Shown here: piece by piece, positions 1 to 64,000 of the stretch
Layout of the letters: each line of letters begins with the position of its first letter
Numbering within the stretch: the stretch's first letter is position 1
From: Escherichia coli 042
GTDB taxonomy: Bacteria > Pseudomonadota > Gammaproteobacteria > Enterobacterales > Enterobacteriaceae
Reading direction: 5' to 3' (one strand)
Length of the DNA stretch: 64,000 nucleotides
Assembly: GCF_000027125.1 (NCBI RefSeq)
Contig: NC_017626.1
Notes under the pieces: generated by a model
Database searches by the model: none
What the model was told of the DNA's origin: nothing
What the model saw: only the letters and a program-made list of their open reading frames with translations
Position numbers and translations under genes: made by a program

Positions 1-443
1 GCATCGGGAAGCGATTCGGCAAAGGGGAGATACGGTTTGATATCCACCACCGGCGTCCCATCTACCAGATCCAGACTGCCGAGCTTCAGAATCACGCTGT
101 CTTTATGGCAAACAACCTCTTTCAGCTCTACCAGCGACATACCAATCGGGTTAGGGCGGAAAGTGGAGCGCGTAGCGAAAACACCCATTCTGGTATTACC
201 GCCGAGGCGCGGTGGACGCACAGTCGGACGCCAGCCGCCTTCCATCGTTTGATGAAAGACGAAAAGGATCCATAAATGGCTGAACGCTTCCAGGCCGCGA
301 ACGGCGTCGGCCTGGTTGTAGGGAGCAATGAGATGCAGTTCGCCGTTGGCGCTTTTTACCAGACCTGGCTGGCGCGGAACGGCGAATTTTTCTTTATAGG
401 GCGAGCGAATAACGCCTATTTGCTCGAATTGGAAACTGCTCAT
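1..443 (-). CDS. tsaA: tRNA threonylcarbamoyladenosine-related methyltransferase TsaA (YaeB), N-terminal part; 3' end lies beyond the window start
   Basis: Reverse-strand translation from the ATG at 443 reads MSSFQFEQIGVIRSPYKEKFAVPRQPGLVKSANGELHL..., recognised as YaeB/TsaA. Not in the ORF track because its stop is outside the window. Start overlaps the rcsF stop in an ATGA arrangement. Confidence 0.85.
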   Translation of the reverse strand, partial: MSSFQFEQIGVIRSPYKEKFAVPRQPGLVKSANGELHLIAPYNQADAVRGLEAFSHLWILFVFHQTMEGGWRPTVRPPRLGGNTRMGVFATRSTFRPNPIGMSLVELKEVVCHKDSVILKLGSLDLVDGTPVVDIKPYLPFAESLPD

Positions 444-844
444 TTCGCCGTGATGTTAAGCGCAGAACCGATACATACAGCCTGACGATAGCAACCTGGC
501 GTACCGCTGGTGACTTCGCAGCTATGCAGTAATACCGCATTGGCTTTCATTTTAGAGGCGTTGATTTGCATCCGCTTACGTGCGGTTGGAATGCTCGGCG
601 GAGAGTCCTGATTAGAGGCCTGGCAAGAGTCGCCACTGACTTCACCGAGATCGCGGAACGGTTTGCCGACTAATTCTTCTGCATTGGTATAAATTCGGAC
701 CGGCGTGGCGCGCGGCGCTTTCGGTTTTGCAGGCTCCGCTTTCGGCTGGGGTGCAGTGCTTTGAACGGGTTCGACAGGGGATCTGCTTAACATGGAACAG
801 CCGCTTAGCATGAGTGCTACTAAACAGATCGGTAAAGCACGCAT
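440..844 (-). CDS. rcsF: Outer membrane lipoprotein RcsF (Rcs phosphorelay sensor)
   Basis: 134 aa ORF with lipoprotein signal (LSGC lipobox), proline/lysine-rich linker and C-terminal Cys-containing domain, recognised as RcsF; conserved position next to metQ. Confidence 0.9.
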   Translation of the reverse strand: MRALPICLVALMLSGCSMLSRSPVEPVQSTAPQPKAEPAKPKAPRATPVRIYTNAEELVGKPFRDLGEVSGDSCQASNQDSPPSIPTARKRMQINASKMKANAVLLHSCEVTSGTPGCYRQAVCIGSALNITAK

Positions 845-890
845 AGTATTTCCTCAATGTATGATCAAAACGTCAATATTGAATCAGGAG

Positions 891-924
891 CTTGTAAAAA
901 TGACAAGACGGGCAAGCGCCCGTC
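891..924 (-). terminator. Rho-independent terminator downstream of metQ
   Basis: GC hairpin gacgggcgcttgcccgtc followed by a T-run on the minus strand, immediately after the metQ stop. Confidence 0.6.
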
Positions 925-961
925 CTGAATGATATTACAAATTGTGGAAACAGCCTAAAAA

Positions 962-1777
962 TTACCAGCCTTTAACAGCGCCGCCGTTAAACACTTTGTT
1001 TGCTGCTTCGTAAACTTCGTCAGACTGATAAGCCTGGACGAATTTCTTCACGTTCTCGGCGTCTTTGTTATCTTCACGCGTCACGATCAGGTTTACGTAC
1101 GGGGAGTCTTTATCTTCGACAAAGATACCGTCTTTCGCCGGAGTCAGGCCAATCTGGCTGGCATAGGTGGTATTGATAACTGCCAGAGCGATTTGCGCGT
1201 CGTCCAGAGAGCGAGGCAGCTGCGGTGCTTCCAGCTCAACAATTTTCAGATTTTTTGGGTTCTCAACAACATCAAGAACGGTCGGCAGCAGGCCAACGCC
1301 ATCTTTCAGTTTGATCAAGCCCACTTTTTGCAGCAGCAGCAGTGAACGACCAAGGTTAGTTGGGTCGTTTGGCACGGCAACCTGCGAACCATCCTGCAGT
1401 TCATCCAGCGATTTGATTTTCTTGGAGTAACCTGCAATCGGATAAACAAAAGTGTTGCCTACTGCGACCAGTTTGTAGCCACGATCTTTCAGTTGCTGAT
1501 CAAGGTACGGTTTATGCTGGAAGGCGTTGGCGTCGATATCGCCTTTGCTCAATGCTTCGTTTGGCAGAACATAGTCGTTGAAGGTTACCAGCTCAACGTC
1601 CAGGCCATATTTGTCTTTCGCAACTTTCTGCGCGACTTCTGCAACCTGCTGTTCGGCACCAACAATCACGCCGACTTTAATGTGGTTTGGATCTTTTTCA
1701 TCCTGACCGCAGCCTACCAGTGCCAGTGATCCAATCAGGGCTCCCACTGCCGCAAAGGTTTTGAATTTGAACGCCAT
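962..1777 (-). CDS. metQ: D-methionine ABC transporter substrate-binding lipoprotein MetQ
   Basis: 271 aa ORF with lipoprotein signal (LVGC), NlpA-family sequence; last gene of the metNIQ operon. Confidence 0.92.
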   Translation of the reverse strand: MAFKFKTFAAVGALIGSLALVGCGQDEKDPNHIKVGVIVGAEQQVAEVAQKVAKDKYGLDVELVTFNDYVLPNEALSKGDIDANAFQHKPYLDQQLKDRGYKLVAVGNTFVYPIAGYSKKIKSLDELQDGSQVAVPNDPTNLGRSLLLLQKVGLIKLKDGVGLLPTVLDVVENPKNLKIVELEAPQLPRSLDDAQIALAVINTTYASQIGLTPAKDGIFVEDKDSPYVNLIVTREDNKDAENVKKFVQAYQSDEVYEAANKVFNGGAVKGW

Positions 1778-1816
1778 ACCTTATTCCTTCTTCAATTATT
1801 TATGTTGTGTTGAACG

Positions 1817-2470
1817 TTACTTGCGAGTGACAGCCCGGACGATGCGGTCGCCTGCGAACTGAATTAAATAAACCAGAATGACCAGCAATACCAGTACCGT
1901 ATTCATCACCGTCGCGTTGTAGCCGATGTAGCCATACTGATAGCCAATCTGACCTAAACCACCGGCACCGACTGCACCACCCATCGCGGAATAACCGACC
2001 AGGGTAATCAGGGTGATAGTCGCAGCATTCACCAGACCCGGCAATGCTTCCGGTAACAGCACTTTACGGACGATCTGCATCGGCGTGGCACCCATTGCGC
2101 GGGAAGCTTCAATTAGCCCGGTTGGGATCTCCAGCAGAGCGTTCTCGACCATACGGGCAATAAACGGTGCTGCACCAACGGTTAACGGAACAATCGCTGC
2201 CTGCAAACCAATCGATGTACCGACAATAACGCGGGTAAACGGAATCATCCATACCAGCAAGATAATGAACGGGATAGAACGGAAAATGTTCACAATCGCA
2301 GAAACGGTACGATACAGCTTCGCGTTAGCAATAATTTGCCCCGGGCGCGTAACATAAAGCAGGACGCCGACCGGCAGACCAATCACAAACCCAAAAAATC
2401 CGGATACGAAGGTCATTGCCAGCGTTTCCCATACGCCACGAACCAGCAGCCACATCATCGGCTCAGACAT
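1817..2470 (-). CDS. metI: D-methionine ABC transporter permease MetI
   Basis: 217 aa polytopic membrane protein between metN and metQ. Confidence 0.92.
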
Positions 2471-3494
2471 AACCCAGTACCTCTACTTTTACATGGTGTT
2501 CCTGCAGCCAGGCAATGGCGGCTTGCGTATCTTGTTGTGTGCCGTGCATTTCAGTCAGCATGATGCCGAACTTAACGCCACCGGCGTAATCCATCTGCGC
2601 GCTAATAATGTTGTTGTTGACGTTGAAACGACGCGCGGTTTCAGAAAGCAGTGGGGCATCGACCGATTGACCGGTAAACTCCAGACGCAGCATCGGCACG
2701 CAGTCAGTGAATGGCTCCGCTTGCAGACGCTCCTGATAATCTTCCGGGATATCCAGATGCAGGGTCGACTGAATAAACTTCTGCGCCAGCGGCGTTTTCG
2801 GATGCGAGAACACTTCACTTACCGTGTCCTGCTCGATCAGTTCGCCATTACTGATGACCGCCACGCAATCACAAATGCGCTTCACAACGTCCATTTCGTG
2901 GGTGATCAACAGAATCGTCAAACCCAGACGGCGGTTAATGTCTTTCAGCAGTTCGAGAATAGAACGTGTCGTTGCCGGGTCCAGCGCGCTGGTGGCTTCA
3001 TCACACAGCAATACTTTGGGATTGCTGGCTAATGCACGGGCAATCGCCACACGTTGTTTCTGCCCACCGGAAAGATTCGACGGGTAGCTATCATGCTTAT
3101 CGCCAAGACCAACCAATGACAGCAATTCCGTCACGCGACGTTTGATCTCGTCTTTCGGTGTATTGTCCAGCTCCAGCGGCAGAGCCACGTTGCCAAAAAC
3201 AGTACGCGAAGAGAGCAGGTTAAAATGCTGGAAAATCATACCAATCTGGCGGCGAGCTTTGGTCAACTCGGATTCTGACAGCGTGGTCAGTTCCTGTCCA
3301 TCGACCAGCACGCTACCCTCGGTTGGGCGCTCCAGCAGGTTTACACAACGTATAAGCGTACTCTTACCCGCGCCTGAGGCACCGATAACGCCATAAATTT
3401 GCCCAGCTGGCACATGCAGGCTGACGTTGTTCAACGCCTGGATGGTGCGGGTGCCCTGGTGGAACACTTTGGTGATATTCGAAAGTTTTATCAT
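2463..3494 (-). CDS. metN: D-methionine ABC transporter ATP-binding protein MetN
   Basis: 343 aa; Walker [13 protein letters not shown] signature LSGGQKQR, Walker [12 protein letters not shown]; stop overlaps the metI start by 8 bp. Confidence 0.93.
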
Positions 3495-3576
3495 TGATTA
3501 TTTATTATCGTCATTAAGTTAGTCGTGGCATTTCGAATGCCTGAAACGGGCAACGCCGTCAATGAAATGGATGTTA

Positions 3577-3600
3577 AGGCATCCAGACGTCTAAATCAAT
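3577..3600 (-). promoter_or_regulatory. Candidate MetJ operator (met box) in the metN promoter region
   Basis: Perfect AGACGTCT octamer at 3585..3592 flanked by related octamers, about 90 bp upstream of the metN start. Confidence 0.45.
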
Positions 3601-3681
3601 CAGGTTTATGCGAAGAGCACTTTCTTGCAGGTCGAAACATGCGATACTAGCGTCACATGCCTTATTAAGGAGCTATAAAAG

Positions 3682-4254
3682 GTGGCGAAGAGCGTACCCG
3701 CAATTTTTCTTGACCGTGATGGCACCATTAATGTCGATCACGGCTATGTCCATGAGATCGATAACTTTGAATTTATCGACGGTGTTATTGACGCCATGCG
3801 CGAGCTAAAAAAAATGGGCTTCGCGCTGGTGGTAGTCACCAACCAGTCTGGCATTGCTCGCGGTAAATTTACTGAAGCACAGTTTGAAACGCTGACCGAG
3901 TGGATGGACTGGTCGCTGGCGGACCGCGATGTCGATCTGGATGGTATCTATTATTGCCCGCATCATCCGCAGGGTAGTGTTGAAGAGTTTCGCCAGGTCT
4001 GCGACTGCCGCAAACCACATCCGGGGATGCTTTTGTCGGCACGCGATTATTTGCATATTGATATGGCTGCTTCTTATATGGTGGGCGATAAATTAGAAGA
4101 TATGCAGGCAGCTGCTGCGGCGAACGTGGGAACAAAAGTGCTGGTGCGTACGGGTAAACCTGTTACGCCTGAAGCAGAAAACGCGGCGGATTGGGTGTTA
4201 AATAGCCTGGCAGACCTGCCGCAAGCGATAAAAAAGCAGCAAAAACCGGCGTAA
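3682..4254 (+). CDS. gmhB: D-glycero-beta-D-manno-heptose-1,7-bisphosphate 7-phosphatase GmhB (HAD family)
   Basis: 190 aa ORF with HAD motif FLDRDGTIN; sits immediately upstream of the rrnH promoters. Confidence 0.9.
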
Positions 4255-4297
4255 TGATTAAAAGATGAGCGGTTGAAATAAAAATGCATTTTTCCGC

Positions 4298-4325
4298 TTG
4301 TCTTCCTGAGCCGACTCCCTATAAT
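4298..4325 (+). promoter_or_regulatory. rrnH promoter P1
   Basis: -35 TTGTCT (4298..4303), 16 bp spacer, -10 TATAAT (4320..4325), GC-rich discriminator GCGCC; matches rrn P1 architecture. Confidence 0.75.
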
Positions 4326-4407
4326 GCGCCTCCATCGACACGGCGGATGTGAATCACTTCACACAAACAGTCGGTTCGGTTGAAGAGAAAAATCCTGAAA
4401 TTCAGGG

Positions 4408-4435
4408 TTGACTCTGAAAGAGGAAAGCGTAATAT
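4408..4435 (+). promoter_or_regulatory. rrnH promoter P2
   Basis: -35 TTGACT (4408..4413), 16 bp spacer, -10 TAATAT (4430..4435). Confidence 0.7.
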
Positions 4436-4475
4436 ACGCCACCTCGCGACAGTGAGCTGAAAGCCGCGTCGCAAC

Positions 4476-4488
4476 TGCTCTTTAACAA
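4476..4488 (+). promoter_or_regulatory. rrn leader boxA antitermination element
   Basis: Exact TGCTCTTTAACAA in the 16S leader; a second boxA-like copy (TGCTCTTTAAAAA) lies in the 16S-23S spacer at 6488..6500. Confidence 0.8.
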
Positions 4489-4619
4489 TTTATCAGACAA
4501 TCTGTGTGGGCACTCGAAGATACGGATTCTTAACGTCGCAAGACGAAAAATGAATACCAAGTCTCAAGAGTGAACACGTAATTCATTACGAAGTTTAATT
4601 CTTTGAGCATCAAACTTTT

Positions 4620-6161
<1,542 letters not shown>

Positions 6162-6229
6162 CCTTAAAGAAGCGTACTTTGCAGTGCTCACACAGATTGT
6201 CTGATGAAAATGAGCAGTAAAACCTCTAC

Positions 6230-6306
<77 letters not shown>

Positions 6307-6348
6307 AATTTGCACGGCAAATTTGAAGAGGTTTTAACTACATGTTAT

Positions 6349-6424
6349 GGGGCTATAGCTCAGCTGGGAGAGCGCCTGCTTTGCACGCAGGAGGTCTGCG
6401 GTTCGATCCCGCATAGCTCCACCA
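6349..6424 (+). tRNA. alaV: tRNA-Ala (TGC) in the 16S-23S spacer
   Basis: GGGGCTATAGCTCAGCTGGGAGAGCGCCTGCTTTGCACGCAGGAGGTCTGCGGTTCGATCCCGCATAGCTCCACCA, 76 nt. Confidence 0.97.
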
Positions 6425-6607
6425 TCTCTGTAGTGATTAAATAAAAAATACTTCAGAGTGTACCTGCAAAGGTTCACTGCGAAGTTTTGCTCTTTAAAAA
6501 TCTGGATCAAGCTGAAAATTGAAACACTGAACAACGAAAGTTGTTCGTGAGTCTCTCAAATTTTCGCAACACGATGATGAATCGAAAGAAACATCTTCGG
6601 GTTGTGA

Positions 6608-9513
<2,906 letters not shown>

Positions 9514-9606
9514 ACAACGCCGAAGATGTTTTGGCGGATAGAGAGAAGATTTTCAGCCTGATACAGATTAAATCAGAACGCAGAAGCGGTCTGATAAAAC
9601 AGAATT

Positions 9607-9726
9607 TGCCTGGCGGCCTTAGCGCGGTGGTCCCACCTGACCCCATGCCGAACTCAGAAGTGAAACGCCGTAGCGCCGATGGTAGTGTGGGGTCTCCCCA
9701 TGCGAGAGTAGGGAACTGCCAGGCAT
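9607..9726 (+). rRNA. rrfH: 5S ribosomal RNA (rrfH)
   Basis: TGCCTGGCGGCCTTAGCGCGGTGGTCCCACCTGACCCCATGCCGAACTCAGAAGTGAAACGCCGTAGCGCC...GGAACTGCCAGGCAT, 120 nt. Confidence 0.97.
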
Positions 9727-9778
9727 CAAATTAAGCAGTAAGCCGGTCATAAAACCGGTGGTTGTAAAAGAATTCGGT

Positions 9779-9855
9779 GGAGCGGTAGTTCAGTCGGTTA
9801 GAATACCTGCCTGTCACGCAGGGGGTCGCGGGTTCGAGTCCCGTCCGTTCCGCCA
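9779..9855 (+). tRNA. aspU: tRNA-Asp (GTC), distal tRNA of the rrnH operon
   Basis: GGAGCGGTAGTTCAGTCGGTTAGAATACCTGCCTGTCACGCAGGGGGTCGCGGGTTCGAGTCCCGTCCGTTCCGCCA, 77 nt. Confidence 0.97.
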
Positions 9856-9865
9856 CTTATTAAGA

Positions 9866-9896
9866 AGCCTCGAGTTAACGCTCGAGGTTTTTTTTC
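9866..9896 (+). terminator. rrnH operon Rho-independent terminator
   Basis: Hairpin GCCTCGAG..CTCGAGGT followed by an 8-nt T-run. Confidence 0.8.
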
Positions 9897-10016
9897 GTCT
9901 GGATATCTATTATTGCCAGAATCGCAAAAATCCTCTGCGTTTTACGCTCTTTTCCGCAACAGTCTGAAGCCCATAATCACCTCAGTTAACGAAAATAGCA
10001 TTAAAAGAGGTATATT

Positions 10017-10820
10017 ATGGCTATCCCTGCATTTGGTTTAGGTACTTTCCGTCTGAAAGACGACGTTGTTATTTCATCTGTGAAAACGGCGCTTGAACTT
10101 GGTTATCGCGCAATTGATACCGCACAAATCTATGATAACGAAGCCGCAGTAGGTCAGGCGATTGCAGAAAGTGGCGTGCCACGTCATGAATTCTACATCA
10201 CCACTAAAATCTGGATTGAAAATCTCAGCAAAGACAAATTGATCCCGAGTCTGAAAGAGAGCCTGCAAAAATTGCGTATCGATTATGTTGATCTGACGCT
10301 AATCCACTGGCCGTCACCAAACGATGAAGTCTCTGTTGAAGAGTTTATGCAGGCGCTGCTGGAAGCCAAAAAACAAGGGCTGACGCGTGAGATCGGTATT
10401 TCCAACTTCACGATCCCATTGATGGAAAAGGCGATTGCTGCTGTTGGCGCTGAAAACATCGCTACTAACCAGATTGAACTCTCTCCTTATCTGCAAAACC
10501 GTAAAGTGGTTGCCTGGGCTAAACAGCACGGCATCCATATTACTTCCTATATGACACTGGCGTATGGTAAGGCCCTGAAAGATGAGGTTATTGCTCGTAT
10601 CGCAGCTAAACACAATGCGACTCCGGCACAAGTGATTCTGGCATGGGCTATGGGGGAAGGTTACTCAGTAATTCCTTCTTCTACTAAACGTAAAAACCTG
10701 GAAAGTAATCTTAAGGCACAAAATTTACAGCTTGATGCCAAAGATAAAAAAGCGATCGCCGCACTGGATTGCAACGACCGCCTGGTTAGCCCGGAAGGTC
10801 TGGCTCCTGAATGGGATTAA
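10017..10820 (+). CDS. dkgB: 2,5-diketo-D-gluconate reductase B / methylglyoxal reductase (aldo-keto reductase)
   Basis: 267 aa aldo-keto reductase sequence (LIHWPSP); conserved position after rrnH. Confidence 0.9.
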
Positions 10821-11731
10821 GCCTCTCTGACAGCTCCTCCAGGAGCTGTTTTTACATGCTCGCTAAGGAAATCGATAAAAGCCCGGATGCGCGTACTTAC
10901 CGCACGGTCGCTGTAATAGACTGCACTGAATGGCATTTCCACTGGCAATACTTTATCTGCCATTAACTCCACCAATTCTCCGCGAGCGATTTCTCTGTCG
11001 ATCATGTAGTCGGACAAACACGCAATCCCGTTGCCACTTAGGCAAAGCTGTTTCAGTGTTTCCCCACTATTGGATGACAAACCGTACTTCACCTCATGTA
11101 ATTGTCCATCGCTACAGGCTATCGGCCAGGTATTGAGGGAAGCGGGTTCAGTGAATCCCAGGCAAACATGTTGCTTTAAATCGTCGAGCGTTTCAGACTT
11201 CCCATAGCGGGAAATATAATCGGGGGAGGCTATAATTTTTCGATAACTGTTAAATAACGGCCTGGCACGTAAGCTGGAATCCGTTAACGTACCGGCGCGT
11301 ATCGCGACATCCACTTTTCTTTCGATCAAATTAATAATCGTTTCGGAGGAGACTAGTGATAAAGTGACTTCCGGATAGCGTTCACGGAAAGGCTTAATCA
11401 ACGGCATCAGAAAGTGTAGCACCACTGGAGTTGCGGCATCGATGTGCAACAGTCCACGCGGTGTATTACGCGTCTCCATAATTTCTGATTCTGCCGCTGC
11501 CATCTCCTGCAAAATTGACTGTACGCGACGAAAATAACGCTCGCCTTCTTCCGTCAGGCTAAGTTGCCGCGTGGTCCGATTAAGCAGGCTAACGCCAAGT
11601 TTCATCTCCAGCTTTTTCACCGCCCGGCTTACCGCTGAGTTTGCTTGCCCTAATTGTTCCGCTGCCCGGCTAAAGCTGCCGCTTTCGACGACCGAAACAA
11701 AAATGGCGAGTTCTTCCGACGTGGCTTTCAT
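10817..11731 (-). CDS. yafC: LysR-family transcriptional regulator YafC
   Basis: 304 aa with N-terminal helix-turn-helix typical of LysR regulators; convergent with dkgB, with overlapping stop codons. Confidence 0.85.
10830..10854 (+). terminator. Candidate terminator for dkgB, embedded in the 3' end of the convergent yafC
   Basis: Hairpin ACAGCTCCT..AGGAGCTGT followed by TTTTT just after the dkgB stop. Confidence 0.45.
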
Positions 11732-11920
11732 TTTTGCTCCTGTTGCAAAATAGATGAGATATTTTGAATTTATTTGTCATTAAACCATCAGGATGCGTGA
11801 TATGTCATCCGATTTAATGTTCTCAATCATGAGCAAATTTCTGACCGGTGTAAGCACTTGCTTACATAACAATATACAATTGCTCGTTGAAAGAGTGAGC
11901 TAAAATCCCTATAACAGTAG

Positions 11921-12772
<852 letters not shown>

Positions 12773-12848
12773 GGTATGTCAGGTCTGCCACAGGGCAGAC
12801 CAACGTTTGGCGCTGCCCTTTTTAATCAAACAATAAAAGGACAGCACA

Positions 12849-13619
12849 ATGACAACACAATCCCACCATGACCACGTTGAAAAGCAGTTTAGCTCGCAGG
12901 CCAGTGAGTATTTAACCAGTACCGTACATGCATCCGGGCGAGATTTACAGCGCCTGGCGGTGCGTCTGGCTGATTATCCTGATGCAAGTGTACTTGATAT
13001 GGGCTGCGGAGCAGGGCATGCCAGCTTTGTCGCTGCGCAGAACGTGAGCGCGGTGGTGGCGTATGACTTATCTGCCCAAATGCTGGATGTCGTGGCACAA
13101 GCTGCCGAAGCCCGGCAACTGAAAAATATCACCACCCGCCAGGGTTATGCCGAAAGTCTGCCATTTGCCGATAACGCATTTGATATTGTTATCAGCCGTT
13201 ATTCTGCCCATCACTGGCATGATGTTGGTGCAGCACTGCGTGAAGTGAATCGGGTATTGAAACCCGGCGGTAGGCTGATTGTGATGGACGTAATGTCTCC
13301 GGGTCATCCAGTGCGCGACATCTGGTTACAGACGGTAGAAGCATTACGCGATACCTCTCACGTACGAAACTACACCAGCGGTGAGTGGTTGACGTTAATC
13401 AATGAAGCCAATCTGATAGTTGATAATTTAATTACAGATAAGTTACCTCTGGAATTTTCTTCATGGGTCGCGAGAATGCGTACGCCAGAAGCGTTAGTAG
13501 ACGCTATTCGCATTTACCAACAGAGCGCATCGACAGAGGTGAGAACGTATTTTGCCTTGCAGAATGACGGCTCTTTCACCAGTGATATCATCATGGTAGA
13601 AGCACATAAAGCAGCATAA
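12849..13619 (+). CDS. yafE: SAM-dependent methyltransferase YafE (UbiE/COQ5-like)
   Basis: 256 aa with methyltransferase motif I VLDMGCGAGH. The true start may be internal. Confidence 0.8.
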   Translation: MTTQSHHDHVEKQFSSQASEYLTSTVHASGRDLQRLAVRLADYPDASVLDMGCGAGHASFVAAQNVSAVVAYDLSAQMLDVVAQAAEARQLKNITTRQGYAESLPFADNAFDIVISRYSAHHWHDVGAALREVNRVLKPGGRLIVMDVMSPGHPVRDIWLQTVEALRDTSHVRNYTSGEWLTLINEANLIVDNLITDKLPLEFSSWVARMRTPEALVDAIRIYQQSASTEVRTYFALQNDGSFTSDIIMVEAHKAA

Positions 13620-13620
13620 A

Positions 13621-13656
13621 TAAAAAAGGCACCGGGGGAATCGGTGCCTTTTTATT
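13621..13656. terminator. Bidirectional Rho-independent terminator between yafE and mltD
   Basis: AAAAAA-GGCACCG..CGGTGCC-TTTTTATT; A-run and T-run flank a GC hairpin. Confidence 0.8.
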
Positions 13657-13666
13657 ATCTGGTTTG

Positions 13667-15025
13667 TCAGGAATCTGGCATGTTGTTGTTTTTCACAAAC
13701 AACGTCAGCTTATCGCCTGGTTGCAGATTCGCAGTATCGCTGTTCCAGCGCATCACATCTTTGATGTTCACGCCGTGGCGTTTAGCAATGCTTGAAAGCG
13801 AATCGCCTTTGCGCACACGATACGTAATGCTATCGCTGTTGTTTGCCAACCGCTGTGCGCTACTACCTGCGCCAATCGTCAAGCTTTGGCCTGGCTTCAG
13901 CTTAGATCCGCGCAGTTTGTTCCACTGCTGCAAATCTTTGGTGCTAACGCCGAGACGTGAAGCGATACTTGAAAGCGTGTCGCCAGAGCGTACGGTGTAA
14001 ACACGGCTGTTAAGCGGCGTATTGTCGGCAACCAGCGTCGACTGTACAGCAGCAATTTCGCCCGAAGCCAGAGATTCACGCAGTTGATCTGCATGCTTCT
14101 TTGGCACCATCACGTACTGCGGACCACTTGCGCCCAGCGTGGAGCCTTTCACGCCAGCGTTGAATGTCTTCAGCTTGCTGACGGAAATCCCCGCCATATC
14201 TGCAACCTTCGCCATTTCAACTGGGCTGCTCAGGTGCACACGCGCCAGAGCACGGCTTTCATCGGTCGTTGGCAGACGTACGCCATAACGCTTGCTGTTT
14301 TTGAGAATATCACTCAATGCCAGCATTTTAGGCACGTACTGCTTCGTTTCCTGCGGCAACGGTAACGACCAGAAGTCCGTGGATTTCCCACGCGCTTTGT
14401 TCGTTTTAATTGCCTTCATGACTCGACCTTCGCCGCTGTTATAAGCCGCTACGGTCAGAAGCCAGTCGCCGTCAAACATCTTGTTCAGACGCTGCATCAT
14501 GTTCAGCGCGGCAGTTGTTGAAGCAACAACATCGCGACGCGCGTCATAATTGCGGGTCTGTTTCAAACCATAATTGCGCCCCGTGCTCGGAATGATCTGC
14601 CAGATGCCTGCGGCATTGGCGCCAGACGTTGCGTGAGGATCAAAAGCGCTCTCCACTATGGGTAGTAGTACCAGTTCCATAGGCATGTTACGTTTTTTAA
14701 CTTGCCCGGCTATCCAGTACATATACGGCTCTGCCCGTAAAGTTACATCGTGGAGATAGCTCTTATTGCGTAAATATTTCTGTTTCTGTTCGCGAATCCG
14801 GTCATTTTCCGGAATTCCCATCTTTAGCTCGTCGCCAATGAAAGCCCACAAGTCACCATCTGGCGCGATAGACGTCCCATCGTCCATCCATCGTGCCTGA
14901 CTTGTAAACTTTGCTGCTTCCCCTTGACCAGCTGCAGAAAGGCTCTGTGCGTGCTGTTGAACGTTGCCGGTACTCTGGCAACCCACGAGCAGGACAGAGG
15001 CGAGTAATATCGCTTTTGCCTTCAT
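13667..15025 (-). CDS. mltD: Membrane-bound lytic murein transglycosylase D (lipoprotein with LysM repeats)
   Basis: 452 aa; lipoprotein signal LLVGC, transglycosylase domain, two C-terminal LysM-like repeats. Confidence 0.92.
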   Translation of the reverse strand: MKAKAILLASVLLVGCQSTGNVQQHAQSLSAAGQGEAAKFTSQARWMDDGTSIAPDGDLWAFIGDELKMGIPENDRIREQKQKYLRNKSYLHDVTLRAEPYMYWIAGQVKKRNMPMELVLLPIVESAFDPHATSGANAAGIWQIIPSTGRNYGLKQTRNYDARRDVVASTTAALNMMQRLNKMFDGDWLLTVAAYNSGEGRVMKAIKTNKARGKSTDFWSLPLPQETKQYVPKMLALSDILKNSKRYGVRLPTTDESRALARVHLSSPVEMAKVADMAGISVSKLKTFNAGVKGSTLGASGPQYVMVPKKHADQLRESLASGEIAAVQSTLVADNTPLNSRVYTVRSGDTLSSIASRLGVSTKDLQQWNKLRGSKLKPGQSLTIGAGSSAQRLANNSDSITYRVRKGDSLSSIAKRHGVNIKDVMRWNSDTANLQPGDKLTLFVKNNNMPDS

Positions 15026-15096
15026 GTGTGTGTCAATAGTTGCTTAAAAGACGACCGATCATAACGGCGAACGGAGCCGATGACAAGAAAGTTTTA

Positions 15097-15855
<759 letters not shown>

Positions 15856-15867
15856 TTACCTCTCAGT

Positions 15868-16608
15868 GTGAAACGGAAGGTTGTGATGAAACCGGCAAGA
15901 GTCCCTCAAACTGTCGTGGCTCCTGATTGCTGGGGCGATTTGCCCTGGGGAGAGCTTTATCGCAAGGCGCTGGAGCGCCAGCTCAACCCGTGGTTCACTA
16001 AAATGTATGGTTTTCATCTGCTTAAGATTGGCAATTTAAGCGCAGAAATCAATTGCGAAGCGTGCGCGGTTTCTCATCAAGTGAATGTTTCTGCGCAAGG
16101 AATGCCCGTCCAGGTGCAGGCGGACCCACTTCATCTTCCTTTTGCCGATAAATCCGTTGATGTTTGTCTACTGGCACATACATTGCCGTGGTGCACCGAT
16201 CCGCATCGTTTATTGCGTGAAGCCGATCGGGTATTGATTGATGATGGCTGGCTGGTGATTAGTGGCTTCAATCCCATCAGTTTAATGGGATTACGCAAAC
16301 TTGTGCCGGTATTGCGAAAAACCTCTCCCTATAACAGCCGGATGTTTACTCTGATGCGGCAGCTGGACTGGCTCTCTTTGTTGAATTTTGAAGTGCTACA
16401 CGCCAGCCGTTTCCACGTTCTCCCGTGGAACAAACACGGTGGAAAATTATTAAATGCGCATATTCCTGCGCTTGGTTGCTTACAACTTATTGTCGCCCGG
16501 AAACGGACTATTCCTTTAACGCTAAATCCGATGAAACAGAGTAAAAACAAGCCACGAATTCGCCAGGCGGTTGGAGCCACCCGGCAATGTCGTAAACCAC
16601 AGGCTTAA
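15868..16608 (+). CDS. yafS: Putative SAM-dependent methyltransferase YafS
   Basis: 246 aa ORF divergent from gloB; the true start is probably the internal Met at 15886. Confidence 0.8.
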
Positions 16609-17072
16609 ACTTCGACTTGATAGCCCGTATCTTCCAGTGTGGGATTCATCGCTGCGGCACGAGCCAGTTCATCGCAACGTTCGTTTTCTGGATGACCGGC
16701 ATGGCCTTTAACCCATTCCCATTTGATTTGATGCTGCCCCAGCGCAGCATCAAGACGTTGCCAGAGATCGACATTTTTTACTGGTTTTTTGTCTGCTGTT
16801 TTCCAGCCACGTTTTTTCCAGTTATGGATCCACTGGGTGATACCCTGGCGGACATACTGGCTGTCGGTACTCAAAATGACTTCGCAATGTTCTTTTAACG
16901 CCTCCAGCGCGACAATAGCGGCCATCAACTCCATACGGTTGTTGGTGGTGCGGGTGTAGCCTGCGCTAAAGGTTTTCTCGCGTCCGCGATAGCGTAAAAT
17001 AGCGCCGTAACCCCCAGGTCCTGGATTACCCAGACACGAACCGTCGGTGAAAATTTCTACCTGTTTAAGCAT
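16605..17072 (-). CDS. rnhA: Ribonuclease HI
   Basis: The ORF track gives 179 aa, but the recognised RNase HI sequence begins at the internal [23 protein letters not shown] (155 aa), so the start is placed at 17072. Confidence 0.93.
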
Positions 17073-17136
17073 CTCTGGTAGACTTCCTGTAATTGAATCG
17101 AACTGTAAAACGACAAGTCTGACATAAATGACCGCT

Positions 17137-17868
17137 ATGAGCACTGCAATTACACGCCAGATCGTTCTCGATACCGAAACTACCGGTATGAACCAGATTG
17201 GTGCGCACTATGAAGGCCACAAGATCATTGAGATTGGTGCCGTTGAAGTGGTGAACCGTCGCCTGACGGGCAATAACTTCCATGTTTATCTCAAACCCGA
17301 GCGGCTGGTGGATCCGGAAGCCTTTGGCGTACATGGTATTGCCGATGAGTTTTTGCTCGATAAGCCCACGTTTGCCGAGGTAGCCGATGAGTTCATGAAC
17401 TATATCCGCGGCGCGGAGCTGGTGATCCATAACGCAGCGTTCGATATCGGCTTTATGGACTACGAGTTTTCGTTGCTTAAGCGCGATATTCCGAAGACCA
17501 ATACCTTCTGTAAGGTCACCGATAGCCTTGCGGTGGCGAGGAAAATGTTTCCCGGTAAGCGCAACAGCCTCGATGCGTTATGTGCCCGCTACGAAATAGA
17601 TAACAGTAAACGAACGCTGCACGGGGCATTACTCGATGCCCAGATCCTTGCGGAAGTTTATCTGGCGATGACCGGTGGTCAAACGTCGATGGCTTTTGCG
17701 ATGGAAGGAGAGACACAACAGCAACAAGGTGAAGCAACAATTCAGCGCATTGTGCGTCAGGCAAGTAAGTTACGCGTTGTTTTTGCGACAGATGAAGAGC
17801 TTGCGGCACATGAAGCCCGTCTCGATCTGGTGCAGAAAAAGGGCGGAAGCTGCCTCTGGCGGGCATAA
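17137..17868 (+). CDS. dnaQ: DNA polymerase III epsilon subunit (3'-5' proofreading exonuclease)
   Basis: 243 aa from [19 protein letters not shown] (exo I motif); divergent from rnhA with a 64 bp intergenic region. Confidence 0.93.
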
Positions 17869-18000
17869 ATACCTGTAAAAGGCGCTAAAAATAGCGACTT
17901 GGGCGATTTTTGCAGCAAACGATTCAAAAGATGAGAAAAACCGTTGACGAAGGGTGAGGCAATCCGTAATATTCGCCTCGTTCCCAACGGAACACAACGC

Positions 18001-18077
18001 GGAGCGGTAGTTCAGTCGGTTAGAATACCTGCCTGTCACGCAGGGGGTCGCGGGTTCGAGTCCCGTCCGTTCCGCCA
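18001..18077 (+). tRNA. aspV: tRNA-Asp (GTC), a known genomic-island integration hotspot
   Basis: Identical 77 nt sequence to the rrnH-distal tRNA-Asp; followed by a hairpin and T-run terminator around 18106..18137. Confidence 0.97.
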
Positions 18078-18403
18078 AATTCACTCATGAAAATGAGTTC
18101 AGAGAACCGCGAGATTTTTAATTTTGCGGTTTTTTTGCATTTAAATCCCGCTATTTCTCTGTTCAATGATTTTACTCTGGCGTAAGTGCGTGATTCTCGC
18201 TTGTTGTCTCATTTATTAAAATTCAATAATGATATCGAACCATTCAGCTTAAATATATTTTCTGAGAATGATTTTATATTGATTAAATGAATGTATATTT
18301 CATATTGATTTTGTTTGTTATTATTTAAGTGGGGTATATAATTAGAGTCCGTTATCAGTACTAAATATTCTAATCATCATGACAGGCGAGGGAGTGTCCG
18401 ATT

Positions 18404-19189
18404 ATGAATTCAAAAAAGGTTTGTTGCATATGTGTGTTATTCTCGCTGCTTGCAGGATGTGCCTCTGAATCTCCTATTGATGAAAAAAAGAAAAAAGCTC
18501 AAGTTACACAAAGTAATATTAATAAAAACACTCCCCCGCAACTGACAGACAAAGATTTATTCGGTAATGAAACCACTCTGGCTGTATCCGAGGAGGATAT
18601 TCAAGCTGCGCTTGAAGGAGATGAGTTTCGTGTGCCCCTCAGTTCTCCTGTAATACTTGTTCAGTCTGGTAGTCGCGCACCGGAAACCATTATGCAGGAG
18701 GAGATGAGAAAATATTATACAGTTGCCACATTTTCTGGCATTCCTGACAGGCAAAAAACTTTAACCTGTAATAAAGACAAAAACAAAGATGAAAGCCTAG
18801 ATATTGTAGATGCCGAAAATATGAACTGGATGCAGGCATTGCGTTTTGTTGCAGCAAAAGGCCATCAGAAAGCAATTATTGTTTTCCAGGATACGTTGCA
18901 GACAGGAAAATATGACTCTGGATTAAAATCAATAGTTTGGACAGATTATAAAAATCAAAAATTGACTGACACGATGTCACTGCGTTATTTGGTTCGATTC
19001 ACGCTGGTGGATGTGGCTACAGGTGAGTGGGCTACCTGGTCGCCTGTGAATTATGAATCGAAACTGATTTTTCCGCAGATAGGGAATAAAAATTCTGACA
19101 GCCTTGATGTGGCAGAACAGCAGATTTCACAACTTAAGCAGAAAACGTACGCAGCAGTGGTTAAAGACCTGGTGAATCGATATCAGTAG
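18404..19189 (+). CDS. yafT: Lipoprotein YafT
   Basis: 261 aa; signal peptide with lipobox LLAGC; AT-rich gene in an AT-rich neighbourhood. Confidence 0.8.
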
Positions 19190-19528
19190 TGAGGTTTTAT
19201 ACCAGACGTTTTAGTGGTACTTAGCAGGAAAGAGCATTTTTCTTTTCTGTTTTACACTATGGAACAAGTCTGCTAATTAATTTTACATATATTTTTTAGG
19301 AGTAGTAAAAATTTTCCTCAAGTTATTTGTTGTCCTCTCAACATATAAGCTGTAGTTCGAGTTTTCGGTTGAACTGTCAAAAATACATCACATACATCTA
19401 TAAAACAGCAGGTACGGTTAATTAAGAATTTTTATTCGTGATTAACCGTACTTTGTCATTTTATCCTATAATGTTAAATTGCCTTTTTAAAATATAACAA
19501 TAATGCAGATGAAAGACTCCCAGGTAAC

Positions 19529-20008
19529 TTAGAAAATCCGTTCACTCCACAGACTGTACGCACTGGTTCCGGCGACGATGTGCTCCCAGTTGATGCTCTC
19601 ATAGGTAAATGACACAGACTCTTCCGGCTGCCCTGGGCTGTCGTTAATGGTATGGGGAACGGTAAGGCCGATGTTTGAGATCCGGGCATTAGTCAGTTTC
19701 AGCTTGTAGTACGGCTCATTAATACCAAAACGGTTGGTGCGATAGAAGACAAAATCACAGGTCAGACATTCATTCTCCGAAATGGCCTTGCCCAGAAGGG
19801 GGGAGGATTTGTCCACCGGTTTCGTGATAGTCAGTTCCTGGTGATTGACGTTCTGTGCGCGACTCAGCCCATGGGACAGTGACATCACCATGATCTGATC
19901 CTGATGTGCAATCTGGGCCTTGTTACCGATGGACGGCATTGACGAGCATCCGGATGAAATCAGTCCCTGGAGTTCTCCGTTTAGTGTCAGATAGACGGGA
20001 TTTGCCAT
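19529..20008 (-). CDS. hcp: Type VI secretion tube protein Hcp (TssD), second copy at the distal end of the main T6SS operon
   Basis: The ORF track's 288 aa form is an N-terminal over-extension. An Hcp-like 159 aa protein starts at MANPVYLTLNGELQG with an AGGAGA ribosome-binding site upstream of the ATG at 20008. Confidence 0.8.
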   Translation of the reverse strand: MANPVYLTLNGELQGLISSGCSSMPSIGNKAQIAHQDQIMVMSLSHGLSRAQNVNHQELTITKPVDKSSPLLGKAISENECLTCDFVFYRTNRFGINEPYYKLKLTNARISNIGLTVPHTINDSPGQPEESVSFTYESINWEHIVAGTSAYSLWSERIF

Positions 20009-20025
20009 TGTTATTCTCCTTAACC

Positions 20026-21384
20026 TCAATGAGTCGGATGGACAGGTTCGGTTCTGGTATCCGTTGCCATATCCTGTCCGGTATTTTTCAGCAGTAGCCA
20101 GCGGCTTAACAGCCCGTCCAGCCGTTCGTTGATCTCTTTTTCCAGCGCCTGTGTGTCCTGCTTCCGTGCGCGTGTCTCCTGGTACTGTGTCAGCAGGTAC
20201 TCCAGCGGTGTTTCCTGATTCAGTAACCGTTCGGCCTGCCAGGTCACCGTCTTGATATACGAGAGGGTGAAACCCTGTTTCTCCGTCTCCTTTTTCATCA
20301 TCAGATCCGCAAAGTCCCGCAAATTCTGCCGCGCCTGTTGCCAGCCCTTCATCTGCGGACTGGCTTGCGCCCGGTTTCTCAGCGTGTTGCTCCACATCCT
20401 GCTGGCTTCCTGCTGTTGCAGGCTTTCCGGCCAGAGGGTGTCTGCGGTGCGCATCATCTGCATTCCGGTTTCCAGCGGCTGTAGTGGCGGGGCATCCAGA
20501 AGCTGTTGCAGGTACTGTTCATATTCTTTCAGTACCGGGGAGGCCAACCAGGCGGTGGCGGCTCCCTGTGCGGTATCCCTGACTTGCGTAAGCTGCCGTT
20601 GTATCGGATACGCCTGCCACCACCAGAGTACTGCCGCGATAACGGCAGTACAGGCGGCACCGGCAACAAAACCTTTTACCGTGCTGCCCTGTCTAACGTT
20701 GTCGGCGTTATTTGCCACACCGCGCACCTCCACCCGCATTTCCGGCAGGTCGGGCAGGGGAGGCACGGCTTCCGCTGTGGTGGAAGCCGTGCTTTCCGGC
20801 GCATAGACCAGCGTCCGGACCGTGGTCTGTGCCGCCGTATCAGTACGGTTTCCGGGCTGCGGCTCAAACCGCTTGCGTGTGTTCTGCACAAAATAAAGCA
20901 GGTTTTCCACGCGCGGCTGGCGCTTCAGTTCCACCTGCTGGAGTTTGTCGCAAATAAGCTGTAAAGCCCGTTCCGTGCGGTAGAGCAACGGCAGATCATT
21001 TTCGGAAAAGGACACCTGCTGGCGCAGAATATTCCCGGTGCGGGTATTGAACCAGTCCAGCATCTCAGTCCGCGCCGGGCCACCCTGCGGCCAGAATTTA
21101 TCCCATTCGTGGGTGATCATCGCAGCCAGCAGTTCCGAGCCTTCGCAGAACCCTGCCAGCCCCTGATTACGGGTACGCGCCAGCGTATAGTAGGTGGCGG
21201 TATGCAAATCCACCCCGTTGGCCTTAAAAATCGACAGCGCCAGCGATTCCACCAGTTTCCAGTTCAGCTCCGGCTGTGACGGGTGGTTAGCTTTGTTAAT
21301 TTCTTCGCGGATGGCGCTGAACTCCGGCAGGGCGCGCGGATCGCTGCCGGTAACGATAGTTTGTGTCAGTGCGTAATTGCTCAT
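20026..21384 (-). CDS. T6SS-associated ImpA N-terminal-domain membrane protein (VasL-like)
   Basis: The 499 aa ORF-track form overlaps tssM; the start is placed at the internal Met (MSNYALTQTIVTGSDPRALPEF) preceded by an AAGGGGA ribosome-binding site. ImpA_N-like N-terminus plus one predicted transmembrane helix (AGAACTAVIAAVLWWW). Confidence 0.6.
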   Translation of the reverse strand: MSNYALTQTIVTGSDPRALPEFSAIREEINKANHPSQPELNWKLVESLALSIFKANGVDLHTATYYTLARTRNQGLAGFCEGSELLAAMITHEWDKFWPQGGPARTEMLDWFNTRTGNILRQQVSFSENDLPLLYRTERALQLICDKLQQVELKRQPRVENLLYFVQNTRKRFEPQPGNRTDTAAQTTVRTLVYAPESTASTTAEAVPPLPDLPEMRVEVRGVANNADNVRQGSTVKGFVAGAACTAVIAAVLWWWQAYPIQRQLTQVRDTAQGAATAWLASPVLKEYEQYLQQLLDAPPLQPLETGMQMMRTADTLWPESLQQQEASRMWSNTLRNRAQASPQMKGWQQARQNLRDFADLMMKKETEKQGFTLSYIKTVTWQAERLLNQETPLEYLLTQYQETRARKQDTQALEKEINERLDGLLSRWLLLKNTGQDMATDTRTEPVHPTH

Positions 21385-21394
21385 CACTATCCCC

Positions 21395-24300
21395 TTAATA
21401 CAACGTATCCGGTAAACGGAACAGGCTGAACAGACCGCCGGTGAACGGGTTATCTTCGGTATCCACATGCACCCGGTAAACCATTGCGCCGCCGTCCACG
21501 TTAAAGCGCACGTTAAAGGTGTCACTGGTCACATTGGTCAACTGGCCCGCGCCGAACAGGCGGAACTGCGCCCACGGTCCACTGAACGCGATACTGTGCG
21601 GTGCTCTGCCGCTGGTGCCAATCAGCGTCAGCTTGCTTTCATTGCCTTCACGCATGTTGTTCGGCCAGACCAGATGGGCGGTGTAGTTGCGTCCCTGGCT
21701 GTAGTCCACTAACTGGCCGTCCAGGTTAAGTACGCTGCGCCGCTTATTGCCGGAAAGCGATACGGTTTCCACGGCAAACTGTGCGCCCAGCCCGTTCTGC
21801 TGGCTGAAGAAGATGTCGCGGATTTTCTGCGCGGTATCCAGTTGCTGCCGGATATCTTCACGGATTAACACTCTGCCGTCGTCGCCAAAGGTCAGATCGT
21901 TTTCAAGGAACAGGCGCAGGTTGTTCTTGTAGAAATTGTCCAGAATGCCATCCGGTTTAAAGAAACGTTCAAACGAATCCAGTGAGGCATCCTGTGTGGC
22001 GCGCGGATTAAACGGATAGTTATCGGCAAGCTGCTCGTTGAAGGGTTTCACTACATTGTCGCGCCAGTCCACTTCCATGTAACGAACGGCTTCCACCATC
22101 ACCACATGCCAGGCCTGATCCGCGAGCTTACCTACCCAGCGGTTAAGCGGTGCAGGGAGAGTTTTTGCCATCTGGCGGGTAGCGAAGATTGGATCGCTGC
22201 TGTTTTGATCCAGACGTAGCTGTACTGCTTTCAGCGCCGATTTCCCCGGCACTGGCGAGTTCTGGATCGCCAGCAGGTAACGGTGCAGCTCGGTCAGTTG
22301 CTGGTACACGGCCTGTAGCGTACTCGCCTTGTCCTTTTGCTCCTCCAGTGCGCTGTTTTCCGGTGCGAACTCATGCCCCAGCCGGGATAACAGGCGGTAA
22401 TCCATCTCATTTATTGCCGCTTCCCTCGCCTTATCATCCAGTTTGCCGGAGAGCGTCAGCGCGTGGGTATTATCGCGCAGCGCCGTCAGCGCACGCTGGA
22501 ATGGCTGATCGCCGCTGATAATCTGCTCCAGCGCGTCGGTCAGCGCCGACATGGCCTCATAGTCACGGACGTTGAGGTTATCCATTCCGGCACGCCAGGT
22601 GGCGGTATAGTCACTGATGTACTGTTCGGTGATATGGCGCTGGATCTCTTCACGGTCGGCCTCGCTGTAGGCGACGCTTTGCGTCAGGTTCAGTACCCAC
22701 GAATCCAGCGCGGTCAGCTCAACGAGGCCCTCACGCTGTTTGACAAAATAGCTTTGCAGTCCATAGCGGGTGAGGAACTGCGGGATCACCAGTTTTTCAT
22801 CATTACCGGCGACGAACACGTTGTCGAAGGTGGGACCAACCTGGTCGCGCAAATTCAAATCGGCGGGCAACACGCTTAATGCTTTGGTGCGCAGGGTCTG
22901 GTAGACACGCTGGTATATGGGCAGCTTGCTCAGTTCCTGCTGCGCATTAATGACCGGTTTATCATAGGGGGTCCAGCGGCTGACAGCATCGCTGTCACCG
23001 CTCTGGCGCTGCGCGTGCCAGTCGGTGTGCTCCAGCGCATAGTCCAGATGCGCCATCAGTTGCGCCTGAATATCGCGCTGGCCGTGAAATTCATTGCTCC
23101 AGCGCCGCGCCATGTACTGTTTTACCGCCTCGTTGTTGCGCCCACTTTTGTCTTCCATCATGCGCAGTACGCGCAGCACGGCGAGCTTTTCTTCGCTCTC
23201 TGGCGGGGCATTGTTTAGATCCCGGATCAGGCCGTTCATTAACGAGGGGAGATAACGCTGCTCAAGAAGCTGAATGTAGGTTTGCTCCACATACGGCCCT
23301 ACGCGGACGCCCTGGTACAATCCCATATCCGCCAGAAAACCGCGATCGCGGTAATCGCCATAGGCCAGGGTGGCATCGCGTACCGGATTAAGCAACGACA
23401 GTTGCAGATTGCCGAATTCATCCGTTCCTTGCGGTGGTGGTACGTCCATAAAGGCTTTAGCCTGTGCCAGTACGTTAACGCCGGACTGCCAGTTCTGATT
23501 GTAATAATGGTGCCAGCTTCCGACCAGCAATGCCGCCAGCGCCGCGCCACAGGCGGAAAAGGCGGTCAGCCTGCGCCGGGAGCTGTTCAGCCAGACGCTG
23601 TTTTCACCCGCCAGGTTCGGCTCAGCCAGCAGGACTTCAGGGAAGAGGCGGCGAGTAAAATACGGCGTCGTCTCCACCAGAGGCCAGGTTGCCAGCGAGC
23701 TGTTACCCAGCCCGTACTGGCGGGCGGCGGACTGCGTGAAAATATCATCCACCTGGCCACGCTGTAGCGATGATGTGAGCCAGACGCCACGCAGCATTAC
23801 ATCCATGTTCTCACCGTCCAGCAATGCGGCGAGCAGTGCGGTGACGATTTCTCCTGTTCCCTGCATCTGACGGGAGAAGCTGAACACGGCGCTGCGGGGA
23901 GCAGCACCGGTTTGTGCGAGCATCAGATCCGACAGCGCCAGGTTCACCTGTTGTACCCACGTCTGCCAGAAAGCCCCCAGTTCGCTGCGCCAGTCGTCAC
24001 TTTCATGGGCGCGGCGGGTAAACGTGACGCCGAGGATCGCATCGCGGTCTTTTTTATCCAGTGAATGGAACAGCGCGGCAAAGCCGGTCAGCAGATCCAG
24101 CCGTGTCAGCACCACGTAAACGGGCAGACGGCAGTGCAGACTCTGGCGGATCTCCTGAAGTTGCTGGCGCAAATTTTGTACCAGTGTCTCACGGCGGGAT
24201 TTATCCGCCGTCAGCAGATCGGGAAGATCGAGCGTCAGGATCAGGCCGTTGAGCGGCTGGCGCGCGCGCGTTTGCATCAGCCAGCCCAGCCAGTGTTCGC

Positions 24301-24922
24301 GCAGGCGGCGGTGGAGCAGATCATCCCCGCCGGGCGAGGTCAGTACGCCGTCAACATCGAAAATCACCGCTTGGTTGCCCACTCGCGGTGTGATCAGCGG
24401 ATGGTATTCCGTACCCCGGATGCTTTCCGGCGTGTAAATAATGTCAGATGGAAAGCCCTCGCGCAGCAGAGCGCTTTTACCGCTACCCGCAGGACCAATG
24501 ACCATATACCACGGCAACTGCCACAGATAACGGCGGTTATCCAGATGGCGGCGCAGGCGCAGCAGCCAGTGATCCAGATATTGCTGCTGGCGGTGGAGTT
24601 CCACGGTCAACGGATCTTTTTCTTCCTCCCGCTGCTGTTTCTGCTGTTTTTCCAGCTTTTGCAGACGCTTCATTACCCGCCAGGTGAGCCAGATCAGAGC
24701 GATAAGCCCCCAGACGGCGGTCGCCAGCCAGCGGTTTGTTAGAGGAGCCAGCCAGTGCTGCTCATAGAGCGTCCATTTCGGACCTTGCCACCAGATCCAC
24801 ACCAGCAGAAAAATCCATGCCAGCGCCAGCAGCCAGGCGGCGGATACCCTGAATCGCGGCATCGCTGGCCTGAGAGCAGATCTCAGCGTGCTGAACAGTC
24901 GGGATGTCGGAAATCTGAACAC
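21395..24922 (-). CDS. tssM: T6SS membrane complex protein TssM (IcmF)
   Basis: 1175 aa; N-terminal transmembrane helices, Walker A GPAGSGKS, large periplasmic C-terminal domain; IcmF-family architecture. Confidence 0.9.
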   Translation of the reverse strand: MFRFPTSRLFSTLRSALRPAMPRFRVSAAWLLALAWIFLLVWIWWQGPKWTLYEQHWLAPLTNRWLATAVWGLIALIWLTWRVMKRLQKLEKQQKQQREEEKDPLTVELHRQQQYLDHWLLRLRRHLDNRRYLWQLPWYMVIGPAGSGKSALLREGFPSDIIYTPESIRGTEYHPLITPRVGNQAVIFDVDGVLTSPGGDDLLHRRLREHWLGWLMQTRARQPLNGLILTLDLPDLLTADKSRRETLVQNLRQQLQEIRQSLHCRLPVYVVLTRLDLLTGFAALFHSLDKKDRDAILGVTFTRRAHESDDWRSELGAFWQTWVQQVNLALSDLMLAQTGAAPRSAVFSFSRQMQGTGEIVTALLAALLDGENMDVMLRGVWLTSSLQRGQVDDIFTQSAARQYGLGNSSLATWPLVETTPYFTRRLFPEVLLAEPNLAGENSVWLNSSRRRLTAFSACGAALAALLVGSWHHYYNQNWQSGVNVLAQAKAFMDVPPPQGTDEFGNLQLSLLNPVRDATLAYGDYRDRGFLADMGLYQGVRVGPYVEQTYIQLLEQRYLPSLMNGLIRDLNNAPPESEEKLAVLRVLRMMEDKSGRNNEAVKQYMARRWSNEFHGQRDIQAQLMAHLDYALEHTDWHAQRQSGDSDAVSRWTPYDKPVINAQQELSKLPIYQRVYQTLRTKALSVLPADLNLRDQVGPTFDNVFVAGNDEKLVIPQFLTRYGLQSYFVKQREGLVELTALDSWVLNLTQSVAYSEADREEIQRHITEQYISDYTATWRAGMDNLNVRDYEAMSALTDALEQIISGDQPFQRALTALRDNTHALTLSGKLDDKAREAAINEMDYRLLSRLGHEFAPENSALEEQKDKASTLQAVYQQLTELHRYLLAIQNSPVPGKSALKAVQLRLDQNSSDPIFATRQMAKTLPAPLNRWVGKLADQAWHVVMVEAVRYMEVDWRDNVVKPFNEQLADNYPFNPRATQDASLDSFERFFKPDGILDNFYKNNLRLFLENDLTFGDDGRVLIREDIRQQLDTAQKIRDIFFSQQNGLGAQFAVETVSLSGNKRRSVLNLDGQLVDYSQGRNYTAHLVWPNNMREGNESKLTLIGTSGRAPHSIAFSGPWAQFRLFGAGQLTNVTSDTFNVRFNVDGGAMVYRVHVDTEDNPFTGGLFSLFRLPDTLY

Positions 24923-24941
24923 GGTAACTCCTTGTTATCTT

Positions 24942-26384
24942 TTACTGTTCTGCCGTGAATTTTTGTTCCAGTGCTTCCAGCAGGGACGGTTCCCATTCGG
25001 ACAGCATCATGTGTAATCCTGTTCTGAAGAGTATCCGGTACTGCTGTTGTGCAAGCTGAACCATACCGGCCTCTTCCAGTAACTGCGCGCCGAAAAACTG
25101 GCGGTGAAACTGGTGGCGGGGATCACCTTCGGGCAGGTTTTCCAGGTACCGCAGCGCGGCTTCCAGCCCGTTTTCATCGAAGCACGCCCTGGCCGCCTGT
25201 AATTCTTCATCGGTCTGTACAACCGGGGCGGTCTGGTTGACTGAGCCGGATGATGCCAGCCACTGTTTCGTCTGTTCGGACACAAACGGAGTGCGGTCGT
25301 TAAACAACAGGTTGATCAGTGCGGGCAGGCGGGCCAGAAAACCGGTAACTTCATCACGGATAGCATCCGCCACCTGTTTATAACCGAGGCGCAGCGCGGT
25401 CTGTGCTGAGAGGTAATGACCGTCCAGCCAGTACGGGGCCAGCAGCAGGCTTTTTTCCACCTGCTGCCACAGCGCCATGTCGGCATTGTTCAGCCGCGCC
25501 AGGTAATCATCCATCATATCGACAGGGAAGGCTGCCAGTGGGGTCCGGCCATCGCTTTCTGCCTGCGGGGTACTGGTGATGGTCTGCCACAGAGCATGGC
25601 GGCGCAGTCGGTAACCCTGCGGTGACTCCGGCTGGCGCTCACAGAGAATGGCGGCCACCTTCAGCAGGGTGTCGCGCCATGCTTTATCGTCGTGGCTGTC
25701 AACAGTGACCTGCGGGATTGGAGTGGCTGCAACAGGAGGCTGAGCGGCAACCGTGTGCGGTGACATATCCGGTACAGATCCGGCTGTGGCCTGCGGCGCA
25801 ATGGCGGCGGTTCGTGCAGATGATGGCATTTCAGGCGCTACATCACGAAACGCGCGCTGAAACAGGGCAAATAAATCGTCTGTCGCCTTAGCCAGCTCAG
25901 GAGCGTTGTGCGCCTGCCAGCACTGTGCCAGTTTTGCCAGCTCTCCCAGCAAAGCATCGCGCTGTATTGTCGCAGCATTCCCGGCAAAGTCCTGAACGGC
26001 AGACTCAAAGCGTTTTATCACCTGGGCGGCAAAGCGTTTTTTGTGGGCCATGTTCTGCGGTGCGGCGCATGTCCAGTAGTGTTCTGTATATTGTGCCAGC
26101 ATCCTGGAGGCCAGCAGAATATCACCGGCATGTTGCAGGGTACGCAGCAGGTGGGCCAGCAGGCGAAAATCTTTGGTTTCTGAGGCCAGAAGCATCAGGC
26201 CCCGGCGCTGAAGTTCCGGGATATCAAGCTGGCTGTGCGCCAGTGAACCGAGCTTGACGATTTCGCTGTCGACAAACTCCCAGTCTGCATTGCCATCATC
26301 AAGCGCGGCGGACAGCTTATCTTCCGGCAGGTTTTCCAGCAGGTGTGCAAGCCATACATCGGGATTACGTAAGTCCATTGCCAT
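24942..26384 (-). CDS. tssA: T6SS protein TssA (ImpA family)
   Basis: The ORF-track start at 26450 is an over-extension into the upstream gene; start taken at MAMDLRNPDVW, preceded by a GGGAGA ribosome-binding site. ImpA-like N-terminus. Confidence 0.8.
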   Translation of the reverse strand: MAMDLRNPDVWLAHLLENLPEDKLSAALDDGNADWEFVDSEIVKLGSLAHSQLDIPELQRRGLMLLASETKDFRLLAHLLRTLQHAGDILLASRMLAQYTEHYWTCAAPQNMAHKKRFAAQVIKRFESAVQDFAGNAATIQRDALLGELAKLAQCWQAHNAPELAKATDDLFALFQRAFRDVAPEMPSSARTAAIAPQATAGSVPDMSPHTVAAQPPVAATPIPQVTVDSHDDKAWRDTLLKVAAILCERQPESPQGYRLRRHALWQTITSTPQAESDGRTPLAAFPVDMMDDYLARLNNADMALWQQVEKSLLLAPYWLDGHYLSAQTALRLGYKQVADAIRDEVTGFLARLPALINLLFNDRTPFVSEQTKQWLASSGSVNQTAPVVQTDEELQAARACFDENGLEAALRYLENLPEGDPRHQFHRQFFGAQLLEEAGMVQLAQQQYRILFRTGLHMMLSEWEPSLLEALEQKFTAEQ

Positions 26385-26388
26385 ATTC

Positions 26389-27132
26389 TTATTCTCCCGC
26401 CCAGTGGCAGGCGTCGCGTAGCGGCGCAATAACCCGTGCCAGCCCGTCAATGTTAAAGGTCAGCTTTCCGGCGGCGTTGTCTGTGTCGGTATCCACCGTC
26501 AGCGTTTTTGCGCCGAACAGTTGCTTAATTTCATCGATACCGGATAACCCCCGGCTGGACTCCAGCAGGGTGCCGTTCTCGCGCACAAACCAGTGGCTGC
26601 GTAATGCCCGGCTGTCGGCATTCAGGGTGACGGCGATATCATGGACATCCAGAGGGTGCATCAGCGCCACCTGCATCCGGGTGATATTGTCCACGCAACT
26701 GAACATCAGCACCGGGCGCGGCGGAACATGGCCGATAGCCGGGGTGGTTATCACTACCGTCGGGCGTTCACCCGGCACCTGCGTCACCAGCAGCCCTGTG
26801 GTATTGCCCTGGCGGCGTTTTTCCTGCTCTGTGGCGCGGGTCCAGGCTTCGCCCTGGTAACGGGCTTTCACCAGTGCAGCCCCACCAAAGGCTGGCTGCT
26901 CTGGCGAAAGAATGCGGTCATAACAGTCAAGCCGCTCCAGCGCCGCAGGCTCCCGCCGACAGGACCGCATGGACTGTAACGTGGCTGCCGCATCCGAAGG
27001 TGTCGCTGTTGCAGCGGCTACCGCCACACCGGCCATTGACGATGTTTCTGCGGGCGCGGCACTGGCGGGTAAGCCCGCCATCAGGCCCGCGATAAACCAT
27101 CCTGTCTGCAGGAAAACGCGCAACCTGCTCAT
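26389..27132 (-). CDS. T6SS-associated secreted protein (VasI/TagO-like)
   Basis: 247 aa with N-terminal signal peptide (FIAGLMAGLPASAAPA); sits between clpV and tssA as in other T6SS clusters; 4 bp overlap with the clpV stop. Confidence 0.55.
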   Translation of the reverse strand: MSRLRVFLQTGWFIAGLMAGLPASAAPAETSSMAGVAVAAATATPSDAAATLQSMRSCRREPAALERLDCYDRILSPEQPAFGGAALVKARYQGEAWTRATEQEKRRQGNTTGLLVTQVPGERPTVVITTPAIGHVPPRPVLMFSCVDNITRMQVALMHPLDVHDIAVTLNADSRALRSHWFVRENGTLLESSRGLSGIDEIKQLFGAKTLTVDTDTDNAAGKLTFNIDGLARVIAPLRDACHWAGE

Positions 27133-29861
27133 AAAACCGTTTCATCCTCTGTGACGGACTCGTCGTTCAGAACATCTTCCACGTCTGCTGTGAATGCACC
27201 GTCTGCCACCGACAGGCGAATCCGGGCAATCGCCGTGTTAGCCGCCATTTTCTGCAACAGCAGCAGCGAGAGCGGCGGCAGCATGTCGCCGTCAATGACC
27301 GATTCGAGCATCCTCGCGCCGTTTTCCGCGCGGGTGACGCGGCTCATGATTTCGTCCGTCACTTCCGGTTCAATAATCACGTCCGCACCAAAGCGGCTGC
27401 GCAGCACGTTATCCAGGCGGGCCAGTTTCCCGGCAATAATGGTAGCGAGCGTCGCTTTCGACAGCGGCAGGTATGGCACCACTTCCATACGCGCCAGCAG
27501 GGCGGGTTTAAAGAAGTCTGCCAGCACCGGATACAGGGCTTCCTGCATGGTTTCCGGGTCATCGGCGTGTTCGACAATCACCTGATAGCCGAGGTTGGAG
27601 GTGAGGAAGAAGACGATGTTTTTACAGTCAATCAGGCGGCCCTCGCCGTCCGCCATCTCGCCCTTGTCAAACGCCTGGTAGAACAGGTTGAGCACATCCG
27701 GGTGCGCTTTTTCCACTTCATCGAGAAGTACCACCGAGTAGGGTTTCTGGCGGATGGCCTCAGTCAGCACGCCGCCTTCGCCATAGCCGACATAGCCCGG
27801 AGGGGAACCAATCAGCCGCGAGACGGTGTGCTTCTCCTGGAACTCGGACATATTGATGGTGGTCAGGTACTGGCGACCGCCGTAGAGCAGCTCTGCCAGT
27901 TGCAGGACGGTTTCGGTTTTACCCACGCCACTGGGACCAGCCAGCAGAAACGCGCCAAGCGGGCGTCCCGGACGGCGCAGGTCGGCGCGTGCGGTCAGCA
28001 GGTGTTTATGCAGGCTGGCAATCGCCAGGTCCTGGCCTTTGATGGTGTCACCAAGCCACTTCGGCAGGTCGGTGATGACCGACATTTCATTCTGCGACAG
28101 GCGGTTAAGCGGAACACCAGTCCATTCGGCAATTACCGCCGCAATCTGTTTTTTATCGACATGCGGAGAGACCAGCAACCGATCGTTATGCAGGGCGTCC
28201 AGTTCGGCAGTAAGCTGTGCCAGCCGCTGTACCGGGGAAACTGTTTCAGCGGTCTCTTCCGGCTGTACGCTGCCAGCTTCATCAGCCGGTATGGCACCAG
28301 TATTATCCTGTTCTGACTCTGGCGGCGTATCCACTACGGCATCTGTGTCCTCTGCAACGCCCAGTAACTGCTGGCGTAGCGTAATAATCTCCTGTACCAG
28401 CGCCTGTTGCTGGTGCCAGGCGGCTTCCAGTTCATCCAGCGCCGTCAGTGTTTCATCGTACTGCACCAGCACTTCCGTCATCCGGGCGGTATCGGTACGC
28501 AGCCCGATACGCCTTTCGCGCTCAAGCTGGCGGATTTCCGTCTCCTGCTGCTGGCTTAACGTGGCCAGCGCCGAAATCTGTTTCGGCGGCGAAGAAAGGT
28601 TGATTGCCACGCGGGCGCAGGCGGTGTCCAGCACATCAATCGCTTTGTCCGGCAACTGACGTCCGGAGAGATAACGCTCGCTCAGTGTTGCTGCGGCTTG
28701 TAAGGCCTCATCGTCAATCAGCACACCGTGAGACTGTTCATAGACCGCCGACAGGCCACGCAGAATAATCGTCGCTTCGGCAGCGTTAGGTTCGCTGACC
28801 TTAACTAACTGGAAGCGGCGCGATAAGGCAGCGTCTTTTTCGAAGTATTTTTTGTATTCGCTCCAGGTTGTGGCGGCGATGGTTTTCAGTTCGCCACGCG
28901 CCAGCGCCGGTTTGAGCAGGTTGGAGATATCCAGCCCGCCCTGCTGGTTGCCCGCGCCAATCAGGGTATGCGCTTCGTCGATAAACAGAATGATCGGCAC
29001 CGGGGAGGAAATGACCTCCGCCATCAGCCCTTTGAAACGTTTTTCGAATTCGCCCTTCACCGACGCTCCGGCCTGCAATGCGCCCAGGTCAAGGGTCATG
29101 ATATCGGTGTTTTTCAGCTTGTCCGGCACCTGGCCTGCCACGATGCGCAGCGCCAGCCCTTCAATCAGTGCGCTTTTGCCCACGCCCGCTTCGCCCACTA
29201 CCACCGGGTTATTTTTACGACGGCGGCAGAGAATGTCGATCATCAAATCGATTTCGTGGTCGCGGCACAGTACCGGATCGAGTTTTCCGTTACGGGCGTC
29301 TTCGGTCATATTTTTGGCATAGCGGGCAAGCAGGGTGTCGCCGGTTTCTGTTGCACGGAACGCTTGCCCACCAGCCAGATCCACGGATTCGGCGGATTCT
29401 TTTGTCCATGCGGTGAAATCCTGCTGTAACTGGTCACGGTTTATGGCCGTCAGCAGACGGGCAGCAGCGGGTGGAATATAGCGCAGCGGTGAATGCAGCA
29501 GAGTAAGCAGCAGGACGCCGCTGCGCAGTTCGCTGTGCTGCATCTGGGCTGAGGCCAGCAGCCATGACTCCTTGAGCCATTCGATCAGCATCGGGGAGAA
29601 GCTGGGATAGCCTTCGGCGGAACGTCCGCCGGGATAACTCTCCACGGTCAGCGCCTGGCGTAAATCCTCCGCACTGATGCCTGTGCGTTCGGCAATCACC
29701 CTTACGTCGCTGCGCGGGATAACCAGCATCTGCAACAGCATATGGGCAACGGTGATCTCACTGGCCTGCTGGCTCATACACTCCGAGGCAGCCATTTCCA
29801 GCGCCTGTTTTGCAAAGGGGTTAAGCCGCTTTACCAGCGTGGCTAAATCAATCTGGATCAT
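27129..29861 (-). CDS. clpV: T6SS AAA+ ATPase ClpV (TssH)
   Basis: 910 aa with two AAA+ modules (Walker A GEAGVGKSA and GPSGVGKT); ClpB-like but in T6SS context. Confidence 0.93.
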   Translation of the reverse strand: MIQIDLATLVKRLNPFAKQALEMAASECMSQQASEITVAHMLLQMLVIPRSDVRVIAERTGISAEDLRQALTVESYPGGRSAEGYPSFSPMLIEWLKESWLLASAQMQHSELRSGVLLLTLLHSPLRYIPPAAARLLTAINRDQLQQDFTAWTKESAESVDLAGGQAFRATETGDTLLARYAKNMTEDARNGKLDPVLCRDHEIDLMIDILCRRRKNNPVVVGEAGVGKSALIEGLALRIVAGQVPDKLKNTDIMTLDLGALQAGASVKGEFEKRFKGLMAEVISSPVPIILFIDEAHTLIGAGNQQGGLDISNLLKPALARGELKTIAATTWSEYKKYFEKDAALSRRFQLVKVSEPNAAEATIILRGLSAVYEQSHGVLIDDEALQAAATLSERYLSGRQLPDKAIDVLDTACARVAINLSSPPKQISALATLSQQQETEIRQLERERRIGLRTDTARMTEVLVQYDETLTALDELEAAWHQQQALVQEIITLRQQLLGVAEDTDAVVDTPPESEQDNTGAIPADEAGSVQPEETAETVSPVQRLAQLTAELDALHNDRLLVSPHVDKKQIAAVIAEWTGVPLNRLSQNEMSVITDLPKWLGDTIKGQDLAIASLHKHLLTARADLRRPGRPLGAFLLAGPSGVGKTETVLQLAELLYGGRQYLTTINMSEFQEKHTVSRLIGSPPGYVGYGEGGVLTEAIRQKPYSVVLLDEVEKAHPDVLNLFYQAFDKGEMADGEGRLIDCKNIVFFLTSNLGYQVIVEHADDPETMQEALYPVLADFFKPALLARMEVVPYLPLSKATLATIIAGKLARLDNVLRSRFGADVIIEPEVTDEIMSRVTRAENGARMLESVIDGDMLPPLSLLLLQKMAANTAIARIRLSVADGAFTADVEDVLNDESVTEDETVL

Positions 29862-29870
29862 AAGATGTCC

Positions 29871-30644
29871 TTATCGGAGTAATTTATTGAGCTGATGCAG
29901 AATATCCTGTGTCTGGCTGTCCAGACGCAGCAGATAAAACAGATAAAATACGGCCAGCACAACAAGACCGCCGCACAGTACATGCCTGATGGTCAGCCGC
30001 CGGATTAACTGATAACGCCCGCCCTGTATGTTGTTCTTCTGGTGAAGCAGCGGAAATGGCGCGTCACCGCGCAGTTTGTGCAGGGCATGGTGCAGGCGCT
30101 GGTAGATCCGCTCAAATTCATCCTGTTGCTGAATGGCAACCTTGTAGCGCCCGCGAAAGCCCAGCGAAAAGCAGAGGTATAAAAATTCCAGCAGATCCTG
30201 GTAACGTACCGGCTCCCGGATCAGGCGTTCGAGCAGGATAAACACTTTCTCGCCGCCCCAGGCTTCGTTATGGAAATGAACCAGTAGCGACTGTTTTATC
30301 CATTCGTTTTTGTTGGACCAGCCGTTGCCCAGCGCCGCTTCGTCAATAAACGTGCAGAGAATGTAGCGGAACGAAACAATGACGCCCGGCTCGTAACCCT
30401 GCTCCTGGAGTAGTTGTTCCACAGCCTGGACATCGGTTACCACCTGGGCAAACAGATGTTCCGGCATGGCCTGGCTGTTCATGGTGGACAGACGCATCAC
30501 CATGCCGAGCAACGGCGTGGCGGCGTCAATCATTGGGTTCAGGCTGTTGCCGCGAAGGGCGAGACGGTACTGACGTCCTGATGTTCCGCTCTCCGGCTCC
30601 ATGGGAAAAACCGACGGTTCACCCATATCGCTGATATCGCTCAT
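29871..30644 (-). CDS. tssL: T6SS membrane protein TssL (DotU/IcmH family)
   Basis: 257 aa with cytoplasmic DotU-like domain and single C-terminal transmembrane helix (LVVLAVFYLFYLL). Confidence 0.85.
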   Translation of the reverse strand: MSDISDMGEPSVFPMEPESGTSGRQYRLALRGNSLNPMIDAATPLLGMVMRLSTMNSQAMPEHLFAQVVTDVQAVEQLLQEQGYEPGVIVSFRYILCTFIDEAALGNGWSNKNEWIKQSLLVHFHNEAWGGEKVFILLERLIREPVRYQDLLEFLYLCFSLGFRGRYKVAIQQQDEFERIYQRLHHALHKLRGDAPFPLLHQKNNIQGGRYQLIRRLTIRHVLCGGLVVLAVFYLFYLLRLDSQTQDILHQLNKLLR

Positions 30645-30648
30645 TCAC

Positions 30649-31995
30649 TTATCCCCTTATCGCCCAGAGCTGAAGGTTCAGATCGGGGAAGGTGCCGGAG
30701 ATATGCAGCGCCAGCGCGCCCGCTTTTATCACGTCCTGCCAGGCTGGGGTGCCTTTTTCCAGTTCGAAGTAAACATAACCTTCATGCCAGGGCAACTGAC
30801 GCGGCGCAGCGGTAAGAGTGTGCAGCGGAATACCCGGCACCTGCACGCTGACCACGCTGCGGATTTTGTCGGTAGCGGCCACTTTTGACTGCTGGATGAA
30901 CTGGCGTTGTACCTGGTCGTAGGGCATCCTGGCGCGCACTGCCAGTACCAGCTTGCAGGACTGCAACAGTGTGGGATCGCTGATGGTGGCGATCCAGGTC
31001 CCCTCTGAAAAGAACAGCGGCAGATTCTGCGCACGCGGCACCAGTACGGTATTGAGTGCGCGCCGCAGTTCCGGGATCACGGTTCTGGTGAAGGTCGCGG
31101 TAAGATCCCGGTGATTATACGGCTCCACGGTGCAGGGCAGGCGATTACCTTCGGTAAAGGTCATCAGTTCTCCCAGCAGCCCCACCAGATCTTGGTAGAA
31201 GGCTTCCGGATGCAGCGTGTGCAGTTGTGAACGGTGCGTGAACTGCATTTGATGGCGGTTAAGCATCTGCAACATCATAAATTCGGCCACATCGGCGATC
31301 CCGCTCTGTTCAGGCGAACCGATGCGCCCGGCCAGGTCGGCGGCGCGGGTGGCAAGCAGCCCCTGCACCTCGCCGGAGAATGCCCCGAGCAACCCGCTGA
31401 CACGGACGGCCTGAATGGTGGGAATAAAGGTGTTGTCCAGCACCAGTGCGCCGGTAGCATTTTTATTGAGGATACGGCACAGGGGGAGGGTCACCATCGC
31501 GCTGAGATCATCTGCGCCGCTGACTATCCTGGGGATCAACTGCCCCAGACCGACCGGCTGTTCGTCGCCTTCGTCAGTGTGAAAATCACGGACGCGGGTA
31601 TGGGTGAGGCGGTAACGCTCCGTACCCTGACCGGCGCTGTGCAACCCCTGGATTTCATTGATCACGTCGCTGATTACAGGCAGCGCCAGATAAATATTGT
31701 GGCTCTCTTTCGATGAAAGGGTTCCCGGCTGGAAAGGTTCCGGCAGCAGATCCTGGTCGGGAATGCTGAATACGGTGCCGTCAGGCATACAGCCCGCCGC
31801 ACGGTCAATCATGATTTTGCCCTGGGCAAGCAGTTCGGTATTGATGGAGAGTTCCGTAAAGCCCCAGAAAAAATCACCCAGTGCATCCAGACGACGGTTC
31901 AGCAGGTACTCGCAATGACGCTGCTGTTGCTGAAAATGCTGCGGCAGGGCAAACAGCCCTTCCTGCCAGATCACCTTGTTTTTCATTGTTGCCAT
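30649..31995 (-). CDS. tssK: T6SS baseplate protein TssK
   Basis: 448 aa; N-terminal VIWQEGLFALPQHFQQ motif typical of TssK. Confidence 0.9.
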   Translation of the reverse strand: MATMKNKVIWQEGLFALPQHFQQQQRHCEYLLNRRLDALGDFFWGFTELSINTELLAQGKIMIDRAAGCMPDGTVFSIPDQDLLPEPFQPGTLSSKESHNIYLALPVISDVINEIQGLHSAGQGTERYRLTHTRVRDFHTDEGDEQPVGLGQLIPRIVSGADDLSAMVTLPLCRILNKNATGALVLDNTFIPTIQAVRVSGLLGAFSGEVQGLLATRAADLAGRIGSPEQSGIADVAEFMMLQMLNRHQMQFTHRSQLHTLHPEAFYQDLVGLLGELMTFTEGNRLPCTVEPYNHRDLTATFTRTVIPELRRALNTVLVPRAQNLPLFFSEGTWIATISDPTLLQSCKLVLAVRARMPYDQVQRQFIQQSKVAATDKIRSVVSVQVPGIPLHTLTAAPRQLPWHEGYVYFELEKGTPAWQDVIKAGALALHISGTFPDLNLQLWAIRG

Positions 31996-31997
31996 CG

Positions 31998-32522
31998 TCA
32001 GTTTTCCTCTTTTTTCATCTCAATCGCACTGGCGCGGATATGCACCAGCAGGCGATAGTGGTGGCCGATACTTTCTACCGGCTCAATTTGTTTCCATTCT
32101 GTGGCCTGGTCGTCTGAAAAATAGGCAATGACACCGATATAACCGGTTTTCTCATCCAGCTTGATCGGCGGCAGTGTTTTTACGGTGTCCGGCAACAGGT
32201 TGAAGTCCTGGTGATCGATATAGTTCTTCCCCAGCACGTCGGGCAGCGCGGTGGTGGCAATCTGATCGTAATCGGCGGCCTGGAATTTGGAGTCGTCGCT
32301 CAGATACACCAACTGGACATCCACCGGCGCGGCTTCACCGTCCGCCGTCAGGTTGCTGTCCGGCTCGGTCAGCAGCGTGACGGTCAGCTCGGTTGACTGA
32401 TCCATCAGCTTTCCGACCTGAATATCCGGATTGCGGATCACCTGGCTGATTTTTTTCGCTGTTTCACAGCCAGTTAACACAACGCTCATCAGAACGCAGG
32501 CCAGAAACGCTTTGCCGTTCAT
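31998..32522 (-). CDS. tssJ: T6SS outer-membrane lipoprotein TssJ (SciN)
   Basis: 174 aa, lipobox LTGC, size and position typical of TssJ. Confidence 0.85.
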   Translation of the reverse strand: MNGKAFLACVLMSVVLTGCETAKKISQVIRNPDIQVGKLMDQSTELTVTLLTEPDSNLTADGEAAPVDVQLVYLSDDSKFQAADYDQIATTALPDVLGKNYIDHQDFNLLPDTVKTLPPIKLDEKTGYIGVIAYFSDDQATEWKQIEPVESIGHHYRLLVHIRASAIEMKKEEN

Positions 32523-33811
32523 GCTTCCGGCTCCCGCTGTTTTTCGCGCAGCACCCGGTCATAGACCTGGGCATAAACTTCATTGAACAGCATTTCAAAT
32601 CCCTGCTGTCGGCTGGAGGCCAGTTCATCGTAATAGTTGCTGTACATCTGCCATGCCCAGGCGTTGTCCATTTTCTGGCGCAGCTCATGGCTGCGGCGGT
32701 ATTGCGCAAAGCGGCGCATCAGGTTGCCCGGCGAGAAGGCGTCCAGCATGACACGCAACGCTTCCACAATCGCCGCCCGGTTGGCCTCTTCATGATGCCG
32801 GATGTTGCGCAGGCTTTCGGCGATGGCCGCAGGTGCGGCGAGATGTACCGGGCTTTTACCCTCGGCGAACATGACGTTCAGCGCGGTGGGATAGTCCATA
32901 TCAAGGCGCAACGGGTTGTCTTCCAGTGGACGCAGGTGTTTATCCGACAGGCTGTTCTGTTGTTGTTGCAGACTCAGCAATCCCTTAATGGCGGCCTGCA
33001 ACGCCCGTCCGGCCTCTTCGAGAAACTCATCCGCATCCTGAGAATTGTGCAGCGTCAGCGGACACTCCATACCGCGCAGCAGCGGGGTTACGGCCAGGTG
33101 GTACTGCGCCATGGCAGAAAATTCATCGCCGTCCTCATGACGGGCATTGCCGGGCGGCAGATCCATAAACGGCGTGTTGATCCCGTTTGCACCTGTCAGA
33201 TCGGAGGCGGGGGCAACGGGCCGGGAAACGCGTGGGGCGATCGGATCATCTGCCACCATCAGGCTTTCCGTCTGGAGTGCCTGGAGCGGATCGCTGGAAA
33301 AACCGTGCGCAACCGTGGGGGCAAGCTGATGCTGGAACGGCATTCCCGGATACGCCGGTTGTCCCTCGGTGGTCAACAGGGTGTCCGCCAGACTGTCGCG
33401 GTTCATTACAATCGTTTCCGGGGTCGCCATCCGCTCGTCATAGGTAACAGCTACACCGTCATGCAGAAACACTTTCAGCGCCAGTGCGCCGAGCTGGATC
33501 TCATCCCCCTGGCGCAGGCGGATGAGCGCATCGGAAGAGACCGGGGCCAGATTAATCATCAGTCCCGGCGTCAGGCACCGCAGGCAATAGGCTCCGTCGT
33601 GCCGGATAACGGTACAGGCACGCGCAGCAATGCTTCCCGCCCGGTCCTGTACCTGCCAGTGACATTCCGGCGTATGGCCAATATCACCGCCGTTTTCGCT
33701 GAACAGGCATTTTGCGGCGCGTCCGCTTTCCAGTTCGTTGCCATTCATCACCTGTAAAGTCAGTGAGGCCTGGCGGGATTGCTGTTTTTCCTCAGCCATA
33801 AGTGGTTCCAT
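32519..33811 (-). CDS. tagH: T6SS FHA-domain protein TagH (Fha)
   Basis: FHA-like N-terminal domain, proline-rich linker, C-terminal helical domain. The ORF-track start at 33907 overlaps tssG, so the start is placed at the internal Met near 33811; the exact start is uncertain. Confidence 0.8.
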   Translation of the reverse strand: MEPLMAEEKQQSRQASLTLQVMNGNELESGRAAKCLFSENGGDIGHTPECHWQVQDRAGSIAARACTVIRHDGAYCLRCLTPGLMINLAPVSSDALIRLRQGDEIQLGALALKVFLHDGVAVTYDERMATPETIVMNRDSLADTLLTTEGQPAYPGMPFQHQLAPTVAHGFSSDPLQALQTESLMVADDPIAPRVSRPVAPASDLTGANGINTPFMDLPPGNARHEDGDEFSAMAQYHLAVTPLLRGMECPLTLHNSQDADEFLEEAGRALQAAIKGLLSLQQQQNSLSDKHLRPLEDNPLRLDMDYPTALNVMFAEGKSPVHLAAPAAIAESLRNIRHHEEANRAAIVEALRVMLDAFSPGNLMRRFAQYRRSHELRQKMDNAWAWQMYSNYYDELASSRQQGFEMLFNEVYAQVYDRVLREKQREPEA

Positions 33812-33815
33812 AGAA

Positions 33816-34865
33816 TTATTCCCTGATTCGGATTGTGATGGCGGGCGGTACTTTCGGCTGACCAATAAAGCTGGTTCTGCCGAGGCGGGAGCTGGCAGGA
33901 TCGCCAAGGCGCATCCCTTTAGCCTGCTGTGGTGCTAGGCACAGCCGTAAATCCCAGGCAAACTGGTCGCGCAGAATAAAGGAAAGGAACATGGTCAGCG
34001 GCAGGTGATTTTCGCCATCGGGTAAAAATGAGAGATAACGCTCCCGCGACAGGCCGCCAATCTGCAACAGGAATTTTCCGCTGCGATCCGGCACCCGTGC
34101 GCCGAGGGTAAAATTAACGCCGAGTATGGAGCGTCCCGGAATATGTCCAGCCGTTTTTCCTTTCGGATTACGTACACCCAGCCGGTTCTGGTGTGCCGGA
34201 TCAATGGCGACTTTACGCAGTTGCCAGCGTTCAATGGTGACATCCGGCAAATCAAAACAGTGCGACACCAGATTACAGATAACCTCCGGCGCGCGGCCTG
34301 GTGTTGCCAGAATTCCGGCGTAGGCCAGCATTTTGCTGTGGTTAATGGCAAGCCTGTCACGCACGCTCTGATTACCCAGCCCGACCAGTGCGTACATGCG
34401 CTGTGAAAAGGTGTCAGTACCGCCGTTACGAAAGCAGATGTAGTAGCGGTATTTGCGCCAGGCATGATAGGCAAACTGTGTCCAGCGGTGGCTGAATAGA
34501 TCGAGAAATTCTTTCAGGCCGTCTTCGTTCTGTGCGGACTCCTGCGCCATCTGATCCAGATAATAGCCCGGTAGCGGCGACTGGCTGCCGGAAAAGCCCA
34601 GGAAACGGGTTTGCAGTACATACTGTCCGTTCTGGCTACGGGAAAGCACACTCAGGTCCGTACCCGGAAAACCGATATTGGCGTCAGAGCTGAAACGCAC
34701 GATCTCTTGGGCTGGCTCGGTACGCAGGGAAATATCCTGGCCCGGAGCGCCATACCGACGGTACAGCGCCTCCATCAGCACATAGAAATTGCAGTTGCGC
34801 ACATCCGCCGATAACGGCGGTTTTGTCGCTATATAAGGGCGTGCTGACCCATTTTCTCCTGCCAT
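33816..34865 (-). CDS. tssG: T6SS baseplate protein TssG
   Basis: 349 aa; position between tssF and tagH; TssG-like sequence. Confidence 0.85.
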   Translation of the reverse strand: MAGENGSARPYIATKPPLSADVRNCNFYVLMEALYRRYGAPGQDISLRTEPAQEIVRFSSDANIGFPGTDLSVLSRSQNGQYVLQTRFLGFSGSQSPLPGYYLDQMAQESAQNEDGLKEFLDLFSHRWTQFAYHAWRKYRYYICFRNGGTDTFSQRMYALVGLGNQSVRDRLAINHSKMLAYAGILATPGRAPEVICNLVSHCFDLPDVTIERWQLRKVAIDPAHQNRLGVRNPKGKTAGHIPGRSILGVNFTLGARVPDRSGKFLLQIGGLSRERYLSFLPDGENHLPLTMFLSFILRDQFAWDLRLCLAPQQAKGMRLGDPASSRLGRTSFIGQPKVPPAITIRIRE

Positions 34866-36688
34866 TCCCAGGCCTCCTGACTTTCCGTGTTGATGATTTT
34901 CAGACAGTGGTACGAATTGATGCTGGCGTAGAGAGCAAAAAAGTGCGAGAGCACTGTACCAAGAAGATAAATTTCACCTTCGCAGATAAATGGATCGGGA
35001 CGTATCCACAGCGTGGTCGCCAGCCCGCGAACCGGCACGCCTTTAAACAACCTGTCAACAGGTTTGGTTTCGAGTTTTTCTATGGCATCCAGTTTCTGGC
35101 GCGACAGTCTGGCCCGCTGCGGATGGTGAGCGCCTGGCAGGTCGAAGGTCCGCAGGATCTGGATCAGTGTCTCCCTGTCCAGCAGGGATAGGTAGTTCAG
35201 GTTCATCGCGGAAATCAGCGACCAGTGCATGTCGCCGTCCGTGACTGGCCAGAGCGGCTGCGTCGGGCGTGTGACATTATGAAATGAGGCCACCGCCGGG
35301 TTTTTGTTGACGGCCACGCAGATATCGCCGATATGCAGCCGAGCAGGGATCATACGGTTGGTACAGATTAATGACGTGGTGATCACATCATCATTAAACC
35401 GTGAGCTGTCCGGAATGCTGCCGTCCGCATGGACAAAGGCGATACTATGTTCAAGCCCGCGGTGAAACAGGGATGTTTTAGTCCGGTGATGCCAGTAGAC
35501 GACTTCCCGCTGGCGGCTGTACTCCATCTGGTGCTGGAAACTTTCAAATTCGGGCCAGACACGCGCCTGGCTGCCAGGGTTGGATTCAGTACCTGAAACT
35601 TTGACTTTGCTGGTGACTGTGCTTATCTGAAAAATGTCATAAGCGTCGGGATGCCGGTGGCTGGCGCGCAGCGGGTATTCCGCTATCCGCCCATCAGGCC
35701 TGACGGGTTCCGCATAATGCGTAAACAGGTTAATGGCTGGCGTACAGTGCAGACGCAGTGAGTCCCGGCGTAGCTTGATGTCGGCAGGTAACGGGCGGTT
35801 AAAGTGCAGGCGCAGCGTAAACGCGCTGGCCGGGAAATCGTCCGGTAGTGGCGCAACATCGCGCAGATGGAAAAAAAAGAAGGCTTCGGGATAGCAGAAA
35901 TACTCCTGGAGTACCCGATAGCCGCTGTGGACATTTTTCGGCCACGGCAGCAGTGCGTCCTGGTTTTCAAATCCGGCGGCCTCCAGCCACAGATCCGGCA
36001 GCGGCAGGCGGTACTCTCCGGCAATCAGTTCCGCATCCATCAGGCATTCGCAAAACCACAGATAAAGTTGGTGTCGGGTATAATCGTCTTCATTACCCAG
36101 CCAGAACGTTATTTTGTTCAGGTCAAGCATGGCGGGGGAGACATTGTTATCTGCGGTAAAACTGATATCTATGATGCCTTCTTTCAGGCTGCTGGCGTTG
36201 TGGGTGTCGAGAATGCGCAGTGGTTGCAGCCAGATATCGCGCGCCAGCGTGAAATGACAGGCTACGGAAGAAACGATTTTATCATGATTGTCAGACAGCA
36301 CCTTCTGAGCAGCCAGGGCGGACTTTTCTGAGCGGCTTCTGATCAGTTCATTACGGCAGACTTGAACAGGGACTTTTAACTGATCGGTTTTGGGTTCATA
36401 GGCAATAACCGTCATGGCCGGAACTGGGCGTAAATAGTTTGCCCACAGCATACGGATTAGCCCATGGGTGAATTCGGGGAATTCGTCCTCAAGTTTCTGA
36501 CGCAGGCTACCGGACATAAAGGCAAAGGCTTCCATCAGACGCTCCACGTCCGGATCACCCTCTTTCTCGGCCAGAAAGTGGGCCAGATGTGGTTTTTCCT
36601 GCGCCAGCAGTTTGCCAAGCTGGCGAAGATAATCCAGCTCTTCGCGGTAGTAACGTTCTTCAAAAGCCACAGAGATCACTCCACACAA
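34829..36688 (-). CDS. tssF: T6SS baseplate protein TssF
   Basis: 619 aa; N-terminal ERYYREELDYLRQLGKLLAQEKPHLA motif typical of TssF; overlaps tssE. Confidence 0.9.
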   Translation of the reverse strand: MCGVISVAFEERYYREELDYLRQLGKLLAQEKPHLAHFLAEKEGDPDVERLMEAFAFMSGSLRQKLEDEFPEFTHGLIRMLWANYLRPVPAMTVIAYEPKTDQLKVPVQVCRNELIRSRSEKSALAAQKVLSDNHDKIVSSVACHFTLARDIWLQPLRILDTHNASSLKEGIIDISFTADNNVSPAMLDLNKITFWLGNEDDYTRHQLYLWFCECLMDAELIAGEYRLPLPDLWLEAAGFENQDALLPWPKNVHSGYRVLQEYFCYPEAFFFFHLRDVAPLPDDFPASAFTLRLHFNRPLPADIKLRRDSLRLHCTPAINLFTHYAEPVRPDGRIAEYPLRASHRHPDAYDIFQISTVTSKVKVSGTESNPGSQARVWPEFESFQHQMEYSRQREVVYWHHRTKTSLFHRGLEHSIAFVHADGSIPDSSRFNDDVITTSLICTNRMIPARLHIGDICVAVNKNPAVASFHNVTRPTQPLWPVTDGDMHWSLISAMNLNYLSLLDRETLIQILRTFDLPGAHHPQRARLSRQKLDAIEKLETKPVDRLFKGVPVRGLATTLWIRPDPFICEGEIYLLGTVLSHFFALYASINSYHCLKIINTESQEAWEWQEKMGQHALI

Positions 36689-37101
36689 TAGCGTTGATGA
36701 TTGTCCAGCAAAATGTCAAATTCAAACACTCCCCTGGTTTCGCTGACATCGACCGTAGCCACAATATGAAAACGTAGTTCCACAGGGGCGTATTCATCCG
36801 GTGCCGCAGCCGTAACAACAACATCGGTAATACGAGGTTCGTAATGTAAAATGCACTGGCTAATGGACTTACGGATTTCTCGTCTGAAATCGCTGGAGGC
36901 CAGCGATTCATCATTTAAATCAGTAATCCCCAGCTCTGGTGAGCCATAACAACTGCCGGAGCGGGTATTCAGGACCTGTCGCAGGTTACGTCTGATGGAA
37001 CGTATCAGTGCTTCTTTTGTATTCTGGTATGAAGGCGGGTTGGCCGCCTCACGAATACGTTCAAAAAGACTGCTGGTTGGCCCTGAATCCCGTCTTTGCA
37101 T
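36676..37101 (-). CDS. tssE: T6SS baseplate protein TssE (gp25-like)
   Basis: 141 aa gp25/GPW-like protein. Confidence 0.88.
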   Translation of the reverse strand: MQRRDSGPTSSLFERIREAANPPSYQNTKEALIRSIRRNLRQVLNTRSGSCYGSPELGITDLNDESLASSDFRREIRKSISQCILHYEPRITDVVVTAAAPDEYAPVELRFHIVATVDVSETRGVFEFDILLDNHQRYCVE

Positions 37102-37105
37102 CTGA

Positions 37106-38590
37106 TTATTCCTTATCCAGTCGTCCGACCAGACTCAGGTCGAAACTGGCACCCATGTATTTAAAATGCGGTCTGACAGAAATCGCGACCTGGTACCAGC
37201 CTGGCTCACCATCCACATCAAGTACCTCGATCTTCGCCTGACGTAATGGTCGGTGGCTGCGGACTTCGGCAGGCGGATTCTCCTGGTCGGCCACATACTG
37301 GCGAATCCAGGTGTTCAGCTCACGCTCCAGGTCACTGCGTTCTTTCCATGAGCCAAGCTGTTCGCGCTGAATTACCTTGATGTAATGCGCTAACCTACTG
37401 ATTACAAATAAGTATGGCAGCTGAGTGCCGAGTTTATAGTTGGTCTCCGCAGCCTTGCCTTCGGGGGTTTTGGGGAATTTTTTGGGTTTCTGCACCGAGT
37501 TGGCCGAGAAAAAGCACGCATTATCAGATCCTTTACGCATGGTCAGTGTGATAAAGCCTTCTTCCGCCAGCTCATACTCTCTCCGGTCAGTGATCAACAC
37601 TTCAGTCGGAATTTTTGCCTGCATTTGCCCCATGGATTCATACAGATGCACCGGGAGGTCTTTGACTGCGCCGCCGCTGGAAGGGCCAATGATATTGGGA
37701 CACCAGCGATATTTAGCAAAACTTTCAGCCAGGTTCGCAGCTAGTAAAAACGAGGTGTTCCCCCACAAATAAGACTCGTGACTCTGGCTGACGTCTTCAT
37801 GGTAACGGAAGGTCCTGGCTGGGTTCTCATCTGGCGAGTAAGGGTGACGCAGCAGGAACCGGGGGGCAGTCAGTCCCAGGTAGCGTGAATCTTCAGATTC
37901 ACGCAAGGCACGCCAGCGGGAATAGGCCGGGCCTTCAAAGATTGCTCCTGGTTCTTTGATCCCTGGTAACTCTGTCCATGAGTCCAGACCGAAAAATTCG
38001 GATGATACTGATGAGAGGAACGGGCTGTGCGCCATCGCACTGACCTGGCTGATATATTTCAGCAACTTCATATCCGGCGTGGTGTTCTTAAAGGCAAAGT
38101 TGCCGATTACCGCCGCCACTGGCTCACCGCCAAATTGTCCGTAACCGCTTGAATATACATGCTTGTAATACGCAGACTGCGTGATTTCAGGTGCAAATTC
38201 GAAATCATCCAGCAGTTCTTCCTGAGTGACATTCAGGAAATGGACCTTGATGTTTTCCCGTGTATCCGCGCGTTCAACCAGCAGCTTCAGCGAGCGCAGC
38301 AGGGATTCCAGTTCCTGAAACTCCGGGGCATGAATAATGGCATCCATCTGCCTGCTGGTTCGGGCATCAATATCAGCAATCATGGCGTCAACGGCCAGGA
38401 TATTGATAGGTTCAGCGCTACTGTCGCCCTGTAACATGGCGGCAATAAAGGCGCTCACGCCCTGGCGGGTGATATCGTAGCTTTCTGATTTAGGCTGGAC
38501 GCGGGTTTGCGCCATGATTTCATCAAGCAGAGATGGGGGCGCGGCGGTTTGCGACGCGCTGACGGGAGCAATATCTTCCTTTACTGACAT
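37106..38590 (-). CDS. tssC: T6SS contractile sheath large subunit TssC (VipB)
   Basis: 494 aa VipB-family sequence immediately downstream of tssB. Confidence 0.93.
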   Translation of the reverse strand: MSVKEDIAPVSASQTAAPPSLLDEIMAQTRVQPKSESYDITRQGVSAFIAAMLQGDSSAEPINILAVDAMIADIDARTSRQMDAIIHAPEFQELESLLRSLKLLVERADTRENIKVHFLNVTQEELLDDFEFAPEITQSAYYKHVYSSGYGQFGGEPVAAVIGNFAFKNTTPDMKLLKYISQVSAMAHSPFLSSVSSEFFGLDSWTELPGIKEPGAIFEGPAYSRWRALRESEDSRYLGLTAPRFLLRHPYSPDENPARTFRYHEDVSQSHESYLWGNTSFLLAANLAESFAKYRWCPNIIGPSSGGAVKDLPVHLYESMGQMQAKIPTEVLITDRREYELAEEGFITLTMRKGSDNACFFSANSVQKPKKFPKTPEGKAAETNYKLGTQLPYLFVISRLAHYIKVIQREQLGSWKERSDLERELNTWIRQYVADQENPPAEVRSHRPLRQAKIEVLDVDGEPGWYQVAISVRPHFKYMGASFDLSLVGRLDKE

Positions 38591-38612
38591 ACTGAAAATC
38601 CTTCTGTGAAAA

Positions 38613-39116
38613 TTATTTCTGAGCGGCGATACCCAGTTCTTGGATCAGCTGCTCGCGGCTGTCTTCGTTTTCCAGTAGCGCCTGAAGTTGTGCGCGGAAG
38701 GCCGGAATATTGCCTAGTGGAGACTTAAGTGCGACCAGAGCTTCACGCAATTCGAGCAGACGTTTTATTTCTGGTACCTGGCTGGCAATATGGTCCGGAG
38801 AAAGGTCATCCATAGATTTGACTTTCAGGTTGACGTACATTTGCTCATTGGGAGCGTCACTGAGTTCAGCCGGAACAACAAACTCCCGTTCAATGTCAGC
38901 TTCTGAAATGACTGCGTTGAGGTTATAGCGGTTGATAGCAATGGCAGTTCGCTCGTCCAACGGCGTGTTATCTGGTTTCCCTTTCAGATTGCCGGTGATC
39001 AATAAATTCAGCGGCAATTCGATATCAGCAGCCACCCCATCAACTTTTGGTGTATACCGAACGCTGATTCTTTCTTTCGGCGCGACACTGCCGCCATTGT
39101 TGTTCATTTTGCTCAT
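38613..39116 (-). CDS. tssB: T6SS contractile sheath small subunit TssB (VipA)
   Basis: 167 aa VipA-family sequence; first gene of the minus-strand operon. Confidence 0.93.
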   Translation of the reverse strand: MSKMNNNGGSVAPKERISVRYTPKVDGVAADIELPLNLLITGNLKGKPDNTPLDERTAIAINRYNLNAVISEADIEREFVVPAELSDAPNEQMYVNLKVKSMDDLSPDHIASQVPEIKRLLELREALVALKSPLGNIPAFRAQLQALLENEDSREQLIQELGIAAQK

Positions 39117-39818
39117 AAAAATGTTCCCGTTCAGGCCATGAGCACAGCATTTTCGTACTGCATAAAAATACCGAAGATACCGTTTCAGTGGCAGTTAGAT
39201 AATGTAACCTTCCTTCTGTTGTGATCGGTATTCTACTCATGAAATAAAATATTAAAAGAACTATTTATATTTTAGAAAGAGATGTATTCTTCCTTGCTAA
39301 TATATTATAGTGAAATAAATTTTGGTATTTATAGACTTGATGAATATGATTTTACGGTCAATAAAATGCCATAATATATTGATTTATATGTATTTATTAA
39401 ATTTATTAATAAGTTTTATGTATGGTTTTATCAATTGATTAATTGCTGGCAATACATCATAAGGAATTCCTTTAAGGAATGTCTTAATTGCGTGCTGGAA
39501 CGATGGCTGAGTAAGTGTCGTAATAATTTGTTTTTGACGCGGCTGTGGATTTTTATGGGGGGAAGGATACGTTATGGATAATTCTGCTGTTGAAGTTGAT
39601 ATATTTTTAGCTTATGTGACCGTGTTCTGAAATTGACTAAAAATATATTTAAACACCATAAAAGAGTTTTTCAGTAGGTGCTAATTACGTGTGCCTGTAA
39701 CTCGAATAAAGAAAAGGGTGTGGTTCCTGATGTGAGCCGCATCACACTCTAACCCGTCGGGGATTAACGACGGGTTGTTCGTAAAACAGCAGTTGATAAT
39801 TTCACAAGGAGTTCATAA

Positions 39819-40337
39819 ATGCCAACCCCATGTTACATTTCAATTACAGGTCAGACCCAGGGGAACATCACTGCCGGTGCTTTCACCGCAGATTCTGTCG
39901 GCAATATCTACGTGCAGGGACACGAAGATGAAATGCTGGTGCAGGAGTTTCTGCATAACGTTACTGTTCCAACCGATCCACAGTCTGGTCAACCTTCCGG
40001 GCAGCGCGCGCACAAACCGTTCATTTTCACCGTGGCGCTGAACAAAGCCGTTCCGCTGCTGTACAACGCGCTGGCCTCCGGTGAAATGCTGCCGAAAGTG
40101 GAGCTGCACTGGTGGCGTACTTCAGTTGAAGGCAAGCAGGAGCACTACTTCACCACACGTCTTACTGACGCGACGATTGTGGACATGAACCTGCACATGC
40201 CGCACTGCCAGGACCCTGCACAGCGTGAGTTTACGCAATTGCTCGCAGTATCACTGGCATACCGTAAGGTTGAGTGGGAGCACATCAAATCCGGTACTTC
40301 TGGTGCCGATGACTGGCGTGCACCGCTGGAAGCATAA
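39819..40337 (+). CDS. hcp: Type VI secretion tube protein Hcp (TssD), first gene of the divergent operon
   Basis: 172 aa starting MPTPCYISITGQTQGNITAGAF, recognised as Hcp1-family; AAGGAG ribosome-binding site upstream. Confidence 0.93.
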   Translation: MPTPCYISITGQTQGNITAGAFTADSVGNIYVQGHEDEMLVQEFLHNVTVPTDPQSGQPSGQRAHKPFIFTVALNKAVPLLYNALASGEMLPKVELHWWRTSVEGKQEHYFTTRLTDATIVDMNLHMPHCQDPAQREFTQLLAVSLAYRKVEWEHIKSGTSGADDWRAPLEA

Positions 40338-40346
40338 ATCTGAGTC

Positions 40347-40382
40347 AACAACATCCTGCCTTCGTGCAGGATGTTGTTTTTG
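40347..40382 (+). terminator. Rho-independent terminator/attenuator between hcp and vgrG
   Basis: Long perfect hairpin CAACAACATCCTGC..GCAGGATGTTGTTG followed by a T-run. Confidence 0.8.
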
Positions 40383-40557
40383 TACGTGTAAAAAATGAGT
40401 GTCAGTAAGGAGTTACGCTTTCATGAGGGAGATGGCGGATGCCGGAAACCCGGGCGGTAGCGTACCTGAAAATGTAAAGATGAGTGTAACGCTGCACTGG
40501 CACCCTTTGCTGCATGGTAAGAATCATTTGGTCCGTGAATAAATCAGGGAGGTCATT

Positions 40558-42516
40558 ATGTCCTTAAAAGGTCTGCGCTTTACGCTGGAGATTGACGGCC
40601 AGGAGCCGGACACCTTTGCAGTGGTGCATTTCAGGTTAATCCAGAACCAGTCTTATCCGTTTGTGATGAGTGTGGATGTTGCCAGCGACTCTTTTATGCA
40701 GACGGCGGAGATGCTGCTGGAGAAGAAGGCGACGCTGACCATCTGGCAGGGCGTCATCCCGCTGCGTTATGTCACCGGCGTGGTGGCGGGTTTTGGCATG
40801 CAGGAGAACAATGGCTGGCAGATGCGTTATCACCTGCGTATTGAGCCGCCGTTATGGCGGTGCGGGCTGCGGCAGAACTTCCGTATCTTCCAGCAGCAGG
40901 ATATCCGGACGATATCGGCCACGTTACTGAACGAGAACGGCGTCACGGAGTGGACACCGCTGTTTTATGAGGACCATCCGGCGCGGGAGTTCTGTGTCCA
41001 GTACGGGGAAAGCGACCTGGCGTTTCTGGCGCGGTTGTGGGCGGAGGAGGGAATTTTCTTCTTTGAGCGGTTTGCGGCGGACAGTCCGGAGCAGAAGCTG
41101 ACGCTGTGCGACGATGTGGCGGGGCTGTCACAGGCGGGAGAGCTTCCGTTTAACCCGGACACATCGGCAGGAGCGGAGACAGAGTGTGTCAGTATGTTCC
41201 GTTATGAGGCGTATGTCCGCCCGTCGTCGGTGCAGAGCCAGGATTACACGTTTAAGGTGCCGGACTGGCCGGGGATGTATGAGCAGCAGGGTGAGAACCT
41301 GAACGGACAGCTGGAGCAGTATGAGATATTTGATTATCCGGGAAGGTTCAAGGATGAACAGCACGGCAAGGATTTCACGCTGTACCAGATGGAGAGCCTG
41401 CGCAGTGATGCGGAAAAGGCCACAGGGCAGAGTAATTCACCGAAGCTGTGGCCGGGAACGCGGTTTACGCTGACGGGGCATCCGCAGAAGATGCTGAACC
41501 GTGAATGGCAGGTGGTACAGAGTATTCTGTCAGGGGACCAGCCGCAGGCGCTGCACGGCAGCCAGGGGAGAGGAACCACGCTGGGAAATCAGTTAGAGGT
41601 GATACCGGCGGACCGGACGTGGCGTCCACGGCTGCAAAGCAAACCGAAGGTGGACGGGCCACAGAGCGCCATTGTCACCGGTCCTGCGGGAGAGGAAATC
41701 TTCTGCGACGAACACGGACGTGTGCGAGTGCAGTTTCACTGGGACAGGTATAACCCGGCAACGGAGGCGAGTTCATGCTGGGTGAGGGTGTCGCAGGCGT
41801 GGGCGGGGCCGGGATTTGGTAACCTGGCGATACCGCGCATCGGCCAGGAAGTGATTGTAGACTTCCTGAACGGCGACCCGGACCAGCCGATAATCATGGG
41901 GCGGACGTACCATGAGGACAACCGTTCGCCGGGGAGTCTGCCGGGGACGAAGACGCAGATGACGATACGGTCGAAGACCTATAAAGGAAGCGGCTTTAAT
42001 GAACTGCGGTTCGAGGACGCGACGGACAAGGAAGAAATTTACCTGCACGCACAGAAAAATATGCAAGTCGTTGTGCTGAACAGCAAGGATAAGCGGGTCA
42101 ACTATGACCGGACGGTCAGCATCGGGCATGATGAATCCCTGGTGGTGGCAAATGACCGGAAAGTGACGGTTGAAGGTAAACAGGACCATAAAACCACCAA
42201 AGACCATGTCAGCCTGACAGAGGGCAATCAGGGGCTGGAGGTGAAAGGCGATCTGGCACAGAAAATAAGCGGCGCGCTGGGTATCAGCGTACAGGGCGAT
42301 ATTGTTTTACAGAGCGACAGCAAAATCAGTCTGCGGGTGGGCGGTTCATTTGTGGTGATCCATTCCGGCGGCGTGGATATTAAGGGCGCGAAAATCAATC
42401 TTAACGGCGGAGGCAGTCCGGGAGACGTGATCCTGCCGATGCGCCCGGTGATCCTGAAAGCCGCAGCCGGAAGCGGGACAATGTTTGTGGCGCACTGCCC
42501 GAAGGAGGATAAGTGA
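40558..42516 (+). CDS. vgrG: T6SS spike protein VgrG (TssI)
   Basis: 652 aa; gp27-like N-terminus, gp5-like OB fold and repeat region; no obvious C-terminal effector extension. Confidence 0.92.
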   Translation: MSLKGLRFTLEIDGQEPDTFAVVHFRLIQNQSYPFVMSVDVASDSFMQTAEMLLEKKATLTIWQGVIPLRYVTGVVAGFGMQENNGWQMRYHLRIEPPLWRCGLRQNFRIFQQQDIRTISATLLNENGVTEWTPLFYEDHPAREFCVQYGESDLAFLARLWAEEGIFFFERFAADSPEQKLTLCDDVAGLSQAGELPFNPDTSAGAETECVSMFRYEAYVRPSSVQSQDYTFKVPDWPGMYEQQGENLNGQLEQYEIFDYPGRFKDEQHGKDFTLYQMESLRSDAEKATGQSNSPKLWPGTRFTLTGHPQKMLNREWQVVQSILSGDQPQALHGSQGRGTTLGNQLEVIPADRTWRPRLQSKPKVDGPQSAIVTGPAGEEIFCDEHGRVRVQFHWDRYNPATEASSCWVRVSQAWAGPGFGNLAIPRIGQEVIVDFLNGDPDQPIIMGRTYHEDNRSPGSLPGTKTQMTIRSKTYKGSGFNELRFEDATDKEEIYLHAQKNMQVVVLNSKDKRVNYDRTVSIGHDESLVVANDRKVTVEGKQDHKTTKDHVSLTEGNQGLEVKGDLAQKISGALGISVQGDIVLQSDSKISLRVGGSFVVIHSGGVDIKGAKINLNGGGSPGDVILPMRPVILKAAAGSGTMFVAHCPKEDK

Positions 42517-43355
42517 TGGAAACGGCACCCGTGCAGTACGCCATTGTGGATGGCGCTGTGGAGGAAGGATTGCTGGATTTTCTGAACGAGGTGAATCCCC
42601 CGCACTGTTGTCTGTATGCAGAACCCATACAACTGGATCTGGTCGCGCTAGCCCCCTATCTCGTGGAAGTCGTTCCGGAGGTTGAAGCATGGCTGAGTGT
42701 TAAGGCGTCGCCATGGGGAATATATCTGACTTCTGAGTCATCCATGCGTGAGCTACAGCAACACTTCAGACGTTATCTGTGGGTTAGGATCCCCGAACAG
42801 GAGAAACCTGTTCTCATGCGATTTTATGATCCCCGGAATATATGGGTATTAGTGGAAGTTCTGACCCCCCGCCAGCGTCTTTCTTTTATCAGTCCCGTCA
42901 GACAGCTAAGTACCCGTTATGGTGAAGAATGTCGTGAGGATAATTTTTCTTCCGTCCGTCCCGCAGAAACTATGAATATAAGGGCAGAACGGCCATCACA
43001 ACTGACGCTGAGTTACAGACAATATAGCCAACTGGAACGAAAGGCACGGGATAATTATCTTGATATATTATCTGCATTTATCGAAGAAAATGTAGATAAA
43101 AACGGATGGGATGATTCATCAAAAGCTGAATCATCCCGAATTCTGGCAGAAGATTATTTCTCTTTTTGCCAGTCATTAAATATAGCAGATGATCGTTCCG
43201 TCAGAACAATGACGCTTATATTACTGAAAAAAAATATAATCGATCTCAGATATATTCCGGATGACTGGTATGAACAACTCAGCAATCAGTCATACCCGGG
43301 ACATATTCGGGTACATGAACTTGCACAACAGGAACTGGGATTTATCCCACAATAA
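42513..43355 (+). CDS. DUF4123-family T6SS effector adaptor/chaperone (Tap/Tec-like)
   Basis: 280 aa; N-terminal QYAIVDGAV motif characteristic of DUF4123; start overlaps the vgrG stop by 4 bp. Confidence 0.7.
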   Translation: MMETAPVQYAIVDGAVEEGLLDFLNEVNPPHCCLYAEPIQLDLVALAPYLVEVVPEVEAWLSVKASPWGIYLTSESSMRELQQHFRRYLWVRIPEQEKPVLMRFYDPRNIWVLVEVLTPRQRLSFISPVRQLSTRYGEECREDNFSSVRPAETMNIRAERPSQLTLSYRQYSQLERKARDNYLDILSAFIEENVDKNGWDDSSKAESSRILAEDYFSFCQSLNIADDRSVRTMTLILLKKNIIDLRYIPDDWYEQLSNQSYPGHIRVHELAQQELGFIPQ

Positions 43356-43376
43356 AAAGACAAACGGATAGATTAT

Positions 43377-44948
43377 ATGACATCTCCATCTTCGACAGCC
43401 GGAAAGCCCTGTGTGGAATGCGGCATTCCTGATCCATGTATTTTTGATGTTATTAGTGATTTTCCAGAGGCCGGCGAGAAACATTTCTGGTCAAAAGAAG
43501 GAGTGGCGCGTTTTAAGCTACTGGATGATGGTTCCGGATGTGATGGTATAATTACCATTACCTACCAGTGCGATAAAAGTGGAACACATGAGGCATGGTT
43601 AGAGGAAGAATCAGAAAATAATCATAAGATACTGCAACCTTTCGGAATACCTAATAAGGTCACTTTGGATGATAACTTGTCTGAAGGTGAAATAATTGCT
43701 ATGGGTACATTTCGAGTACCATGGGATTATTTGGGGGCAATATCCTCTCCACTTAAGAATCATTATGAACCTGCCCATTATTCAGTCAGAATTGACAGTT
43801 GTTACGAATGTGGCAATTATGTTGAAATTGATGTTTATCCTACAGTGGAAATTAGGTTTACTACAGGGTTCAGCTATGAGATTTCGTCATCAAAACAGAC
43901 GAGAACAGTAAAAGAGCGGCGTGACGAAAGAATAAAAGCCAGGGACGCAATGGAGAACACCAAGCCCAGGGATAAAAATAAACTCCGTAGCGGCTGGACA
44001 AATACCACTGCTGAGTTTGAGTGGATAAACAAGACTTCCCTGACTGTCGATTTTGGCGTAAAAATAGCTAATGTTGAACACACAAGTGAATATGAAAAAG
44101 AGATAAAAAAACTTCGACAAACAAAGCAACTGGAACAGATAGGAAGAATTGACTCTCTGGTCAAGAATGTCAATAAATATTTTGCGCCAGATCCTGACAA
44201 TAATAATGGTACGCGCAAATATGCATTGTTCAGTGCAAAAATAGAACCCGTTAAACTGGGTATATCGTATGCCTATCAATATACCGATATCCAGGATGGC
44301 CCCTGTCATTTTTATGGTTTGTTTGGTGCCCCATTTTTTGAAGCGTCGTTCAGATTCGATATTATTTCATTTATATGTGCATATTGTAAAGTCGAGTCAT
44401 TGGTCAACAGATGTCGTGAATATCTCCGTAAAAACGGAGCCAGTGTTGAATGCTATATCGAGATTTCAGCGGAGATTAATCTTGATCTTGGCGCAGTATA
44501 CGCTGAAAAGGATAAAAAATGGGAGTTTAATGTAAAGGAAAGTAACATCAAGCTCGGTTTAAAAGGTGTGGTGAGTGCGACGTTTGAGGCGAATGTTTTT
44601 GTTGTACAACTGACCGCCGAAGCGACTGCCTCTATAGAAGCGAAAGCTGGATTTGGATTTGATTCACATGATGACGGACTGGACCTAGCATTATTTCATG
44701 ACGGCATTAAAGGGAAGTTTGAATTTAAGATTGATGTGTCTCATGGTGAAGTTGATGAAAAAGGAAAGGGGAAGGAAAAGAGCGAAAAACCTGAGAAGAA
44801 AGATACCGTTGAGTGGCAGTTATGTGATCCTATGGAGGTAAAGGATTCACCATTACGGGTTAATTTATACGGTAAAGAACGCACTGTGGAGAAAAAAGTA
44901 ACACCGCCGAAGCCAGTGACAACGTGGACGATAGGTATGGATTATTAA
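43377..44948 (+). CDS. Hypothetical protein, candidate T6SS cargo effector of unknown activity
   Basis: 523 aa, no signal peptide, Cys-rich N-terminal third, Lys/Glu-rich C-terminal tail; directly downstream of vgrG and the DUF4123 adaptor. No recognisable catalytic motif seen by eye. Confidence 0.55.
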   Translation: MTSPSSTAGKPCVECGIPDPCIFDVISDFPEAGEKHFWSKEGVARFKLLDDGSGCDGIITITYQCDKSGTHEAWLEEESENNHKILQPFGIPNKVTLDDNLSEGEIIAMGTFRVPWDYLGAISSPLKNHYEPAHYSVRIDSCYECGNYVEIDVYPTVEIRFTTGFSYEISSSKQTRTVKERRDERIKARDAMENTKPRDKNKLRSGWTNTTAEFEWINKTSLTVDFGVKIANVEHTSEYEKEIKKLRQTKQLEQIGRIDSLVKNVNKYFAPDPDNNNGTRKYALFSAKIEPVKLGISYAYQYTDIQDGPCHFYGLFGAPFFEASFRFDIISFICAYCKVESLVNRCREYLRKNGASVECYIEISAEINLDLGAVYAEKDKKWEFNVKESNIKLGLKGVVSATFEANVFVVQLTAEATASIEAKAGFGFDSHDDGLDLALFHDGIKGKFEFKIDVSHGEVDEKGKGKEKSEKPEKKDTVEWQLCDPMEVKDSPLRVNLYGKERTVEKKVTPPKPVTTWTIGMDY

Positions 44949-45014
44949 GTGATATTACAGAAATTAAAAGTGAACAGTATAATGAGTATTTTCCCCTTTT
45001 GAGAGAGAATAATT

Positions 45015-46025
45015 ATGAAGGCAAAACATTTAATATCGGTTATTTTACTGTCAGGAGTTGTTATGGGAACTGGATTTTGCTCTAACGATAACCAGCAAAA
45101 AATTCGCAGTAAGTTTAATATTGAAGAGTCATATTGTGCCATTAAGACTAATGGCGTCCTCGGGTTCAGTAACCGAAGAAGTGCCTGGCGGGCAAATGGT
45201 GATTCAACCGGGGCCATATCCAGCACCAATGCCATGATGCTGATGGCGAATGGAGAAAATGAAATCAGTCTGGAGATTGGGGCATTAGGATGGTTTTCTG
45301 ACAAGCCTGCCAGTATGGAAGAACGGGGGCGTTTTTTTCCAAAAGCAGGATGCAGCCTGGATTTGGTTCGTTTTATTAAACAGGAGGAAACGCTGCTTTC
45401 TTCAATAAAAGTGACCATCAACCAGCAGGGCATACCTGAAGCCCGGCCAGACAGCGTGCATCCCGTTATCCGGAAAGAGATTTTGGCTGAGCAGGCGGAG
45501 CCAGGATTTATTGATCCAGATTATTTTGATGAAACCTATTTCCCGAAAGGGATGAAGGTGTATCAGTTCACTCAAAAAGTTACCGTGACAGGGCTTCCTG
45601 AATGGGCCTGGACGCGGGCAACCCCCTATACCGGAAGCGACGAGCAGTTACGGAAGTTAAAAGCCGCCTATACCGAAATGGCAAGCATCATCAGTAGCCG
45701 GGACAGGGCACGTCTGAAAGCTTATAACAAAGAGGCGCTGAAGGCATGGTCAGCCACAACCGGTGACTCTGAGGATGACATATTACTCTCACTCTTCTCA
45801 AAAGATAATGTGGAGGGAGGGAAAGCCAGAATGCAGCCCATCAGGTGGGACGATTATGCCGTCCGGGTTATGAATGGTGGACGTATGGTGCAGCTATATA
45901 ATAAATCGAAACCAATATATTCCCCACTGACTTACCGTTTTACAGATGAAAGTGGTGAAGAGCGTATGGGGTATTACGCTCCGGTATTTTCGCTGATTGA
46001 TGGTCAGTTTATCCCTGTTACTTGA
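45015..46025 (+). CDS. Hypothetical exported protein, candidate cognate immunity protein
   Basis: 336 aa with N-terminal signal peptide (MKAKHLISVILLSGVVMGTGFC); immediately downstream of the candidate effector. Confidence 0.5.
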   Translation: MKAKHLISVILLSGVVMGTGFCSNDNQQKIRSKFNIEESYCAIKTNGVLGFSNRRSAWRANGDSTGAISSTNAMMLMANGENEISLEIGALGWFSDKPASMEERGRFFPKAGCSLDLVRFIKQEETLLSSIKVTINQQGIPEARPDSVHPVIRKEILAEQAEPGFIDPDYFDETYFPKGMKVYQFTQKVTVTGLPEWAWTRATPYTGSDEQLRKLKAAYTEMASIISSRDRARLKAYNKEALKAWSATTGDSEDDILLSLFSKDNVEGGKARMQPIRWDDYAVRVMNGGRMVQLYNKSKPIYSPLTYRFTDESGEERMGYYAPVFSLIDGQFIPVT

Positions 46026-46337
46026 TTAACCTGTTGGGCTACAAATCAGGATGTCCGGTAAGGTGATTATTACTGAGTTAAGCACCTTACCGTTTTTTAA
46101 ATTTTTTGTCGCTGATATTCCAGACAGGAAAACAATATGCCTTTAGCTGCCAGATTAAACGACAAAGGTACCGGCACAGGGAAAGATCACGTAACGCTGC
46201 TTTTTTGTACTAAATAATTCGCATTTTATGTTTAAAATTTGAGATATTCCTCATTACCTGAGGCTGTTTTTTATTACTTATACATGATCAAATACTCCTT
46301 ACATAATTAAGGGGAACAAAATGGAACTTAAAAATTG

Positions 46338-47262
46338 ATGGAACATATTTCTGTTATTCCCGATTACAGACAAGCCTGGAAAGTGGAACATAAATTGTCG
46401 GATATTCTACTGTTGACTATTTGTGCCGTTATTTCGGGTGCAGAAGGTTGGGAAGATATAGAGGATTTTGGGGAAACACATCTCGATTTTTTAAAACAAT
46501 ACGGTGATTTTGAAAATGGTATTCCTGTTCACGATACCATCGCCAGAGTTGTATCCTGTATCAGTCCTGCAAAATTTCACGAGTGCTTTATTAACTGGAT
46601 GCGAGATTGCCATACTTCAGATGATAAAGACGTCATCGCAATTGATGGAAAAACGCTCCGGCACTCTTATGACAAGAGTCGCCGCAGGGGAGCGATTCAT
46701 GTCATTAGTGCGTTCTCAACAATGCACAGCCTGGTCATCGGACAGATCAAGACGGATGAGAAATCCAATGAGATTACAGCTATCCCAGAACTTCTTAACA
46801 TGCTGGATATTAAAGGAAAAATCATCACAACTGATGCGATGGGTTGCCAGAAAGATATTGCAGAGAAGATACAAAAACAGGGCGGTGATTATTTATTCGC
46901 TGTAAAAGGAAATCAGGGGCGGCTTAATAAAGCCTTTGAGGAAAAATTCCCACTGAAAGAATTAAATAATCCAGAGCATGACAGTTACGCAATGAGTGAA
47001 AAGAGTCACGGCAGAGAAGAAATCCGTCTTCATATTGTTTGCGATGTCCCTGATGAACTTATTGATTTCACGTTTGAATGGAAAGGACTGAAGAAATTAT
47101 GCGTGGCAGTCTCCTTTCGGTCCATAATAGCAGAACAAAAGAAAGAGCCAGAAATGACGGTCAGATATTATATCAGTTCTGCTGATTTAACCGCAGAGAA
47201 GTTCGCCACAGCAATCCGAAACCACTGGCACGTGGAGAATAAGCTGCACTGGCGTCTGGACG
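46338..47262 (+). CDS. ISAs1-family transposase (H-repeat-associated protein), exon 1 of intron-interrupted gene
   Basis: Matches the intact copy at 49523..50659 up to ...[14 protein letters not shown] 1 nt shorter A-run than in copy 2 removes the MELKKL leader, so the start shifts to the ATG at 46338. The ORF-track tail [10 protein letters not shown] is intron-encoded read-through. Confidence 0.75.
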
Positions 47263-49153
47263 GTGTGCCGCAGGAACACAAGATAGCTGCATAAGGATAC
47301 GCAGTTAGCTTTTGTATAAGCTCATAAAGAGATGGTGGAAGGCCCACCGGGATCGGCTGTCGGAAGCAGATTCCAAACCACTTCATGCTGCTGTGGTAAA
47401 GAGCCATGGTAGTGAGCGATGAAGTAAAGCGTGAGTGAAAACTCAGCAGGTAAGATACTCATGAGACGAGTGAACCCGAACCCATGTTGACGCGTCGTAA
47501 ACCAGAGACTGACATCAAAACCGAAGGGGCGTCCAGCCTTCGGGATAAGTCTGCGAGTGAATTCCGAATGCTGCGCAGACGGTGTCCGGCGTAAAGTGGG
47601 CGTGACGGAGTATCAGGCTCTTCCTGGGAACTGCGGGAACCTGTCGTTGTGATGATAAGGGAGAAATGCAAGTCACTGAATTGGCGAGCATGAAAGTACC
47701 GATGCACAGCACAGGGACGGAGCCGTTCGTAGTAGTGATGAAGCTTCTGTAATGGAGGTGGAGCGAAGGGGCGGCATCAGACAGTCTTTGGACAGTGTTC
47801 AACTGAACATGTTCAGGAGGAGACAATGACAAAGACAAAAGCGTTTAACATTGATAAGTCACTGGTGGTCAGCGCGTACAGGCGAGTGAAGACCAGTGCA
47901 GGCGCGGCGGGAATTGATAAGCAATCGCTGGCGGACTTTGATAAACGGTTAGTTGATAATCTGTACAAAATCTGGAACCGACTTTCTTCAGGAAGTTATT
48001 TCCCACCGGCAGTGAAAGCGGTGGCAATTCCGAAGAAATTGGGTGGAGAGAGAATTCTGGGTATCCCGACAGTCAGCGATCGTATCGCGCAGACGGTGGT
48101 AAAACTGGCCTTTGAGCCACAGGTTGAGCCACATTTTCTGGCAGACTCTTACGGCTACAGACCGAATAAATCGGCACTGGATGCTATAGGGGTAACGCGT
48201 AAGCGTTGCTGGTATTACGACTGGGTACTGGAATTTGACATCAAAGGGCTGTTCGATAACATCCCGCACGAACTGATAATGAAAGCCGTGGACAAACACA
48301 ATCCGGCCCGGTGGGTAAAATTGTATATACAGCGGTGGCTGACAGCGCCGATGGTGATGTCAGACGGAGAAGTCAGAGCACGAACAATGGGAACGCCGCA
48401 GGGAGGTGTCATAAGTCCGTTGCTGGCAAACCTGTTCATGCATTATGTGTTTGATAAATGGCTGGCAAAATATTATCCGAAAGTGCCGTGGTATCGATAT
48501 GCTGATGATGGCATTTTGCATTGTCACAGCGAAGCAGAAGCGACTGAAATGCGAGAAGTATTACGCAAAAGATTTAGCGAATGCGGACTGGAAATGCATC
48601 CGGAGAAAACGCGAGTTATCTACTGCAAAGATGGAAGCCGGAAGGGTGATTATGAACATACCATGTTCGACTTTCTGGGGTACACATTCAGGCGACGCGT
48701 AGTAAAGAACGTTAAGCGAAACAGTCTGTTTGTAAGTTTTACCCCCGCAGCGAGCAAATCAGCGCTAAAGGCAATGCGTCGGGAAATCAAAGCGACAGGG
48801 ATAAGGAAAAGAGTGGATTTAAGCATTGAGCAGATAGCGAAATGGATAAATCCAAAACTGAATGGCTGGATAAATTATTACGGGCGATATACCTGTTCGG
48901 AATTATACAGCGTGTTCAGATATATCAATAAAGCACTGGTGAGGTGGGGGCGTAAGAAATATAAAATGCTCAGCCGATACAAGACAAGAGCCTCAAAATT
49001 TCTGGAAGAAATGGCGAAGCGAAGTCCACAGTTGTTTGCCCACTGGCGTCTGAAGATGAGAGGCGGACTTGTTTGATGGGAGCGGTATGAGCCGAGAGGT
49101 TCACGTACCGTTCTGCGAGAGGCTGCGGGGGAGGTTCCTGCGGCCTACTCACC
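47263..49153 (+). mobile_element. Group II intron (about 1.9 kb) inserted in the transposase gene
   Basis: Insert begins GTGTG (GUGYG consensus), contains the RT/maturase ORF in the position of domain IV, has a domain V-like hairpin (GAGCGGTATGAGCCGAGAGGTTCACGTACCGTTC, about 49080..49114) and ends just before the exon 2 sequence seen in the intact copy. Boundaries are good to about 1 nt. Confidence 0.8.
47826..49076 (+). CDS. Group II intron-encoded reverse transcriptase/maturase
   Basis: 416 aa; RT motifs including YADD ([11 protein letters not shown]) and a C-terminal maturase (domain X) region. Confidence 0.88.
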
Positions 49154-49347
49154 TGGTAATGAATGAAGACGACTGCAAAATAAGAAGAGGAAATGCAGCA
49201 GAATTATTTTCAGGGATACGGCACATCGCTATTAATATTTTGACGAATGATAAGGTATTCAAGGCAGGGTTAAGACGTAAGATGCGAAAAGCAGCCATGG
49301 ACAGAAACTATCTGGCGTCAGTCCTTGCGGGGTGCGGGCTTTCGTAA
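49154..49347 (+). CDS. ISAs1-family transposase, exon 2 (C-terminal 64 codons)
   Basis: Encodes [63 protein letters not shown], nearly identical to the C-terminus of the intact copy; joins exon 1 in frame. Confidence 0.75.
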
Positions 49348-49378
49348 TCTTTCCCTGGATGTGAAAAGCAGCTGCGGA

Positions 49379-50669
49379 CAGGGAAAGATCATCAGAAGTA
49401 CACTTTTTGTACTAAACAATTCGCATTTTATGTTTAAAAATTGAGATATTCCTCATTACCTGAAGCTGTTTTTTATTGCTTATACATGATCAAATACTCC
49501 TTACATAATTAAGGAGAACAAAATGGAACTTAAAAAATTGATGGAGCATATTTCTATTATCCCCGATTACAGACAAGCCTGGAAAGTGGAACATAAATTA
49601 TCGGATATTCTACTGTTGACTATTTGTGCCGTTATTTCTGGTGCAGAAGGTTGGGAAGATATAGAGGATTTTGGGGAAACACATCTCGATTTTTTGAAGC
49701 AATATGGTGATTTTGATAATGGTATTCCTGTTCACGATACCATTGCCAGAGTTGTATCCTGTATCAGTCCTGCAAAATTTCACGAGTGCTTTATTAACTG
49801 GATGCGTGACTGCCATTCTTCAGATGATAAAGACGTCATTGCAATTGATGGAAAAACGCTCCGACACTCTTATGACAAGAGTCGCCGCAGGGGAGCGATT
49901 CATGTCATTAGTGCGTTCTCAACAATGCACAGCCTGGTCATCGGACAGATCAGGACGGATGAGAAATCTAATGAGATTACAGCTATCCCTGAACTTATTA
50001 ACATGCTGGATATTAAAGGAAAAATCATCACAACTGATGCGATGGGTTGCCAGAAAGATATTGCAGAGAAGATACAAAAACAGGGAGGTGATTATTTATT
50101 CGCTGTAAAAGGAAACCAGGGGCGGCTAAATAAAGCCTTCGAGGAAAAATTTCTGCTGAAAGAATTAAATAATCCAGAGCATGACAGTTACGCAATTAGT
50201 GAAAAGAGTCACGGCAGAGAAGAAATCCGTCTTCACATTGTTTGCGATGTCCCTGATGAACTTATTGATTTCACGTTTGAATGGAAAGGTCTGAAGAAAT
50301 TATGCGTGGCAGTCTCCTTTCGGTCAATAATAGCAGAACAAAAGAAAGAGCCCCAAATGACGGTCAGATATTATATCAGTTCTGCTGATTTAACCGCAGA
50401 GAAGTTCGCCACAGCAATCCGAAACCACTGGCACGTGGAGAATAAGCTGCACTGGCGTCTGGACGTGGTAATGAATGAAGACGACTGCAAAATAAGAAGA
50501 GGAAACGCAGCAGAATTATTTTCAGGGATACGGCACATTGCTATTAATATTTTGACGAATGATAAGGTATTCAAGGCAGGGTTAAGACGTAAGATGCGAA
50601 AAGCAGCCATGGACAGAAACTACCTGGCGTCAGTCCTTGCGGGGAGCGGGCTTTCGTAATCTTGCCCTG
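49379..50669 (+). mobile_element. ISAs1-family (H-repeat) insertion sequence, copy 2 (intact), in tandem 21 bp after copy 1
   Basis: Inverted repeats CAGGGAAAGATCATC and TTCGTAATCTTGCCCTG at the ends; 1291 bp. Confidence 0.8.
49523..50659 (+). CDS. ISAs1-family transposase (H-repeat-associated protein), intact
   Basis: 378 aa, [50 protein letters not shown]...; DDE-type H-repeat transposase. Confidence 0.88.
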
Positions 50670-50778
50670 GTACAGTAAACAAACGAAAGTTGTTATTTCA
50701 ATGGTCAGGGCAAGAGCATGAAGTGTTTACTACACACTATGCTCTTGTCCTGGAGTCAGGTCTTGTTTGGAGGGATAA

Positions 50779-51282
50779 ATGGTAGATATTGTCGAGGCCG
50801 ATAAAACGGATATTTATTTCATTCAGGAGAGTGTTTATGGCAAAATCGGGTTGCCAGCTTTTGGTAATACAATAGGACCATCCGCACAGCAAGTTGTTAA
50901 AAAGGTATTCGCTGTCGTTAAAGAACGAGATAAGACACATGCAAAACAGAGATTATTGTTGGAATATAATGGTAACAAACTCTGGATGAATGCTATTGAT
51001 GGCAGTGAAGCTATCCTACCAACAGAATTTTCTAAGCGATACGAACTTTCATTATTTAATACTACTAATTTTGGAGAAGATCCTTTTCCTGATGTTAATT
51101 TATATAATAATATGAAATCAAGTTTTTTTGTAAGGTTTGGTGGAACATCCCATCCCGAGGCTTGGGCTATTTATAATGCAAGTACGAAAGAGGTTAAATA
51201 TATAGAAACTGCAAGAGAAATTGATAAAATATTCAGTGATTTTAACTTGAGTGGTACATTGCCAATTCACATTGGTCGATGA
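50779..51282 (+). CDS. Hypothetical protein (no signal peptide), AT-rich
   Basis: 167 aa ORF just right of the IS pair; no recognisable motif; may correspond to the small ORFs that sit between yafT and yafF in E. coli K-12 (unverified). Confidence 0.4.
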   Translation: MVDIVEADKTDIYFIQESVYGKIGLPAFGNTIGPSAQQVVKKVFAVVKERDKTHAKQRLLLEYNGNKLWMNAIDGSEAILPTEFSKRYELSLFNTTNFGEDPFPDVNLYNNMKSSFFVRFGGTSHPEAWAIYNASTKEVKYIETAREIDKIFSDFNLSGTLPIHIGR

Positions 51283-51348
51283 TTTTTTAAATTGTGTGAT
51301 TAAATAATTGAACATTAATGATGATTTATAGCATTATTATTCTATAAC

Positions 51349-51861
51349 ATGAATAAACGGATTGAATGTGTTATGTTAAAAATAAGTTTATACGTAATAA
51401 TATTGTTATTTTCCTTTCAGATTAGTGCAGCCATTACTAGCAAGGAAAGTGAGGTTGTTTCACCATTATTAATGGATGTTAATTCTTCACTAACAATGGA
51501 AAATATTTCTGAATTATCCACATCATCGGAACCATCGCAACAGGGGGTATTTCCTGTAATATGTACTCGACTTCATCCTGGCTCCGTAATGAAACGCCAG
51601 TTATTAACCGGCTGGGGGCCTGTTTTTATAATTGGTGATGATCCTTTTTCTCTGCGCTGGATGAGTGAACATCTGGAGATCCTTAAATCGCTAAATGCCC
51701 TTGGTTTGGTTGTTAATGTTGAATCAGTAGAACGAATGGAGGTATTACAGCAGCGGGCTGATGGGTTATTGTTATTGCCAGTTATCTGCGATAATTTCGT
51801 GCAAACTCTGCAATTAAATGCTTATCCGGTATTAATCACAGAGATGGAAATATCACAATGA
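51349..51861 (+). CDS. Hypothetical exported/membrane protein
   Basis: 170 aa with N-terminal hydrophobic signal (MLKISLYVIILLFSFQISAA); AT-rich; identity not resolved. Confidence 0.4.
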   Translation: MNKRIECVMLKISLYVIILLFSFQISAAITSKESEVVSPLLMDVNSSLTMENISELSTSSEPSQQGVFPVICTRLHPGSVMKRQLLTGWGPVFIIGDDPFSLRWMSEHLEILKSLNALGLVVNVESVERMEVLQQRADGLLLLPVICDNFVQTLQLNAYPVLITEMEISQ

Positions 51862-51887
51862 TTAATAACATAATTACTGCAAATAAT

Positions 51888-52102
51888 ATCGTAATTTTGA
51901 AAATGGTAATCCTGTTCACGGCACCATAATTAGAGTTATGTCTTGTATCCGTTCAGTATAATTTCACGAATGCTTTATTAACTGGATGCGAGATTGCCAT
52001 TCATCAAATGATAAAGACGTCATCGCAATTGATGGAAAAGCGCTTCCACACTCCTATGATAAAAGTGGTCGCAGGGGAGCGGGCTTTCGTAGTCTTAGCC
52101 CG
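51888..52102 (+). pseudogene. yafF: Internally deleted ISAs1-family (H-repeat) remnant, yafF-like pseudogene
   Basis: Matches transposase codons roughly 55 to 118 ([35 protein letters not shown]) fused at a GGGGAGCG microhomology to the last about 20 bp of the IS right end (GGCTTTCGTAGTCTTAGCCCG). Confidence 0.75.
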
Positions 52103-52132
52103 ACTCTCCCCGGCCCTAAACACAACACCCAC

Positions 52133-52912
52133 TCACCACAACCTAAACTCATCCGCATCCCGCCATGCCGGAAACTTTTCTCTATATTCCCGCAATGCCG
52201 CCATCGACAGCTCCGCATCAATGCGCGTTGCCTGATGCGCGTCGGCGGTGGCGATAATCTCGCCCTGTGGATTAATCACCCGGCTGTCACCGCGATAATG
52301 GCAGCCGTTGCCATCGCTGCCGACGCGATTGCATCCCGCCACATACGCTTGATTCTCAATCGCGCGGGCCGTCAGCAATGCCTGCCAGTGCAGAGAGCGC
52401 GGAGCCGGCCAGTTGGCGACGTACAGGGCGAGGTCGTAATCGTTGAGATTGCGCGACCACACAGGAAAACGTAAGTCGTAGCACACCAGCGGCAAAATAC
52501 GCCAGCCGCGCCATTCCACAATCACTCGCGCATTGCCCGCTTTATAATGCAGATGCTCATCTGCCATGCGGAACAGATGACGCTTATCATAAAAATGTAC
52601 CGTGCCGCCTGGCTCAACCAGCAAAAAGCGGTTAACCGAACCAGACTCCGTTTGTAATGCAACACTGCCTGCAATCAGCGCATTGCACTGCTGCGCTTTG
52701 GCTGTCATCCAGTTCACTACGTCATCTTGTGCTAGCGACGAAGCTGCCGCTTCCATGGCAAAGCCGCTGGTAAACATCTCCGGTAGAACGATCACATCGC
52801 GTCCGGTAATATCTTCCAGTTGACGATCAAAATGACGCAGGTTGGCAGGACCATCCATCCACACCAGTGGTTGCTGCAAAAGCGTAATCTTCAAACCAGG
52901 CACGGTGTACAA
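52133..52912 (-). CDS. yafV: Omega-amidase / nitrilase-superfamily hydrolase YafV
   Basis: Carbon-nitrogen hydrolase fold (catalytic Cys in VCYDLRFP); the start may be the GTG three codons in, at 52903. Confidence 0.88.
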
Positions 52913-53056
52913 CTCCTTTATGCGAAGGGTTTTATAACTTTAACACCTTATCAGGCAGTTGCCTTAGCGCAGAATAAATTGATAACAAATGCTGATATTG
53001 GAAATATCTGATTTGCAAATTATCGTGTTATCGCCAGGCTTTAGGAGGTTAATAAC

Positions 53057-53530
53057 ATGGGCAGGATAAGCTCGGGAGGAATGATGTTTAAGGCAATAAC
53101 GACAGTCGCCGCTCTGGTCATCGCCACCAGTGCAATGGCGCAGGATGATTTAACCATTAGCAGCCTTGCAAAGGGCGAAACCACCAAAGCTGCGTTTAAT
53201 CAGATGGTGCAAGGGCATAAGCTGCCTGCATGGGTGATGAAAGGCGGTACTTATACTCCCGCACAAACCGTAACGTTGGGAGATGAGACGTATCAGGTGA
53301 TGAGCGCGTGCAAACCGCATGACTGTGGCTCGCAACGTATCGCTGTGATGTGGTCCGAGAAATCTAATCAGATGACGGGGCTGTTCTCGACTATTGATGA
53401 GAAAACGTCGCAAGAGAAACTCACCTGGTTGAATGTGAACGATGCGCTTTCGATTGATGGTAAAACGGTGCTGTTCGCGGCGTTGACCGGCAGCCTGGAA
53501 AACCATCCGGATGGTTTTAATTTTAAATAA
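53057..53530 (+). CDS. ivy: Inhibitor of vertebrate lysozyme Ivy (periplasmic)
   Basis: 157 aa with signal peptide and the CKPHDCG lysozyme-inhibitory loop. Confidence 0.93.
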   Translation: MGRISSGGMMFKAITTVAALVIATSAMAQDDLTISSLAKGETTKAAFNQMVQGHKLPAWVMKGGTYTPAQTVTLGDETYQVMSACKPHDCGSQRIAVMWSEKSNQMTGLFSTIDEKTSQEKLTWLNVNDALSIDGKTVLFAALTGSLENHPDGFNFK

Positions 53531-53540
53531 TTAGCGGATA

Positions 53541-53570
53541 AAGAAACGGAGCCTTTCGGCTCCGTTATTC
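53541..53570. terminator. Bidirectional terminator between ivy and fadE
   Basis: Hairpin AACGGAGCC-TTTC-GGCTCCGTT flanked by A and T runs. Confidence 0.75.
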
Positions 53571-53572
53571 AA

Positions 53573-56017
53573 TTACGCGGCTTCAACTTTTCGCACTTTC
53601 TCCGGCAACTTTACCGGCTTCGTCGCAAGCTCTTCCGGATCAAAGTCATCGACATTAATACTGCGCAGACGGCTTTCTTCAGCTTTCACAAGAATAGCGG
53701 CTTCATCTTTATCAATCAGCCCCTTCGCCAGCGCGTTATGCGCCAGTTCATCCAGACGGGTAAACGGCAGGTTTTTACCCAGCTCTTTACAGATCCGCTG
53801 ATGAATTGGGTCGGCGGCAATCACATCCACCAGCGCCTCTTCCAGTAAACCAACCGGGTTATGCTCGCTCGGGGTCAGGTACTGACCGCGACCAATACGT
53901 GAACGGGTGGCGTTCGGCACTTGTAAAATCTTCGCCACCTTATGATCCAGCTTGTCAGACGGTGCCAGATAATGACGTCCGGTCGGGAAGATCACCACAT
54001 TCAGCAGCCCGGCAACCACGCGGTTCGGGAAGTTTTGCAGTAAATCGTCCATCGCCTGCTCTGCCTGATACAGCGCATCCTGTACGCCCCAGTGCACCAG
54101 CGGCAGGTCGGCTTCATTACGGCCTTCGTCGTCATAACGCTTCAGAACGGCAGAGGCGAGGTAAAGCTGGCTTAAAATATCCCCCAGACGTGCCGAGATA
54201 CGCTCGCGACGTTTCAAGCTGCCGCCCAGCACAGCCATCGAGACATCAGAAAGCAGGGCGAGGTTGGCGCTCAGGCGGTTCAGGTGCTGATAGTAGCGTT
54301 TAGTGGCATCGCCGGTTGGCGTGCTGCTGGTTAAACCGCGCGTCAGGCCCAGCCAGAAGCTGCGAACTTTGTTGCTACCGACGTGACCGATATGTTTGAA
54401 CAGCAGTTTATCGAACGCGTTTACGTCATTGTTCTTCGCCGCTTCCATCTCTTCCAGCACGTACGGATGGCAACGAATCGCCCCCTGACCGAAGATCATC
54501 ATGCTACGGGTCAGAATGTTGGCCCCTTCAACGGTGATGGCAATCGGTGCGCCCTGGTAAGCACGGGCCAGGAAGTTGCTCTGCCCGAGCATAATGCCTT
54601 TGCCACCAGTGATATCCATCGCATCAATAATCGACTGCTGCCCACGGTGGGTACAGTGATACTTAACGATAGCCGACAGCACGGCAGGTTTTTCACCGAG
54701 CATAATGCCGTAGGTAATCAGCGATGCCGCAGCATCCATTACATAAGCGTTTCCGGCAATACGCGCCAGCGGCTCTTCAATCCCTTCCATCTTACCAATA
54801 GAGATTTTGAACTGACGGCGGATGTGCGCATACGCACCCGTTGCCAGCGCTACCGATTTCACGCCGCCGGTTGAGTTGGAAGGCAGGGTGATACCGCGGC
54901 CTACCGAGAGGCACTCCACCAGCATCCGCCAGCCTTGTCCGGCCATTTTCGGCCCGCCGATAATGTAATCGATCGGTACGAAGACATCTTTACCGCGCGT
55001 CGGTCCGTTCTGGAACGGCACGTTCAGCGGGAAGTGGCGACGACCAATTTCCACGCCCGGCGTGGTGGTCGGGATCAGCGCACAGGTAATACCTAAATCT
55101 TCTGCGCCACCCAGCAGTTTTTCCGGGTCGGATAGTTTAAACGCCAGACCAAGCACGGTCGCAATCGGTGCGAGCGTAATGTAACGTTTGTTCCAGGTCA
55201 GACGCATCCCCAGCACCTGCTGGCCCTGCCATTCCCCCATGCAGACAATTCCGGTATCCGGAATCGCGCCCGCATCGGAACCCGCTTCCGGGCTGGTCAG
55301 TGCAAAGCAAGGGATTTCCTGACCACGCGCCAGACGCGGCAGATAGTGATCTTTCTGCTCGTCAGTGCCGTAATGTTGCAGTAGCTCACCCGGGCCTAAT
55401 GAGTTTGGCACACCGACGGTAATCGCCAGGATCCCGCTCACGCCGGAGAGTTTTTGCAGCACGCGAGACTGGGCATAAGCCGAGAACTCCAGCCCGCCGT
55501 ACTCTTTTTTGATGATCATCGCGAAGAAACGATGCTCTTTAAGGTACGCCCACAACTCCGGCGGCAGATCCGCCAGCTCATGAGTAATCTGGAAATCATT
55601 CGCCATCCGGCAGGCTTCTTCTACCGGGCCGTCGAGAAACGCTTGCTCTTCTGCGGTCAGGCGCGGCTGCGGATAGTTATGCAGCTTTTTCCAGTCCGGC
55701 TTGCCCTGGAACAAGTCGCCCTCCCACCAGGTGGTGCCCGCATCAATCGCTTCTTTCTCAGTGCGCGACATCGGCGGCATTACCTTACGGAAACCGCGAA
55801 ATACCGGCGCGGAAATCATCGACTTACGCATAGGCGCAAAGTTAAATGGCACGAGGATAATGGCCAGAGGCACCAGTACCCACGCCGACCACAGACCAGC
55901 AACGCCGAGGGCGGCTGTCCAGGCGAGCAAAATCAGACTGCTGATAAATAAGCTCACGCGGTGATAGAACAACGCGCCGAGCAGGACAACCGTAGCGAGA
56001 ATACTCAAAATCATCAT
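53573..56017 (-). CDS. fadE: Acyl-CoA dehydrogenase FadE
   Basis: The ORF-track start at 56095 is an over-extension; FadE begins [24 protein letters not shown] (814 aa). Spacing to ivy (42 bp) and gmhA (239 bp) fits the conserved arrangement. Confidence 0.92.
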
Positions 56018-56256
56018 AACGAAAAGCCCCTTACTTGTAGGAGGTCTGACCACTTGTGATGATATGGTTGTAGTGGATGTAAAAACATTTAGCAATGTGT
56101 TTACAATATAATTACAACAAAGCTCACATTGTTGCTGTTTTTATCCGCACTTCAGGTCAAAAAGTCCTGGTCATAGCACCTGCCCGTACTTCTCGCTTTT
56201 GGCGGTATCCGGTACACTGCATTTTGTCTATTACATTTATGCTGAAGGATATCCTC

Positions 56257-56835
56257 ATGTACCAGGATCTTATTCGTAACGAACTGAACGAAGCGGCGGA
56301 AACGCTGGCTAACTTTTTAAAAGATGACGCCAATATTCACGCCATTCAGCGCGCGGCGGTCCTGTTAGCAGACAGCTTTAAAGCTGGTGGCAAAGTGCTT
56401 TCCTGCGGCAACGGCGGCTCCCATTGCGACGCTATGCACTTTGCCGAAGAGTTGACCGGTCGCTACCGTGAAAACCGTCCGGGCTACCCGGCGATTGCCA
56501 TTTCCGACGTTAGTCATATTTCCTGCGTCGGTAACGATTTTGGTTTCAATGATATTTTCTCCCGTTACGTTGAAGCGGTAGGTCGCGAAGGCGATGTACT
56601 GCTGGGGATCTCCACCTCAGGTAACTCTGCAAACGTGATCAAAGCGATCGCGGCGGCGCGTGAGAAGGGGATGAAAGTGATCACCCTGACCGGTAAAGAC
56701 GGCGGTAAAATGGCTGGCACAGCGGATATCGAAATTCGCGTACCGCACTTTGGTTATGCCGACCGCATTCAGGAGATCCACATTAAAGTGATCCATATCC
56801 TGATCCAGTTAATTGAAAAAGAGATGGTTAAGTAA
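56257..56835 (+). CDS. gmhA: Phosphoheptose isomerase GmhA (LpcA)
   Basis: The ORF-track start at 56095 is an over-extension; the protein begins [24 protein letters not shown] (192 aa) with a SIS domain. Confidence 0.92.
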
Positions 56836-56841
56836 GTCTGG

Positions 56842-56976
<135 letters not shown>

Positions 56977-57040
56977 CCTGAAAATACTTAAATCAATCTT
57001 CGCCGGGGGCCATGCGCTCCCGCTGTTGTGGAGGTTACCC

Positions 57041-57808
57041 ATGTGCGAATTGCTCGGGATGAGCGCCAACGTCCCTACCGATATCTGCTTTAGTTTCACC
57101 GGGCTTGTACAGCGTGGTGGTGGAACCGGGCCACATAAAGATGGCTGGGGCATCACCTTTTACGAAGGTAAAGGCTGTCGCACATTTAAAGATCCACAAC
57201 CCAGCTTTAATTCCCCCATCGCCAAACTTGTCCAGGACTACCCGATAAAATCCTGTTCGGTTGTGGCTCATATTCGGCAGGCCAATCGGGGCGAGGTGGC
57301 GCTGGAAAATACTCACCCGTTTACCCGCGAGTTATGGGGACGCAACTGGACTTATGCCCATAACGGGCAACTGACGGGCTACAAATCACTGGAAACCGGC
57401 AACTTCCGCCCGGTCGGTGAAACCGATAGCGAAAAAGCCTTTTGCTGGCTCCTGCATAAATTAACGCAGCGTTACCCGCGCACACCGGGCAACATGGCGG
57501 CAGTGTTTAAATATATCGCCTCACTGGCGGATGAACTGCGGCAGAAGGGCGTTTTCAACATGCTGCTTTCAGACGGGCGCTATGTAATGGCGTATTGCTC
57601 GACTAATTTACACTGGATCACCCGCCGCGCGCCGTTTGGCGTGGCAACGTTGCTGGATCAGGATGTGGAAATCGACTTCAGCTCGCAGACCACACCTAAT
57701 GATGTGGTCACGGTGATTGCGACACAGCCGCTGACGGGCAATGAAACCTGGCAAAAGATTATGCCAGGCGAATGGCGCTTATTTTGCCTCGGGGAGCGTG
57801 TAGTTTGA
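57041..57808 (+). CDS. yafJ: Class II glutamine amidotransferase-like protein YafJ
   Basis: 255 aa from [19 protein letters not shown] (N-terminal nucleophile Cys after the initiator Met); convergent 30 bp overlap with yafK. Confidence 0.88.
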
Positions 57809-58519
57809 TGCCAGCTGTGGTTGCACAACTTCGTGGCTTAACGGCTTGCTGACCACGTAACGGCCATTGACCACAGAAACGGTCGGTGGCTTACGGGTTT
57901 GCTCAAAGTAGTCGTAGCCCGGTTTCAGTTGCTCCCAGAAGTCCTTAAAGTTGGAATACTTATGGCGCTTCATATTAGCGTCGGTCATACGGAACGGGTA
58001 AATACTCACTTGCACGCTCGGCTGACCAAACACCAGCGCACCAGTAACGAACTGGAAGATCTCATCAATACCCTGATTGGTCATCGCGTAGCAGCCGATG
58101 GAAACACAATCGCCGTGGATCATCAGGTATTTCCCTTCATAACCATGCGCACGGTCATAGGCATTGGGGAATCCAATATTAATCGCTTTGTAGTAACGGC
58201 TGTCTGGTTTTAACTGATTACGCTGGACGCTATAAAACCCTTCCGGGCTTTTGAAATCGCCCTGACGCTGTTTTGGTCCTAAGCCGCCGGAATATTTACA
58301 GATTTTATAGCTGTCGAGCAGTTGATATTGCTCGCCCATTTTGACGTAGAGATCGAGCGTACGTTCTTCCTTGAAGATCTGGATGTAGACAGGGGATCCC
58401 ATCAACTGCTGCTTATACTCTTTGCTCACTGGCGTGGTCGAGCTACTGCTGCCCAGCAAACCGGCAAACGAAACGCACGGGATCAACAACATCGCAAGAA
58501 TTAATGCGATTTTACGCAT
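57779..58519 (-). CDS. yafK: L,D-transpeptidase-like periplasmic protein YafK (YkuD domain)
   Basis: 246 aa, signal peptide, catalytic motif HGDCVSIGC. Confidence 0.9.
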
Positions 58520-58810
58520 ACTGCTTATTCCTTGATAAAACGGTTACACACGCCAGGACGGCAAAATGGATCCCAAATCGGAATAGTCTGGATTTGGAAG
58601 GCTCACATTATCACCAAAAGAGTTTTACGCAAGCCTGTCGGCGCAGGGTTTACAAATTTAGCACAGGGGCAGTTTTCATTAGTCCGAAAAGCGCATGTAT
58701 CATTTATTTCCTAAGATTATGAAACCTCAATAGTAATATGCAAATAAGCAATTAATAATCCCGTTTACTCCTCCGGTCTTTTAAAATTCTCCCCTTCATT
58801 CAGCCGGTTT

Positions 58811-59569
58811 ATGTCCTTCATGTCTTCGTTCTTTCACGGCAGATTTCTGCATCCAGGCGTGTTTTCGTTATGCGTTTTGCTCCCTTTACTCGCCAGCGCC
58901 ACCACATCACATATCTCTTTCAGCTACGCCGCCCGCCAGCGGATGCAAAACCGTGCGCGTTTATTAAAACAGTACCAAACCCATCTGAAAAAACAGGCCA
59001 GCTATATTGTGGAAGGCAATGCCGAAAGCAGAAAGGCGCTGCGCCAGCACAACCGCGAACAGATAAAACAGCATCCAGAATGGTTTCCTGCGCCGCTCAA
59101 GGCGAGTGACAGACGCTGGCAGGCGCTGGCGGAGAACAACCATTTCTTAAGCAGCGACCATCTGCACAACATCACCGAAGTGGCGATTCACCGCCTGGAG
59201 CAGCAGCTTGGTAAGCCTTACGTCTGGGGCGGCACGCGGCCCGATCAAGGCTTCGACTGTAGCGGGTTGGTTTTTTATGCCTACAACAAGATCCTCGAGG
59301 CGAAGCTCCCGCGCACGGCCAATGAGATGTATCACTACCATCGGGCAACGATTGTGGCGAATAACGACCTGCGCCGGGGAGATTTGCTGTTTTTCCATAT
59401 TCACAGCCGTGAGATTGCCGATCATATGGGCGTGTATCTGGGAGACGGTCAGTTTATCGAGTCGCCGCGCACCGGGGAAACCATTCGGGTAAGTCGGTTA
59501 GCTGAACCTTTCTGGCAGGATCATTTTTTAGGCGCGCGCAGGATTTTGACGGAAGAGACGATTTTGTAG
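58811..59569 (+). CDS. yafL: NlpC/P60-family peptidase lipoprotein YafL
   Basis: 252 aa; NlpC/P60 catalytic region (DCSGLVFYAY with catalytic Cys, downstream His). Confidence 0.88.
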   Translation: MSFMSSFFHGRFLHPGVFSLCVLLPLLASATTSHISFSYAARQRMQNRARLLKQYQTHLKKQASYIVEGNAESRKALRQHNREQIKQHPEWFPAPLKASDRRWQALAENNHFLSSDHLHNITEVAIHRLEQQLGKPYVWGGTRPDQGFDCSGLVFYAYNKILEAKLPRTANEMYHYHRATIVANNDLRRGDLLFFHIHSREIADHMGVYLGDGQFIESPRTGETIRVSRLAEPFWQDHFLGARRILTEETIL

Positions 59570-59650
59570 GACGGATAAGGCGTTCACGCCGCATCCGGCA
59601 ATAGTGCACCGATGCCTGATGCGACGCTGCCGCGTCTTATCATGCCTACG
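59570..59650. repeat. REP pair (BIME) downstream of yafL
   Basis: GGACGGATAAGGCGTTCACGCCGCATCCGGCA and GATGCCTGATGCGACGCTGCCGCGTCTTATCATGCCTAC. Confidence 0.85.
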
Positions 59651-59745
59651 AGTCTGCGAATTTTTTGCGAGCTGCTTTCCCGATATAACACAACTTCATT
59701 GTCGACTTTTCCTTTTCTTCTTATCGTTGAGAAAAAGGAGTCGCC

Positions 59746-60243
59746 ATGTCTGAATATCGTCGTTATTACATCAAGGGGGGAACATGGTTTTTCACGGTAC
59801 ATTTACGGAATCGTCGAAGCCAACTTTTGACCACCCAGTACCAGACACTCCGTAACGCCATTATTAAAGTTAAGCAGGCCAGACCTTTTGAAATTAACGC
59901 CTGGGTAGTTTTGCCAGAGCATATGCACTGTATCTGGACATTACCCGAAAGTGATGATGATTTTTCCTCTCGCTGGCGGGAGATTAAAAAGCAGTTCACC
60001 CATGCTTGCGGATTGAAAAATATCTGGCAACCGCGTTTTTGGGAGCATGCCATTCGCAATACAAAAGATTATCGCCATCATGTTGATTATATTTATATAA
60101 ATCCAGTGAAACATGGCTGGGTAAAGCAGGTGAGTGATTGGCCATTCTCAACGTTCCATCGCGATGTAGCGCGAGGGTTATATCCCATTGATTGGGCGGG
60201 AGACATAACGGATTTTAGTGCCGGGGAGCGTATTATTTTATAA
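59746..60243 (+). CDS. rayT: REP-associated tyrosine transposase RayT (YafM; HUH Y1 transposase)
   Basis: 165 aa with HUH motif (HMHCIW) and C-terminal catalytic Tyr region; flanked on both sides by REP sequences. Confidence 0.9.
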   Translation: MSEYRRYYIKGGTWFFTVHLRNRRSQLLTTQYQTLRNAIIKVKQARPFEINAWVVLPEHMHCIWTLPESDDDFSSRWREIKKQFTHACGLKNIWQPRFWEHAIRNTKDYRHHVDYIYINPVKHGWVKQVSDWPFSTFHRDVARGLYPIDWAGDITDFSAGERIIL

Positions 60244-60665
60244 TTGTGCGCGGATGCCTGATGCGACGCAGGCGCGTCTTATCATGCCTACAAACTTGTG
60301 CCGGATCGGTGGGCCGGATAAGGCGTTCACACCGCATCCGGCAATTGTGCACCGGTGCCTGATGCGACGCTGGCGCGTCTTATCATGCCTACAAACCTGT
60401 GCCGGATCGGTGGGCCGGATAAGGCGTTCACACCGCATCCGGTAATTGTGCACCGGTGCCTGATGCGACGCTGGCGCGTCTTATCATGCCTACAAACCTG
60501 TGCCGGATCGGTGGGCTGGATAAGGCGTTCACACCGCATCCGGCAATTGTGCGCAGATGCCTGATGCGACGCTGACGCGTCTTATCATGCCTACAAACTT
60601 GTGCCGGATCGGTAGGCCGGATAAGGCGTTCACGCCGCATCCGGCAATTGTGCACCGATGCCGGA
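60244..60665. repeat. Tandem REP/BIME array of about four 101 bp units downstream of rayT
   Basis: TGCCTGATGCGACGC recurs at about 60255, 60357, 60458 and 60559 (101 to 102 bp period); each unit holds two REP palindromes in opposite orientation. Confidence 0.88.
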
Positions 60666-60681
60666 TTCGCCCCAAAGGCCA

Positions 60682-62775
60682 TCAACTCAACGCCCCCATA
60701 ATCTTCAACTCCAGCTCATCCGGCACTTCGTTATACGACAGCACATGCAGACCCGGCGCAAACAACCTTGCATAACGCGCCAGCAAAGGACGCAGCTGCG
60801 GCGGCACCAGCAGCACAGGGGCTTTCCCCGCTGCTTTCATCTGCTCCTTCACCTGCGGCATCGTACTCTGGAACTGGTTGAGCATATTCGGGTCAACCGG
60901 CACGCTGTCGAGCATCACTTTGCCGGCCTGTTGCGCCTGATTCACCACATTGGTCAGCAGATTTTCCAGCTCATTATTCAGCGTATACACCGTCAGCTCC
61001 TGTTTGCGAACGAACGGATGGGTAATGCTGCGCCGCAGCGCCAGGCGCACATCGGCCGCCAGCAGAATATGATCTTTGGTCAATGTGCTACTGGCGACCA
61101 GCACAGTGGCGATGGTGACGATATCGCGCAGGGAAACGCCTTCGGTCAGTAATGCACGGTACACTTTCAGCAACTGGCTGTAATTGAGCGCTGCGCTCAA
61201 ATCTTCCGCCAGTCGCGGTGCCATCGACGACAAACGATTATGCAACTGCGTAATATCGTCATAGTTAAATAAATCAGGAATATAGCTGCGCACAATCTTA
61301 TTCACATGGGTGGCAATCACGCTGGCGCTGTCGATCACCTGATACCCCATATTCAGCGCCTTCGCTTTCTGCGCGGGCTGGATCCAGGTCACCGGCATCC
61401 CGTACGCCGGGTCGTTCCCCAGCACGCCGTCAATCTCGCCGTAGGTTTCGCTGGAGGGCAGGGCCATCAGTTTATCCGCCGGAATATCCGCTTCATCAGC
61501 CTTAATGCCATTGATGAAAATGGCGTACTGGCTGGGCTTGAGGCGGAAGTTTTCCCGAATACGGATCTCCGGCAGCAGCACGCCGTTGCCGTCGGAAATC
61601 ACCTGCCGCACGCCGCGAATCCGCTGGGTGAGCGGGTTACCTTGGGCTTTATCGACTAGCGCCACCAGCTTGTAGCCGAGGCTTAAGCTGATGGGCTCGA
61701 TCAGCGGAATGGTTTCCCAACTGACCTGTTGCTCGCTGGTTTCGGTGATGGTTCGGGTCAGCGTTTCGAGGCTTTTCTCCTCCGCCTCCGCCGCCTGCGG
61801 GCGTTTGCTCATCCGCCAGCCGGTAAAGCCAAGCAGGGCGCTGAACAGCAAAAATGGCAGATGCGGCATCCCCGGCACCACCGCCAGCACAAACATGATC
61901 CCGGTGGCGGTGTAGAGCACCGACGGGCTTGCCAGCAGCTGGTGGCGCACGTCATGGGCGATATCGCCGTTGTCGCTGACGCGGGTGACGATAATTGCCG
62001 CTGCGGTGGAGAGCAGCAGGGACGGGATCTGCGCCACCAGCCCGTCGCCGATGGTCATCAGCACATACTGCTGGAAGGCGGCGTCGGCGCTCAGGTTGTA
62101 TTTGAAGATGCCGATACAGACGCCGCCGATCAGGTTGATCGCCAGAATCATCATCCCGGCGATGGCGTCCCCGCGCACAAACTTCGATGCCCCGTCCATC
62201 GCGCCGTAGAAATCGGCCTCGCTGGCAACATCTTTACGCCGGGTTTGCGCCTGCGCCTGGTTGATCAACCCAGCGTTAAGATCGGCGTCAATCGCCATCT
62301 GTTTACCGGGCATCGCGTCTAAGGTAAAGCGGGCAGAAACCTCGGAAATACGCTCGGCCCCTTTGGTGACGACGATAAAGTTGATGATCATCAGGATGAT
62401 AAACACCACAAAGCCGACGACAAAGTTGCCGCCAATCACCACCTGACCAAATGACTCAATTACCTTACCCGCCGCGCCCGCGCCGAGATGCCCGTGCAGC
62501 AACACCACGCGCGTAGAAGCAACGTTGAGCGTCAGGCGCATTAAGGTGGTGATCAGCAAAATGGTCGGGAACAGGCTGAATTCCAGCGGCCTTTTCGCTG
62601 ACACCGCCACCAGCAGTACCATCACCGCCAGCACAATGTTGAAGGTGAACAGAATATCCAGCAGCGCAGGCGGCAGCGGCAAAATAACCATCGCCAGAAT
62701 ACACAGGATCACCAGCGGCACGCCGAGATTGCCGCCGCGCAGTAGCGCGAGGAACGATTTAGTTGTTTTCGCCAT
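60682..62775 (-). CDS. lfhA: Flagellar type III export apparatus protein FlhA paralog (Flag-2 locus)
   Basis: 697 aa full-length FlhA-family protein (N-terminal transmembrane domain, FHIPEP region, cytoplasmic C-terminal domain); located next to rayT where the Flag-2 cluster begins. Confidence 0.85.
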   Translation of the reverse strand: MAKTTKSFLALLRGGNLGVPLVILCILAMVILPLPPALLDILFTFNIVLAVMVLLVAVSAKRPLEFSLFPTILLITTLMRLTLNVASTRVVLLHGHLGAGAAGKVIESFGQVVIGGNFVVGFVVFIILMIINFIVVTKGAERISEVSARFTLDAMPGKQMAIDADLNAGLINQAQAQTRRKDVASEADFYGAMDGASKFVRGDAIAGMMILAINLIGGVCIGIFKYNLSADAAFQQYVLMTIGDGLVAQIPSLLLSTAAAIIVTRVSDNGDIAHDVRHQLLASPSVLYTATGIMFVLAVVPGMPHLPFLLFSALLGFTGWRMSKRPQAAEAEEKSLETLTRTITETSEQQVSWETIPLIEPISLSLGYKLVALVDKAQGNPLTQRIRGVRQVISDGNGVLLPEIRIRENFRLKPSQYAIFINGIKADEADIPADKLMALPSSETYGEIDGVLGNDPAYGMPVTWIQPAQKAKALNMGYQVIDSASVIATHVNKIVRSYIPDLFNYDDITQLHNRLSSMAPRLAEDLSAALNYSQLLKVYRALLTEGVSLRDIVTIATVLVASSTLTKDHILLAADVRLALRRSITHPFVRKQELTVYTLNNELENLLTNVVNQAQQAGKVMLDSVPVDPNMLNQFQSTMPQVKEQMKAAGKAPVLLVPPQLRPLLARYARLFAPGLHVLSYNEVPDELELKIMGALS

Positions 62776-63898
62776 CCAGTTTAAGCACCTCTTTGGGAAT
62801 GGAAATATGTCTGTTCAGGGCCGGGCGCGGCTGTGCACCATCGCGCCAGTGTTTCATTTGCAGGACGTAGGTCAGAACGTGGGCGATAGCCCGGTAAAGC
62901 TGAAAAGGAATTTGCTGATTCACCTGAGTGGTGTAGTAAACCGAGCGCGCCAGCCGCGGGAACTCGACCACTTCCACCTGACTTTCAGCAGCGACCTGGC
63001 GAATATAGAGGGCGATTTCATCGGTGCCTTTCGCCACCACAAACGGCGCGGCGGCACGCGACTGGTCATACTGCAACGCCACGGCGTAGTGGGTCGGGTT
63101 GGTGATCACCACGTTGGCCTTTGGCACCACTTTGCGAATTTGCCCCATCGCCAGTTGCCGTTGCAGCCGCCGCACGCGCGCCTTCACTTCCGGCTTGCCT
63201 TCCTGATTTTTGTACTCTTCTTTCAGTTTTTGTTTGGTCATCTTCAGCCCTTTGGTGAACAGGGCTTTCGCCAGCGGCACGTCGAGAAGCGCAAAGAAAA
63301 TAAACAGGATGACAAAGTTGCGCATCACGCTGGCGTAGAGCGACAAACCGTCATTCATCGCCAGTTTGAACGGCAGCGCCTGCAGGCCGAGAAAGGCGGC
63401 AAAGTTATTGCGCAGGCTTACCCACAGCATCACCAGCACCACGGCAGACTTCACCGTCATCTTTCCCGTTTCCGCCAGATGTTCACTGGAAAACAGCCGC
63501 CTAATCCCTTTTAACGGACTGATTTTGCTGAAATCCGGGAGGATTTTTTTCGGCAGAAACAGCCAGCCGCCGGGCACCAGTGAGGAGAGCAGCGCGGCGG
63601 CGGGCATTGGCAGCAAGGTAAGAATAAACTTGCCGAGAATTAACAGGTGATGGCGCAGAAACTGGCCGATAGCGTCCGGGTTATTAATCTCCTGCGCGTA
63701 CTGATGCACGCTGATAAAACTCTCGCGCACAAAATCGGCATACCACGGGAAGCTGCTGGAGATCACCACAAACGCCGCAAACAGGCTCGCCGCCAGCCCC
63801 ATATCCTTCGAGCGCGGCAGTTGCCCCTCTTCACGCGCTTTACGCAGCTTTTGCGCCGAGGGTTTCTCTGTTTTTTCTTCGCTGCTGCTATCCGCCAT
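62759..63898 (-). CDS. lfhB: Flagellar export apparatus protein FlhB paralog (Flag-2 locus)
   Basis: 379 aa FlhB-family protein with NPTH autocleavage motif (VITNPTHYAVAL); overlaps lfhA by 17 bp. Confidence 0.85.
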   Translation of the reverse strand: MADSSSEEKTEKPSAQKLRKAREEGQLPRSKDMGLAASLFAAFVVISSSFPWYADFVRESFISVHQYAQEINNPDAIGQFLRHHLLILGKFILTLLPMPAAALLSSLVPGGWLFLPKKILPDFSKISPLKGIRRLFSSEHLAETGKMTVKSAVVLVMLWVSLRNNFAAFLGLQALPFKLAMNDGLSLYASVMRNFVILFIFFALLDVPLAKALFTKGLKMTKQKLKEEYKNQEGKPEVKARVRRLQRQLAMGQIRKVVPKANVVITNPTHYAVALQYDQSRAAAPFVVAKGTDEIALYIRQVAAESQVEVVEFPRLARSVYYTTQVNQQIPFQLYRAIAHVLTYVLQMKHWRDGAQPRPALNRHISIPKEVLKLDGENN

Positions 63899-64000
63899 AG
63901 TGACCTTTCAGCGCGTCGAGTTGTTGCAGGACAAAATTCGCCAGATGCAGATAGTGATCCGGCAGGTTGTAAAGCAGGGTGGCAAAGCAGACCAGCCCCA
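63888..64000 (-). CDS. lfiR: C-terminal end of the upstream export-apparatus gene, probably a FliR paralog (partial, start beyond window end)
   Basis: Open frame ...GLVCFATLLYNLPDHYLHLANFVLQQLDALKGHYGG ending in TAG and overlapping the lfhB start by 11 bp; assignment rests on synteny only. Confidence 0.45.
   Translation of the reverse strand, partial: GLVCFATLLYNLPDHYLHLANFVLQQLDALKGHYGG

Follow-up and report, generated by a model that had tools for sequence, protein, structure and literature searches.

Two ISAs1/H-rpt copies, a group II intron, and scars of older elements at the yafV border of the T6SS-1 island of Escherichia coli 042

Introduction

The closest described relatives of the repeats reported here are the H-rpt/ISEc1 elements of the Escherichia coli Rhs loci, represented in K-12 by yhhI, ydcC, ybfD/ybfL/ybfQ, and yafF. 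These elements are about 1.29 kb long, carry CAGGGAAAGAT... terminal repeats, lie distally, where Rhs/T6SS effector cassettes end, and often form defective, tandem, or fragmentary arrays, such as ybfQ-ybfD. Jackson et al. reportedly described the ‘C-terminal displacement’ of Rhs and orphan toxin/immunity arrays in 2009. Displacement and orphan arrays are cited in PMC3032704, in which H-rpt transposition is stated not to have been observed. In displacement arrays, older modules move to the distal side, where they decay; H-rpt marks this end of the locus.

RmInt1 of Sinorhizobium meliloti is the model class D group II intron; it homes into the transposase gene of ISRm2011-2. In E. coli, the class D intron E.c.I2 is said to target the Rhs IS (= ISEc1-5) (PMC3522654). 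Its copy E.c.I2-1 in UMN026 spans 269264-271154 (1,891 bp), ‘in a Rhs region’ (PMC3522654 Tables S2, S3), and E.c.I2 was recorded as strain-specific in 2012 (PMC3522654).

In this study, we describe how the aspV-yafV T6SS-1/Rhs island of E. coli 042 ends at yafV, a border that lies in a window (the whole stretch of DNA analyzed) of 64,000 nucleotides. An original prediction, made from the sequence letters, had placed two H-repeat copies and a reduced third copy at this border. We consider it highly probable that this interval represents the right margin of the island in a decayed state, composed of four ISAs1/H-rpt pieces of different ages and one retroelement.

Methods

Profile matches were taken from Pfam, NCBIfam, and Rfam, and annotation from RefSeq. 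As the original prediction had proposed, the copies were aligned pairwise and the same locus was compared in other E. coli strains. Junctions were surveyed in 5,426 complete E. coli genomes. The unoccupied homing site was located by pattern search. EBS candidates came from a complementarity scan, and their assignment and positions within the intron fold are putative.

Results

Border of the island

The predicted position of the repeats at the right boundary of the island held in the RefSeq annotation: T6SS genes lie upstream, and a core gene follows directly. The features surrounding the IS copies are as follows.

46137..46176, plus strand: first 12 codons (MPLAARLNDKGT) of a truncated T6SS PAAR gene and a further 4 nt (GGCA), directly adjoining copy 1 at its left end
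50779..51282, plus strand: orphan ORF of 167 aa, without family match
51349..51861, plus strand: PFL_4695-family integrating-conjugative-element (ICE) protein (DUF2859), 170 aa (Pfam PF11072, 2e-28; NCBIfam TIGR03765, 2e-35)
52133..52912, minus strand: yafV, 2-oxoglutaramate amidase (Pfam CN_hydrolase, RefSeq), the first core gene outside the island

Pfam and NCBIfam profile searches with the 167-aa ORF gave zero matches. The DUF2859 gene is an isolated ICE relic. In an alignment with the PAAR gene that is intact in strain DA61218 (L011 3260-3544), homology ended at 46172, and the left edge of the stack truncates the gene of 042 after codon 12. In DA61218, the gene runs on into a module of VgrG and M35 peptidase. 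The truncation bears out the earlier suggestion that this zone had shaped the island, and the PAAR stub shows loss of the distal part of the T6SS effector array at this locus. The cassette adjoining copy 1 is of the VgrG/DUF4123/effector type and has no Rhs core.

Two diverged ISAs1 copies

46177-49358, plus strand: ISAs1/H-rpt copy 1, whole, 3,182 bp, split by an intron at 47262/47263
46177..47262, plus strand: copy 1, 5' part (IS positions 1-1086), intron 5' exon, with left inverted repeat CAGGGAAAGATCACG
49154..49358, plus strand: copy 1, 3' part, intron 3' exon, ending in right inverted repeat CGTAATCTTTCCCTGG
49379..50670, plus strand: copy 2, ISEc1-like, 1,292 bp, with both inverted repeats (RefSeq: ‘ISAs1-like element ISEc1 family transposase’)
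49523-50659, plus strand: copy 2 transposase ORF, intact, 378 aa

Copies 1 and 2 belong to the ISAs1 family, as originally assigned; transposase type, size (1.2-1.3 kb), and terminal inverted repeats (CAGGGAAAGAT on the left, its complement on the right) all fit. The copy 2 ORF scored 413.9 bits against the NCBIfam ISAs1 transposase model NF033564 (cut-off 70). The copy 1 ORF (46335-47294) matched Pfam DDE_Tnp_1_assoc and DDE_Tnp_1 and is an ‘ISAs1 family transposase’ pseudogene in RefSeq. PF13808 and PF01609 matched both copies. In transposase family (NF033564; DDE_Tnp_1_assoc and DDE_Tnp_1), length, terminal repeats, and position, there is no essential difference from the H-rpt/ISEc1 elements of the Rhs loci. 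What is particular is the stack itself: an intron-bearing copy, a 20-bp relic, an intact copy, and a remnant.

The head-to-tail arrangement on the plus strand with 20-21 bp in between agrees with the original prediction, but the near-identity of the copies does not. Copy 1 is 3,182 bp rather than about 1.3 kb because a 1,891-bp group II intron splits it; this intron, the largest feature of the interval, was missing from the earlier picture of a tandem pair. Copy 1 without the intron (1,291 bp) differs from copy 2 at 53 of 1,292 aligned positions (95.9% identity), with no differences in alignment columns 1000-1099. The first 25 bp past the inverted repeat also differ between them, and copy 1 is nearer to an element of strain 19A14 (97.6%) than to the neighboring copy 2. 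The likeness of the repeats (1.29 kb, 96% identity) is well beyond chance, and RecA-dependent deletion can likely act on direct repeats of this size and identity.

Duplication of one IS in situ, or expansion or collapse of a repeat in the assembly, would leave what is seen at first sight, namely two copies in one orientation, head to tail, with a very short spacer. However, the copies differ by 4.1%, the 1,891-bp intron is in one copy only, the sequences after the inverted repeat are unlike, and the spacer comes from a third allele (see below). Copies that are only 95.9% identical without the intron speak against a recent duplication, and a pair that is not near-identical gives no sign of an in-situ one. 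The earlier concern about an assembly artefact is excluded by 168-172 independent assemblies, since 168 complete genomes hold the whole 6.5 kb at about 100% identity. Divergence, intron, spacer origin, and assemblies together effectively refute duplication or artefact, which we regard as extremely improbable. Copies 1 and 2 thus appear to have arisen independently, not by tandem duplication.

The predicted 1-nt contraction of the A-run in copy 1 was recovered in the alignment as A5 (46330-46334) versus A6 in copy 2, at codons 4-5. The A5 tract gives rise to a mini-ORF (MELKN-stop) whose TGA overlaps ATG 46338 (Met7). Because of this frameshift, the copy 1 transposase likely starts at Met7, and it is predicted to need intron splicing; the joined exons give a restored reading frame.

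A complete group II intron in copy 1

47263..49153, plus strand: complete group II intron, 1,891 nt, GTGTG...CTACTCACC, a clean insertion relative to copy 2 with unambiguous boundaries
47489-47493, plus strand: candidate EBS2, GACGC, opposite exon GCGTC
47530..47536, plus strand: candidate EBS1, CGTCCAG, able to pair with CTGGACG, the final 7 nt of the 5' exon
47826..49076, plus strand: intron-encoded RT/maturase, 416 aa, YADD at residue 225 (Pfam RVT_1, 1.5e-39; GIIM, 7e-16)
50452..50473, plus strand: homing site for E.c.I2 left unoccupied in copy 2, CTGGCGTCTGGACG^TGGTAATG, with the same sequence as the exons flanking the intron in copy 1

The ribozyme matched Rfam RF01999 (D1-D4) at 47334-47451 (105.5 bits, gathering score 36) and RF00029 (D5-D6) at 49078-49153 (58.3 bits, gathering score 40), both over the full model length, and the intron starts with GTGTG; on these grounds it carries the hallmarks expected of a group II ribozyme (5' GUGYG, domains V and VI, the latter with a bulged A). 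The RT/maturase scored 412 bits against NCBIfam TIGR04416 (cut-off 300). Pfam gave no match for an endonuclease domain (HNH/En) in this protein, whose ORF stops about 28 residues past GIIM (residues 314-388). The exact protein occurs in at least 1,000 public contigs. The candidate EBS1 is supported by a Methylobacter relative, in which the equivalent intron position covaries with its own exon.

Judged by length, locus, host element, and class rather than by alignment, the intron appears to be E.c.I2, a bacterial class D intron that is itself already described. The two share the length of 1,891 bp, the host element, the neighborhood at about 269 kb beside yafV, an RT/maturase lacking En, a single copy per genome, and free homing sites that are unoccupied. 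In contrast to the strain-specific record of 2012, the intron here was found in 172 complete genomes. In the rows inspected, each genome had one intron copy, and a perfect empty site lies 3.2 kb away; this combination suggests low or no mobility at present. On a more tentative reading, the failure of E.c.I2 to colonize this perfect site, which has the same orientation, in all inspected rows of the 172 genomes would amount to natural evidence for silencing or immobility of this class D intron in E. coli.

The intron also resembles RmInt1 in its length of about 1.9 kb, in an IEP of about 416-419 aa without En, and in homing to an IS transposase gene; the host IS family and the EBS/IBS sequences differ. 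Plasmid matches of the intron were rich in Sinorhizobium and Rhizobium records.

Origin of the spacer

49359..49378, plus strand: spacer between the copies, ATGTGAAAAGCAGCTGCGGA, 20 bp (21 bp if the IS end is set at CCCTG)

Rather than neutral DNA, the spacer is a fragment of another ISAs1 element. It is an exact 20-mer (26/27 with flanks) of a degenerate ISAs1 at the same locus of strain MS 110-3 (L006 5874-5900), where it falls in the 3' interior at about IS positions 1226-1245. Elsewhere, the MS 110-3-type allele is single-copy, and an 80-bp query spanning it gave 556 matches, 371 of them at ≥95%. The spacer sequence was absent from copy 1, copy 2, and another ISAs1 fragment of one tandem-bearing genome. 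By this comparison, the spacer is a relic of an older, diverged ISAs1 element. No single simple event accounts for a 20-21 bp relic with a right IS end on one side and a left IS end on the other.

A right end facing a left end over a short spacer recalls the active (IS)2-type transposition intermediate. In the (IS)2 junctions of IS21, IS30, and IS911, the copies are identical and the spacer is a few bp. Here, the copies are 4% diverged (95.9% identity), one of them carries both a frameshift and the intron, and the 20-21 bp between them come from the interior of an IS; moreover, 172 genomes stably inherit the structure. The tandem dimer was rejected on these grounds, and we give it almost no weight.

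Nested transposition would account for the spacer differently. Copies 1 and 2 would each have entered a resident older ISAs1 at sites 20-21 bp apart, and IS-mediated adjacent deletions would later have stripped away what else there was of the older element, along with neighboring DNA that included most of the PAAR gene. In line with this, the spacer is an exact piece of an older allele found at the same locus in other strains and is precisely bounded by right and left IS ends; copy 2 keeps an intact transposase ORF and both inverted repeats. Precedents exist in the abutting H-rpt pieces ybfQ/ybfD at RhsC and in NCTC86, where a left-end fragment of about 80 bp lies upstream of the full element. 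Yet no target-site duplication flanks either copy, at any of the four IS ends (flanks GGTACCGGCA / ATGTGAAAAG and AGCTGCGGA / TACAGTAAAC), an absence that bears on the arrival of the copies and not on their family membership. In addition, H-rpt transposition is recorded as not observed (PMC3032704), at least four events are needed, and the constant co-occurrence of the intron with both the left and the tandem junction fits import as one block at least equally well. We therefore regard nested transposition as possible, but doubtful.

The remnant beside yafV

51881..52106, plus strand: ISAs1 remnant of about 225 bp, 1.2 kb downstream, at the position of K-12 yafF (RefSeq: ISAs1 fragment)

The third, reduced copy was found where it had been predicted, 1.2 kb downstream, with a length of about 225 bp instead of about 215 bp. 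It joins IS positions about 320-519 to 1263-1292. An origin from a different IS family, against which the remnant was checked, was not borne out: a 197-201 bp segment aligned to ISAs1, as did the right end. Compared with each full-length copy, that segment shows only 82-85% identity, and the right inverted repeat is degenerate (CGTAGTCTTAGCCCGA).

The junction lies exactly within the 8-bp GGGGAGCG, at 52074-52081. As predicted, this sequence also occurs within the transposase genes of copy 1 (46687) and copy 2 (49890), and copy 2 has it at the right end as well (50641), where copy 1 has GGGGTGCG in its place. In simulated random deletions of copy 2, microhomology of ≥8 bp had P = 2.4e-4, which is consistent with the proposed microhomology-mediated deletion. 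The remnant is also truncated on the left, so one internal deletion cannot alone explain it. Since the 197 bp diverge by 15-18% from all full-length copies, we deduce from conservation in other family members that the ancestor of the remnant probably carried both GGGGAGCG repeats.

The same junction could have formed through illegitimate recombination that joined an old diverged ISAs1 copy on the left to the yafV-adjacent H-rpt, with loss of the intervening DNA. The left 197 bp, only 82-85% identical to all known copies, would then come from the first, and the right 30 bp, which share derived substitutions with the K-12/NCTC86 element (interior 97-99% ISEc1-like), from the second. However, the right end departs from the canonical repeat at 5/16 positions in the remnant and 6/16 in K-12/NCTC86, four of them shared, while the K-12/NCTC86 interior is only about 3% diverged, so that this end appears old and this interior overwritten. 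An old interior beside an old end fits a single old element, and the 8-bp microhomology junction is identical under either version. Recombination between two copies is thus rather unlikely, and deletion within one old element is the reading followed below.

The right-hand chromosomal junction of the remnant is also present in K-12 and NCTC86; NCTC86 has a full-length H-rpt at the yafV junction, and its degenerate right end shares substitutions with that of the remnant. In ABU 83972, the island is different, yet DUF2859-remnant-yafV is retained. The remnant is ancient, and its deletion is not a recent event of 042, since roughly 20% of the complete E. coli genomes share it, B2 strains with a different island among them.

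Distribution in E. coli

The remnant junction was present in 1,095 of the 5,426 complete genomes, the block of 167-aa ORF, DUF2859, and remnant in 542, and the right junction of copy 2 in 387. The tandem junction and the intron were each found in 172 genomes and the left junction in 173; these three always co-occur. The whole 6.5 kb at about 100% identity was carried by 168 genomes from different hosts and countries. The full stack is therefore one haplotype, in about 3% of complete genomes. Among the genomes surveyed, there was neither an intron-less copy 1 nor an older element with a nested copy 2.

Discussion

The anatomy and distribution described above are observations; the order of events and their mechanism are what we infer from them. 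Because intermediate haplotypes were not found, the order is drawn from nested genome counts, which recombination could distort. In the oldest layer, the first ~320 bp of an H-rpt beside yafV would have disappeared where it meets the ICE-derived gene, in the line that led to the window, and IS positions 520-1262 would have been deleted between two 8-bp GGGGAGCG repeats by slipped-strand or short-homology recombination, leaving the remnant of about 225 bp. In the middle layer, an ISAs1 element would have stood upstream of the 167-aa/DUF2859 block; 20-21 bp would survive as the ‘spacer’, its place now being taken by the intact ISEc1-like copy 2. Copy 1 would be the youngest layer, abutting the present VgrG/DUF4123/effector cassette and truncating the PAAR gene. 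E.c.I2 may have retrohomed into copy 1 through EBS1/EBS2 pairing with GCGTC-TGGACG, immediately 3' of the catalytic E motif in the transposase gene.

Tentatively, the stack can be read as a stratigraphy in which effector cassettes of the T6SS-1 island were replaced one after another, H-rpt copies providing a portable right-hand homology every time. The yafV-adjacent H-rpt of NCTC86 and K-12 has an interior 97-99% identical to the ISEc1-like copy 2, and its last 12-16 bp are old and degenerate, with substitutions common to the remnant. A young interior with an old end is expected if IS-internal crossovers repeatedly overwrote the DNA to the left. As in the Rhs displacement arrays, older modules are shifted distally and decay at the locus end marked by H-rpt; here, in contrast, IS copies and an ICE gene are stacked in place of rhs tips, and the cassette lacks an Rhs core.

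The stack is ordinary mobile-DNA debris, a known kind of structure; we ascribe no cellular function to any part of it, and it leaves the current understanding of IS elements, group II introns, and T6SS islands unchanged. Its value is in annotation: the interval is not simply two IS copies, a complete retroelement sits within one IS, and the ‘spacer’ and ‘remnant’ are scars of older elements. The nested counts (1,095, 542, 387, and 172) provide junction markers with which to follow the rebuilding of the aspV-yafV island in different E. coli lineages.

Tandem ISAs1 copies

Positions 45600-53000 were read directly and screened with a repeat finder, which returned three related stretches, all on the + strand. 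The anatomy was fixed by four-way alignment and global alignment. The third stretch is the remnant beside yafV (51881-52106); the tandem pair is laid out as follows.

46177-49358, + strand: copy 1, 3,182 bp, left end CAGGGAAAGATCACG at 46177 and right end CGTAATCTTTCCCTGG at 49358
49359-49378, + strand: spacer ATGTGAAAAGCAGCTGCGGA, 20 bp between the copy 1 right end and the copy 2 left end
49379-50670, + strand: copy 2, 1,292 bp

DDE_Tnp_1_assoc and DDE_Tnp_1 domains were present in both copies, and the intact 378-aa ORF of copy 2 scored 413.9 bits against the NCBIfam ISAs1 transposase model. The copies are H-rpt elements of E. coli Rhs loci. According to PMC3032704, H-rpt transposition has not been observed, and no target-site duplications were found around copy 1, copy 2, or the pair taken as a composite.

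The original prediction described two nearly identical copies 21 bp apart. The distance agrees once the terminal G of the right end is left out of the IS; otherwise it is 20 bp. The near-identity does not hold, and copy 1 is well beyond 1.3 kb. Alignment of the copies revealed a single clean 1,891-bp insertion in copy 1, at 47263-49153. With the insertion removed, 53 of 1,292 columns differ (95.9% identity, global alignment), 14 of them within the first 100 bp. The sole remaining gap is an A5 tract in copy 1 against A6 in copy 2, which confirms the predicted 1-nt contraction.

At 46321-46340, the A5 frameshift yields a 5-codon mini-ORF, MELKN* (ATG GAA CTT AAA AAT TGA), whose stop overlaps, as TGATG, the ATG at 46338. 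This ATG is transposase Met7 and the RefSeq pseudogene start of the copy 1 transposase. As read from the sequence, a near full-length copy 1 transposase could still be made via termination-reinitiation at TGATG once the insertion is spliced out.

A comparable arrangement was seen at the RhsC locus of strain 258E (L007 1704-3060), where ybfQ (IS positions 1-381) abuts ybfD (1-911 fused to 1225-1291) with no spacer. ybfD has also lost an internal segment, at a short GAAA(G/A)G homology, so H-rpts in tandem and with internal deletions occur repeatedly.

A group II intron in copy 1

Its conserved domains identify the insertion as a complete group II intron, the largest feature of the interval and one missed by the original prediction. 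Full-length Rfam matches were obtained to group-II-D1D4-2 at 47334-47451 (105.5 bits) and to the D5-D6 model at 49078-49153 (58.3 bits); in a scan of 45000-53000 at E ≤ 0.1, nothing other than the intron domains was detected. The intron starts with GTGTG at its 5' end and contains the following elements.

47489-47493, + strand: candidate EBS2, GACGC, complementing the adjacent exon GCGTC
47530-47536, + strand: candidate EBS1, CGTCCAG, complementing the last seven 5'-exon bases CTGGACG
47826-49076, + strand: RT/maturase ORF, 416 aa, RVT_1 and GIIM domains, TIGR04416 at 412 bits (cut-off 300), YADD at residue 225

The complementary stretches are putative EBS1/IBS1 and EBS2/IBS2 pairs. A profile search of the 416-aa protein gave no match to an endonuclease domain. 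Joining the copy 1 exons restores the transposase sequence; thus, the intron lies in the sense strand, eight codons past the conserved HVEN motif.

An intron end at 49152 (...CAC, the canonical AY ending) was considered instead of 49153. It was rejected because the spliced exons would keep an extra C relative to copy 2, because the published intron length is 1,891 bp, and because a Methylobacter relative shares the 3' end CTACTCACC.

Identity and relatives of the intron

E.c.I2-1 has been described by Leclercq & Cordaux as a full-length class D intron "in a Rhs region" of UMN026, at 269264-271154 (PMC3522654), a span of exactly 1,891 bp. The "Rhs IS (= ISEc1-5)" is the target of both E.c.I2 and E.c.I9, at two different positions (PMC3522654). 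By its length, its locus, its host element, and its class, the window intron is most probably this already described E.c.I2. RM14516, of the same haplotype, has its RT gene at 269.7-271.0 kb. In our search, no literature joining a group II intron with "H-rpt" by that name was found.

The exact RT protein was present on at least 1,000 public contigs, among them "E. coli O17"; O17 is the serogroup of UMN026. Sinorhizobium and Rhizobium records were abundant among the plasmid matches of the intron, which fits class D; RmInt1 is a class D intron.

The intron was single-copy in the genome rows inspected, and copy 2 has an identical empty homing site at 50452-50473 in the same orientation. A single copy beside a free site agrees with the low site occupancy reported for E.c.I2, UMN026 carrying a single copy and four unoccupied homing sites (PMC3522654).

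A plasmid of Methylobacter sp. YRD-M1 (L009 1088-4120) carries an intron with 71% identity over the full length. It also lies within an ISAs1 transposase gene, but eight codons further upstream than in E. coli, and its EBS1 position is altered to match its own exon. This covariation and the shared 3' end lend support to the predicted boundary at 49153 and to the EBS1 assignment. The association of this intron lineage with ISAs1 must therefore be old, with retargeting along the way.

Directly upstream of the yafV-adjacent H-rpt of NCTC86 (L003 3430-3682; also in approximately 2,000 E. coli genomes), three pieces lie in order: a diverged fragment of an IS left end (approximately 80 bp), a left-repeat copy of 15 bp, and a 5' piece, approximately 155 bp long, from a related group II intron. 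The intron fragment has 86% identity to window intron positions 54-156 and probably corresponds to the published E.c.I9 fragments, suggesting the IS left end as the homing target of E.c.I9.

Distribution across E. coli genomes

Occurrence of each part among 5,426 complete E. coli genomes
Remnant junction: 1,095
167-aa/DUF2859/remnant block: 542
Copy 2 right junction, counting also a variant longer by 50 bp: 387
PAAR/copy 1 junction: 173
Tandem junction: 172
Intron at ≥ 99% identity: 172
Whole 6.5 kb: 168

Given these counts, the tandem arrangement is real, stable, and inherited as a single haplotype. An IS3 was found within the intron in one genome, and an IS1 at the left junction in another.

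Origin of the spacer

The spacer 20-mer is identical (26/27 with flanks) to L006 5874-5900, part of a degenerate ISAs1 of MS 110-3 that occupies the position of copy 2. The match falls in ordinary IS interior, the copy 2 counterpart of which is ATGCGAAAAGCAGCCATGGA. An 80-bp query spanning the MS 110-3 allele hit a single place in 556 other genomes, at 95% or above in 371. Copying from another ISAs1 of a tandem-bearing genome was tested with the fragment near yddH in DG351-2, which carries a different allele; the spacer allele was also absent from copy 1 and copy 2. The spacer is therefore a fourth piece of ISAs1, left over from the element whose place copy 2 has taken. It could have been placed between a right and a left end by nested transposition with adjacent deletions, or by import of a block joined via illegitimate recombination at a shared CAG.

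MS 110-3 also has 50 extra bp (CAAGGGATGATAAAAAGTGCAACTTT...) at L006 5950-6000, which separate the IS right end from the shared flank TACAGTAAAC; approximately 215 genomes carrying the older IS allele have them. These bases bear a weak resemblance to another IS left end, which would give a further abutted right-end/left-end pair.

The remnant

The remnant aligns to IS positions approximately 320-519 and 1263-1292, with the switch inside GGGGAGCG at 52074-52081. This octamer occurs at IS 512-519 in copy 1, copy 2, ybfD, and CD45, and at IS 1263-1270 in copy 2, K-12, NCTC86, 19A14, and CD45; copy 1 has GGGGTGCG there. When 200,000 random deletions were simulated on copy 2, junction microhomology of at least 8 bp arose with P = 2.4e-4. 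The predicted deletion at an 8-bp repeat is therefore a fair reading. It is old, because the junction is found in 1,095 of the 5,426 genomes (90-100% identity), including the B2 strain ABU 83972, which has an unrelated island yet keeps DUF2859-remnant-yafV.

At its degenerate right end, CGTAGTCTTAGCCCGA, and in the flank that follows, the remnant matches K-12 yafF and the full-length NCTC86 H-rpt beside yafV (window 52074-52106; L002 3599-3890 in K-12; L003 4945-4975 in NCTC86). The three thus descend from one insertion. Up to position 1280, the K-12/NCTC86 interior shares 97-99% identity with copy 2; the last 12-16 bp alone are degenerate and have substitutions in common with the window remnant. 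The remnant interior is 15-18% diverged from every copy. We infer that the K-12/NCTC86 interior was overwritten by recombination with younger copies and that the window retains the old sequence; the pattern looks like repeated interior overwriting with the old IS end kept. No close full-length relative of the 197-bp remnant segment was found, and origin from a distinct, still-extant E. coli ISAs1 subfamily was dropped, the best paralogues (ybfD, ISEc1-type copies) reaching 82-89%.

The island border

In the RefSeq annotation of an identical locus, the order is: tssA ... tssB, Hcp, VgrG (pseudogene), a DUF4123 protein, two hypothetical proteins, copy 1 with ltrA, copy 2, the 167-aa hypothetical protein, the PFL_4695 ICE protein (DUF2859), the ISAs1 fragment, yafV, ivy, and fadE. 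The IS stack thus forms the right-hand limit of the aspV-yafV T6SS-1 island. This locus is the b0215-b0221 interval, in which a Rhs locus has been listed (PMC3032704). The non-IS features of the border are as follows.

46137-46172, + strand: T6SS PAAR gene stump, first 12 codons, MPLAARLNDKGT, at the left edge of the stack (46137-46176, just left of copy 1)
within 50779-51861, between copy 2 and the remnant: orphan gene for a 167-aa protein without family match
within 50779-51861: orphan gene for a lone PFL_4695-family ICE protein (TIGR03765/DUF2859)

Strain DA61218 retains the whole PAAR gene, with a VgrG and an M35 peptidase downstream of it, so the stack marks where a distal effector module has been lost. 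The original prediction of a recombination-prone border holds in general terms, as do most of its details apart from the near-identity of the copies and the missing intron. All components are of known kinds, namely H-rpt arrays at Rhs/T6SS loci, E.c.I2 in a Rhs IS, and short-homology deletion. Both orphan genes are conserved together with the remnant in 542 genomes, and in ABU 83972 an ICE gene fragment persists beside the remnant despite the unrelated island.

Follow-up and report, generated by a model that had tools for sequence, protein, structure and literature searches.

A group II intron, most probably E.c.I2, in an ISEc1 transposase gene of Escherichia coli 042

Related introns and identity of the insert

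Group II introns residing within insertion sequence (IS) elements represent the usual situation in bacteria. Ferat, Le Gouar, and Michel were reportedly the first, in 1994, to describe group II introns of E. coli that reside in mobile DNA, one of them being located in H-rpt. Among the introns compiled by Leclercq and Cordaux (2012, PMC3522654), E.c.I2 homes to the Rhs IS, listed there as 'Rsh IS (= ISEc1-5)', its target being credited in that publication to Dai and Zimmerly (2002, RNA 8:1294). In strain UMN026, the copy E.c.I2-1 was described as a class D intron of 1891 bp located in an Rhs region at 269264-271154, representing the only copy of this intron in the genome, in which four homing sites are free (PMC3522654, Table 2). 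The same publication is inconsistent on one point, as its Methods section places E.c.I1 among the IS-homing introns, whereas the Tables and the Results name E.c.I2.

Site-specific homing into IS transposase genes was likewise described for E.c.I4, which occurs in IS629, IS911, ISEc16, and ISEc31 of E. coli and Shigella (PMC3522654). However, E.c.I4 belongs to another intron class (class A), targets the IS3 family, and reaches up to 15 copies per genome, whereas the intron analyzed here is single-copy. Another counterpart is RmInt1 (Sr.me.I1) of Sinorhizobium meliloti, the prototype of class D (IIB3), which resides in the transposase gene of ISRm2011-2 and follows a lagging-strand-primed pathway (PMC3035460). 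Both RmInt1 and the intron analyzed here are ~1.9 kb long, reside in an IS transposase gene, specify an intron-encoded protein (IEP) with reverse transcriptase (RT) and maturase domains lacking the D/En domain, end in CC, and have their sense strand on the lagging-strand template. They differ in the host IS family (ISAs1 in the present case), the target sequence, and the species. Moreover, RmInt1 features a CCCC run across its 3' splice site, where the present intron reads CC|UGG, and it is experimentally mobile and multi-copy, in contrast to the single locus found here.

The window analyzed in this study, a stretch of 64,000 nucleotides from the chromosome of E. coli 042 (contig NC_017626.1), extends from an rRNA operon across a vgrG/Rhs-type island to the genes yafV, ivy, and fadE. 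Promoter-like sites were as frequent as expected by chance (10 versus an expected 8.8), and terminator-like sites roughly twice as frequent as expected (9 versus 4.1). An insert of 1891 nt, located on the plus strand at 47263-49153, starting with GUGUG and ending with CUACUCACC, interrupts a transposase gene of the ISAs1 family. With a probability of roughly 0.93, this insert represents a complete copy of E.c.I2, predicted to consist of a class D (IIB3-type) ribozyme and an RT/maturase devoid of the En domain, at the characteristic ISEc1/H-rpt homing site of this intron. The name was assigned by length, locus, host IS, and class rather than by direct alignment. The class D label was taken from the entry for E.c.I2 in Table S2 of PMC3522654, the protein in the window fitting this class by its En-less make-up.

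Compared by published description, and not by sequence alignment, no difference between E.c.I2-1 of UMN026 and the window intron was detected; both have a length of 1891 bp, the Rhs IS (ISEc1-5) as host, and a single copy, with free sites left. Furthermore, a sequence 100% identical to the window intron was found in strain 118UI at 269263-271153 within the same gene neighborhood, its coordinates lying within 1 nt of those published for E.c.I2-1 in UMN026. A review table also places E.c.I2 together with RmInt1 by its pair of intron termini (PMC8283771). The combination of intron and target is already known, being catalogued as E.c.I2 and annotated by RefSeq, and nothing in the arrangement is new. 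A literature search combining group II intron, H-rpt, and Escherichia coli returned no paper.

Insertion site and ribozyme anatomy

The interrupted ISEc1/H-rpt element occupies positions 46177-49357 on the plus strand (a 1290 bp IS plus the 1891-bp intron) and is followed after 21 bp by an intact ISEc1 copy (49379-50669, plus strand, 1291 bp), the divergence between the two copies being ~4%. Direct reading of the interrupted copy yields ...CTGGACG, followed by the intron from 47263 (GTGTGCC...) to 49153 (...CTACTCACC) and by TGGTAATG, whereas in the intact copy the uninterrupted site CTGGACG|TGGTAATG was aligned at 50459-50465|50466. Across 40 nt on the 5' side and 20 nt on the 3' side, the flanks of the site do not differ between the two copies; the homing site in the intact copy is thus identical, lies in the same orientation, and is unoccupied. 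If the boundary is moved by a single base to the left or right, the intact site is no longer matched, and the 1891-bp boundaries are therefore unambiguous. The splice junction splits a Val codon behind its first base (GAC G|TG). The initial annotation was correct in describing an insertion of 1891 bp exactly after CTGGACG that begins with GTGTG and falls after the first nucleotide of a codon.

At the 5' end, GUGUG (47263-47267) agrees with the consensus GUGYG. The 3' end deviates from the AY rule, because the intron terminates in CC (49152-49153). An alternative end at ...CAC (49152), which satisfies this rule, was considered and rejected, as it leaves an extra C and causes a frameshift in the spliced mRNA; moreover, a 69%-identical relative also finishes with CAC plus a pyrimidine. 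A CC terminus in place of AY is also described for the class D intron RmInt1 (PMC4238363). The CC terminus is a known variant and provides no ground for excluding the insert from the group II introns.

Rfam covariance models identified two parts of the ribozyme within the insert, both above the gathering threshold, on the correct strand and in the correct order. The model RF01999 (group-II-D1D4-2), representing a part of domain I, matched over its full length (1-118) at 47334-47451 on the plus strand with 105.5 bits (gathering 36, E = 1e-20). The full model RF00029 (Intron_gpII), covering domains V and VI, matched at 49078-49153 with 58.3 bits, compared with a gathering score of 40 (E = 7e-09 with respect to the whole window). 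Both matches are far above chance level. The alignment to RF00029 and the predicted fold place domain V at 49080-49113 (plus strand), where a hairpin of 34 nt contains the catalytic triad AGC and a bulge of 2 nt, and domain VI at 49117-49150 (plus strand). In domain VI, one single A is bulged; it is located at 49147, 6 nt upstream of the final base of the intron, and represents the branch point. The domain V-like hairpin noticed near the 3' end in the initial annotation is hence supported by an independent model; the absence of ribozyme domains, named there as an observation that would speak against an intron, was not what the Rfam search found.

The last seven nucleotides of the 5' exon (CTGGACG, 47256-47262, plus strand) represent the intron-binding site IBS1, being the perfect complement of an intron loop with the sequence CGTCCAG. 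This loop, the exon-binding site EBS1 (CGUCCAG, 47530-47536, plus strand), forms the terminal loop of a hairpin with the stem 47521-47527/47537-47543, and all seven base pairs with the exon positions -7 to -1 (CUGGACG) are complementary. For EBS2, the sole perfect Watson-Crick 5-mer found was GACGC at 47489-47493 (plus strand), which may pair with the exon positions -11 to -7 (GCGTC, 47252-47256). This assignment is tentative, and a search for covariation yielded no matching counterpart of the candidate in the related intron described below.

The relative was found in strain 13E0780 (L002, 3450-5336) and shares 69% nucleotide identity with the window intron over nt 54-1890. It also resides in H-rpt/ISEc1-type elements of Rhs regions, shows the same start (GUGUGCCG), and is nearly alike in domain VI and the 3' end (CUACUCACU versus CUACUCACC in the window intron). 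However, its insertion point lies behind nt 15 at the left end of the IS, whereas the window intron is located at nt 1087, and its annotated IEP is longer (440 aa versus 416 aa). The loop homologous to EBS1 reads CAUGAUGAUAC in the relative and GCGUCCAGC in the window intron, the former being able to pair with AUCAUC (6/6) or AUCACG (5/6) at the site where the relative is inserted. Since the loop changes with the target across the two introns, it behaves as an exon-binding site should. Based on the wording of PMC3522654 ('Rhs IS at another position'), and thus by description only, the relative was assigned as E.c.I9-like. The E.c.I9-like intron is present as a full copy in 13E0780, and 5' fragments of it were detected in ~2000 E. 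coli genomes.

Intron-encoded protein and interrupted transposase gene

Within domain IV, the insert encodes a protein of 416 aa (47826-49076, plus strand), its open reading frame being directly preceded by the Shine-Dalgarno sequence GGAGGAG. Pfam detected the domains RVT_1 (residues 68-288, 2.7e-39) and GIIM (residues 314-388, 7.3e-16), and the YADD motif is located at residue 225, in agreement with the RT/maturase of 416 aa originally proposed. The NCBIfam model TIGR04416 (group II intron reverse transcriptase/maturase) matched with 412 bits at a cut-off of 300, and the top PDB matches are RTs of group II introns. The exact protein was found on at least 1000 public contigs, where it is named group II intron RT/maturase. 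No HNH or En (DNA endonuclease) domain was detected by Pfam, and the protein terminates 28 aa past the GIIM domain. IEPs without En are described for the classes A, C, D, E, and F (PMC3552965).

An assignment of this RT to a retron, a DRT defense system, or another non-intron RT, with the RNA-like features on its flanks being coincidental, was also considered, clustering with such RTs having been named in the initial annotation as a finding that would contradict an intron. Matches to the models for Drt3a (72 bits, cut-off 200), Drt2, and the retron St85 RT were indeed obtained, all of them below threshold; such matches are expected from the common RT fold. In contrast, TIGR04416 clearly exceeds its cut-off, and the protein carries the GIIM maturase domain. 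Two independent group II models of Rfam match the flanks above gathering in the correct order and on the correct strand, and the insert is placed exactly in a known target, the IBS1 of which is complementary to EBS1. As all retron and DRT models remained far under their cut-offs, this assignment was rejected and is regarded as extremely improbable.

The interrupted element is bounded on the left by the inverted repeat CAGGGAAAGATCA (46177-46189) and on the right by ...TAATCTTTCCCTG (49345-49357), both read directly; of the terminal inverted repeats, the left one is CAGGGAAAGATCA, and the right one is the complement of CAGGGAAAGATTA in the interrupted copy and of CAGGGCAAGATTA in the intact copy. 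When aligned with the intact copy by blastn, nt 26-1087 of the IS correspond to 46202-47262 (96.4%) and nt 1085-1291 to 49151-49357 (97.1%). The 3' exon of the transposase gene extends over 49154-49347 (plus strand), its first base T representing the putative IBS3. In the intact copy, the transposase gene is located at 49523-50659 and encodes 378 aa, the product matching the ISAs1-family model NF033564 with 413.9 bits (cut-off 70). The spliced form of the interrupted gene is ~96% identical to it at the DNA level, and PGAP names the transposase at an identical locus 'ISAs1-like element ISEc1 family transposase'. This model match and the RefSeq annotation of 172 genomes corroborate the view that one mobile element is nested in an ISAs1-family transposase gene of another.

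The host gene carries a further lesion. An A-run at 46330-46334 (plus strand) comprises five instead of the six A residues of the intact copy, and this 1-nt deletion shifts the frame of the canonical transposase ORF. Because one A is missing, translation from the canonical start (ATG 46321, with a Shine-Dalgarno sequence on its 5' side) yields MELKN-stop, the frameshift falling at codon 5/6, after codon 4. The stop codon TGA overlaps an internal ATG at 46338 (TGATG/UGAUG) that lacks its own ribosome-binding site. The deletion was also found in three other strains (L001, L004, and L005), and PGAP notes an 'internal stop' for the interrupted transposase gene.

The initial annotation had stated that splicing restores an in-frame transposase of 372 aa and that transposase expression depends on splicing. 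The 372-aa product is obtained from the spliced gene only if translation starts at the internal ATG 46338, and the statement does not hold for the canonical 378-aa ORF. Likewise, splicing is necessary for expression and yet insufficient: given the frameshift at codon 5/6, it alone would not restore the normal protein. The interrupted IS copy is probably a pseudogene, as judged from its reading frame.

Mobility, distribution, and relationship to the host element

Based on established group II biology and on the class D prototype RmInt1 (PMC3035460, PMC4238363), the intron would be carried in the IS transcript, and the protein encoded in domain IV would bind the intron RNA and aid lariat splicing. 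The resulting ribonucleoprotein could reverse-splice into the DNA strand bearing CTGGACG|T and, without an endonuclease, would use the nascent lagging strand at the replication fork as a primer. The GC skew is positive on the plus strand of the window, and the sense strand of the intron is therefore the lagging-strand template. By analogy, this orientation fits the preference of the RmInt1-type pathway (PMC3035460).

Complete E. coli genomes were analyzed by megablast. The full 1891 bp were found at an identity of at least 99% in 172 out of 5426 genomes (~3%). Among the matches listed, all are annotated as ltrA, group II intron RT/maturase, between two ISAs1 transposase fragments. The 3' context, comprising the intron end, the 3' exon, the 21-bp spacer, and the second ISEc1, is identical in 171 of the 172 carriers, and the four loci inspected all represent the vgrG-yafV locus. 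In total, the intron ORF occurs at 174 places in the 172 genomes; one of the two genomes with two ORF places is probably SCU-105, in which the intron is split by an IS3-family element. None of the copies was located on a genuine plasmid, the sole full-length 'plasmid' match being a 4.9-Mb chromosome record. A query joining the 3' end of the intron to the 3' exon and the beginning of the following ISEc1 copy matched a median of 8 places per E. coli genome. The context common to 171 of the 172 carriers, the single locus, and the empty identical site nearby point to one ancestral insertion that was presumably passed on by vertical descent and at present retrohomes little or not at all, and argue that the copy may be at best weakly active.

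The main alternative, compatible with the identity as E.c.I2, is that the intron is an immobile relic that remained intact in sequence, no longer splices or retrohomes, and is inherited together with the vgrG-yafV island. We consider this a real possibility, although short of an even chance. It agrees with the uniform 3' context in all carriers but one and the likeness of the four inspected loci, with the emptiness of the adjoining ISEc1 homing site despite its identity over 60 nt and its same orientation, and with the excess of query-matching places (median 8 per genome) over intron ORF places (174 in 172 genomes); UMN026, with its one copy and 4 free sites (PMC3522654, Table 2), presents a similar picture, and poor transcription or translation of the frameshifted host IS copy is conceivable. 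However, the 416-aa ORF is intact in those genomes whose annotation was read, as are the ribozyme motifs checked (GUGUG, EBS1, domain V, and domain VI). The near-100% identity among the carriers cannot alone separate a recent clonal origin from selection, and in class D introns such as RmInt1, poor splicing does not preclude mobility (PMC3035460).

For RmInt1, which ligates less than 1% of its exons in vivo, a limitation of IS dispersal by the intron was proposed (PMC4238363, PMC3035460). That the intron in the window might similarly restrain its host IS, inefficient or low-fidelity splicing linked to the CC 3' end keeping the amount of transposase low, is an idea borrowed from RmInt1 in ISRm2011-2 and appears unlikely for this copy. 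The transposase ORF is indeed interrupted in phase 1, with in-frame stops shortly past the junction, and the CC end is shared with RmInt1. However, the IS copy is already disabled by the frameshift at codon 5/6, which is also present in other strains, and splicing therefore cannot be the sole gate. Furthermore, the intact transposase gene of the element beginning 21 bp downstream could act in trans, and four consecutive Cs are not present around the 3' splice site (CC|UGG). Conversely, the intron itself could be actively kept from spreading, the identical site 2.2 kb away being empty in ~170 genomes, within an IS that would be doubly silenced; this was judged to be very unlikely. Too little intron transcript from the frameshifted host IS is one possible cause of such restraint, and a diversion of splicing to unproductive products by the RmInt1-like CC end is another. 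If it were true, the copy bearing both intron and frameshift would have been kept because its ends are still mobilizable in trans by the adjoining copy, and the locus would represent a small natural case of mutual control between intron and IS, and no new kind of element.

Regarded as a copy of E.c.I2, the intron is of value for correct annotation and as a worked example of class D anatomy with coordinates. With respect to annotation, the phrase 'splicing restores the transposase' is false for the canonical ORF because of the additional frameshift in the host transposase gene. The occurrence as one orthologous insertion, the lack of plasmid copies, and the empty identical site in the adjoining element fit the published view of bacterial group II introns as being subject to selection-driven extinction.

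Surroundings of the tandem insertion sequences

Upstream of the ISEc1 pair, a gene group at 41263-46025 was delimited by correspondence with L001, a comparison locus from another E. coli strain; it comprises a truncated T6SS vgrG, then a DUF4123 gene and a pair of hypothetical genes, and represents a typical T6SS effector/adaptor cluster. The GC skew of the 40-48 kb bin of the window was unusually high (0.156). A complete rRNA operon is encoded on the + strand (4620-9852), including the 16S rRNA, two tRNAs, a StyR-44 element (6492-6600), the 23S and 5S rRNAs, and a further tRNA; it was used only for orienting the window relative to replication. Moreover, five matches to the Rfam family naRNA4 (REP/BIME-type) were detected at 56846-56923, 59569-59646, and 60312-60591, three of them being packed in a tight array within the last of these intervals.

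ISEc1 copies and a further ISAs1-family remnant

Two ISEc1/H-rpt elements are arranged in tandem and in the same orientation at 46177-50669, being separated by a spacer of 21 bp (49358-49378). The two copies are approximately 4% divergent, and their differences include one block at IS nt 14-25, located just internal to the left inverted repeat. A third, degraded ISAs1-family piece lies immediately ahead of yafV (51885-52081) and is 84% identical to ISEc1 nt 323-519; PGAP lists its counterpart in sister genomes as a pseudogene interrupted by an internal stop. Two small AT-rich ORFs (50779-51282 and 51349-51861) occupy the interval from the intact ISEc1 to this fragment; they look like island cargo, and sister genomes carry the annotations 'hypothetical protein' and 'integrating conjugative element protein' for them.

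Traces of a related class D intron

At its left end (46177-46200), the intron-bearing IS copy reads CAGGGAAAGATCACG|TAACG. Compared with the 5' exon of the E.c.I9-like class D intron in strain 13E0780 (L002), this end matches as far as GATCACG; the target region of this related intron was found in the window, where it is empty. Strain NCTC86 (L003) carries, at 2934-3110, approximately 165 bp of the related intron, derived from its 5' end. This piece resides at the same Rhs-yafV locus as the window intron; an H-rpt left end lies ahead of it, and a complete ISAs1 element follows directly. A 103-bp part of the fragment, which corresponds to nt 54-156 of the intron in the window with 86% identity, was detected in 2028 out of 5426 E. 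coli genomes. E.c.I9 fragments in E. coli were reported previously (PMC3522654), and the 5' fragments residing in about 2000 genomes are probably the same ones.

Nested insertion in strain SCU-105

In strain SCU-105 (L005), an IS3-family element (3170-4398) is inserted in domain I of the same intron as that of the window, resulting in three levels of nesting, namely an IS within an intron within an IS.

What the first reader, a model, noticed from the sequence alone, without database searches (positions are those of the whole stretch)
50705..50754. Small palindromic element beside the IS right end that resembles the IS terminal repeat
Thirty-five bp past the right inverted repeat of IS copy 2 lies a 50 bp hairpin whose arms (CAGGGCAAGAGCAT and ATGCTCTTGTCCTG) begin with the same CAGGGCAAGA as the IS terminus. 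This could be a solo inverted repeat or a MITE-like derivative, or an alternative end usable by the transposase.
Basis: seen in the sequence. Interest (0 to 1): 0.3.

Follow-up and report, generated by a model that had tools for sequence, protein, structure and literature searches.

The report
Fossil mini insertion-sequence end pair
The small hairpin is a dead 47-bp remnant made of two inverted end sequences of an ISAs1-family insertion sequence, from a different lineage than the ISEc1 copy beside it; it is single-copy, immobile and ordinary genomic debris.

Summary
The palindrome is real. It spans 50706-50752 (47 bp), has 14-nt arms with one G:T pair, and lies 36 bp past the right end of ISEc1 copy 2. 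Its arms are insertion-sequence ends. The left arm's first 17-18 nt are identical to the exact termini of full-length ISAs1-family elements in Oceanisphaera, Photorhabdus, Xenorhabdus and Pseudoalteromonas. These elements are 1217-1273 bp, carry a DDE transposase and make 10-bp target duplications. The match to the neighbouring ISEc1 ends is only 14 of 20, all within the outer 10-11 nt plus scattered positions. Short two-ended derivatives of the same lineage (117-195 bp, one with a perfect 10-bp duplication) exist in other bacteria.

In E. coli the element is not a proliferating MITE:
- It occurs once per genome, at this locus in every copy I inspected, in 546 of 5426 complete genomes.
- It is absent from plasmids.
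- It was identical in all eight copies aligned or compared, and has no target-site duplication.
- No copy has ISEc1 carrying it as an alternative end.

Two E. coli haplotypes place different ISEc1-type copies 36 or 86 bp upstream, so the spacing is not fixed.

Best reading: an inert fossil, either a two-ended mini-element or a fold-back right end of a non-ISEc1 ISAs1 lineage, sitting in the pile of H-repeat (H-rpt) IS relics downstream of a T6SS effector cassette. Interest is low.

The parts
50706..50752 (.). 47-bp palindrome: two inverted ISAs1-family termini back to back. Left arm 50706-50719, right arm 50739-50752, with an extended imperfect repeat 50706-50726 / 50732-50752.
   Evidence: The left-arm 17-mer is the exact terminus of full-length ISAs1-family elements.
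50670..50705 (+). 36-bp spacer between the ISEc1 copy-2 right end and the palindrome. In the other E. coli haplotype it is preceded by 50 more bp before a different ISEc1-like end.
   Evidence: It has no significant similarity to IS right-end interiors.
49379..50669 (+). ISEc1 (H-rpt) copy 2, 1291 bp. Transposase at 49523-50659. Left end reads CAGGGAAAGATCATCAGAAG; right end read from outside inwards is CAGGGCAAGATTACGAAAGC.
   Evidence: Pfam DDE_Tnp_1_assoc + DDE_Tnp_1.
46177..49357 (+). ISEc1 copy 1, interrupted by a group II intron (about 47263-49150; ltrA 47826-49076). It is separated from copy 2 by a 21-bp spacer (49358-49378).
50779..51282 (+). orf167, a hypothetical protein found only in E. 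coli. Its start codon lies 26 nt after the palindrome, with a GGAGG ribosome-binding site in between.
51373..51861 (+). orf162, a DUF2859 / PFL_4695-family ICE protein.
51881..52114 (+). Internally deleted ISAs1 (H-rpt) fragment with a degenerate right end. From my own knowledge, it probably corresponds to the K-12 yafF H-rpt fragment next to yafV.

Best explanation
The palindrome is a non-autonomous fossil of an ISAs1-family insertion sequence. It consists of two inverted copies of the family's terminal repeat, separated by about 19 nt, with no transposase between them.

Its ends belong to the 'CAGGGCAAGAGCATGAA' lineage seen as intact, recently mobile elements in Oceanisphaera, Photorhabdus/Xenorhabdus and Pseudoalteromonas. 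They do not belong to the ISEc1 (H-rpt) lineage next door.

Inferred origin: an element of that lineage once sat upstream of orf167. It lost its whole interior, or it was a miniature derivative from the start. Miniatures of 117-195 bp from the same lineage exist elsewhere.

Inferred present state: inert. No target duplication survives, no matching transposase was found in E. coli, it is single-copy, and it is fixed in one clade.

Its only likely by-product is a stable stem-loop in DNA or in any transcript running from ISEc1 into the orf167 leader.

Shown: the sequence identity to IS termini, the copy number, the lack of a duplication, the lack of variation in the copies compared, and the haplotype structure. 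Inferred: the deletion history and the lack of function.
For: At least 23 matches sit exactly at the terminus of an ISAs1-type transposase gene (43-54% amino-acid identity to ISEc1). Many more lie at contig ends in Pseudoalteromonas and Oceanisphaera, as expected for a repeated IS.
2. Oceanisphaera contig L059 is a complete 1273-bp IS with the 17-mer inverted at both ends and a 374-aa DDE_Tnp_1 transposase. Its right end matches the left arm over 18 nt.
3. The Photorhabdus copy L018 2161-3413 has a 10-bp duplication (GGATCAAATG). Pseudoalteromonas L024 has CTATTTAACC, and an E. coli ISAs1 inserted in bcsR has GGCGTTAAAG.
4. Two-ended miniatures of this lineage exist: L100 253-447 (195 bp, perfect 10-bp duplication GTTATATAGG), L062 1838-1990 (153 bp) and L094 3761-3877 (117 bp). 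The L062 element's end, CAGGGCAAGAGCATGA-GTGTCTACT, resembles the palindrome's CAGGGCAAGAGCATGAAGTGTTTACT.
5. Identity of the left arm is 17-18 of 20 to those ends, against 13-14 of 20 to the four ISEc1 ends.
6. There is one copy per genome in 546 of 5426 complete E. coli genomes; the 11 copies whose flanks I inspected or aligned lie in the same yafV-side context, apart from one probably chimeric metagenome contig (L125). There are none on true plasmids. A metagenome scan for the 25/26-mer found only two E. coli-like contigs.
7. The 47 bp are identical in both haplotypes, and the SNP seen in the two variant copies fetched lies outside it.
Against: - There is no target-site duplication around the element, so insertion by transposition cannot be shown.
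- The right arm is a poorer IS end: G5A plus three inner mismatches, 13-14 of 20.
- Both arms are of the right-end type (GAGCAT). Most family members have a distinct left-end type (GATC). Only some, namely the Oceanisphaera IS and the L100 mini, have GAGCAT at both ends.
- At 47 bp it is far shorter than any miniature found here.
- No full-length parent with matching subterminal sequence was found.
- Lack of function is inferred from absence of evidence.
Confidence: 0.8

Rival explanations
1. It is a solo fold-back right end rather than a two-ended mini-element. In this ISAs1 lineage the right end is itself a small palindrome, and the E. coli 47-mer is all that is left of one such right end after the rest of the IS was lost.
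For: Photorhabdus and Xenorhabdus right ends read CAGGGCAAGAGCATGAATGTTCATTTCTTGCCC. In X. japonica (L096 2336-2370) the end is CAGGGCAAGA-15 nt-TCTTGCCCTG, a 35-bp palindrome that starts and ends with the family terminus. Weaker inner copies of 5-9 nt occur in Pseudoalteromonas, Shewanella, Oceanisphaera and L078 right ends. Both E. coli arms are of the right-end type. In haplotype L132 only the right arm is clearly conserved, at the same 26-nt distance from the paralogous gene.
Against: The E. coli stem is 14 (+5) nt, against 8-10 nt in the known fold-back ends. Neither flank shows any remnant of a transposase 3' end; spacer versus nine IS right-end interiors gave shuffle fractions of 0.26-0.82. 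The truncation would therefore have had to fall exactly at the edge of the inner arm. Orientation is ambiguous, because the better terminus is the left arm.
Confidence: 0.35
2. It is a functional alternative end, or a decoy or landing site, for the ISEc1 transposase. It either gets mobilised together with ISEc1 or attracts ISEc1 insertions nearby.
For: The outer 10 nt are identical to the ISEc1 right terminus. Two different ISEc1-type copies end 36 bp (about 175 genomes) and 86 bp (372 genomes) upstream of it, in the same orientation. ISAs1 ends cluster in tandem elsewhere too: K-12 RhsC H-rptC1-3 and Oceanisphaera L062, with a right end followed 28 bp later by a left end.
Against: Beyond position 10-11 the arms diverge from the ISEc1 ends (14 of 20). 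The ISEc1 + palindrome unit never occurs at a second site in 546 genomes. ISEc1 copy 2 has no 10-bp duplication, so its junctions are not simple insertions. The two haplotypes carry different T6SS effector cassettes, each ending in an H-rpt, which fits cassette exchange by homologous recombination better than targeted insertion.
Confidence: 0.07
3. It is a hairpin selected for a host function, unrelated to transposition. It could be an RNA stabiliser, a barrier in the orf167 leader, or a transcription terminator for read-out from ISEc1.
For: It folds into a strong stem-loop as RNA within the 141-nt context (the centroid structure keeps only this hairpin). It lies 26 nt upstream of the orf167 start codon. 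It was identical in all copies compared.
Against: No T-run follows the stem, and the terminator scan does not call it. No sigma-70-like promoter was found nearby. There is no Rfam match. The flanking DNA is as conserved as the hairpin, so the lack of variation says nothing, and there are no covarying substitutions to count. The exact 17-18-nt identity to IS termini is unexplained by this reading.
Confidence: 0.05
4. It is a chance palindrome with coincidental resemblance to the IS end.
For: It is single-copy, has no target duplication, and its right arm is imperfect.
Against: The fold z-score is -6.25. The 10-mer count is 5 against 0.27 expected, with the other four all at ISEc1 ends. The 17-18-nt identity falls exactly at the termini of bona fide ISAs1 elements. 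It sits inside a cluster of three ISAs1 copies or fragments.
Confidence: 0.02

Closest known systems
MITE-like miniature derivatives of bacterial insertion sequences (terminal inverted repeats only, no transposase)
   Same: It has two inverted IS termini, no coding capacity and a tiny size. Miniatures of 117-195 bp from the same ISAs1 lineage exist, one with the family's 10-bp duplication.
   Different: It is single-copy in every genome, has no target duplication, has no matching transposase in the host, and at 47 bp is much shorter than usual. It behaves as a fossil, not as a repeat family.
ISAs1-family elements with CAGGGCAAGAGCATGAA ends (Oceanisphaera pacifica 1273-bp IS; Photorhabdus thracensis / Xenorhabdus IS; Pseudoalteromonas 1217-bp IS)
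   Same: The terminal 17-18 nt are identical. The Photorhabdus and Xenorhabdus right ends are themselves 33-35-bp fold-backs of the terminus.
   Different: Those are 1.2-1.3-kb elements with a 370-380-aa DDE transposase and 10-bp duplications. The E. coli object has neither.
ISEc1 / H-rpt (Hinc repeat) of E. coli Rhs and T6SS loci
   Same: It belongs to the same IS family, shares the outer 10 nt with the ISEc1 right end, and lies within a tandem, same-orientation pile of H-rpt copies and fragments like the three tandem H-rpts of RhsC in K-12. From my own knowledge, these were first described by Zhao et al. 1993, J Bacteriol 175:2799.
   Different: Positions 11-20 do not match ISEc1 ends (14 of 20). 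ISEc1 transposase is only about 44-54% identical to the transposases of the elements whose ends do match.

Membership tests
ISAs1-family terminal inverted repeat | The terminus starts with CAGGG and follows the family pattern CAGGGnnAGAnCnTGAA. | tested here: met
   The left arm CAGGGCAAGAGCATGAAG fits fully. The right arm CAGGACAAGAGCATAGTG fits with G5A and three inner mismatches.
ISAs1-family terminal inverted repeat | The same sequence forms the physical end of full-length elements that encode a DDE_Tnp_1 / DDE_Tnp_1_assoc transposase. | tested here: met
   L059, L018, L097, L024, L047 and L086. At least 23 of 121 matches are adjacent to a transposase homologue.
Autonomous ISAs1-family insertion sequence | A transposase gene lies between the inverted repeats. 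| tested here: not met
   Only 19 nt lie between the 14-nt arms.
MITE | Terminal inverted repeats matching those of an IS, small size, no coding capacity. | tested here: met
MITE | A flanking target-site duplication of the parent family's length (10 bp here). | tested here: not met
   The flanks are TTTCAATGGT and GAGTCAGGTC, matching at 2 of 10 positions. Family duplications of 10 bp are seen.
MITE | Multiple dispersed copies in a genome. | tested here: not met
   Exactly one place per genome in 546 E. coli genomes, none in the other 4880, none on true plasmids, and only two E. coli-like contigs in metagenomes.
MITE | A matching transposase source is present in the same host. | tested here: inconclusive
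   E. coli carries ISEc1, ISKpn31 and an unnamed ISAs1 element. Their ends differ from the arms (14 of 20 or less). The best E. coli match to the Photorhabdus IS is 66% DNA identity. Cross-recognition was not testable.
ISEc1 (H-rpt) end / solo ISEc1 inverted repeat | Identity to the ISEc1 left or right end over the whole roughly 20-nt repeat. | tested here: not met
   13-14 of 20 for the left arm and 9-12 of 20 for the right arm. Identity is confined mainly to positions 1-10.
IS circle or tandem-dimer junction | The right end and left end abut facing outward, separated by a few bp. | tested here: not met
   The arms face inward (CAGGG...CCCTG), as in an element. The ISEc1 right end and the left arm are 36 or 86 bp apart.
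Intrinsic terminator | A GC-rich hairpin followed by a T-run. | tested here: not met
   The scan does not call it, and the stem is followed by GAGTCAGG.
Known structured RNA (Rfam) | A match to a covariance model. | tested here: not met
   Only group II intron models match in 46000-52300.

The most novel reading that the evidence does not exclude
ISAs1-family right ends of this lineage are built as fold-backs that contain two inverted copies of the terminus. A single right end could therefore behave as a minimal (35-47 bp) transposase substrate, or as a site that attracts further ISAs1 copies. This would explain both the 47-mer and the recurrent same-orientation pile-ups of ISAs1 ends tens of bp apart. 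Those pile-ups are seen in the window (21 and 36 bp), in haplotype A (86 bp), in K-12 RhsC and in Oceanisphaera (28 bp).
Probability: 0.08. Interest if true: 0.45.

Novelty: new member of a known kind. Interest (0 to 1): 0.15.

Why it matters
It matters little for biology at large. It tidies the annotation of the IS graveyard between the T6SS-1 effector cassette and yafV in the 546 E. coli genomes that carry it. It also shows that a second ISAs1 lineage, otherwise seen in marine gammaproteobacteria and in Photorhabdus/Xenorhabdus, once visited this locus. Finally, it documents that ISAs1-family elements can leave miniature two-ended derivatives and have fold-back right ends. This family's transposition chemistry is, to my knowledge, essentially unstudied. 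If the fold-back end proved to be a transposase substrate, that would give a handle on how the family recognises its ends.

Tried and rejected
1. Multi-copy MITE in E. coli: rejected. There is one copy per genome and none on plasmids.
2. A family of the same element in metagenomes: the 25/26-mer scan gave only two E. coli-like contigs. One of them, L125, joins the locus to ansP/yncG. It is probably an assembly chimera through the IS repeat, so I did not use its context.
3. A transposase 3' remnant in the spacer left of the palindrome: by eye, frame 2 looked like ...KVVISM... against the IS C-termini ...KVIEM/KVLIAG. Local alignment of the 86-nt haplotype-A spacer against nine IS right-end interiors was no better than shuffles (fractions 0.26-0.82). 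Rejected.
4. The long variant in haplotype L132 as an unambiguous 226-bp two-ended ancestor: only the right arm aligns convincingly. The left 109 nt are shared with another cassette. Left open.
5. Covariation in the stem: impossible, because the 47 bp did not vary in any copy compared. The differences in strain SCU-482 fall at CCTGG (Dcm) sites and look like sequencing errors.
6. Position-weight-matrix scan of the window with family ends: the left arm is the top hit at 23.3 bits, against a shuffle maximum of 17.9. The matrix is partly circular, because many of its ends were found using the arm itself. Two coding-region sites also exceed the shuffles, so I give it little weight.
7. Terminator, promoter and Rfam readings: all negative.
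8. Literature: no open-access paper was found linking ISAs1 or H-rpt to miniature derivatives.

Full report
**Observation**

The window is an E. coli chromosome segment, 100% identical to strain 118UI over the query. The order of features is:
- T6SS-1 genes with hcp, vgrG, DUF4123, an effector and an immunity gene.
- ISEc1 copy 1 (46177-49357), split by a group II intron.
- A 21-bp spacer.
- ISEc1 copy 2 (49379-50669).
- A 36-bp spacer.
- The palindrome (50706-50752).
- orf167 and orf162 (DUF2859).
- An internally deleted ISAs1 fragment (51881-52114).
- yafV.

The palindrome is 47 bp. Its 14-nt arms pair perfectly except for one G:T, and five further inner pairs extend it. It folds far better than shuffles (z = -6.25). 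The 10-mer it shares with the ISEc1 right terminus is strongly over-represented: 5 occurrences against 0.27 expected, and the other four are all ISEc1 ends.

**What the arms are**

I searched the left-arm 17-mer CAGGGCAAGAGCATGAA in one genome per species.

Many matches lie at contig ends in Pseudoalteromonas and Oceanisphaera, which is the signature of a repeated IS. At least 23 lie within 400 bp of a homologue of the ISEc1 transposase, at 43-54% amino-acid identity. Specific cases:
- Oceanisphaera contig L059 is a whole 1273-bp element with the 17-mer inverted at both ends and a 374-aa DDE_Tnp_1 transposase. Its right end equals the left arm over 18 nt.
- In Photorhabdus thracensis the 17-mer is the right end of a 1253-bp element flanked by a 10-bp duplication.
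- A Pseudoalteromonas copy and an E. coli ISAs1 inserted in bcsR also show 10-bp duplications.

Across these elements, left ends read ...AGATCRYGAAC and right ends read ...AGAGCRTGAA. The Oceanisphaera IS and a 195-bp miniature (L100) have the GAGCAT type at both ends, as the palindrome does.

The left arm matches these ends at 17-18 of 20 positions, but matches the four ISEc1 ends at only 13-14 of 20. The right arm is a decayed copy at 13-14 of 20. So the resemblance to 'the IS terminus' is a family resemblance. The element belongs to another ISAs1 lineage.

**Is it a MITE?**

Miniature two-ended derivatives of this lineage do exist:
- L100 253-447: 195 bp, with a perfect 10-bp duplication.
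- L062 1838-1990: 153 bp. Its GAGCAT-type end shares subterminal bases with the palindrome.
- L094 3761-3877: 117 bp.

The E. coli object, however, fails two defining tests for a MITE. It has no duplication. It is single-copy: one place per genome in 546 of 5426 complete genomes, none on genuine plasmids, and only two E. coli-like contigs in metagenomes. Every copy I inspected sits in the same yafV-side locus.

No E. coli IS has matching ends. The closest E. coli relatives of the Photorhabdus element are 63-66% identical in DNA and have different termini.

**Relation to the neighbouring ISEc1**

Two haplotypes exist. In about 175 genomes, including the window, the right end of copy 2 lies 36 bp from the palindrome. 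In 372 genomes a different, degenerate ISEc1-like copy ends 86 bp away, behind a different effector cassette (DUF2169/PAAR-like).

The 47 bp are identical in both haplotypes. ISEc1 copy 2 has no 10-bp duplication. The adjacency therefore looks like cassette exchange and recombination among H-rpt copies. It does not look like use of the palindrome as an end. No second site carries ISEc1 plus the palindrome.

**Two-ended mini or fold-back solo end?**

Photorhabdus and Xenorhabdus right ends are themselves 33-35-bp palindromes of the terminus. In X. japonica the sequence is CAGGGCAAGA-15 nt-TCTTGCCCTG. Weaker inner copies occur in other members. The 47-mer could therefore be a lone right end.

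Against that reading:
- Its stem is longer than in the known fold-back ends.
- The flanking spacer shows no remnant of a transposase 3' end.
- The best terminus is the left arm.

A rarer haplotype, L132 (12 genomes), has a 68%-identical paralogue of orf167. It is preceded, at the same 26-nt distance, by a degenerate right arm. About 210 bp upstream lies a degenerate left-arm-like sequence. That left part is shared with another cassette, so it does not settle the matter. I cannot separate the two models. Both make the element an ISAs1 end fossil.

**Function**

There is no terminator tail, no promoter and no Rfam match. There is no variation in the copies compared that could reveal selection on pairing. 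The hairpin lies in the leader of orf167, an E. coli-only gene of unknown function, and would form a stable RNA stem. Any effect on that gene is untested. I commit to 'inert relic' with about 0.8 confidence that it is an ISAs1-lineage end fossil.

**Verdict**

The finding is real, explained and ordinary. It is a new example of a known kind of object, namely a miniature or solo-end IS relic.

Noticed in passing
window 47263-49150 (ltrA 47826-49076; Rfam hits 47334-47451 and 49078-49153): A group II intron with an intact reverse transcriptase/maturase gene is inserted inside ISEc1 copy 1. The same arrangement is annotated in strains 118UI and SCU-482.
   Followed up: partly
window 49358-49378 and 50670-50705; L127 6020-6105: ISAs1-type ends pile up in tandem and in the same orientation, tens of bp apart. 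The gaps are 21 and 36 bp here and 86 bp in haplotype A. K-12 RhsC has three tandem H-rpts (L004 8303-10926). Oceanisphaera L062 has a right end followed 28 bp later by a left end at 7458/7487, and two adjacent right ends near 11992. None of the E. coli junctions has a 10-bp duplication.
   Followed up: partly
L127 (strain FDAARGOS_536) versus window 40558-50669: Two haplotypes carry different T6SS effector cassettes (DUF4123-type versus DUF2169/PAAR-like type). Each ends in an ISEc1-type copy, followed by the same palindrome-orf167-orf162-yafV segment. This suggests that H-rpt copies act as portable homology for cassette swapping.
   Followed up: no
L018 2161-2193, L019 704-736, L096 2336-2370, L097 10397-10429: The right ends of Photorhabdus and Xenorhabdus ISAs1-family elements are intrinsic 33-35-bp fold-backs of the terminal 8-10 nt. 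The transposase stop codon lies in the loop.
   Followed up: partly
L132 4751-4976: A rarer E. coli haplotype (12 genomes) has a 68%-identical paralogue of orf167. It is preceded by about 226 bp bounded by degenerate ISAs1-like ends. The ISAs1 copy next to yafV is nearly full length there.
   Followed up: partly
window 56775-56976 and 60241-60745: A roughly 101-bp unit is repeated head to tail about five times, with a diverged copy 3.4 kb upstream (repeat family D1). I did not examine it.
   Followed up: no
L002 (strain SCU-482) 3971 and 4053: Differences from the window fall at CCTGG (Dcm) sites (CCCTGG read as CCCC-G). This is typical of methylation-related sequencing errors rather than real variation.
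   Followed up: no
L125 (metagenome contig OGZI01007375.1) 2477-5353: The contig joins the palindrome locus, through an ISEc1-like copy, to two genes I identified by eye (from memory of the K-12 map) as ansP and yncG, which flank RhsE. It is probably an assembly chimera across the IS repeat.
   Followed up: partly
window 31824 (-) and 41287 (+): Two coding-region sites score above shuffles in the ISAs1-end matrix scan (19.7 and 18.7 bits). They are probably chance matches inside T6SS genes.
   Followed up: no

Follow-up and report, generated by a model that had tools for sequence, protein, structure and literature searches.

A possible effector and periplasmic partner encoded at the distal end of the aspV T6SS-1 island of Escherichia coli 042

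The aspV T6SS-1 island of E. coli 042 carries, towards yafV, genes for a small soluble protein of an unnamed family (ORF1) and, following it, an exported protein of a family known from integrative and conjugative elements (ORF2). We tentatively interpret the two genes as a cargo module of the island consisting of a candidate effector and a periplasmic partner, a reading that we place only just short of an even chance. The evidence comprises the gene contexts of ORF1 relatives, which probably represent T6SS-linked cargo, the predicted locations of the two proteins and the inheritance of the genes as a pair in diverged alleles.

Both genes are on the + strand of the 64,000-nucleotide stretch analyzed here (the window). 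ORF1 (50779..51282) encodes a 167 aa protein that is predicted to be cytoplasmic, for which WP_000227713 is an identical or near-identical match. ORF2 (51373..51861) encodes 162 aa, or 170 aa if translated from an alternative ATG at 51349. The initial annotation described ORFs of 167 and 170 aa in an AT-rich region, and these are present at 50779-51282 and 51349-51861, where the G+C content is 34.9% (compared with 51.3% for the whole window). An ORF of at least 160 codons arose in just 3 of 2000 shuffles of the 1.14 kb region, which in reality contains two in tandem. The ORFs are real genes that were horizontally acquired. A strong GGAGG Shine-Dalgarno sequence is located upstream of the ORF1 ATG. 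For ORF2, 51373 is the more probable conserved start, giving the N-terminus MLKISLYVIILLFSFQISAA, because it is the start called by PGAP and the sole one available in the diverged allele L003; the 170 aa form is also possible, given that a 170 aa form occurs in the allele L076. The AT-rich spacer between the genes (51283..51372, + strand) is 90 nt long, and the gap is 38 nt in L003 and 27 nt in L076. A promoter and terminator scan, in which the number of sites was not above that in shuffled sequence, revealed no convincing terminator between the genes. From this arrangement, ORF1 and ORF2 probably form a single transcription unit.

The island extends from aspV (window position 18001) to the ORF pair. 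Immediately upstream of the pair are an ISAs1 copy interrupted by a group II intron (46202-49358) and an intact ISEc1 of the ISAs1 family (49404..50670, + strand; identified from repeat families and annotation). Downstream is an internally deleted ISAs1 remnant (51881..~52101, + strand; identified from repeats and sequence) that corresponds to yafF of K-12, and beyond this are yafV, ivy and fadE. The pair is thus wedged between mobile elements at the distal end of the T6SS island, as had been proposed, with ISEc1 on one side and the ISAs1 remnant on the other. Homology to L003 begins at window position 50738 and homology to K-12 restarts at 52074. With ISEc1 in place of the original promoter region, only ~41 nt of native sequence remain upstream of the ORF1 ATG. 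The alternative suggestion that the ORFs are the K-12 genes ykfM and yafU fails, as a tblastn comparison of both ORFs with the K-12 locus gave no match across the ykfM/yafU interval (the top match, at E=0.05, falls elsewhere in the locus). By blastn, the window contains no counterpart of the K-12 genes, which are encoded on the - strand.

ORF2 had been regarded as an anonymous, immunity-like protein, and its family went unrecognized. Its sequence clearly identifies it as a bona fide member of the DUF2859/TIGR03765 (PFL_4695) family of ICE conjugation proteins. It scores 120.6 bits against TIGR03765 (cutoff 59.75) over profile positions 1-105 of 105, matches Pfam PF11072 at E=2.4e-28 and retains all of the family-invariant residues (G70, G88, D90, S93, W96, A109, G111, L146, Y151, P152 and L154). 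The single hydrophobic segment found by hydrophobicity scan is N-terminal and forms part of a predicted Sec-type signal peptide (51373..51432, + strand; MLKISLYVIILLFSFQISAA), consistent with the hydrophobic N-terminus previously noted for this protein and its absence from the 167 aa protein. The signal peptide lacks a lipobox Cys and is probably cleaved after ISA or SAA. The remainder includes a thioredoxin-fold domain (51550..51858, + strand; residues 60-162). The CxxC motif that characterizes the active site of thiol-disulfide oxidoreductases is absent; D90-P-F-S93 appears to occupy its position, and Y151-P152 that of the cis-Pro loop.

The ICEclc protein Orf71178 (CAE92923.1) shares with ORF2 a signal peptide, a linker, and a ~105-aa C-terminal domain that ends in ...YPVLIT..(I/L)SQ and has a thioredoxin-like fold. 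Orf71178 was scored SPI-positive and localizes to the envelope, and its deletion decreased transfer 10-fold; the published description is of a chaperone-like protein of the envelope that has a thioredoxin fold and affects transfer mildly (PMC10018362). In true ICE homologues the gene order is SLT-DUF2859-TraD. Relatives in Salmonella and Citrobacter ICEs, which are 43-49% identical to ORF2, are flanked by the SLT transglycosylase gene and traD, whereas both are missing at ORF2. ORF2 is therefore not in the usual ICE/T4SS location between an SLT/VirB1-like gene and traD/virD4, but forms a pair with ORF1 within a T6SS island. Besides ORF2, no T4SS, relaxase, integrase or other ICE gene was identified in the whole window. 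ORF2 also differs from most ICE homologues in having two cysteines where those have S and G. The DUF2859 proteins of T6SS islands form one clade that is sister to the enterobacterial ICE proteins and has lost the N-terminal 'VVADLGG' motif typical of the latter. The best reading of the sequences is that ORF2 derives, by a single capture event, from an enterobacterial ICE, where it belonged to the conjugation module. As the DUF2859 gene of ICEs adjoins a gene for a VirB1-like lytic transglycosylase, the capture may hint that the protein binds an envelope- or cell wall-acting protein in both contexts. We found no literature on the accessions or on DUF2859 in a T6SS context. One consequence is that a protein labeled 'Integrating conjugative element protein' is no sign of an ICE in ~550 complete E. 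coli genomes.

Searching 1.84 billion representative proteins with ORF1 retrieved a family of ~194 aa proteins (P0008, P0013-P0016 and others; E values of 1e-29 to 1e-10), all annotated as 'hypothetical'. The family is represented in Enterobacterales, Burkholderiales, Pseudomonadales and Rhizobium. ORF1 contains the conserved motifs of the family (IxE ... GxDPxP..LY ... F....GG...P.A) and retains all of its invariant residues. A degenerate DNA pattern built by hand from the motifs recovered 54 loci with no false positives. The 19 kDa protein has no hydrophobic segments and no cysteines, and its predicted model is mainly beta, with three 16-residue strands. The HMM and structure searches recommended in the initial annotation placed ORF2 in DUF2859, whereas ORF1 has no match in Pfam, NCBIfam or the PDB; nor did the ORF1 family profile match the sequence of any solved structure. 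Lacking in ORF1 is any recognizable toxin domain or catalytic motif. PADLOC and PHROGs gave no match above threshold for ORF1, ORF2, the long-form relatives of ORF1 or the membrane proteins encoded beside them (see below); the one sub-threshold PHROG match, for P0042 (E=0.06), is of unknown function.

The initial annotation raised the possibility that ORF1 is an orphan C-terminal domain of an Rhs, VgrG or PAAR polymorphic toxin. This is contradicted by the absence of fusions among the true homologues found in the 1.84 billion representative proteins, all of which are stand-alone proteins of ~140-217 aa. Longer matches to the profile (373 and 849 aa) are spurious and involve 'IEYNGE' repeat proteins. 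An origin of ORF1 as an ICE gene was also considered and rejected, as no match to the family HMM occurs in the true ICE loci L016-L019. The forms of ORF1 in Escherichia and at L076 are 164-167 aa long, lack a ~30-aa segment after residue ~51 and so do not have the full-length architecture of the family. The Escherichia protein may be inactive due to the loss of this internal segment and of the usual partners.

Outside Escherichia, the family gene nearly always heads an operon in which it is followed by a gene for a protein with four transmembrane segments (4-TM) and usually then by one for a DUF805 membrane protein. The family gene and the 4-TM gene are translationally coupled, with overlapping stop and start. 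These operons occur as small, low-G+C islets inserted at many different core-genome sites, such as the ppa-ytfP islet of Enterobacter cloacae with a long-form family gene, and the available flanks of most of them do not include T6SS genes. T6SS genes are its neighbors in several independent lineages. At one locus (L004) the family gene is directly behind an orphan hcp (Hcp was confirmed), and at another (L008) it is directly behind tssBC and precedes further small genes, one of which encodes a weakly CHAP-like protein and another a member of the STY0301 family. Megaplasmids of Rhizobium etli and R. leguminosarum carry it within their main T6SS clusters, directly between hcp and vgrG (HMM E values of ~1e-27). 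No partner gene accompanies it in this slot in R. leguminosarum, which fits either an effector that needs no immunity protein or an accessory protein. In Escherichia and a related genus, the pair is at the end of vgrG/PAAR cargo arrays, and at L076 it adjoins a 5' fragment of vgrG. The gene downstream of ORF1 is that for the DUF2859 protein; tblastn detected no homologue of the 4-TM family in the window, and no relationship was found between the 4-TM proteins and ORF2. All partners of the family, whether 4-TM, DUF805 or periplasmic DUF2859 proteins, are of envelope types.

The short form of ORF1 and the DUF2859 gene are adjacent and co-oriented in three diverged alleles, each at the end of T6SS cargo, with ORF1/ORF2 identities of 95/90, 67/76 and 59/49%. 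The genes are intact, and dN/dS is 0.32 for ORF1 (at dS 0.57) and 0.33 for ORF2 (at dS 0.40). These substitution ratios point to purifying selection on both genes. At L076 the same pair is found with no IS present. Some 86% of complete E. coli genomes lack the module, and K-12 has lost it. In the CFT073 lineage the module has decayed through deletion of ORF1 and through a frameshift and a stop in ORF2, and at L080 a decayed long-form copy of ORF1 is still paired with a DUF2859 gene.

Part of the initial proposal of an orphan toxin/immunity-like module is retained, namely the T6SS cargo context, an effector/immunity topology, linkage of the family to hcp/vgrG and co-inheritance of the genes at a dN/dS of ~0.3; the Rhs/VgrG/PAAR domain and the anonymity of ORF2 are not. 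Two features of T6SS effector-immunity pairs are present: linkage to hcp, vgrG, PAAR or a T6SS cluster, and a putative effector without signal peptide whose partner would be at the presumed site of action. A third, the recognizable toxin domain or catalytic motif, is not. We predict that ORF1 is a shortened member of a group of small, soluble, Hcp/VgrG-linked cargo effectors. Lacking a signal peptide, it would stay in the cytoplasm of the producer until fired by the T6SS, and relatives of ORF1 may act on the recipient envelope from the periplasmic side. We lean slightly towards ORF1 being an antibacterial toxin, a candidate assignment based on sequence and context. ORF2 would be exported to the periplasm via Sec, where its folded domain, a putatively redox-inactive thioredoxin fold, could bind and neutralize incoming ORF1. 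In this role it would replace the 4-TM (and DUF805) inner-membrane partners that accompany ORF1 relatives elsewhere. Immunity to ORF1 is a tentative function for ORF2, held at rather less than an even chance; the sole role known for DUF2859 proteins is that of conjugation accessories, and none has been reported to confer immunity. The broadest form of this scenario is somewhat unlikely: a new, widespread, Hcp-linked effector family with a fold unseen in the PDB, one lineage of which swapped inner-membrane immunity for an ICE-derived periplasmic thioredoxin-fold protein. If it is true, a T4SS accessory protein was turned into a T6SS immunity protein, and an immunity partner can be exchanged for one in a different cellular compartment that was drawn from an unrelated (ICE type IV) secretion system. 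A new family of T6SS cargo effectors from many clinical and agricultural genera would then be named, with a tractable representative in E. coli.

The genes could be linked to the T6SS without encoding an effector and its immunity protein. ORF1 relatives would then be Hcp-associated accessory proteins or non-antibacterial (e.g., anti-eukaryotic or antifungal) cargo, and ORF2 a periplasmic chaperone-like helper for envelope assembly. We consider this fairly unlikely. The location of family members directly beside hcp, the lack of a partner gene in R. leguminosarum and the missing toxin motif in ORF1 would suit such roles, as would the chaperone-like character, envelope location and mild transfer effect described for Orf71178; moreover, Tfe1 and Tfe2 provide a precedent for T6SS effectors without true immunity (PMC6617251). 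However, an accessory gene would not be expected to be confined, in most genomes, to an islet shared with genes for two small membrane proteins and remote from T6SS genes, and the tight co-inheritance of ORF1 and ORF2 suggests that each is the other's specific partner. A redox helper role is unlikely in view of the absence of cysteines from ORF1 and of a CxxC motif from ORF2. Very unlikely, in our view, is that the family is unrelated to the T6SS, with the operon of soluble, 4-TM and DUF805 proteins representing another mobile module (membrane-acting abortive infection or defense, or another toxin-immunity system) and its co-location with T6SS genes reflecting shared horizontal acquisition. 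T6SS neighbors are missing at most loci, and low-G+C islets at varied sites resemble defense islets. Against this, 4 independent placements among ~14 distinct insertion sites are beside hcp/vgrG or in T6SS clusters, which by informal estimate is far above chance, and the soluble, 4-TM and DUF805 proteins have no PADLOC or PHROGs matches.

It is distinctly unlikely that the pair is non-functional debris, with ORF2 the last remnant of an ICE at or near aspV and ORF1 a crippled copy, trapped between IS elements and drifting. The flanking ISAs1 copies, the displaced native upstream region, and the absence from ORF1 of ~30 aa and of the 4-TM/DUF805 partners are compatible with decay. So is the patchy distribution (~86% of complete E. 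coli without the module, pseudogenization in the CFT073 lineage, the decayed ORF1 of L080 and the loss from K-12). Drift is not what is expected of ORFs that are intact in three alleles, with conserved lengths and dN/dS of ~0.3, at dS of 0.4-0.6 and beyond. Likewise, family-invariant residues are kept in both proteins, the pair at L076 is IS-free and ORF1 has a strong ribosome-binding site. If the pair is inert, it would be a well-dated case of how cargo decays where the aspV island borders on IS-rich DNA at its margin.

Several known T6SS systems resemble the effector and periplasmic partner proposed here. In Ssp4/Sip4 of Serratia marcescens, a proven pore-forming effector is matched by a 4-TM immunity protein of the inner membrane (PMC12669606). 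As in the wider ORF1 family, the genes form a small islet among core genes in which an effector without signal peptide precedes a 4-TM protein, and some ORF1 family members similarly adjoin Hcp/VgrG genes or are inside T6SS clusters. No sequence relationship to the window pair was found, and the partner in the window is periplasmic rather than 4-TM. Structure rules out membership of Ssp4 in the ORF1 family, as Ssp4 is a 35.5 kDa, mostly alpha-helical protein with predicted membrane helices, whereas ORF1 (19 kDa) is beta-rich with no hydrophobic segment. Between hcp and vgrG, R. etli Mim1 encodes the T6SS effector Re78, which must be directed to the periplasm to be toxic, and its periplasmic immunity protein Re79, which carries a signal peptide (PMC10215855). 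The hcp-X-vgrG slot is the one occupied by ORF1 family members in R. etli IE4803 and R. leguminosarum WSM1689. Re78 (~356 aa) is not an ORF1 homologue, its sequence in the supplement of that paper being unrelated, and Re79 is not a DUF2859 protein. Tfe1 (Ssp3), paired with Sip3 in S. marcescens, is a domain-less, Hcp-delivered effector of 183 aa (PMC6617251). Its homologues are reported from Enterobacterales, Burkholderiales and Pseudomonadales (PMC6617251), a spread similar to that of the ORF1 family as judged from AFDB matches. However, sip3 is upstream of tfe1, whereas the 4-TM partner is downstream in the ORF1 family, and the Serratia members of the family are 193 aa long.

The cargo genes upstream of the pair (40558..46025, + strand) encode VgrG, a DUF4123 adaptor, a 523-aa putative effector and a 336-aa lipoprotein, and include homologues of ECUMN_0231-0233 of UPEC UMN026. 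The latter (window 42513-46025) are cargo of the same T6SS island as the ORF pair, in its neighborhood. They encode unrelated proteins, are DUF4123-dependent and have a lipoprotein as the candidate immunity protein; their assignment as chaperone, effector and immunity protein is bioinformatic only (PMC11114119). The vgrG of the island is flagged as truncated by PGAP in a near-identical strain. A signal peptide encoded in this cargo, MKAKHLISVILLSGVVMG, is identical to that in PMC11114119.

The T6SS-1 island extends from the tRNA-Asp gene aspV (window 18001) up to two tandem plus-strand genes, ORF1 (167 aa, 50779-51282) and ORF2 (51349 or 51373 to 51861), and contains tss genes, hcp, vgrG and genes for a DUF4123 adaptor, a 523-aa protein and a 336-aa lipoprotein. 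Upstream of the pair lie an ISAs1 copy (46202-49358) interrupted by a group II intron (about 47263-49150; Rfam RF01999 at 47334-47451, RF00029 at 49078-49153) with an ltrA-like reverse transcriptase/maturase ORF (47826-49076) and, in tandem, an intact ISEc1 (49404-50670) that has displaced the native upstream region of ORF1. Downstream is an ISAs1 remnant with an internal deletion (51881 to about 52101), followed by yafV, ivy and fadE. E. coli 118UI (NZ_CP032515.1, 222001-286000) matches the window, with the 1.3-kb query 99.9% identical. The adaptor, 523-aa protein and lipoprotein (42513-46025) are homologues of ECUMN_0231/0232/0233 of UPEC UMN026, a proposed chaperone/effector/immunity system and UTI biomarker (PMC11114119), and the signal peptide MKAKHLISVILLSGVVMG is identical in the two modules.

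The G+C content of the two ORFs is 34.9% versus 51.3% for the whole window, so the region is AT-rich, as first described. An ORF of at least 160 codons arose in only 3 of 2000 shuffles of the region, and a GGAGG ribosome-binding site precedes ORF1. ORF1 lacks cysteine and, in a hydrophobicity scan, any hydrophobic segment; ORF2 has a single such segment, at its N-terminus. Thus, the initial annotation of a signal-less protein followed by one with an N-terminal hydrophobic signal, between mobile elements at the end of the island, holds in its coordinates, flanks and hydrophobic segments. The conserved start of ORF2 is 51373, which is PGAP's choice and the sole start possible in a diverged allele.

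The suggestion that these ORFs correspond to ykfM and yafU of K-12 is refuted, as the K-12 genes lie on the opposite strand and resemble neither ORF1, ORF2 nor the rest of the window in protein or DNA sequence. Both encode membrane proteins without a counterpart in the window. Homology to K-12 ends within yafT (window 18369-19188) and restarts at 52074, and the ORF1-ORF2 module is wholly missing from K-12. There, yafF represents an ISAs1 3' end (window 50379-50658 and 52074-52133 were compared with 7099-7420 of the K-12 locus), and the arrangement looks like a deletion between directly repeated ISAs1 copies that would have removed the pair along with the T6SS cargo.

ORF1 has no match in Pfam, NCBIfam, PADLOC, PHROGs or PDB sequences, and a word-indexed search returned only E. 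coli proteins, including one variant that is 68% identical. Searching 1.84 billion representatives exhaustively with an HMM recovered a family of proteins of about 190 aa in which E17, G99, D101, P102, L108, Y109 and F116 are invariant. The Escherichia proteins lack an internal segment of about 30 aa that other members possess. None of the homologues in this search formed part of a fusion with Rhs, VgrG or PAAR carriers, which rules out the proposed origin of ORF1 as a C-terminal domain of such polymorphic toxins. The only long matches (P0031, P0035 and P0036) are spurious repeat proteins, their units of about 45 aa ('IEYNGE.L....IA..E....') weakly matching the ORF1 stretch 'LLLEYNGNKLW'.

We located family loci with a degenerate DNA pattern built from the conserved motifs; its matches, in 17 species genomes and 37 metagenome contigs, are all true members. 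Outside Escherichia the gene is nearly always first in an operon with overlapping stops and starts, encoding the family protein (about 194 aa), a 4-TM protein (136-160 aa) and usually a DUF805 membrane protein (about 100-123 aa). The operons occupy varied core-genome sites: can-hpt in Morganella, ppa-ytfP in Enterobacter and Lelliottia, gyrA-ubiG in Pantoea ananatis, marC-gntP in Erwinia and Pantoea, and adjoining motB in Yersinia. The DUF805 (YhaH/YhaI-like) genes (e.g., L009 9033-9404, L011 9004-9336, L035 8992-9315 and L027 8701-9000) encode small 2-3-TM proteins and are translationally coupled to the 4-TM gene; DUF805 has no known role in toxin-immunity systems.

At most family loci no T6SS gene lies nearby. 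The gene lies among T6SS genes in several independent lineages: immediately 3' of an orphan hcp (L004), immediately after tssBC and before further small genes, including those for STY0301-family and weakly CHAP-like proteins (L008), and, in Rhizobium etli IE4803 and R. leguminosarum WSM1689, directly between the hcp and vgrG genes of the main T6SS cluster. The Rhizobium proteins match the family HMM at E about 1e-27, and the R. leguminosarum gene stands without any partner gene. ORF1 belongs to an unnamed, uncharacterised family that is repeatedly linked to hcp/vgrG and is probably T6SS-linked. Ssp4 was assigned to T6SS on a similar distribution, in which most islets are orphan and some copies adjoin hcp/vgrG or lie in clusters, and its immunity protein Sip4 is a 4-TM inner-membrane protein (PMC12669606), like the partner in the usual ORF1-family operon. 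Ssp4 is an alpha-helical protein with no relation to the ORF1 family. Re78, in the hcp-vgrG slot of R. etli Mim1, was rejected as a homologue because its sequence is unrelated.

In its short form, ORF1 is always followed by a DUF2859 gene, and we distinguish three alleles of the pair. Allele A occurs in the window, in 553 of 5426 complete E. coli genomes (at least 80% coverage) and in E. whittamii. Allele B (ETEC6335) has amino-acid identities of 67% (ORF1) and 76% (ORF2) and comes after genes for DUF2169, DUF4150, PAAR-like, WD40-like, TIGR02270-like and cytoplasmic thioredoxin-like proteins. The last three form a trio downstream of a PAAR-like protein, conserved in allele-B strains and E. 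whittamii and lost to IS elements in the window (L038 5927-8617, L003 6931-9576, L025 2464-4139), of WD40/BNR-like (327-342 aa), TIGR02270-like HEAT (411 aa, below cutoff) and thioredoxin-like (WCNNC motif, 137-139 aa) proteins. Allele C (59% and 49%) comes from an enterobacterium (L076) that shares about 78% DNA identity with E. coli in tssBC and yafV and has no IS elements at the locus. It follows vgrG-DUF4123-effector-immunity-PAAR and a vgrG 5' fragment (8595-8982, 47-aa ORF MSLEGLDFTLEVDSQEPDT...) with 76% DNA identity to window vgrG 40544-40942. As this fragment lies about 500 bp upstream of the ORF1 homologue, it suggests that the pair once came after a second vgrG. This locus also has a counterpart pair to the ECUMN_0231-0233-type cargo (26%/23% identical). 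At another locus (L080), a decayed long-form ORF1 remnant lies 5' of an intact DUF2859 gene; thus, DUF2859 capture is older than the 30-aa deletion.

ORF2 clearly belongs to TIGR03765/PF11072 (DUF2859, 'PFL_4695 family integrating conjugative element protein'), with a full-length profile match of 120.6 bits (curated cutoff 59.75). Its closest relatives outside Escherichia (43-49% identical) are encoded by genuine Salmonella and Citrobacter ICEs, with a lytic-transglycosylase-like gene on one side and, on the other, traD, followed by RAQPRD, DUF3262 and, further on, TraC. Orf71178, the homologue in ICEclc, is thioredoxin-like, is exported and localises to the envelope, and its deletion lowers transfer 10-fold (PMC10018362). 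The window contains no other conjugation genes. ORF2 is an ICE-family periplasmic thioredoxin-fold protein outside its normal context, a conjugation protein that was taken over from an ICE and is the partner of ORF1 here. It lacks a CxxC motif; by position after the first core strand, invariant D90-P-F-S93 would take its place, and invariant Y151-P152 would correspond to the cis-Pro loop, so a redox role is unlikely and a binding role plausible. The T6SS-island DUF2859 proteins form one clade, sister to enterobacterial ICE proteins (NJ tree without bootstrap), and have lost the ICE-typical N-terminal 'VVADLGG' motif. In alignment A5 they carry two cysteines (VICTRL and VICDNF in ORF2, window 51373-51861) where most ICE homologues have Ser and Gly; a structural disulfide is possible.

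We propose that ORF1 may be a small cargo effector that depends on Hcp/VgrG and acts in the envelope of the recipient, given that all partner types (4-TM, DUF805 and periplasmic DUF2859) sit in the envelope and ORF1 has no export signal. ORF2 would be its periplasmic neutralising partner in the Escherichia lineage. The toxin/immunity-like orphan module of the initial annotation is plausible and far better founded than before, though still unproven. The main weaknesses of the effector reading are the absence of recognisable toxin chemistry in ORF1, the many loci without T6SS genes nearby, the partnerless R. leguminosarum copy, the shortened Escherichia form and the ISEc1-displaced upstream region. 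Two rivals are a module that has nothing to do with T6SS, set against the placements beside hcp/vgrG or inside T6SS clusters, and T6SS cargo that is accessory or non-antibacterial, ORF2 being chaperone-like.

Inert debris is the remaining rival. The module is dispensable: the CFT073 lineage (L037 8136-9754) has an IS630 remnant in place of ORF1, and its ORF2 is a pseudogene with a frameshifting 1-bp deletion and a TGG-to-TAG stop. On the other side, both ORFs are real, foreign genes under purifying selection, with dN/dS between alleles A and B of 0.32 for ORF1 (dS 0.57) and 0.33 for ORF2 (dS 0.40), and the two are co-inherited at the end of the T6SS cargo. The CFT073/clone D i2 lineage comprises the genomes that align only with the ORF2 half of the query, and PGAP gives a 66-aa piece of the CFT073 pseudogene the PFL_4695 family name.

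Among other loci, the 4-TM gene and the family gene converge, rather than run in the same direction, at the hcp-linked locus L004 (4-TM gene 3009-3446, minus strand) and at L083 (10304-10630, minus strand), a decayed copy located between sseK1 and rpoC in Salmonella Senftenberg. The Salmonella 'plasmid 4' record, which includes rpoBC and thi genes, looks like a piece of chromosome. In R. etli IE4803 (L081 12637-13579), the stretch between the family gene and vgrG encodes a signal-peptide protein of 141 aa and a protein of 167 aa; the latter has Cys/His spacing reminiscent, by eye, of Tae4-type amidases, and the two may be a Tai/Tae-like pair.

What the first reader, a model, noticed from the sequence alone, without database searches (positions are those of the whole stretch)
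58520..58810. No dinJ-yafQ toxin-antitoxin module between yafK and yafL
Only 291 bp separate yafK and yafL. In the K-12 gene order as I recall it (yafK, yafQ, dinJ, yafL), this gap holds the dinJ-yafQ type II toxin-antitoxin pair. The intergenic sequence here has no RelE-like or RHH-antitoxin ORF, so this is a presence/absence polymorphism of a TA system at a conserved locus.
Basis: partly seen in the sequence, partly recalled or inferred. Interest (0 to 1): 0.35.

Follow-up and report, generated by a model that had tools for sequence, protein, structure and literature searches.

The report
Empty dinJ-yafQ site between yafK and yafL
This E. coli strain has no DinJ-YafQ toxin-antitoxin pair between yafK (dpaA) and yafL, where K-12 carries it; this is a common, already published difference between E. 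coli lineages, and the empty form seen here looks like the original one.

Summary
In the window, yafK/dpaA (57779-58519, -) and yafL (58811 or the RefSeq start 58820, to 59569, +) lie 291 or 300 bp apart. No DinJ- or YafQ-like sequence is present in the gap or anywhere in the 64 kb. K-12 does have dpaA-yafQ-dinJ-yafL at this place.

The difference is a block replacement, not a clean insertion or deletion. Window 58660-58883 (224 bp) stands where K-12 has 830 bp: yafQ, dinJ, their promoter, the region upstream of yafL and the first 64 nt of yafL, which encode its signal peptide.

Among 5,426 complete E. coli genomes, 2,084 carry the 224-bp empty form. A sensitive DNA search finds dinJ-yafQ-like DNA in 3,342. 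The two numbers add up to exactly 5,426.

E. albertii and two other non-coli Escherichia carry a homologous empty form. Citrobacter species that have yafL also have yafK and yafL adjacent with no toxin-antitoxin pair. The window therefore most likely shows the ancestral, never-occupied site, and the K-12 form is an imported block.

The lineage distribution is already published (present in the E/B1/A lineage and in phylogroup F; PMC6896753). This is ordinary and of low interest.

The parts
57779..58519 (-). yafK (dpaA), a peptidoglycan meso-DAP protein amidase. It is the left flank, shared by both forms.
   Evidence: 246-aa ORF. Pfam YkuD, 2.9e-8. Annotated dpaA in the identical genome A10. About 98% identical to K-12.
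58520..58659 (-). dpaA promoter and leader block of 140 nt. It is identical in K-12 and conserved across Enterobacteriaceae. The left junction of the polymorphism lies at 58659/58660.
   Evidence: Window and K-12 are collinear up to 58659. This part of the gap matches more than 70 species at 70-96%. It holds invariant motifs (TTGTAAAC, CTTGCG, TAATGTGAGC, TTGCC, TTTATCAAGG) but shows no covariation for a structure.
58660..58883 (+). Escherichia-type segment of 224 bp specific to the empty form. It comprises the region upstream of yafL (58660-58810) and the signal-peptide codons of yafL (58811-58883). K-12 has 830 bp here instead (yafQ, dinJ, their promoter, a foreign yafL upstream region and a foreign 5' end of yafL).
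   Evidence: No similarity to the K-12 830 bp (blastn-short; Smith-Waterman z = 0.3). Present in 2,084 of 5,426 E. coli genomes. Matches E. albertii at 76%, Escherichia sp. E1V33 at 81% and L004 at 78%, with z of 80 or more.
58811..59569 (+). yafL, an NlpC/P60 (C40) peptidase. The RefSeq start is 58820. It is the right flank and is collinear with K-12 from 58884 onward.
   Evidence: 252-aa ORF. Pfam NLPC_P60, 3.2e-33. Window 58884-59700 matches K-12 at 92.7%. The predicted mature N-terminus after ...ASA|TTSH is the same in both forms.

Best explanation
The window carries the ancestral, unoccupied Escherichia-type yafK-yafL intergenic region. It consists of the conserved dpaA promoter and leader (58520-58659), followed by the native yafL upstream region and signal-peptide codons (58660-58883).

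The K-12 form is the derived one. An 830-bp foreign block entered the lineage of phylogroups A, B1, C and E, and also phylogroup F. The block holds yafQ, dinJ, the dinJ promoter, a foreign yafL upstream region and a foreign yafL signal-peptide coding start. Its junctions lie just beyond the dpaA promoter on one side and at the signal-peptide cleavage region of yafL on the other. It has since moved between backgrounds by homologous recombination in the flanks.

The consequence for this strain is that it lacks the ribosome-dependent mRNA interferase YafQ and its antitoxin and repressor DinJ, and yafL is expressed from its native promoter with its native signal peptide.

Shown here: the absence, the junctions, the population frequencies and the state in outgroups. 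Inferred: the direction of the event, the foreign origin of the K-12 block, and the recombinational spread.
For: - Junctions: window 57700-58659 equals K-12 at 98.2% and window 58884-59700 equals K-12 at 92.7%. In between, 224 bp stands against 830 bp with no similarity.
- Frequencies: the empty form is in 2,084 genomes. The 830-bp K-12 block is in 3,340 genomes. Any dinJ-yafQ-like DNA down to about 65-70% identity is in 3,342 of 5,426 genomes. 2,084 + 3,342 = 5,426, which is what is expected if genomes with the empty form have no copy elsewhere.
- Outgroups: L004, L005 and L006 (E. albertii) are 93-96% identical to the window across gmhA-yafJ-yafK, against 98% for E. coli K-12 and B2. All three have yafK and yafL adjacent, with an intergenic region and yafL 5' end homologous to the window's 224 bp.
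- Ten Citrobacter or Phytobacter species that have yafL place it directly beside yafK with no DinJ or YafQ.
- The K-12 dinJ-yafL spacer plus yafL 5' end has no similarity to the Escherichia type (z = 0.3) but significant similarity to the yafL upstream region of C. amalonaticus S646 (z = 13; 48-nt blast match at 81%).
- Relatives of the toxin-antitoxin pair at about 68% DNA identity sit on roughly 40-kb enterobacterial plasmids.
- Strain SCU-301 has the toxin-antitoxin block with the same junctions inside window-like flanks (0-2 mismatches per 100 bp over the first 500 bp of yafL beyond the junction).
- Literature: yafQ-dinJ is scored as a gain in the E/B1/A lineage and in phylogroup F, with phylogroup D used as the reference (PMC6896753).
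Against: - One non-coli Escherichia (L007, Escherichia sp. MOD1-EC7003) carries the toxin-antitoxin form. Its spacer and yafL 5' end are 93% identical to K-12, about the same as its flanks (89-92%). The toxin-antitoxin form may therefore be old within the genus, and the polarity rests on parsimony over only four non-coli Escherichia plus Citrobacter.
- No donor genome with dinJ-yafQ next to yafL was found outside Escherichia among the 80 loci examined.
- The similarity to Citrobacter rests on one species.
- The phylogroup of the source strain was not determined.
- Its whole genome was not searched directly; only the window and the population counts were.
Confidence: 0.85

Rival explanations
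1. Secondary loss: the ancestor of this strain had dinJ-yafQ at this site and deleted it.
For: - The toxin-antitoxin form is the majority form in E. coli (about 62%).
- It also occurs in one non-coli Escherichia (L007).
- Rare degraded forms exist: an IS1 insertion in strain 167 (H56), a 59-bp remnant in PSS-11 (H80) and a mosaic gap in BS-01.
Against: - A deletion cannot create the 224 bp that stands in place of the block. That segment is homologous to the same region of E. albertii and two other Escherichia (76-81%, z of 80 or more).
- It encodes a signal peptide like theirs.
- No toxin-antitoxin remnant is present.
- Loss would therefore have to be a precise back-replacement by recombination with an empty form. 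That still makes the sequence seen here the ancestral type.
Confidence: 0.08
2. The gap is not empty. It encodes a diverged toxin-antitoxin pair, another small protein or a small RNA that takes the place of dinJ-yafQ.
For: - Two ORFs of 72 and 60 aa overlap the gap.
- A block of about 60 nt (roughly 58697-58757) is nearly invariant among Escherichia species.
- That block contains a promoter-like site on the - strand (58744-58716).
Against: - The two ORFs overlap each other in different frames and begin inside or next to the dpaA start and its conserved leader. They have no Pfam or PADLOC match.
- tblastn with DinJ and YafQ finds only noise.
- There is no Rfam family above noise.
- The conserved block is about 60-120 nt upstream of yafL, where its promoter and operator would be expected.
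Confidence: 0.04
3. The absence is an assembly or sampling artefact of this one sequence.
For: None found.
Against: The same 224-bp segment occurs in 2,084 complete genomes, 189 of them at 99% identity or more. The 25 kb around it are 100% identical to a closed chromosome, strain A10.
Confidence: 0.01

Closest known systems
The dinJ-yafQ locus of E. coli K-12 (b0226/b0225), a type II toxin-antitoxin pair with a RelB/DinJ antitoxin and a YafQ ribosome-dependent mRNA interferase
   Same: Same chromosomal neighbourhood and same flanking genes: gmhA-yafJ-dpaA on the left and yafL-rayT on the right. The flanks are collinear at 98% and 93% identity.
   Different: The window has neither gene. It carries a 224-bp Escherichia-type yafL upstream region and signal-peptide segment where K-12 has the 830-bp block.
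The published lineage-specific distribution of yafQ-dinJ in E. coli (PMC6896753; also PMC10790755, PMC4128348; Fiedoruk et al. 2015 is cited in PMC11869752 but was not read here)
   Same: The window is an example of the yafQ-dinJ-negative class that those studies report: D, G and B2 lack the pair, while the E/B1/A lineage and F have it. My counts, 38% empty and 62% occupied among 5,426 complete genomes, fit that picture.
   Different: As far as I read them, those papers score gene presence and absence. They do not describe the junctions, the linked swap of the yafL promoter and signal peptide, or the state of the site in E. albertii and Citrobacter.
Plasmid-borne RelB/DinJ-YafQ family pairs of Enterobacteriaceae
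   Same: They are about 68% identical in DNA to the K-12 yafQ-dinJ genes and lie on roughly 40-kb plasmids of Citrobacter, Klebsiella, Enterobacter and E. coli. This shows the pair belongs to a mobile gene pool, which is consistent with gain.
   Different: They have no similarity to anything in the window's gap. They also do not cover the yafL-proximal part of the K-12 block; the matches end at about position 616 of 830.

Membership tests
DinJ-YafQ / RelBE-type type II toxin-antitoxin module | A toxin ORF of about 90 aa with the YafQ/RelE fold (Pfam YafQ_toxin PF15738 or a RelE family) | tested here: not met
   K-12 YafQ hits PF15738 at 1.6e-31 as a positive control. The gap ORFs hit nothing. 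tblastn with YafQ gives a best E of 0.41 in the gap and 0.86 in the window.
DinJ-YafQ / RelBE-type type II toxin-antitoxin module | An antitoxin ORF of about 85 aa with a ribbon-helix-helix RelB/DinJ domain (PF04221), immediately upstream of the toxin and on the same strand | tested here: not met
   K-12 DinJ hits PF04221 at 1.3e-34 as a positive control. The gap ORFs hit nothing. tblastn with DinJ gives a best E of 8 in the gap.
DinJ-YafQ / RelBE-type type II toxin-antitoxin module | Two small adjacent or slightly overlapping genes on the same strand, forming one operon with their own promoter | tested here: not met
   The only ORFs of 20 aa or more in 58530-58805 are a 37-aa, a 72-aa and a 60-aa ORF on the + strand and a 20-aa ORF on the - strand. 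The 72- and 60-aa ORFs overlap almost entirely in different frames and run across the dpaA start or its conserved leader. PADLOC finds nothing.
Empty (unoccupied) form of a presence/absence polymorphism | Members of the same species carry the element at the same site between collinear flanks | tested here: met
   K-12 and 3,340 other genomes have yafQ-dinJ between dpaA and yafL, with shared junctions at window 58659/58660 and 58883/58884.
Empty (unoccupied) form of a presence/absence polymorphism | The empty-site sequence is continuous and homologous to the same site in outgroup species, so it is not a deletion scar | tested here: met
   The 224-bp segment aligns with E. albertii, Escherichia sp. 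E1V33 and L004 at 76-81%, with z of 80 or more. Citrobacter species that have yafL place it next to yafK without a toxin-antitoxin pair.
Empty (unoccupied) form of a presence/absence polymorphism | The element is absent from the rest of the same genome, so it has not simply moved | tested here: inconclusive
   Only the 64-kb window could be searched directly, and that was negative. Indirectly, 3,342 genomes have any dinJ-yafQ-like DNA and 2,084 have the empty form, which adds up to exactly 5,426. This implies that empty-form genomes lack it everywhere at about 65% DNA identity or more.

The most novel reading that the evidence does not exclude
The two forms are not simply 'toxin-antitoxin pair present' and 'toxin-antitoxin pair absent'. 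They are two old haplotypes that couple the pair to a foreign yafL promoter and signal peptide. The toxin-antitoxin operon is also placed so that it reads towards the dpaA promoter.

On this reading, the polymorphism changes the expression or export of two peptidoglycan-remodelling enzymes (YafL and DpaA). It has persisted across Escherichia species boundaries (it is present in Escherichia sp. MOD1-EC7003), perhaps as a balanced or recombination-shuffled polymorphism.

The structural part, a foreign block that includes the 5' end of yafL, is supported here. The functional and selective parts are untested.
Probability: 0.15. Interest if true: 0.3.

Novelty: already known. Interest (0 to 1): 0.08.

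Why it matters
It matters little. Absence of dinJ-yafQ from non-A/B1/E lineages of E. coli is documented, and the window is a routine example.

The one useful detail for annotation and for comparing toxin-antitoxin content between strains is that the polymorphism is a block replacement. It also swaps the yafL upstream region and signal-peptide codons. K-12 results on yafL regulation, and on read-through from dinJ-yafQ into dpaA, should therefore not be carried over to strains with the empty form.

Tried and rejected
- **Remnants of the pair:** I looked for diverged remnants with tblastn using DinJ and YafQ (word size 2, E up to 100) on the gap and on the whole window. Only noise came back. blastn-short of the 224 bp against the K-12 830 bp gave only chance words of 9 nt or less.
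- **Gap ORFs:** Pfam and PADLOC scans of the gap ORFs found nothing.
- **RNA families:** an Rfam E-value scan of 58300-59000 gave one meaningless microRNA match at E = 0.24.
- **Mobile-element signatures:** a repeat search around the K-12 block and around the window's gap found no terminal inverted repeats or target-site duplication at the junctions. I rejected a transposon-like insertion.
- **Structured leader:** I tested whether the conserved 140-nt region upstream of dpaA is a structured RNA. RNAalifold on 15 genera gave 16 weak pairs, no compensatory changes and -6.45 kcal/mol. I rejected a structure; it reads as a promoter plus leader.
- **Donor of the K-12 block:** none of the 76 non-Escherichia loci recovered with YafK has DinJ or YafQ within 5 kb. 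Plasmid relatives are only about 68% identical and lack the yafL-proximal part. No donor was identified.
- **Paper search:** the first search failed on a term that was too short and was repeated.

Full report
**What is in the window**

The window is E. coli chromosome. Positions 39001-64000 are 100% identical to the closed genome of strain A10 (CP028764.1), and positions 1-39332 are 99.76% identical to the adjoining part of that genome.

The annotated order around the finding is as follows.

| Gene | Window coordinates | Strand |
|---|---|---|
| gmhA/lpcA | 56257-56835 | + |
| yafJ | 57041-57808 | + |
| dpaA (yafK) | 57779-58519 | - |
| yafL | 58820-59569 (RefSeq start; the ORF's first ATG is at 58811) | + |
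| rayT | 59746-60243 | + |
| REP array | after rayT | |
| lateral-flagellar flhA (intact) | 60682-62775 | - |

The later ATG is the one conserved in other Escherichia, where the upstream ATG is ATA. Pfam confirms the flanking genes: YkuD for YafK and NlpC/P60 for YafL.

**Is the toxin-antitoxin pair absent?**

Yes.

In the window's gap there are only four ORFs of 20 aa or more. The two longest (72 and 60 aa, + strand) overlap each other in different frames and run across the dpaA start or its leader. Neither has a Pfam or PADLOC match, whereas K-12 YafQ and DinJ, run as positive controls, hit YafQ_toxin (1.6e-31) and RelB (1.3e-34). tblastn with DinJ and YafQ gives only noise in the gap (best E = 0.41) and in all 64 kb (best E = 0.86). 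Rfam finds nothing real.

**Anatomy of the difference**

blastn against K-12 gives two collinear blocks:
- Window 57700-58659 matches K-12 at 98.2%.
- Window 58884-59700 matches K-12 at 92.7%.

Between them, the window has 224 bp (58660-58883) and K-12 has 830 bp. The K-12 block holds yafQ, dinJ, the dinJ promoter region, 209 bp upstream of yafL and the first 64 nt of yafL.

The two inserts share no similarity: only chance words of 9 nt or less, and a Smith-Waterman z of 0.3.

The left junction lies 5 nt beyond an invariant TTGTAAAC motif at the outer edge of the conserved dpaA promoter and leader block. The right junction lies at the codons for ...ASA|TTSH. The two forms therefore encode different signal peptides: MSFMSSFFHGRFLHPGVFSLCVLLPLLASA in the window and MSLPSIPSFVLSGLLLICLPFSSFASA in K-12. 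The mature N-terminus is the same (the cleavage site is inferred from the AXA rule and was not tested).

No terminal repeats or target-site duplications mark the K-12 block.

**Population frequency**

- The 224-bp segment is found in 2,084 of 5,426 complete E. coli genomes, almost always as a single chromosomal copy under yafL.
- The K-12 830-bp block is found in 3,340 genomes.
- A sensitive blastn with only yafQ-dinJ finds any related DNA in 3,342 genomes, and only three records fall in the 60-80% identity band.

2,084 + 3,342 = 5,426. The two forms are in effect mutually exclusive and together cover all genomes, and empty-form genomes do not keep a copy elsewhere at about 65% DNA identity or more. 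This is indirect evidence for the source genome of the window, which could not be searched as a whole.

From the hit lists, K-12, BL21, O157:H7, O104:H4, O113:H21 and O26:H11 carry the pair. APEC O1:K1:H7 and the strain MNCRE44 do not. My placing of these strains in A/B1/E against B2 comes from general knowledge.

**Which state is ancestral?**

A scan of one genome per GTDB species with YafK returned 80 loci. Four are non-coli Escherichia, 92-96% identical to the window across gmhA-yafJ-yafK. K-12 and a B2 strain are 98% identical over the same stretch.

Three of the four have yafK and yafL adjacent: E. albertii, Escherichia sp. E1V33, and a record labelled E. coli SCPM-O-B-8794. Their intergenic region and yafL 5' end are homologous to the window's 224 bp at 76-81% (z of 80 or more), and they encode the same type of signal peptide. 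Ten Citrobacter or Phytobacter species that have yafL also place it directly beside yafK without DinJ or YafQ. The other genera lack yafL altogether and have dinB or other genes there.

The K-12 dinJ-yafL spacer plus yafL 5' end has no similarity to the Escherichia type. It has significant similarity to the yafL upstream region of Citrobacter amalonaticus S646 (z = 13; a 48-nt match at 81%) and weak similarity to other Citrobacter (z about 3). Relatives of the pair itself occur at about 68% DNA identity on roughly 40-kb enterobacterial plasmids.

The simplest reading is that the window shows the native, never-occupied Escherichia site. The K-12 form would then be a foreign block that brought the toxin-antitoxin pair together with a foreign yafL promoter and signal-peptide start.

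**Spread and age of the toxin-antitoxin form**

Strain SCU-301 carries the block, 97.1% identical to K-12 and with the same junctions, inside flanks that are window-like. It shows 0-2 mismatches per 100 bp over the first 500 bp of yafL beyond the junction, against 1-7 for K-12. This fits transfer of the block between backgrounds by homologous recombination.

One non-coli Escherichia (sp. MOD1-EC7003, L007) also carries it. Its yafQ-dinJ is 98.7% identical to K-12, its spacer and yafL 5' end 93%, and its flanks 89-92%. The toxin-antitoxin form may therefore be old within the genus. This is the main caveat on the polarity, which rests on parsimony over few outgroups.

A rare third, mosaic form of the gap exists in strain BS-01.

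**Comparison with what is known**

The lineage distribution is published. yafQ-dinJ is reported as present in all genomes of the E/B1/A lineage and, within the F/G/B2 lineage, only in phylogroup F, and it is scored as a gain against a phylogroup-D reference (PMC6896753). YafQ is reported as highly prevalent in sequence types of phylogroups A, B1 and F (PMC10790755). yafQ-dinJ expression was seen only in isolates clustering with A/B1 (PMC4128348).

The finding is therefore a correct observation of a known, common polymorphism. The junction structure and the linked swap of the yafL 5' end are small additions and not a new kind of system.

**Verdict**

- Novelty: already known.
- Interest: low (0.08).
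- The most novel reading still open is that these are two old haplotypes that also rewire yafL and dpaA expression or export. It is untested. I give it about 0.15 probability and modest interest (0.3) if true.

Noticed in passing
window 58520-58659 (- strand): The 140 nt upstream of dpaA (yafK) are unusually conserved for non-coding DNA: 70-96% identical across more than 70 species of Enterobacteriaceae. They hold invariant motifs (TTGTAAAC, CTTGCG, TAATGTGAGC, TTGCC, TTTATCAAGG just before the ATG). They read as a conserved promoter plus a leader of about 90 nt. RNAalifold found no covariation and there is no Rfam family. The K-12 toxin-antitoxin block ends 5 nt beyond the TTGTAAAC motif.
   Followed up: partly
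window 58697-58757: A block of about 60 nt upstream of yafL (TTATTTCCTAAGATTATGAAACC...TAATATGCAAATAAGCAATTAATAATCC) is nearly invariant among E. coli D- and B2-type forms, E. albertii and two other Escherichia, while the sequence around it diverges. It contains a promoter-like site on the - strand (58744-58716). It is probably the yafL operator and promoter or a distal dpaA promoter. It is missing from K-12-type genomes.
   Followed up: no
L007 4031-4860 (Escherichia sp. MOD1-EC7003): A non-coli Escherichia whose flanks are only 89-92% identical to K-12 carries yafQ-dinJ at 98.7% identity at the same site. This points either to strong purifying selection on an old insertion or to exchange of the block between species.
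   Followed up: partly
L086 2347-2633 (E. coli BS-01): A third, rare form of the yafK-yafL gap. It is mostly of the empty type, but it starts with the K-12-like bases 'CA' at the left junction and has a different yafL start region (yafL annotated as 756 bp). It may be a recombinant or the scar of a toxin-antitoxin loss.
   Followed up: no
window 60682-64000: The lateral-flagellar (Flag-2) cluster begins here with an intact 697-aa FlhA/LfhA and FlhB. In K-12, lfhA and lafU are pseudogene remnants of a deletion. The identical genome A10 continues with fliR, fliQ, fliP, fliN, fliM and further flagellar genes.
   Followed up: partly
window 59570-59745 and 60218-60680: rayT (59746-60243), the REP-associated tyrosine transposase, is flanked by REP/BIME repeats. 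The downstream array is long: repeated pseudo-ORFs translate to MPDATLARLIMPTNL... In some sister genomes IS1397 and ISEc31 have inserted on either side of rayT (L002).
   Followed up: no
window about 46338-49347: An ISAs1-family transposase gene is split into two fragments by a group II intron carrying ltrA (about 47826-49076). A complete ISEc1 copy lies next to it (about 49523-50659). The coordinates are transferred from the annotation of the identical genome A10.
   Followed up: no
window about 18000-52100: A type VI secretion island (tssB to tssM, two hcp genes, a truncated vgrG at about 40558-42459, and DUF4123 effector genes) lies between tRNA-Asp (aspV, about 18000-18075) and yafV. K-12 has no type VI secretion genes here.
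   Followed up: no
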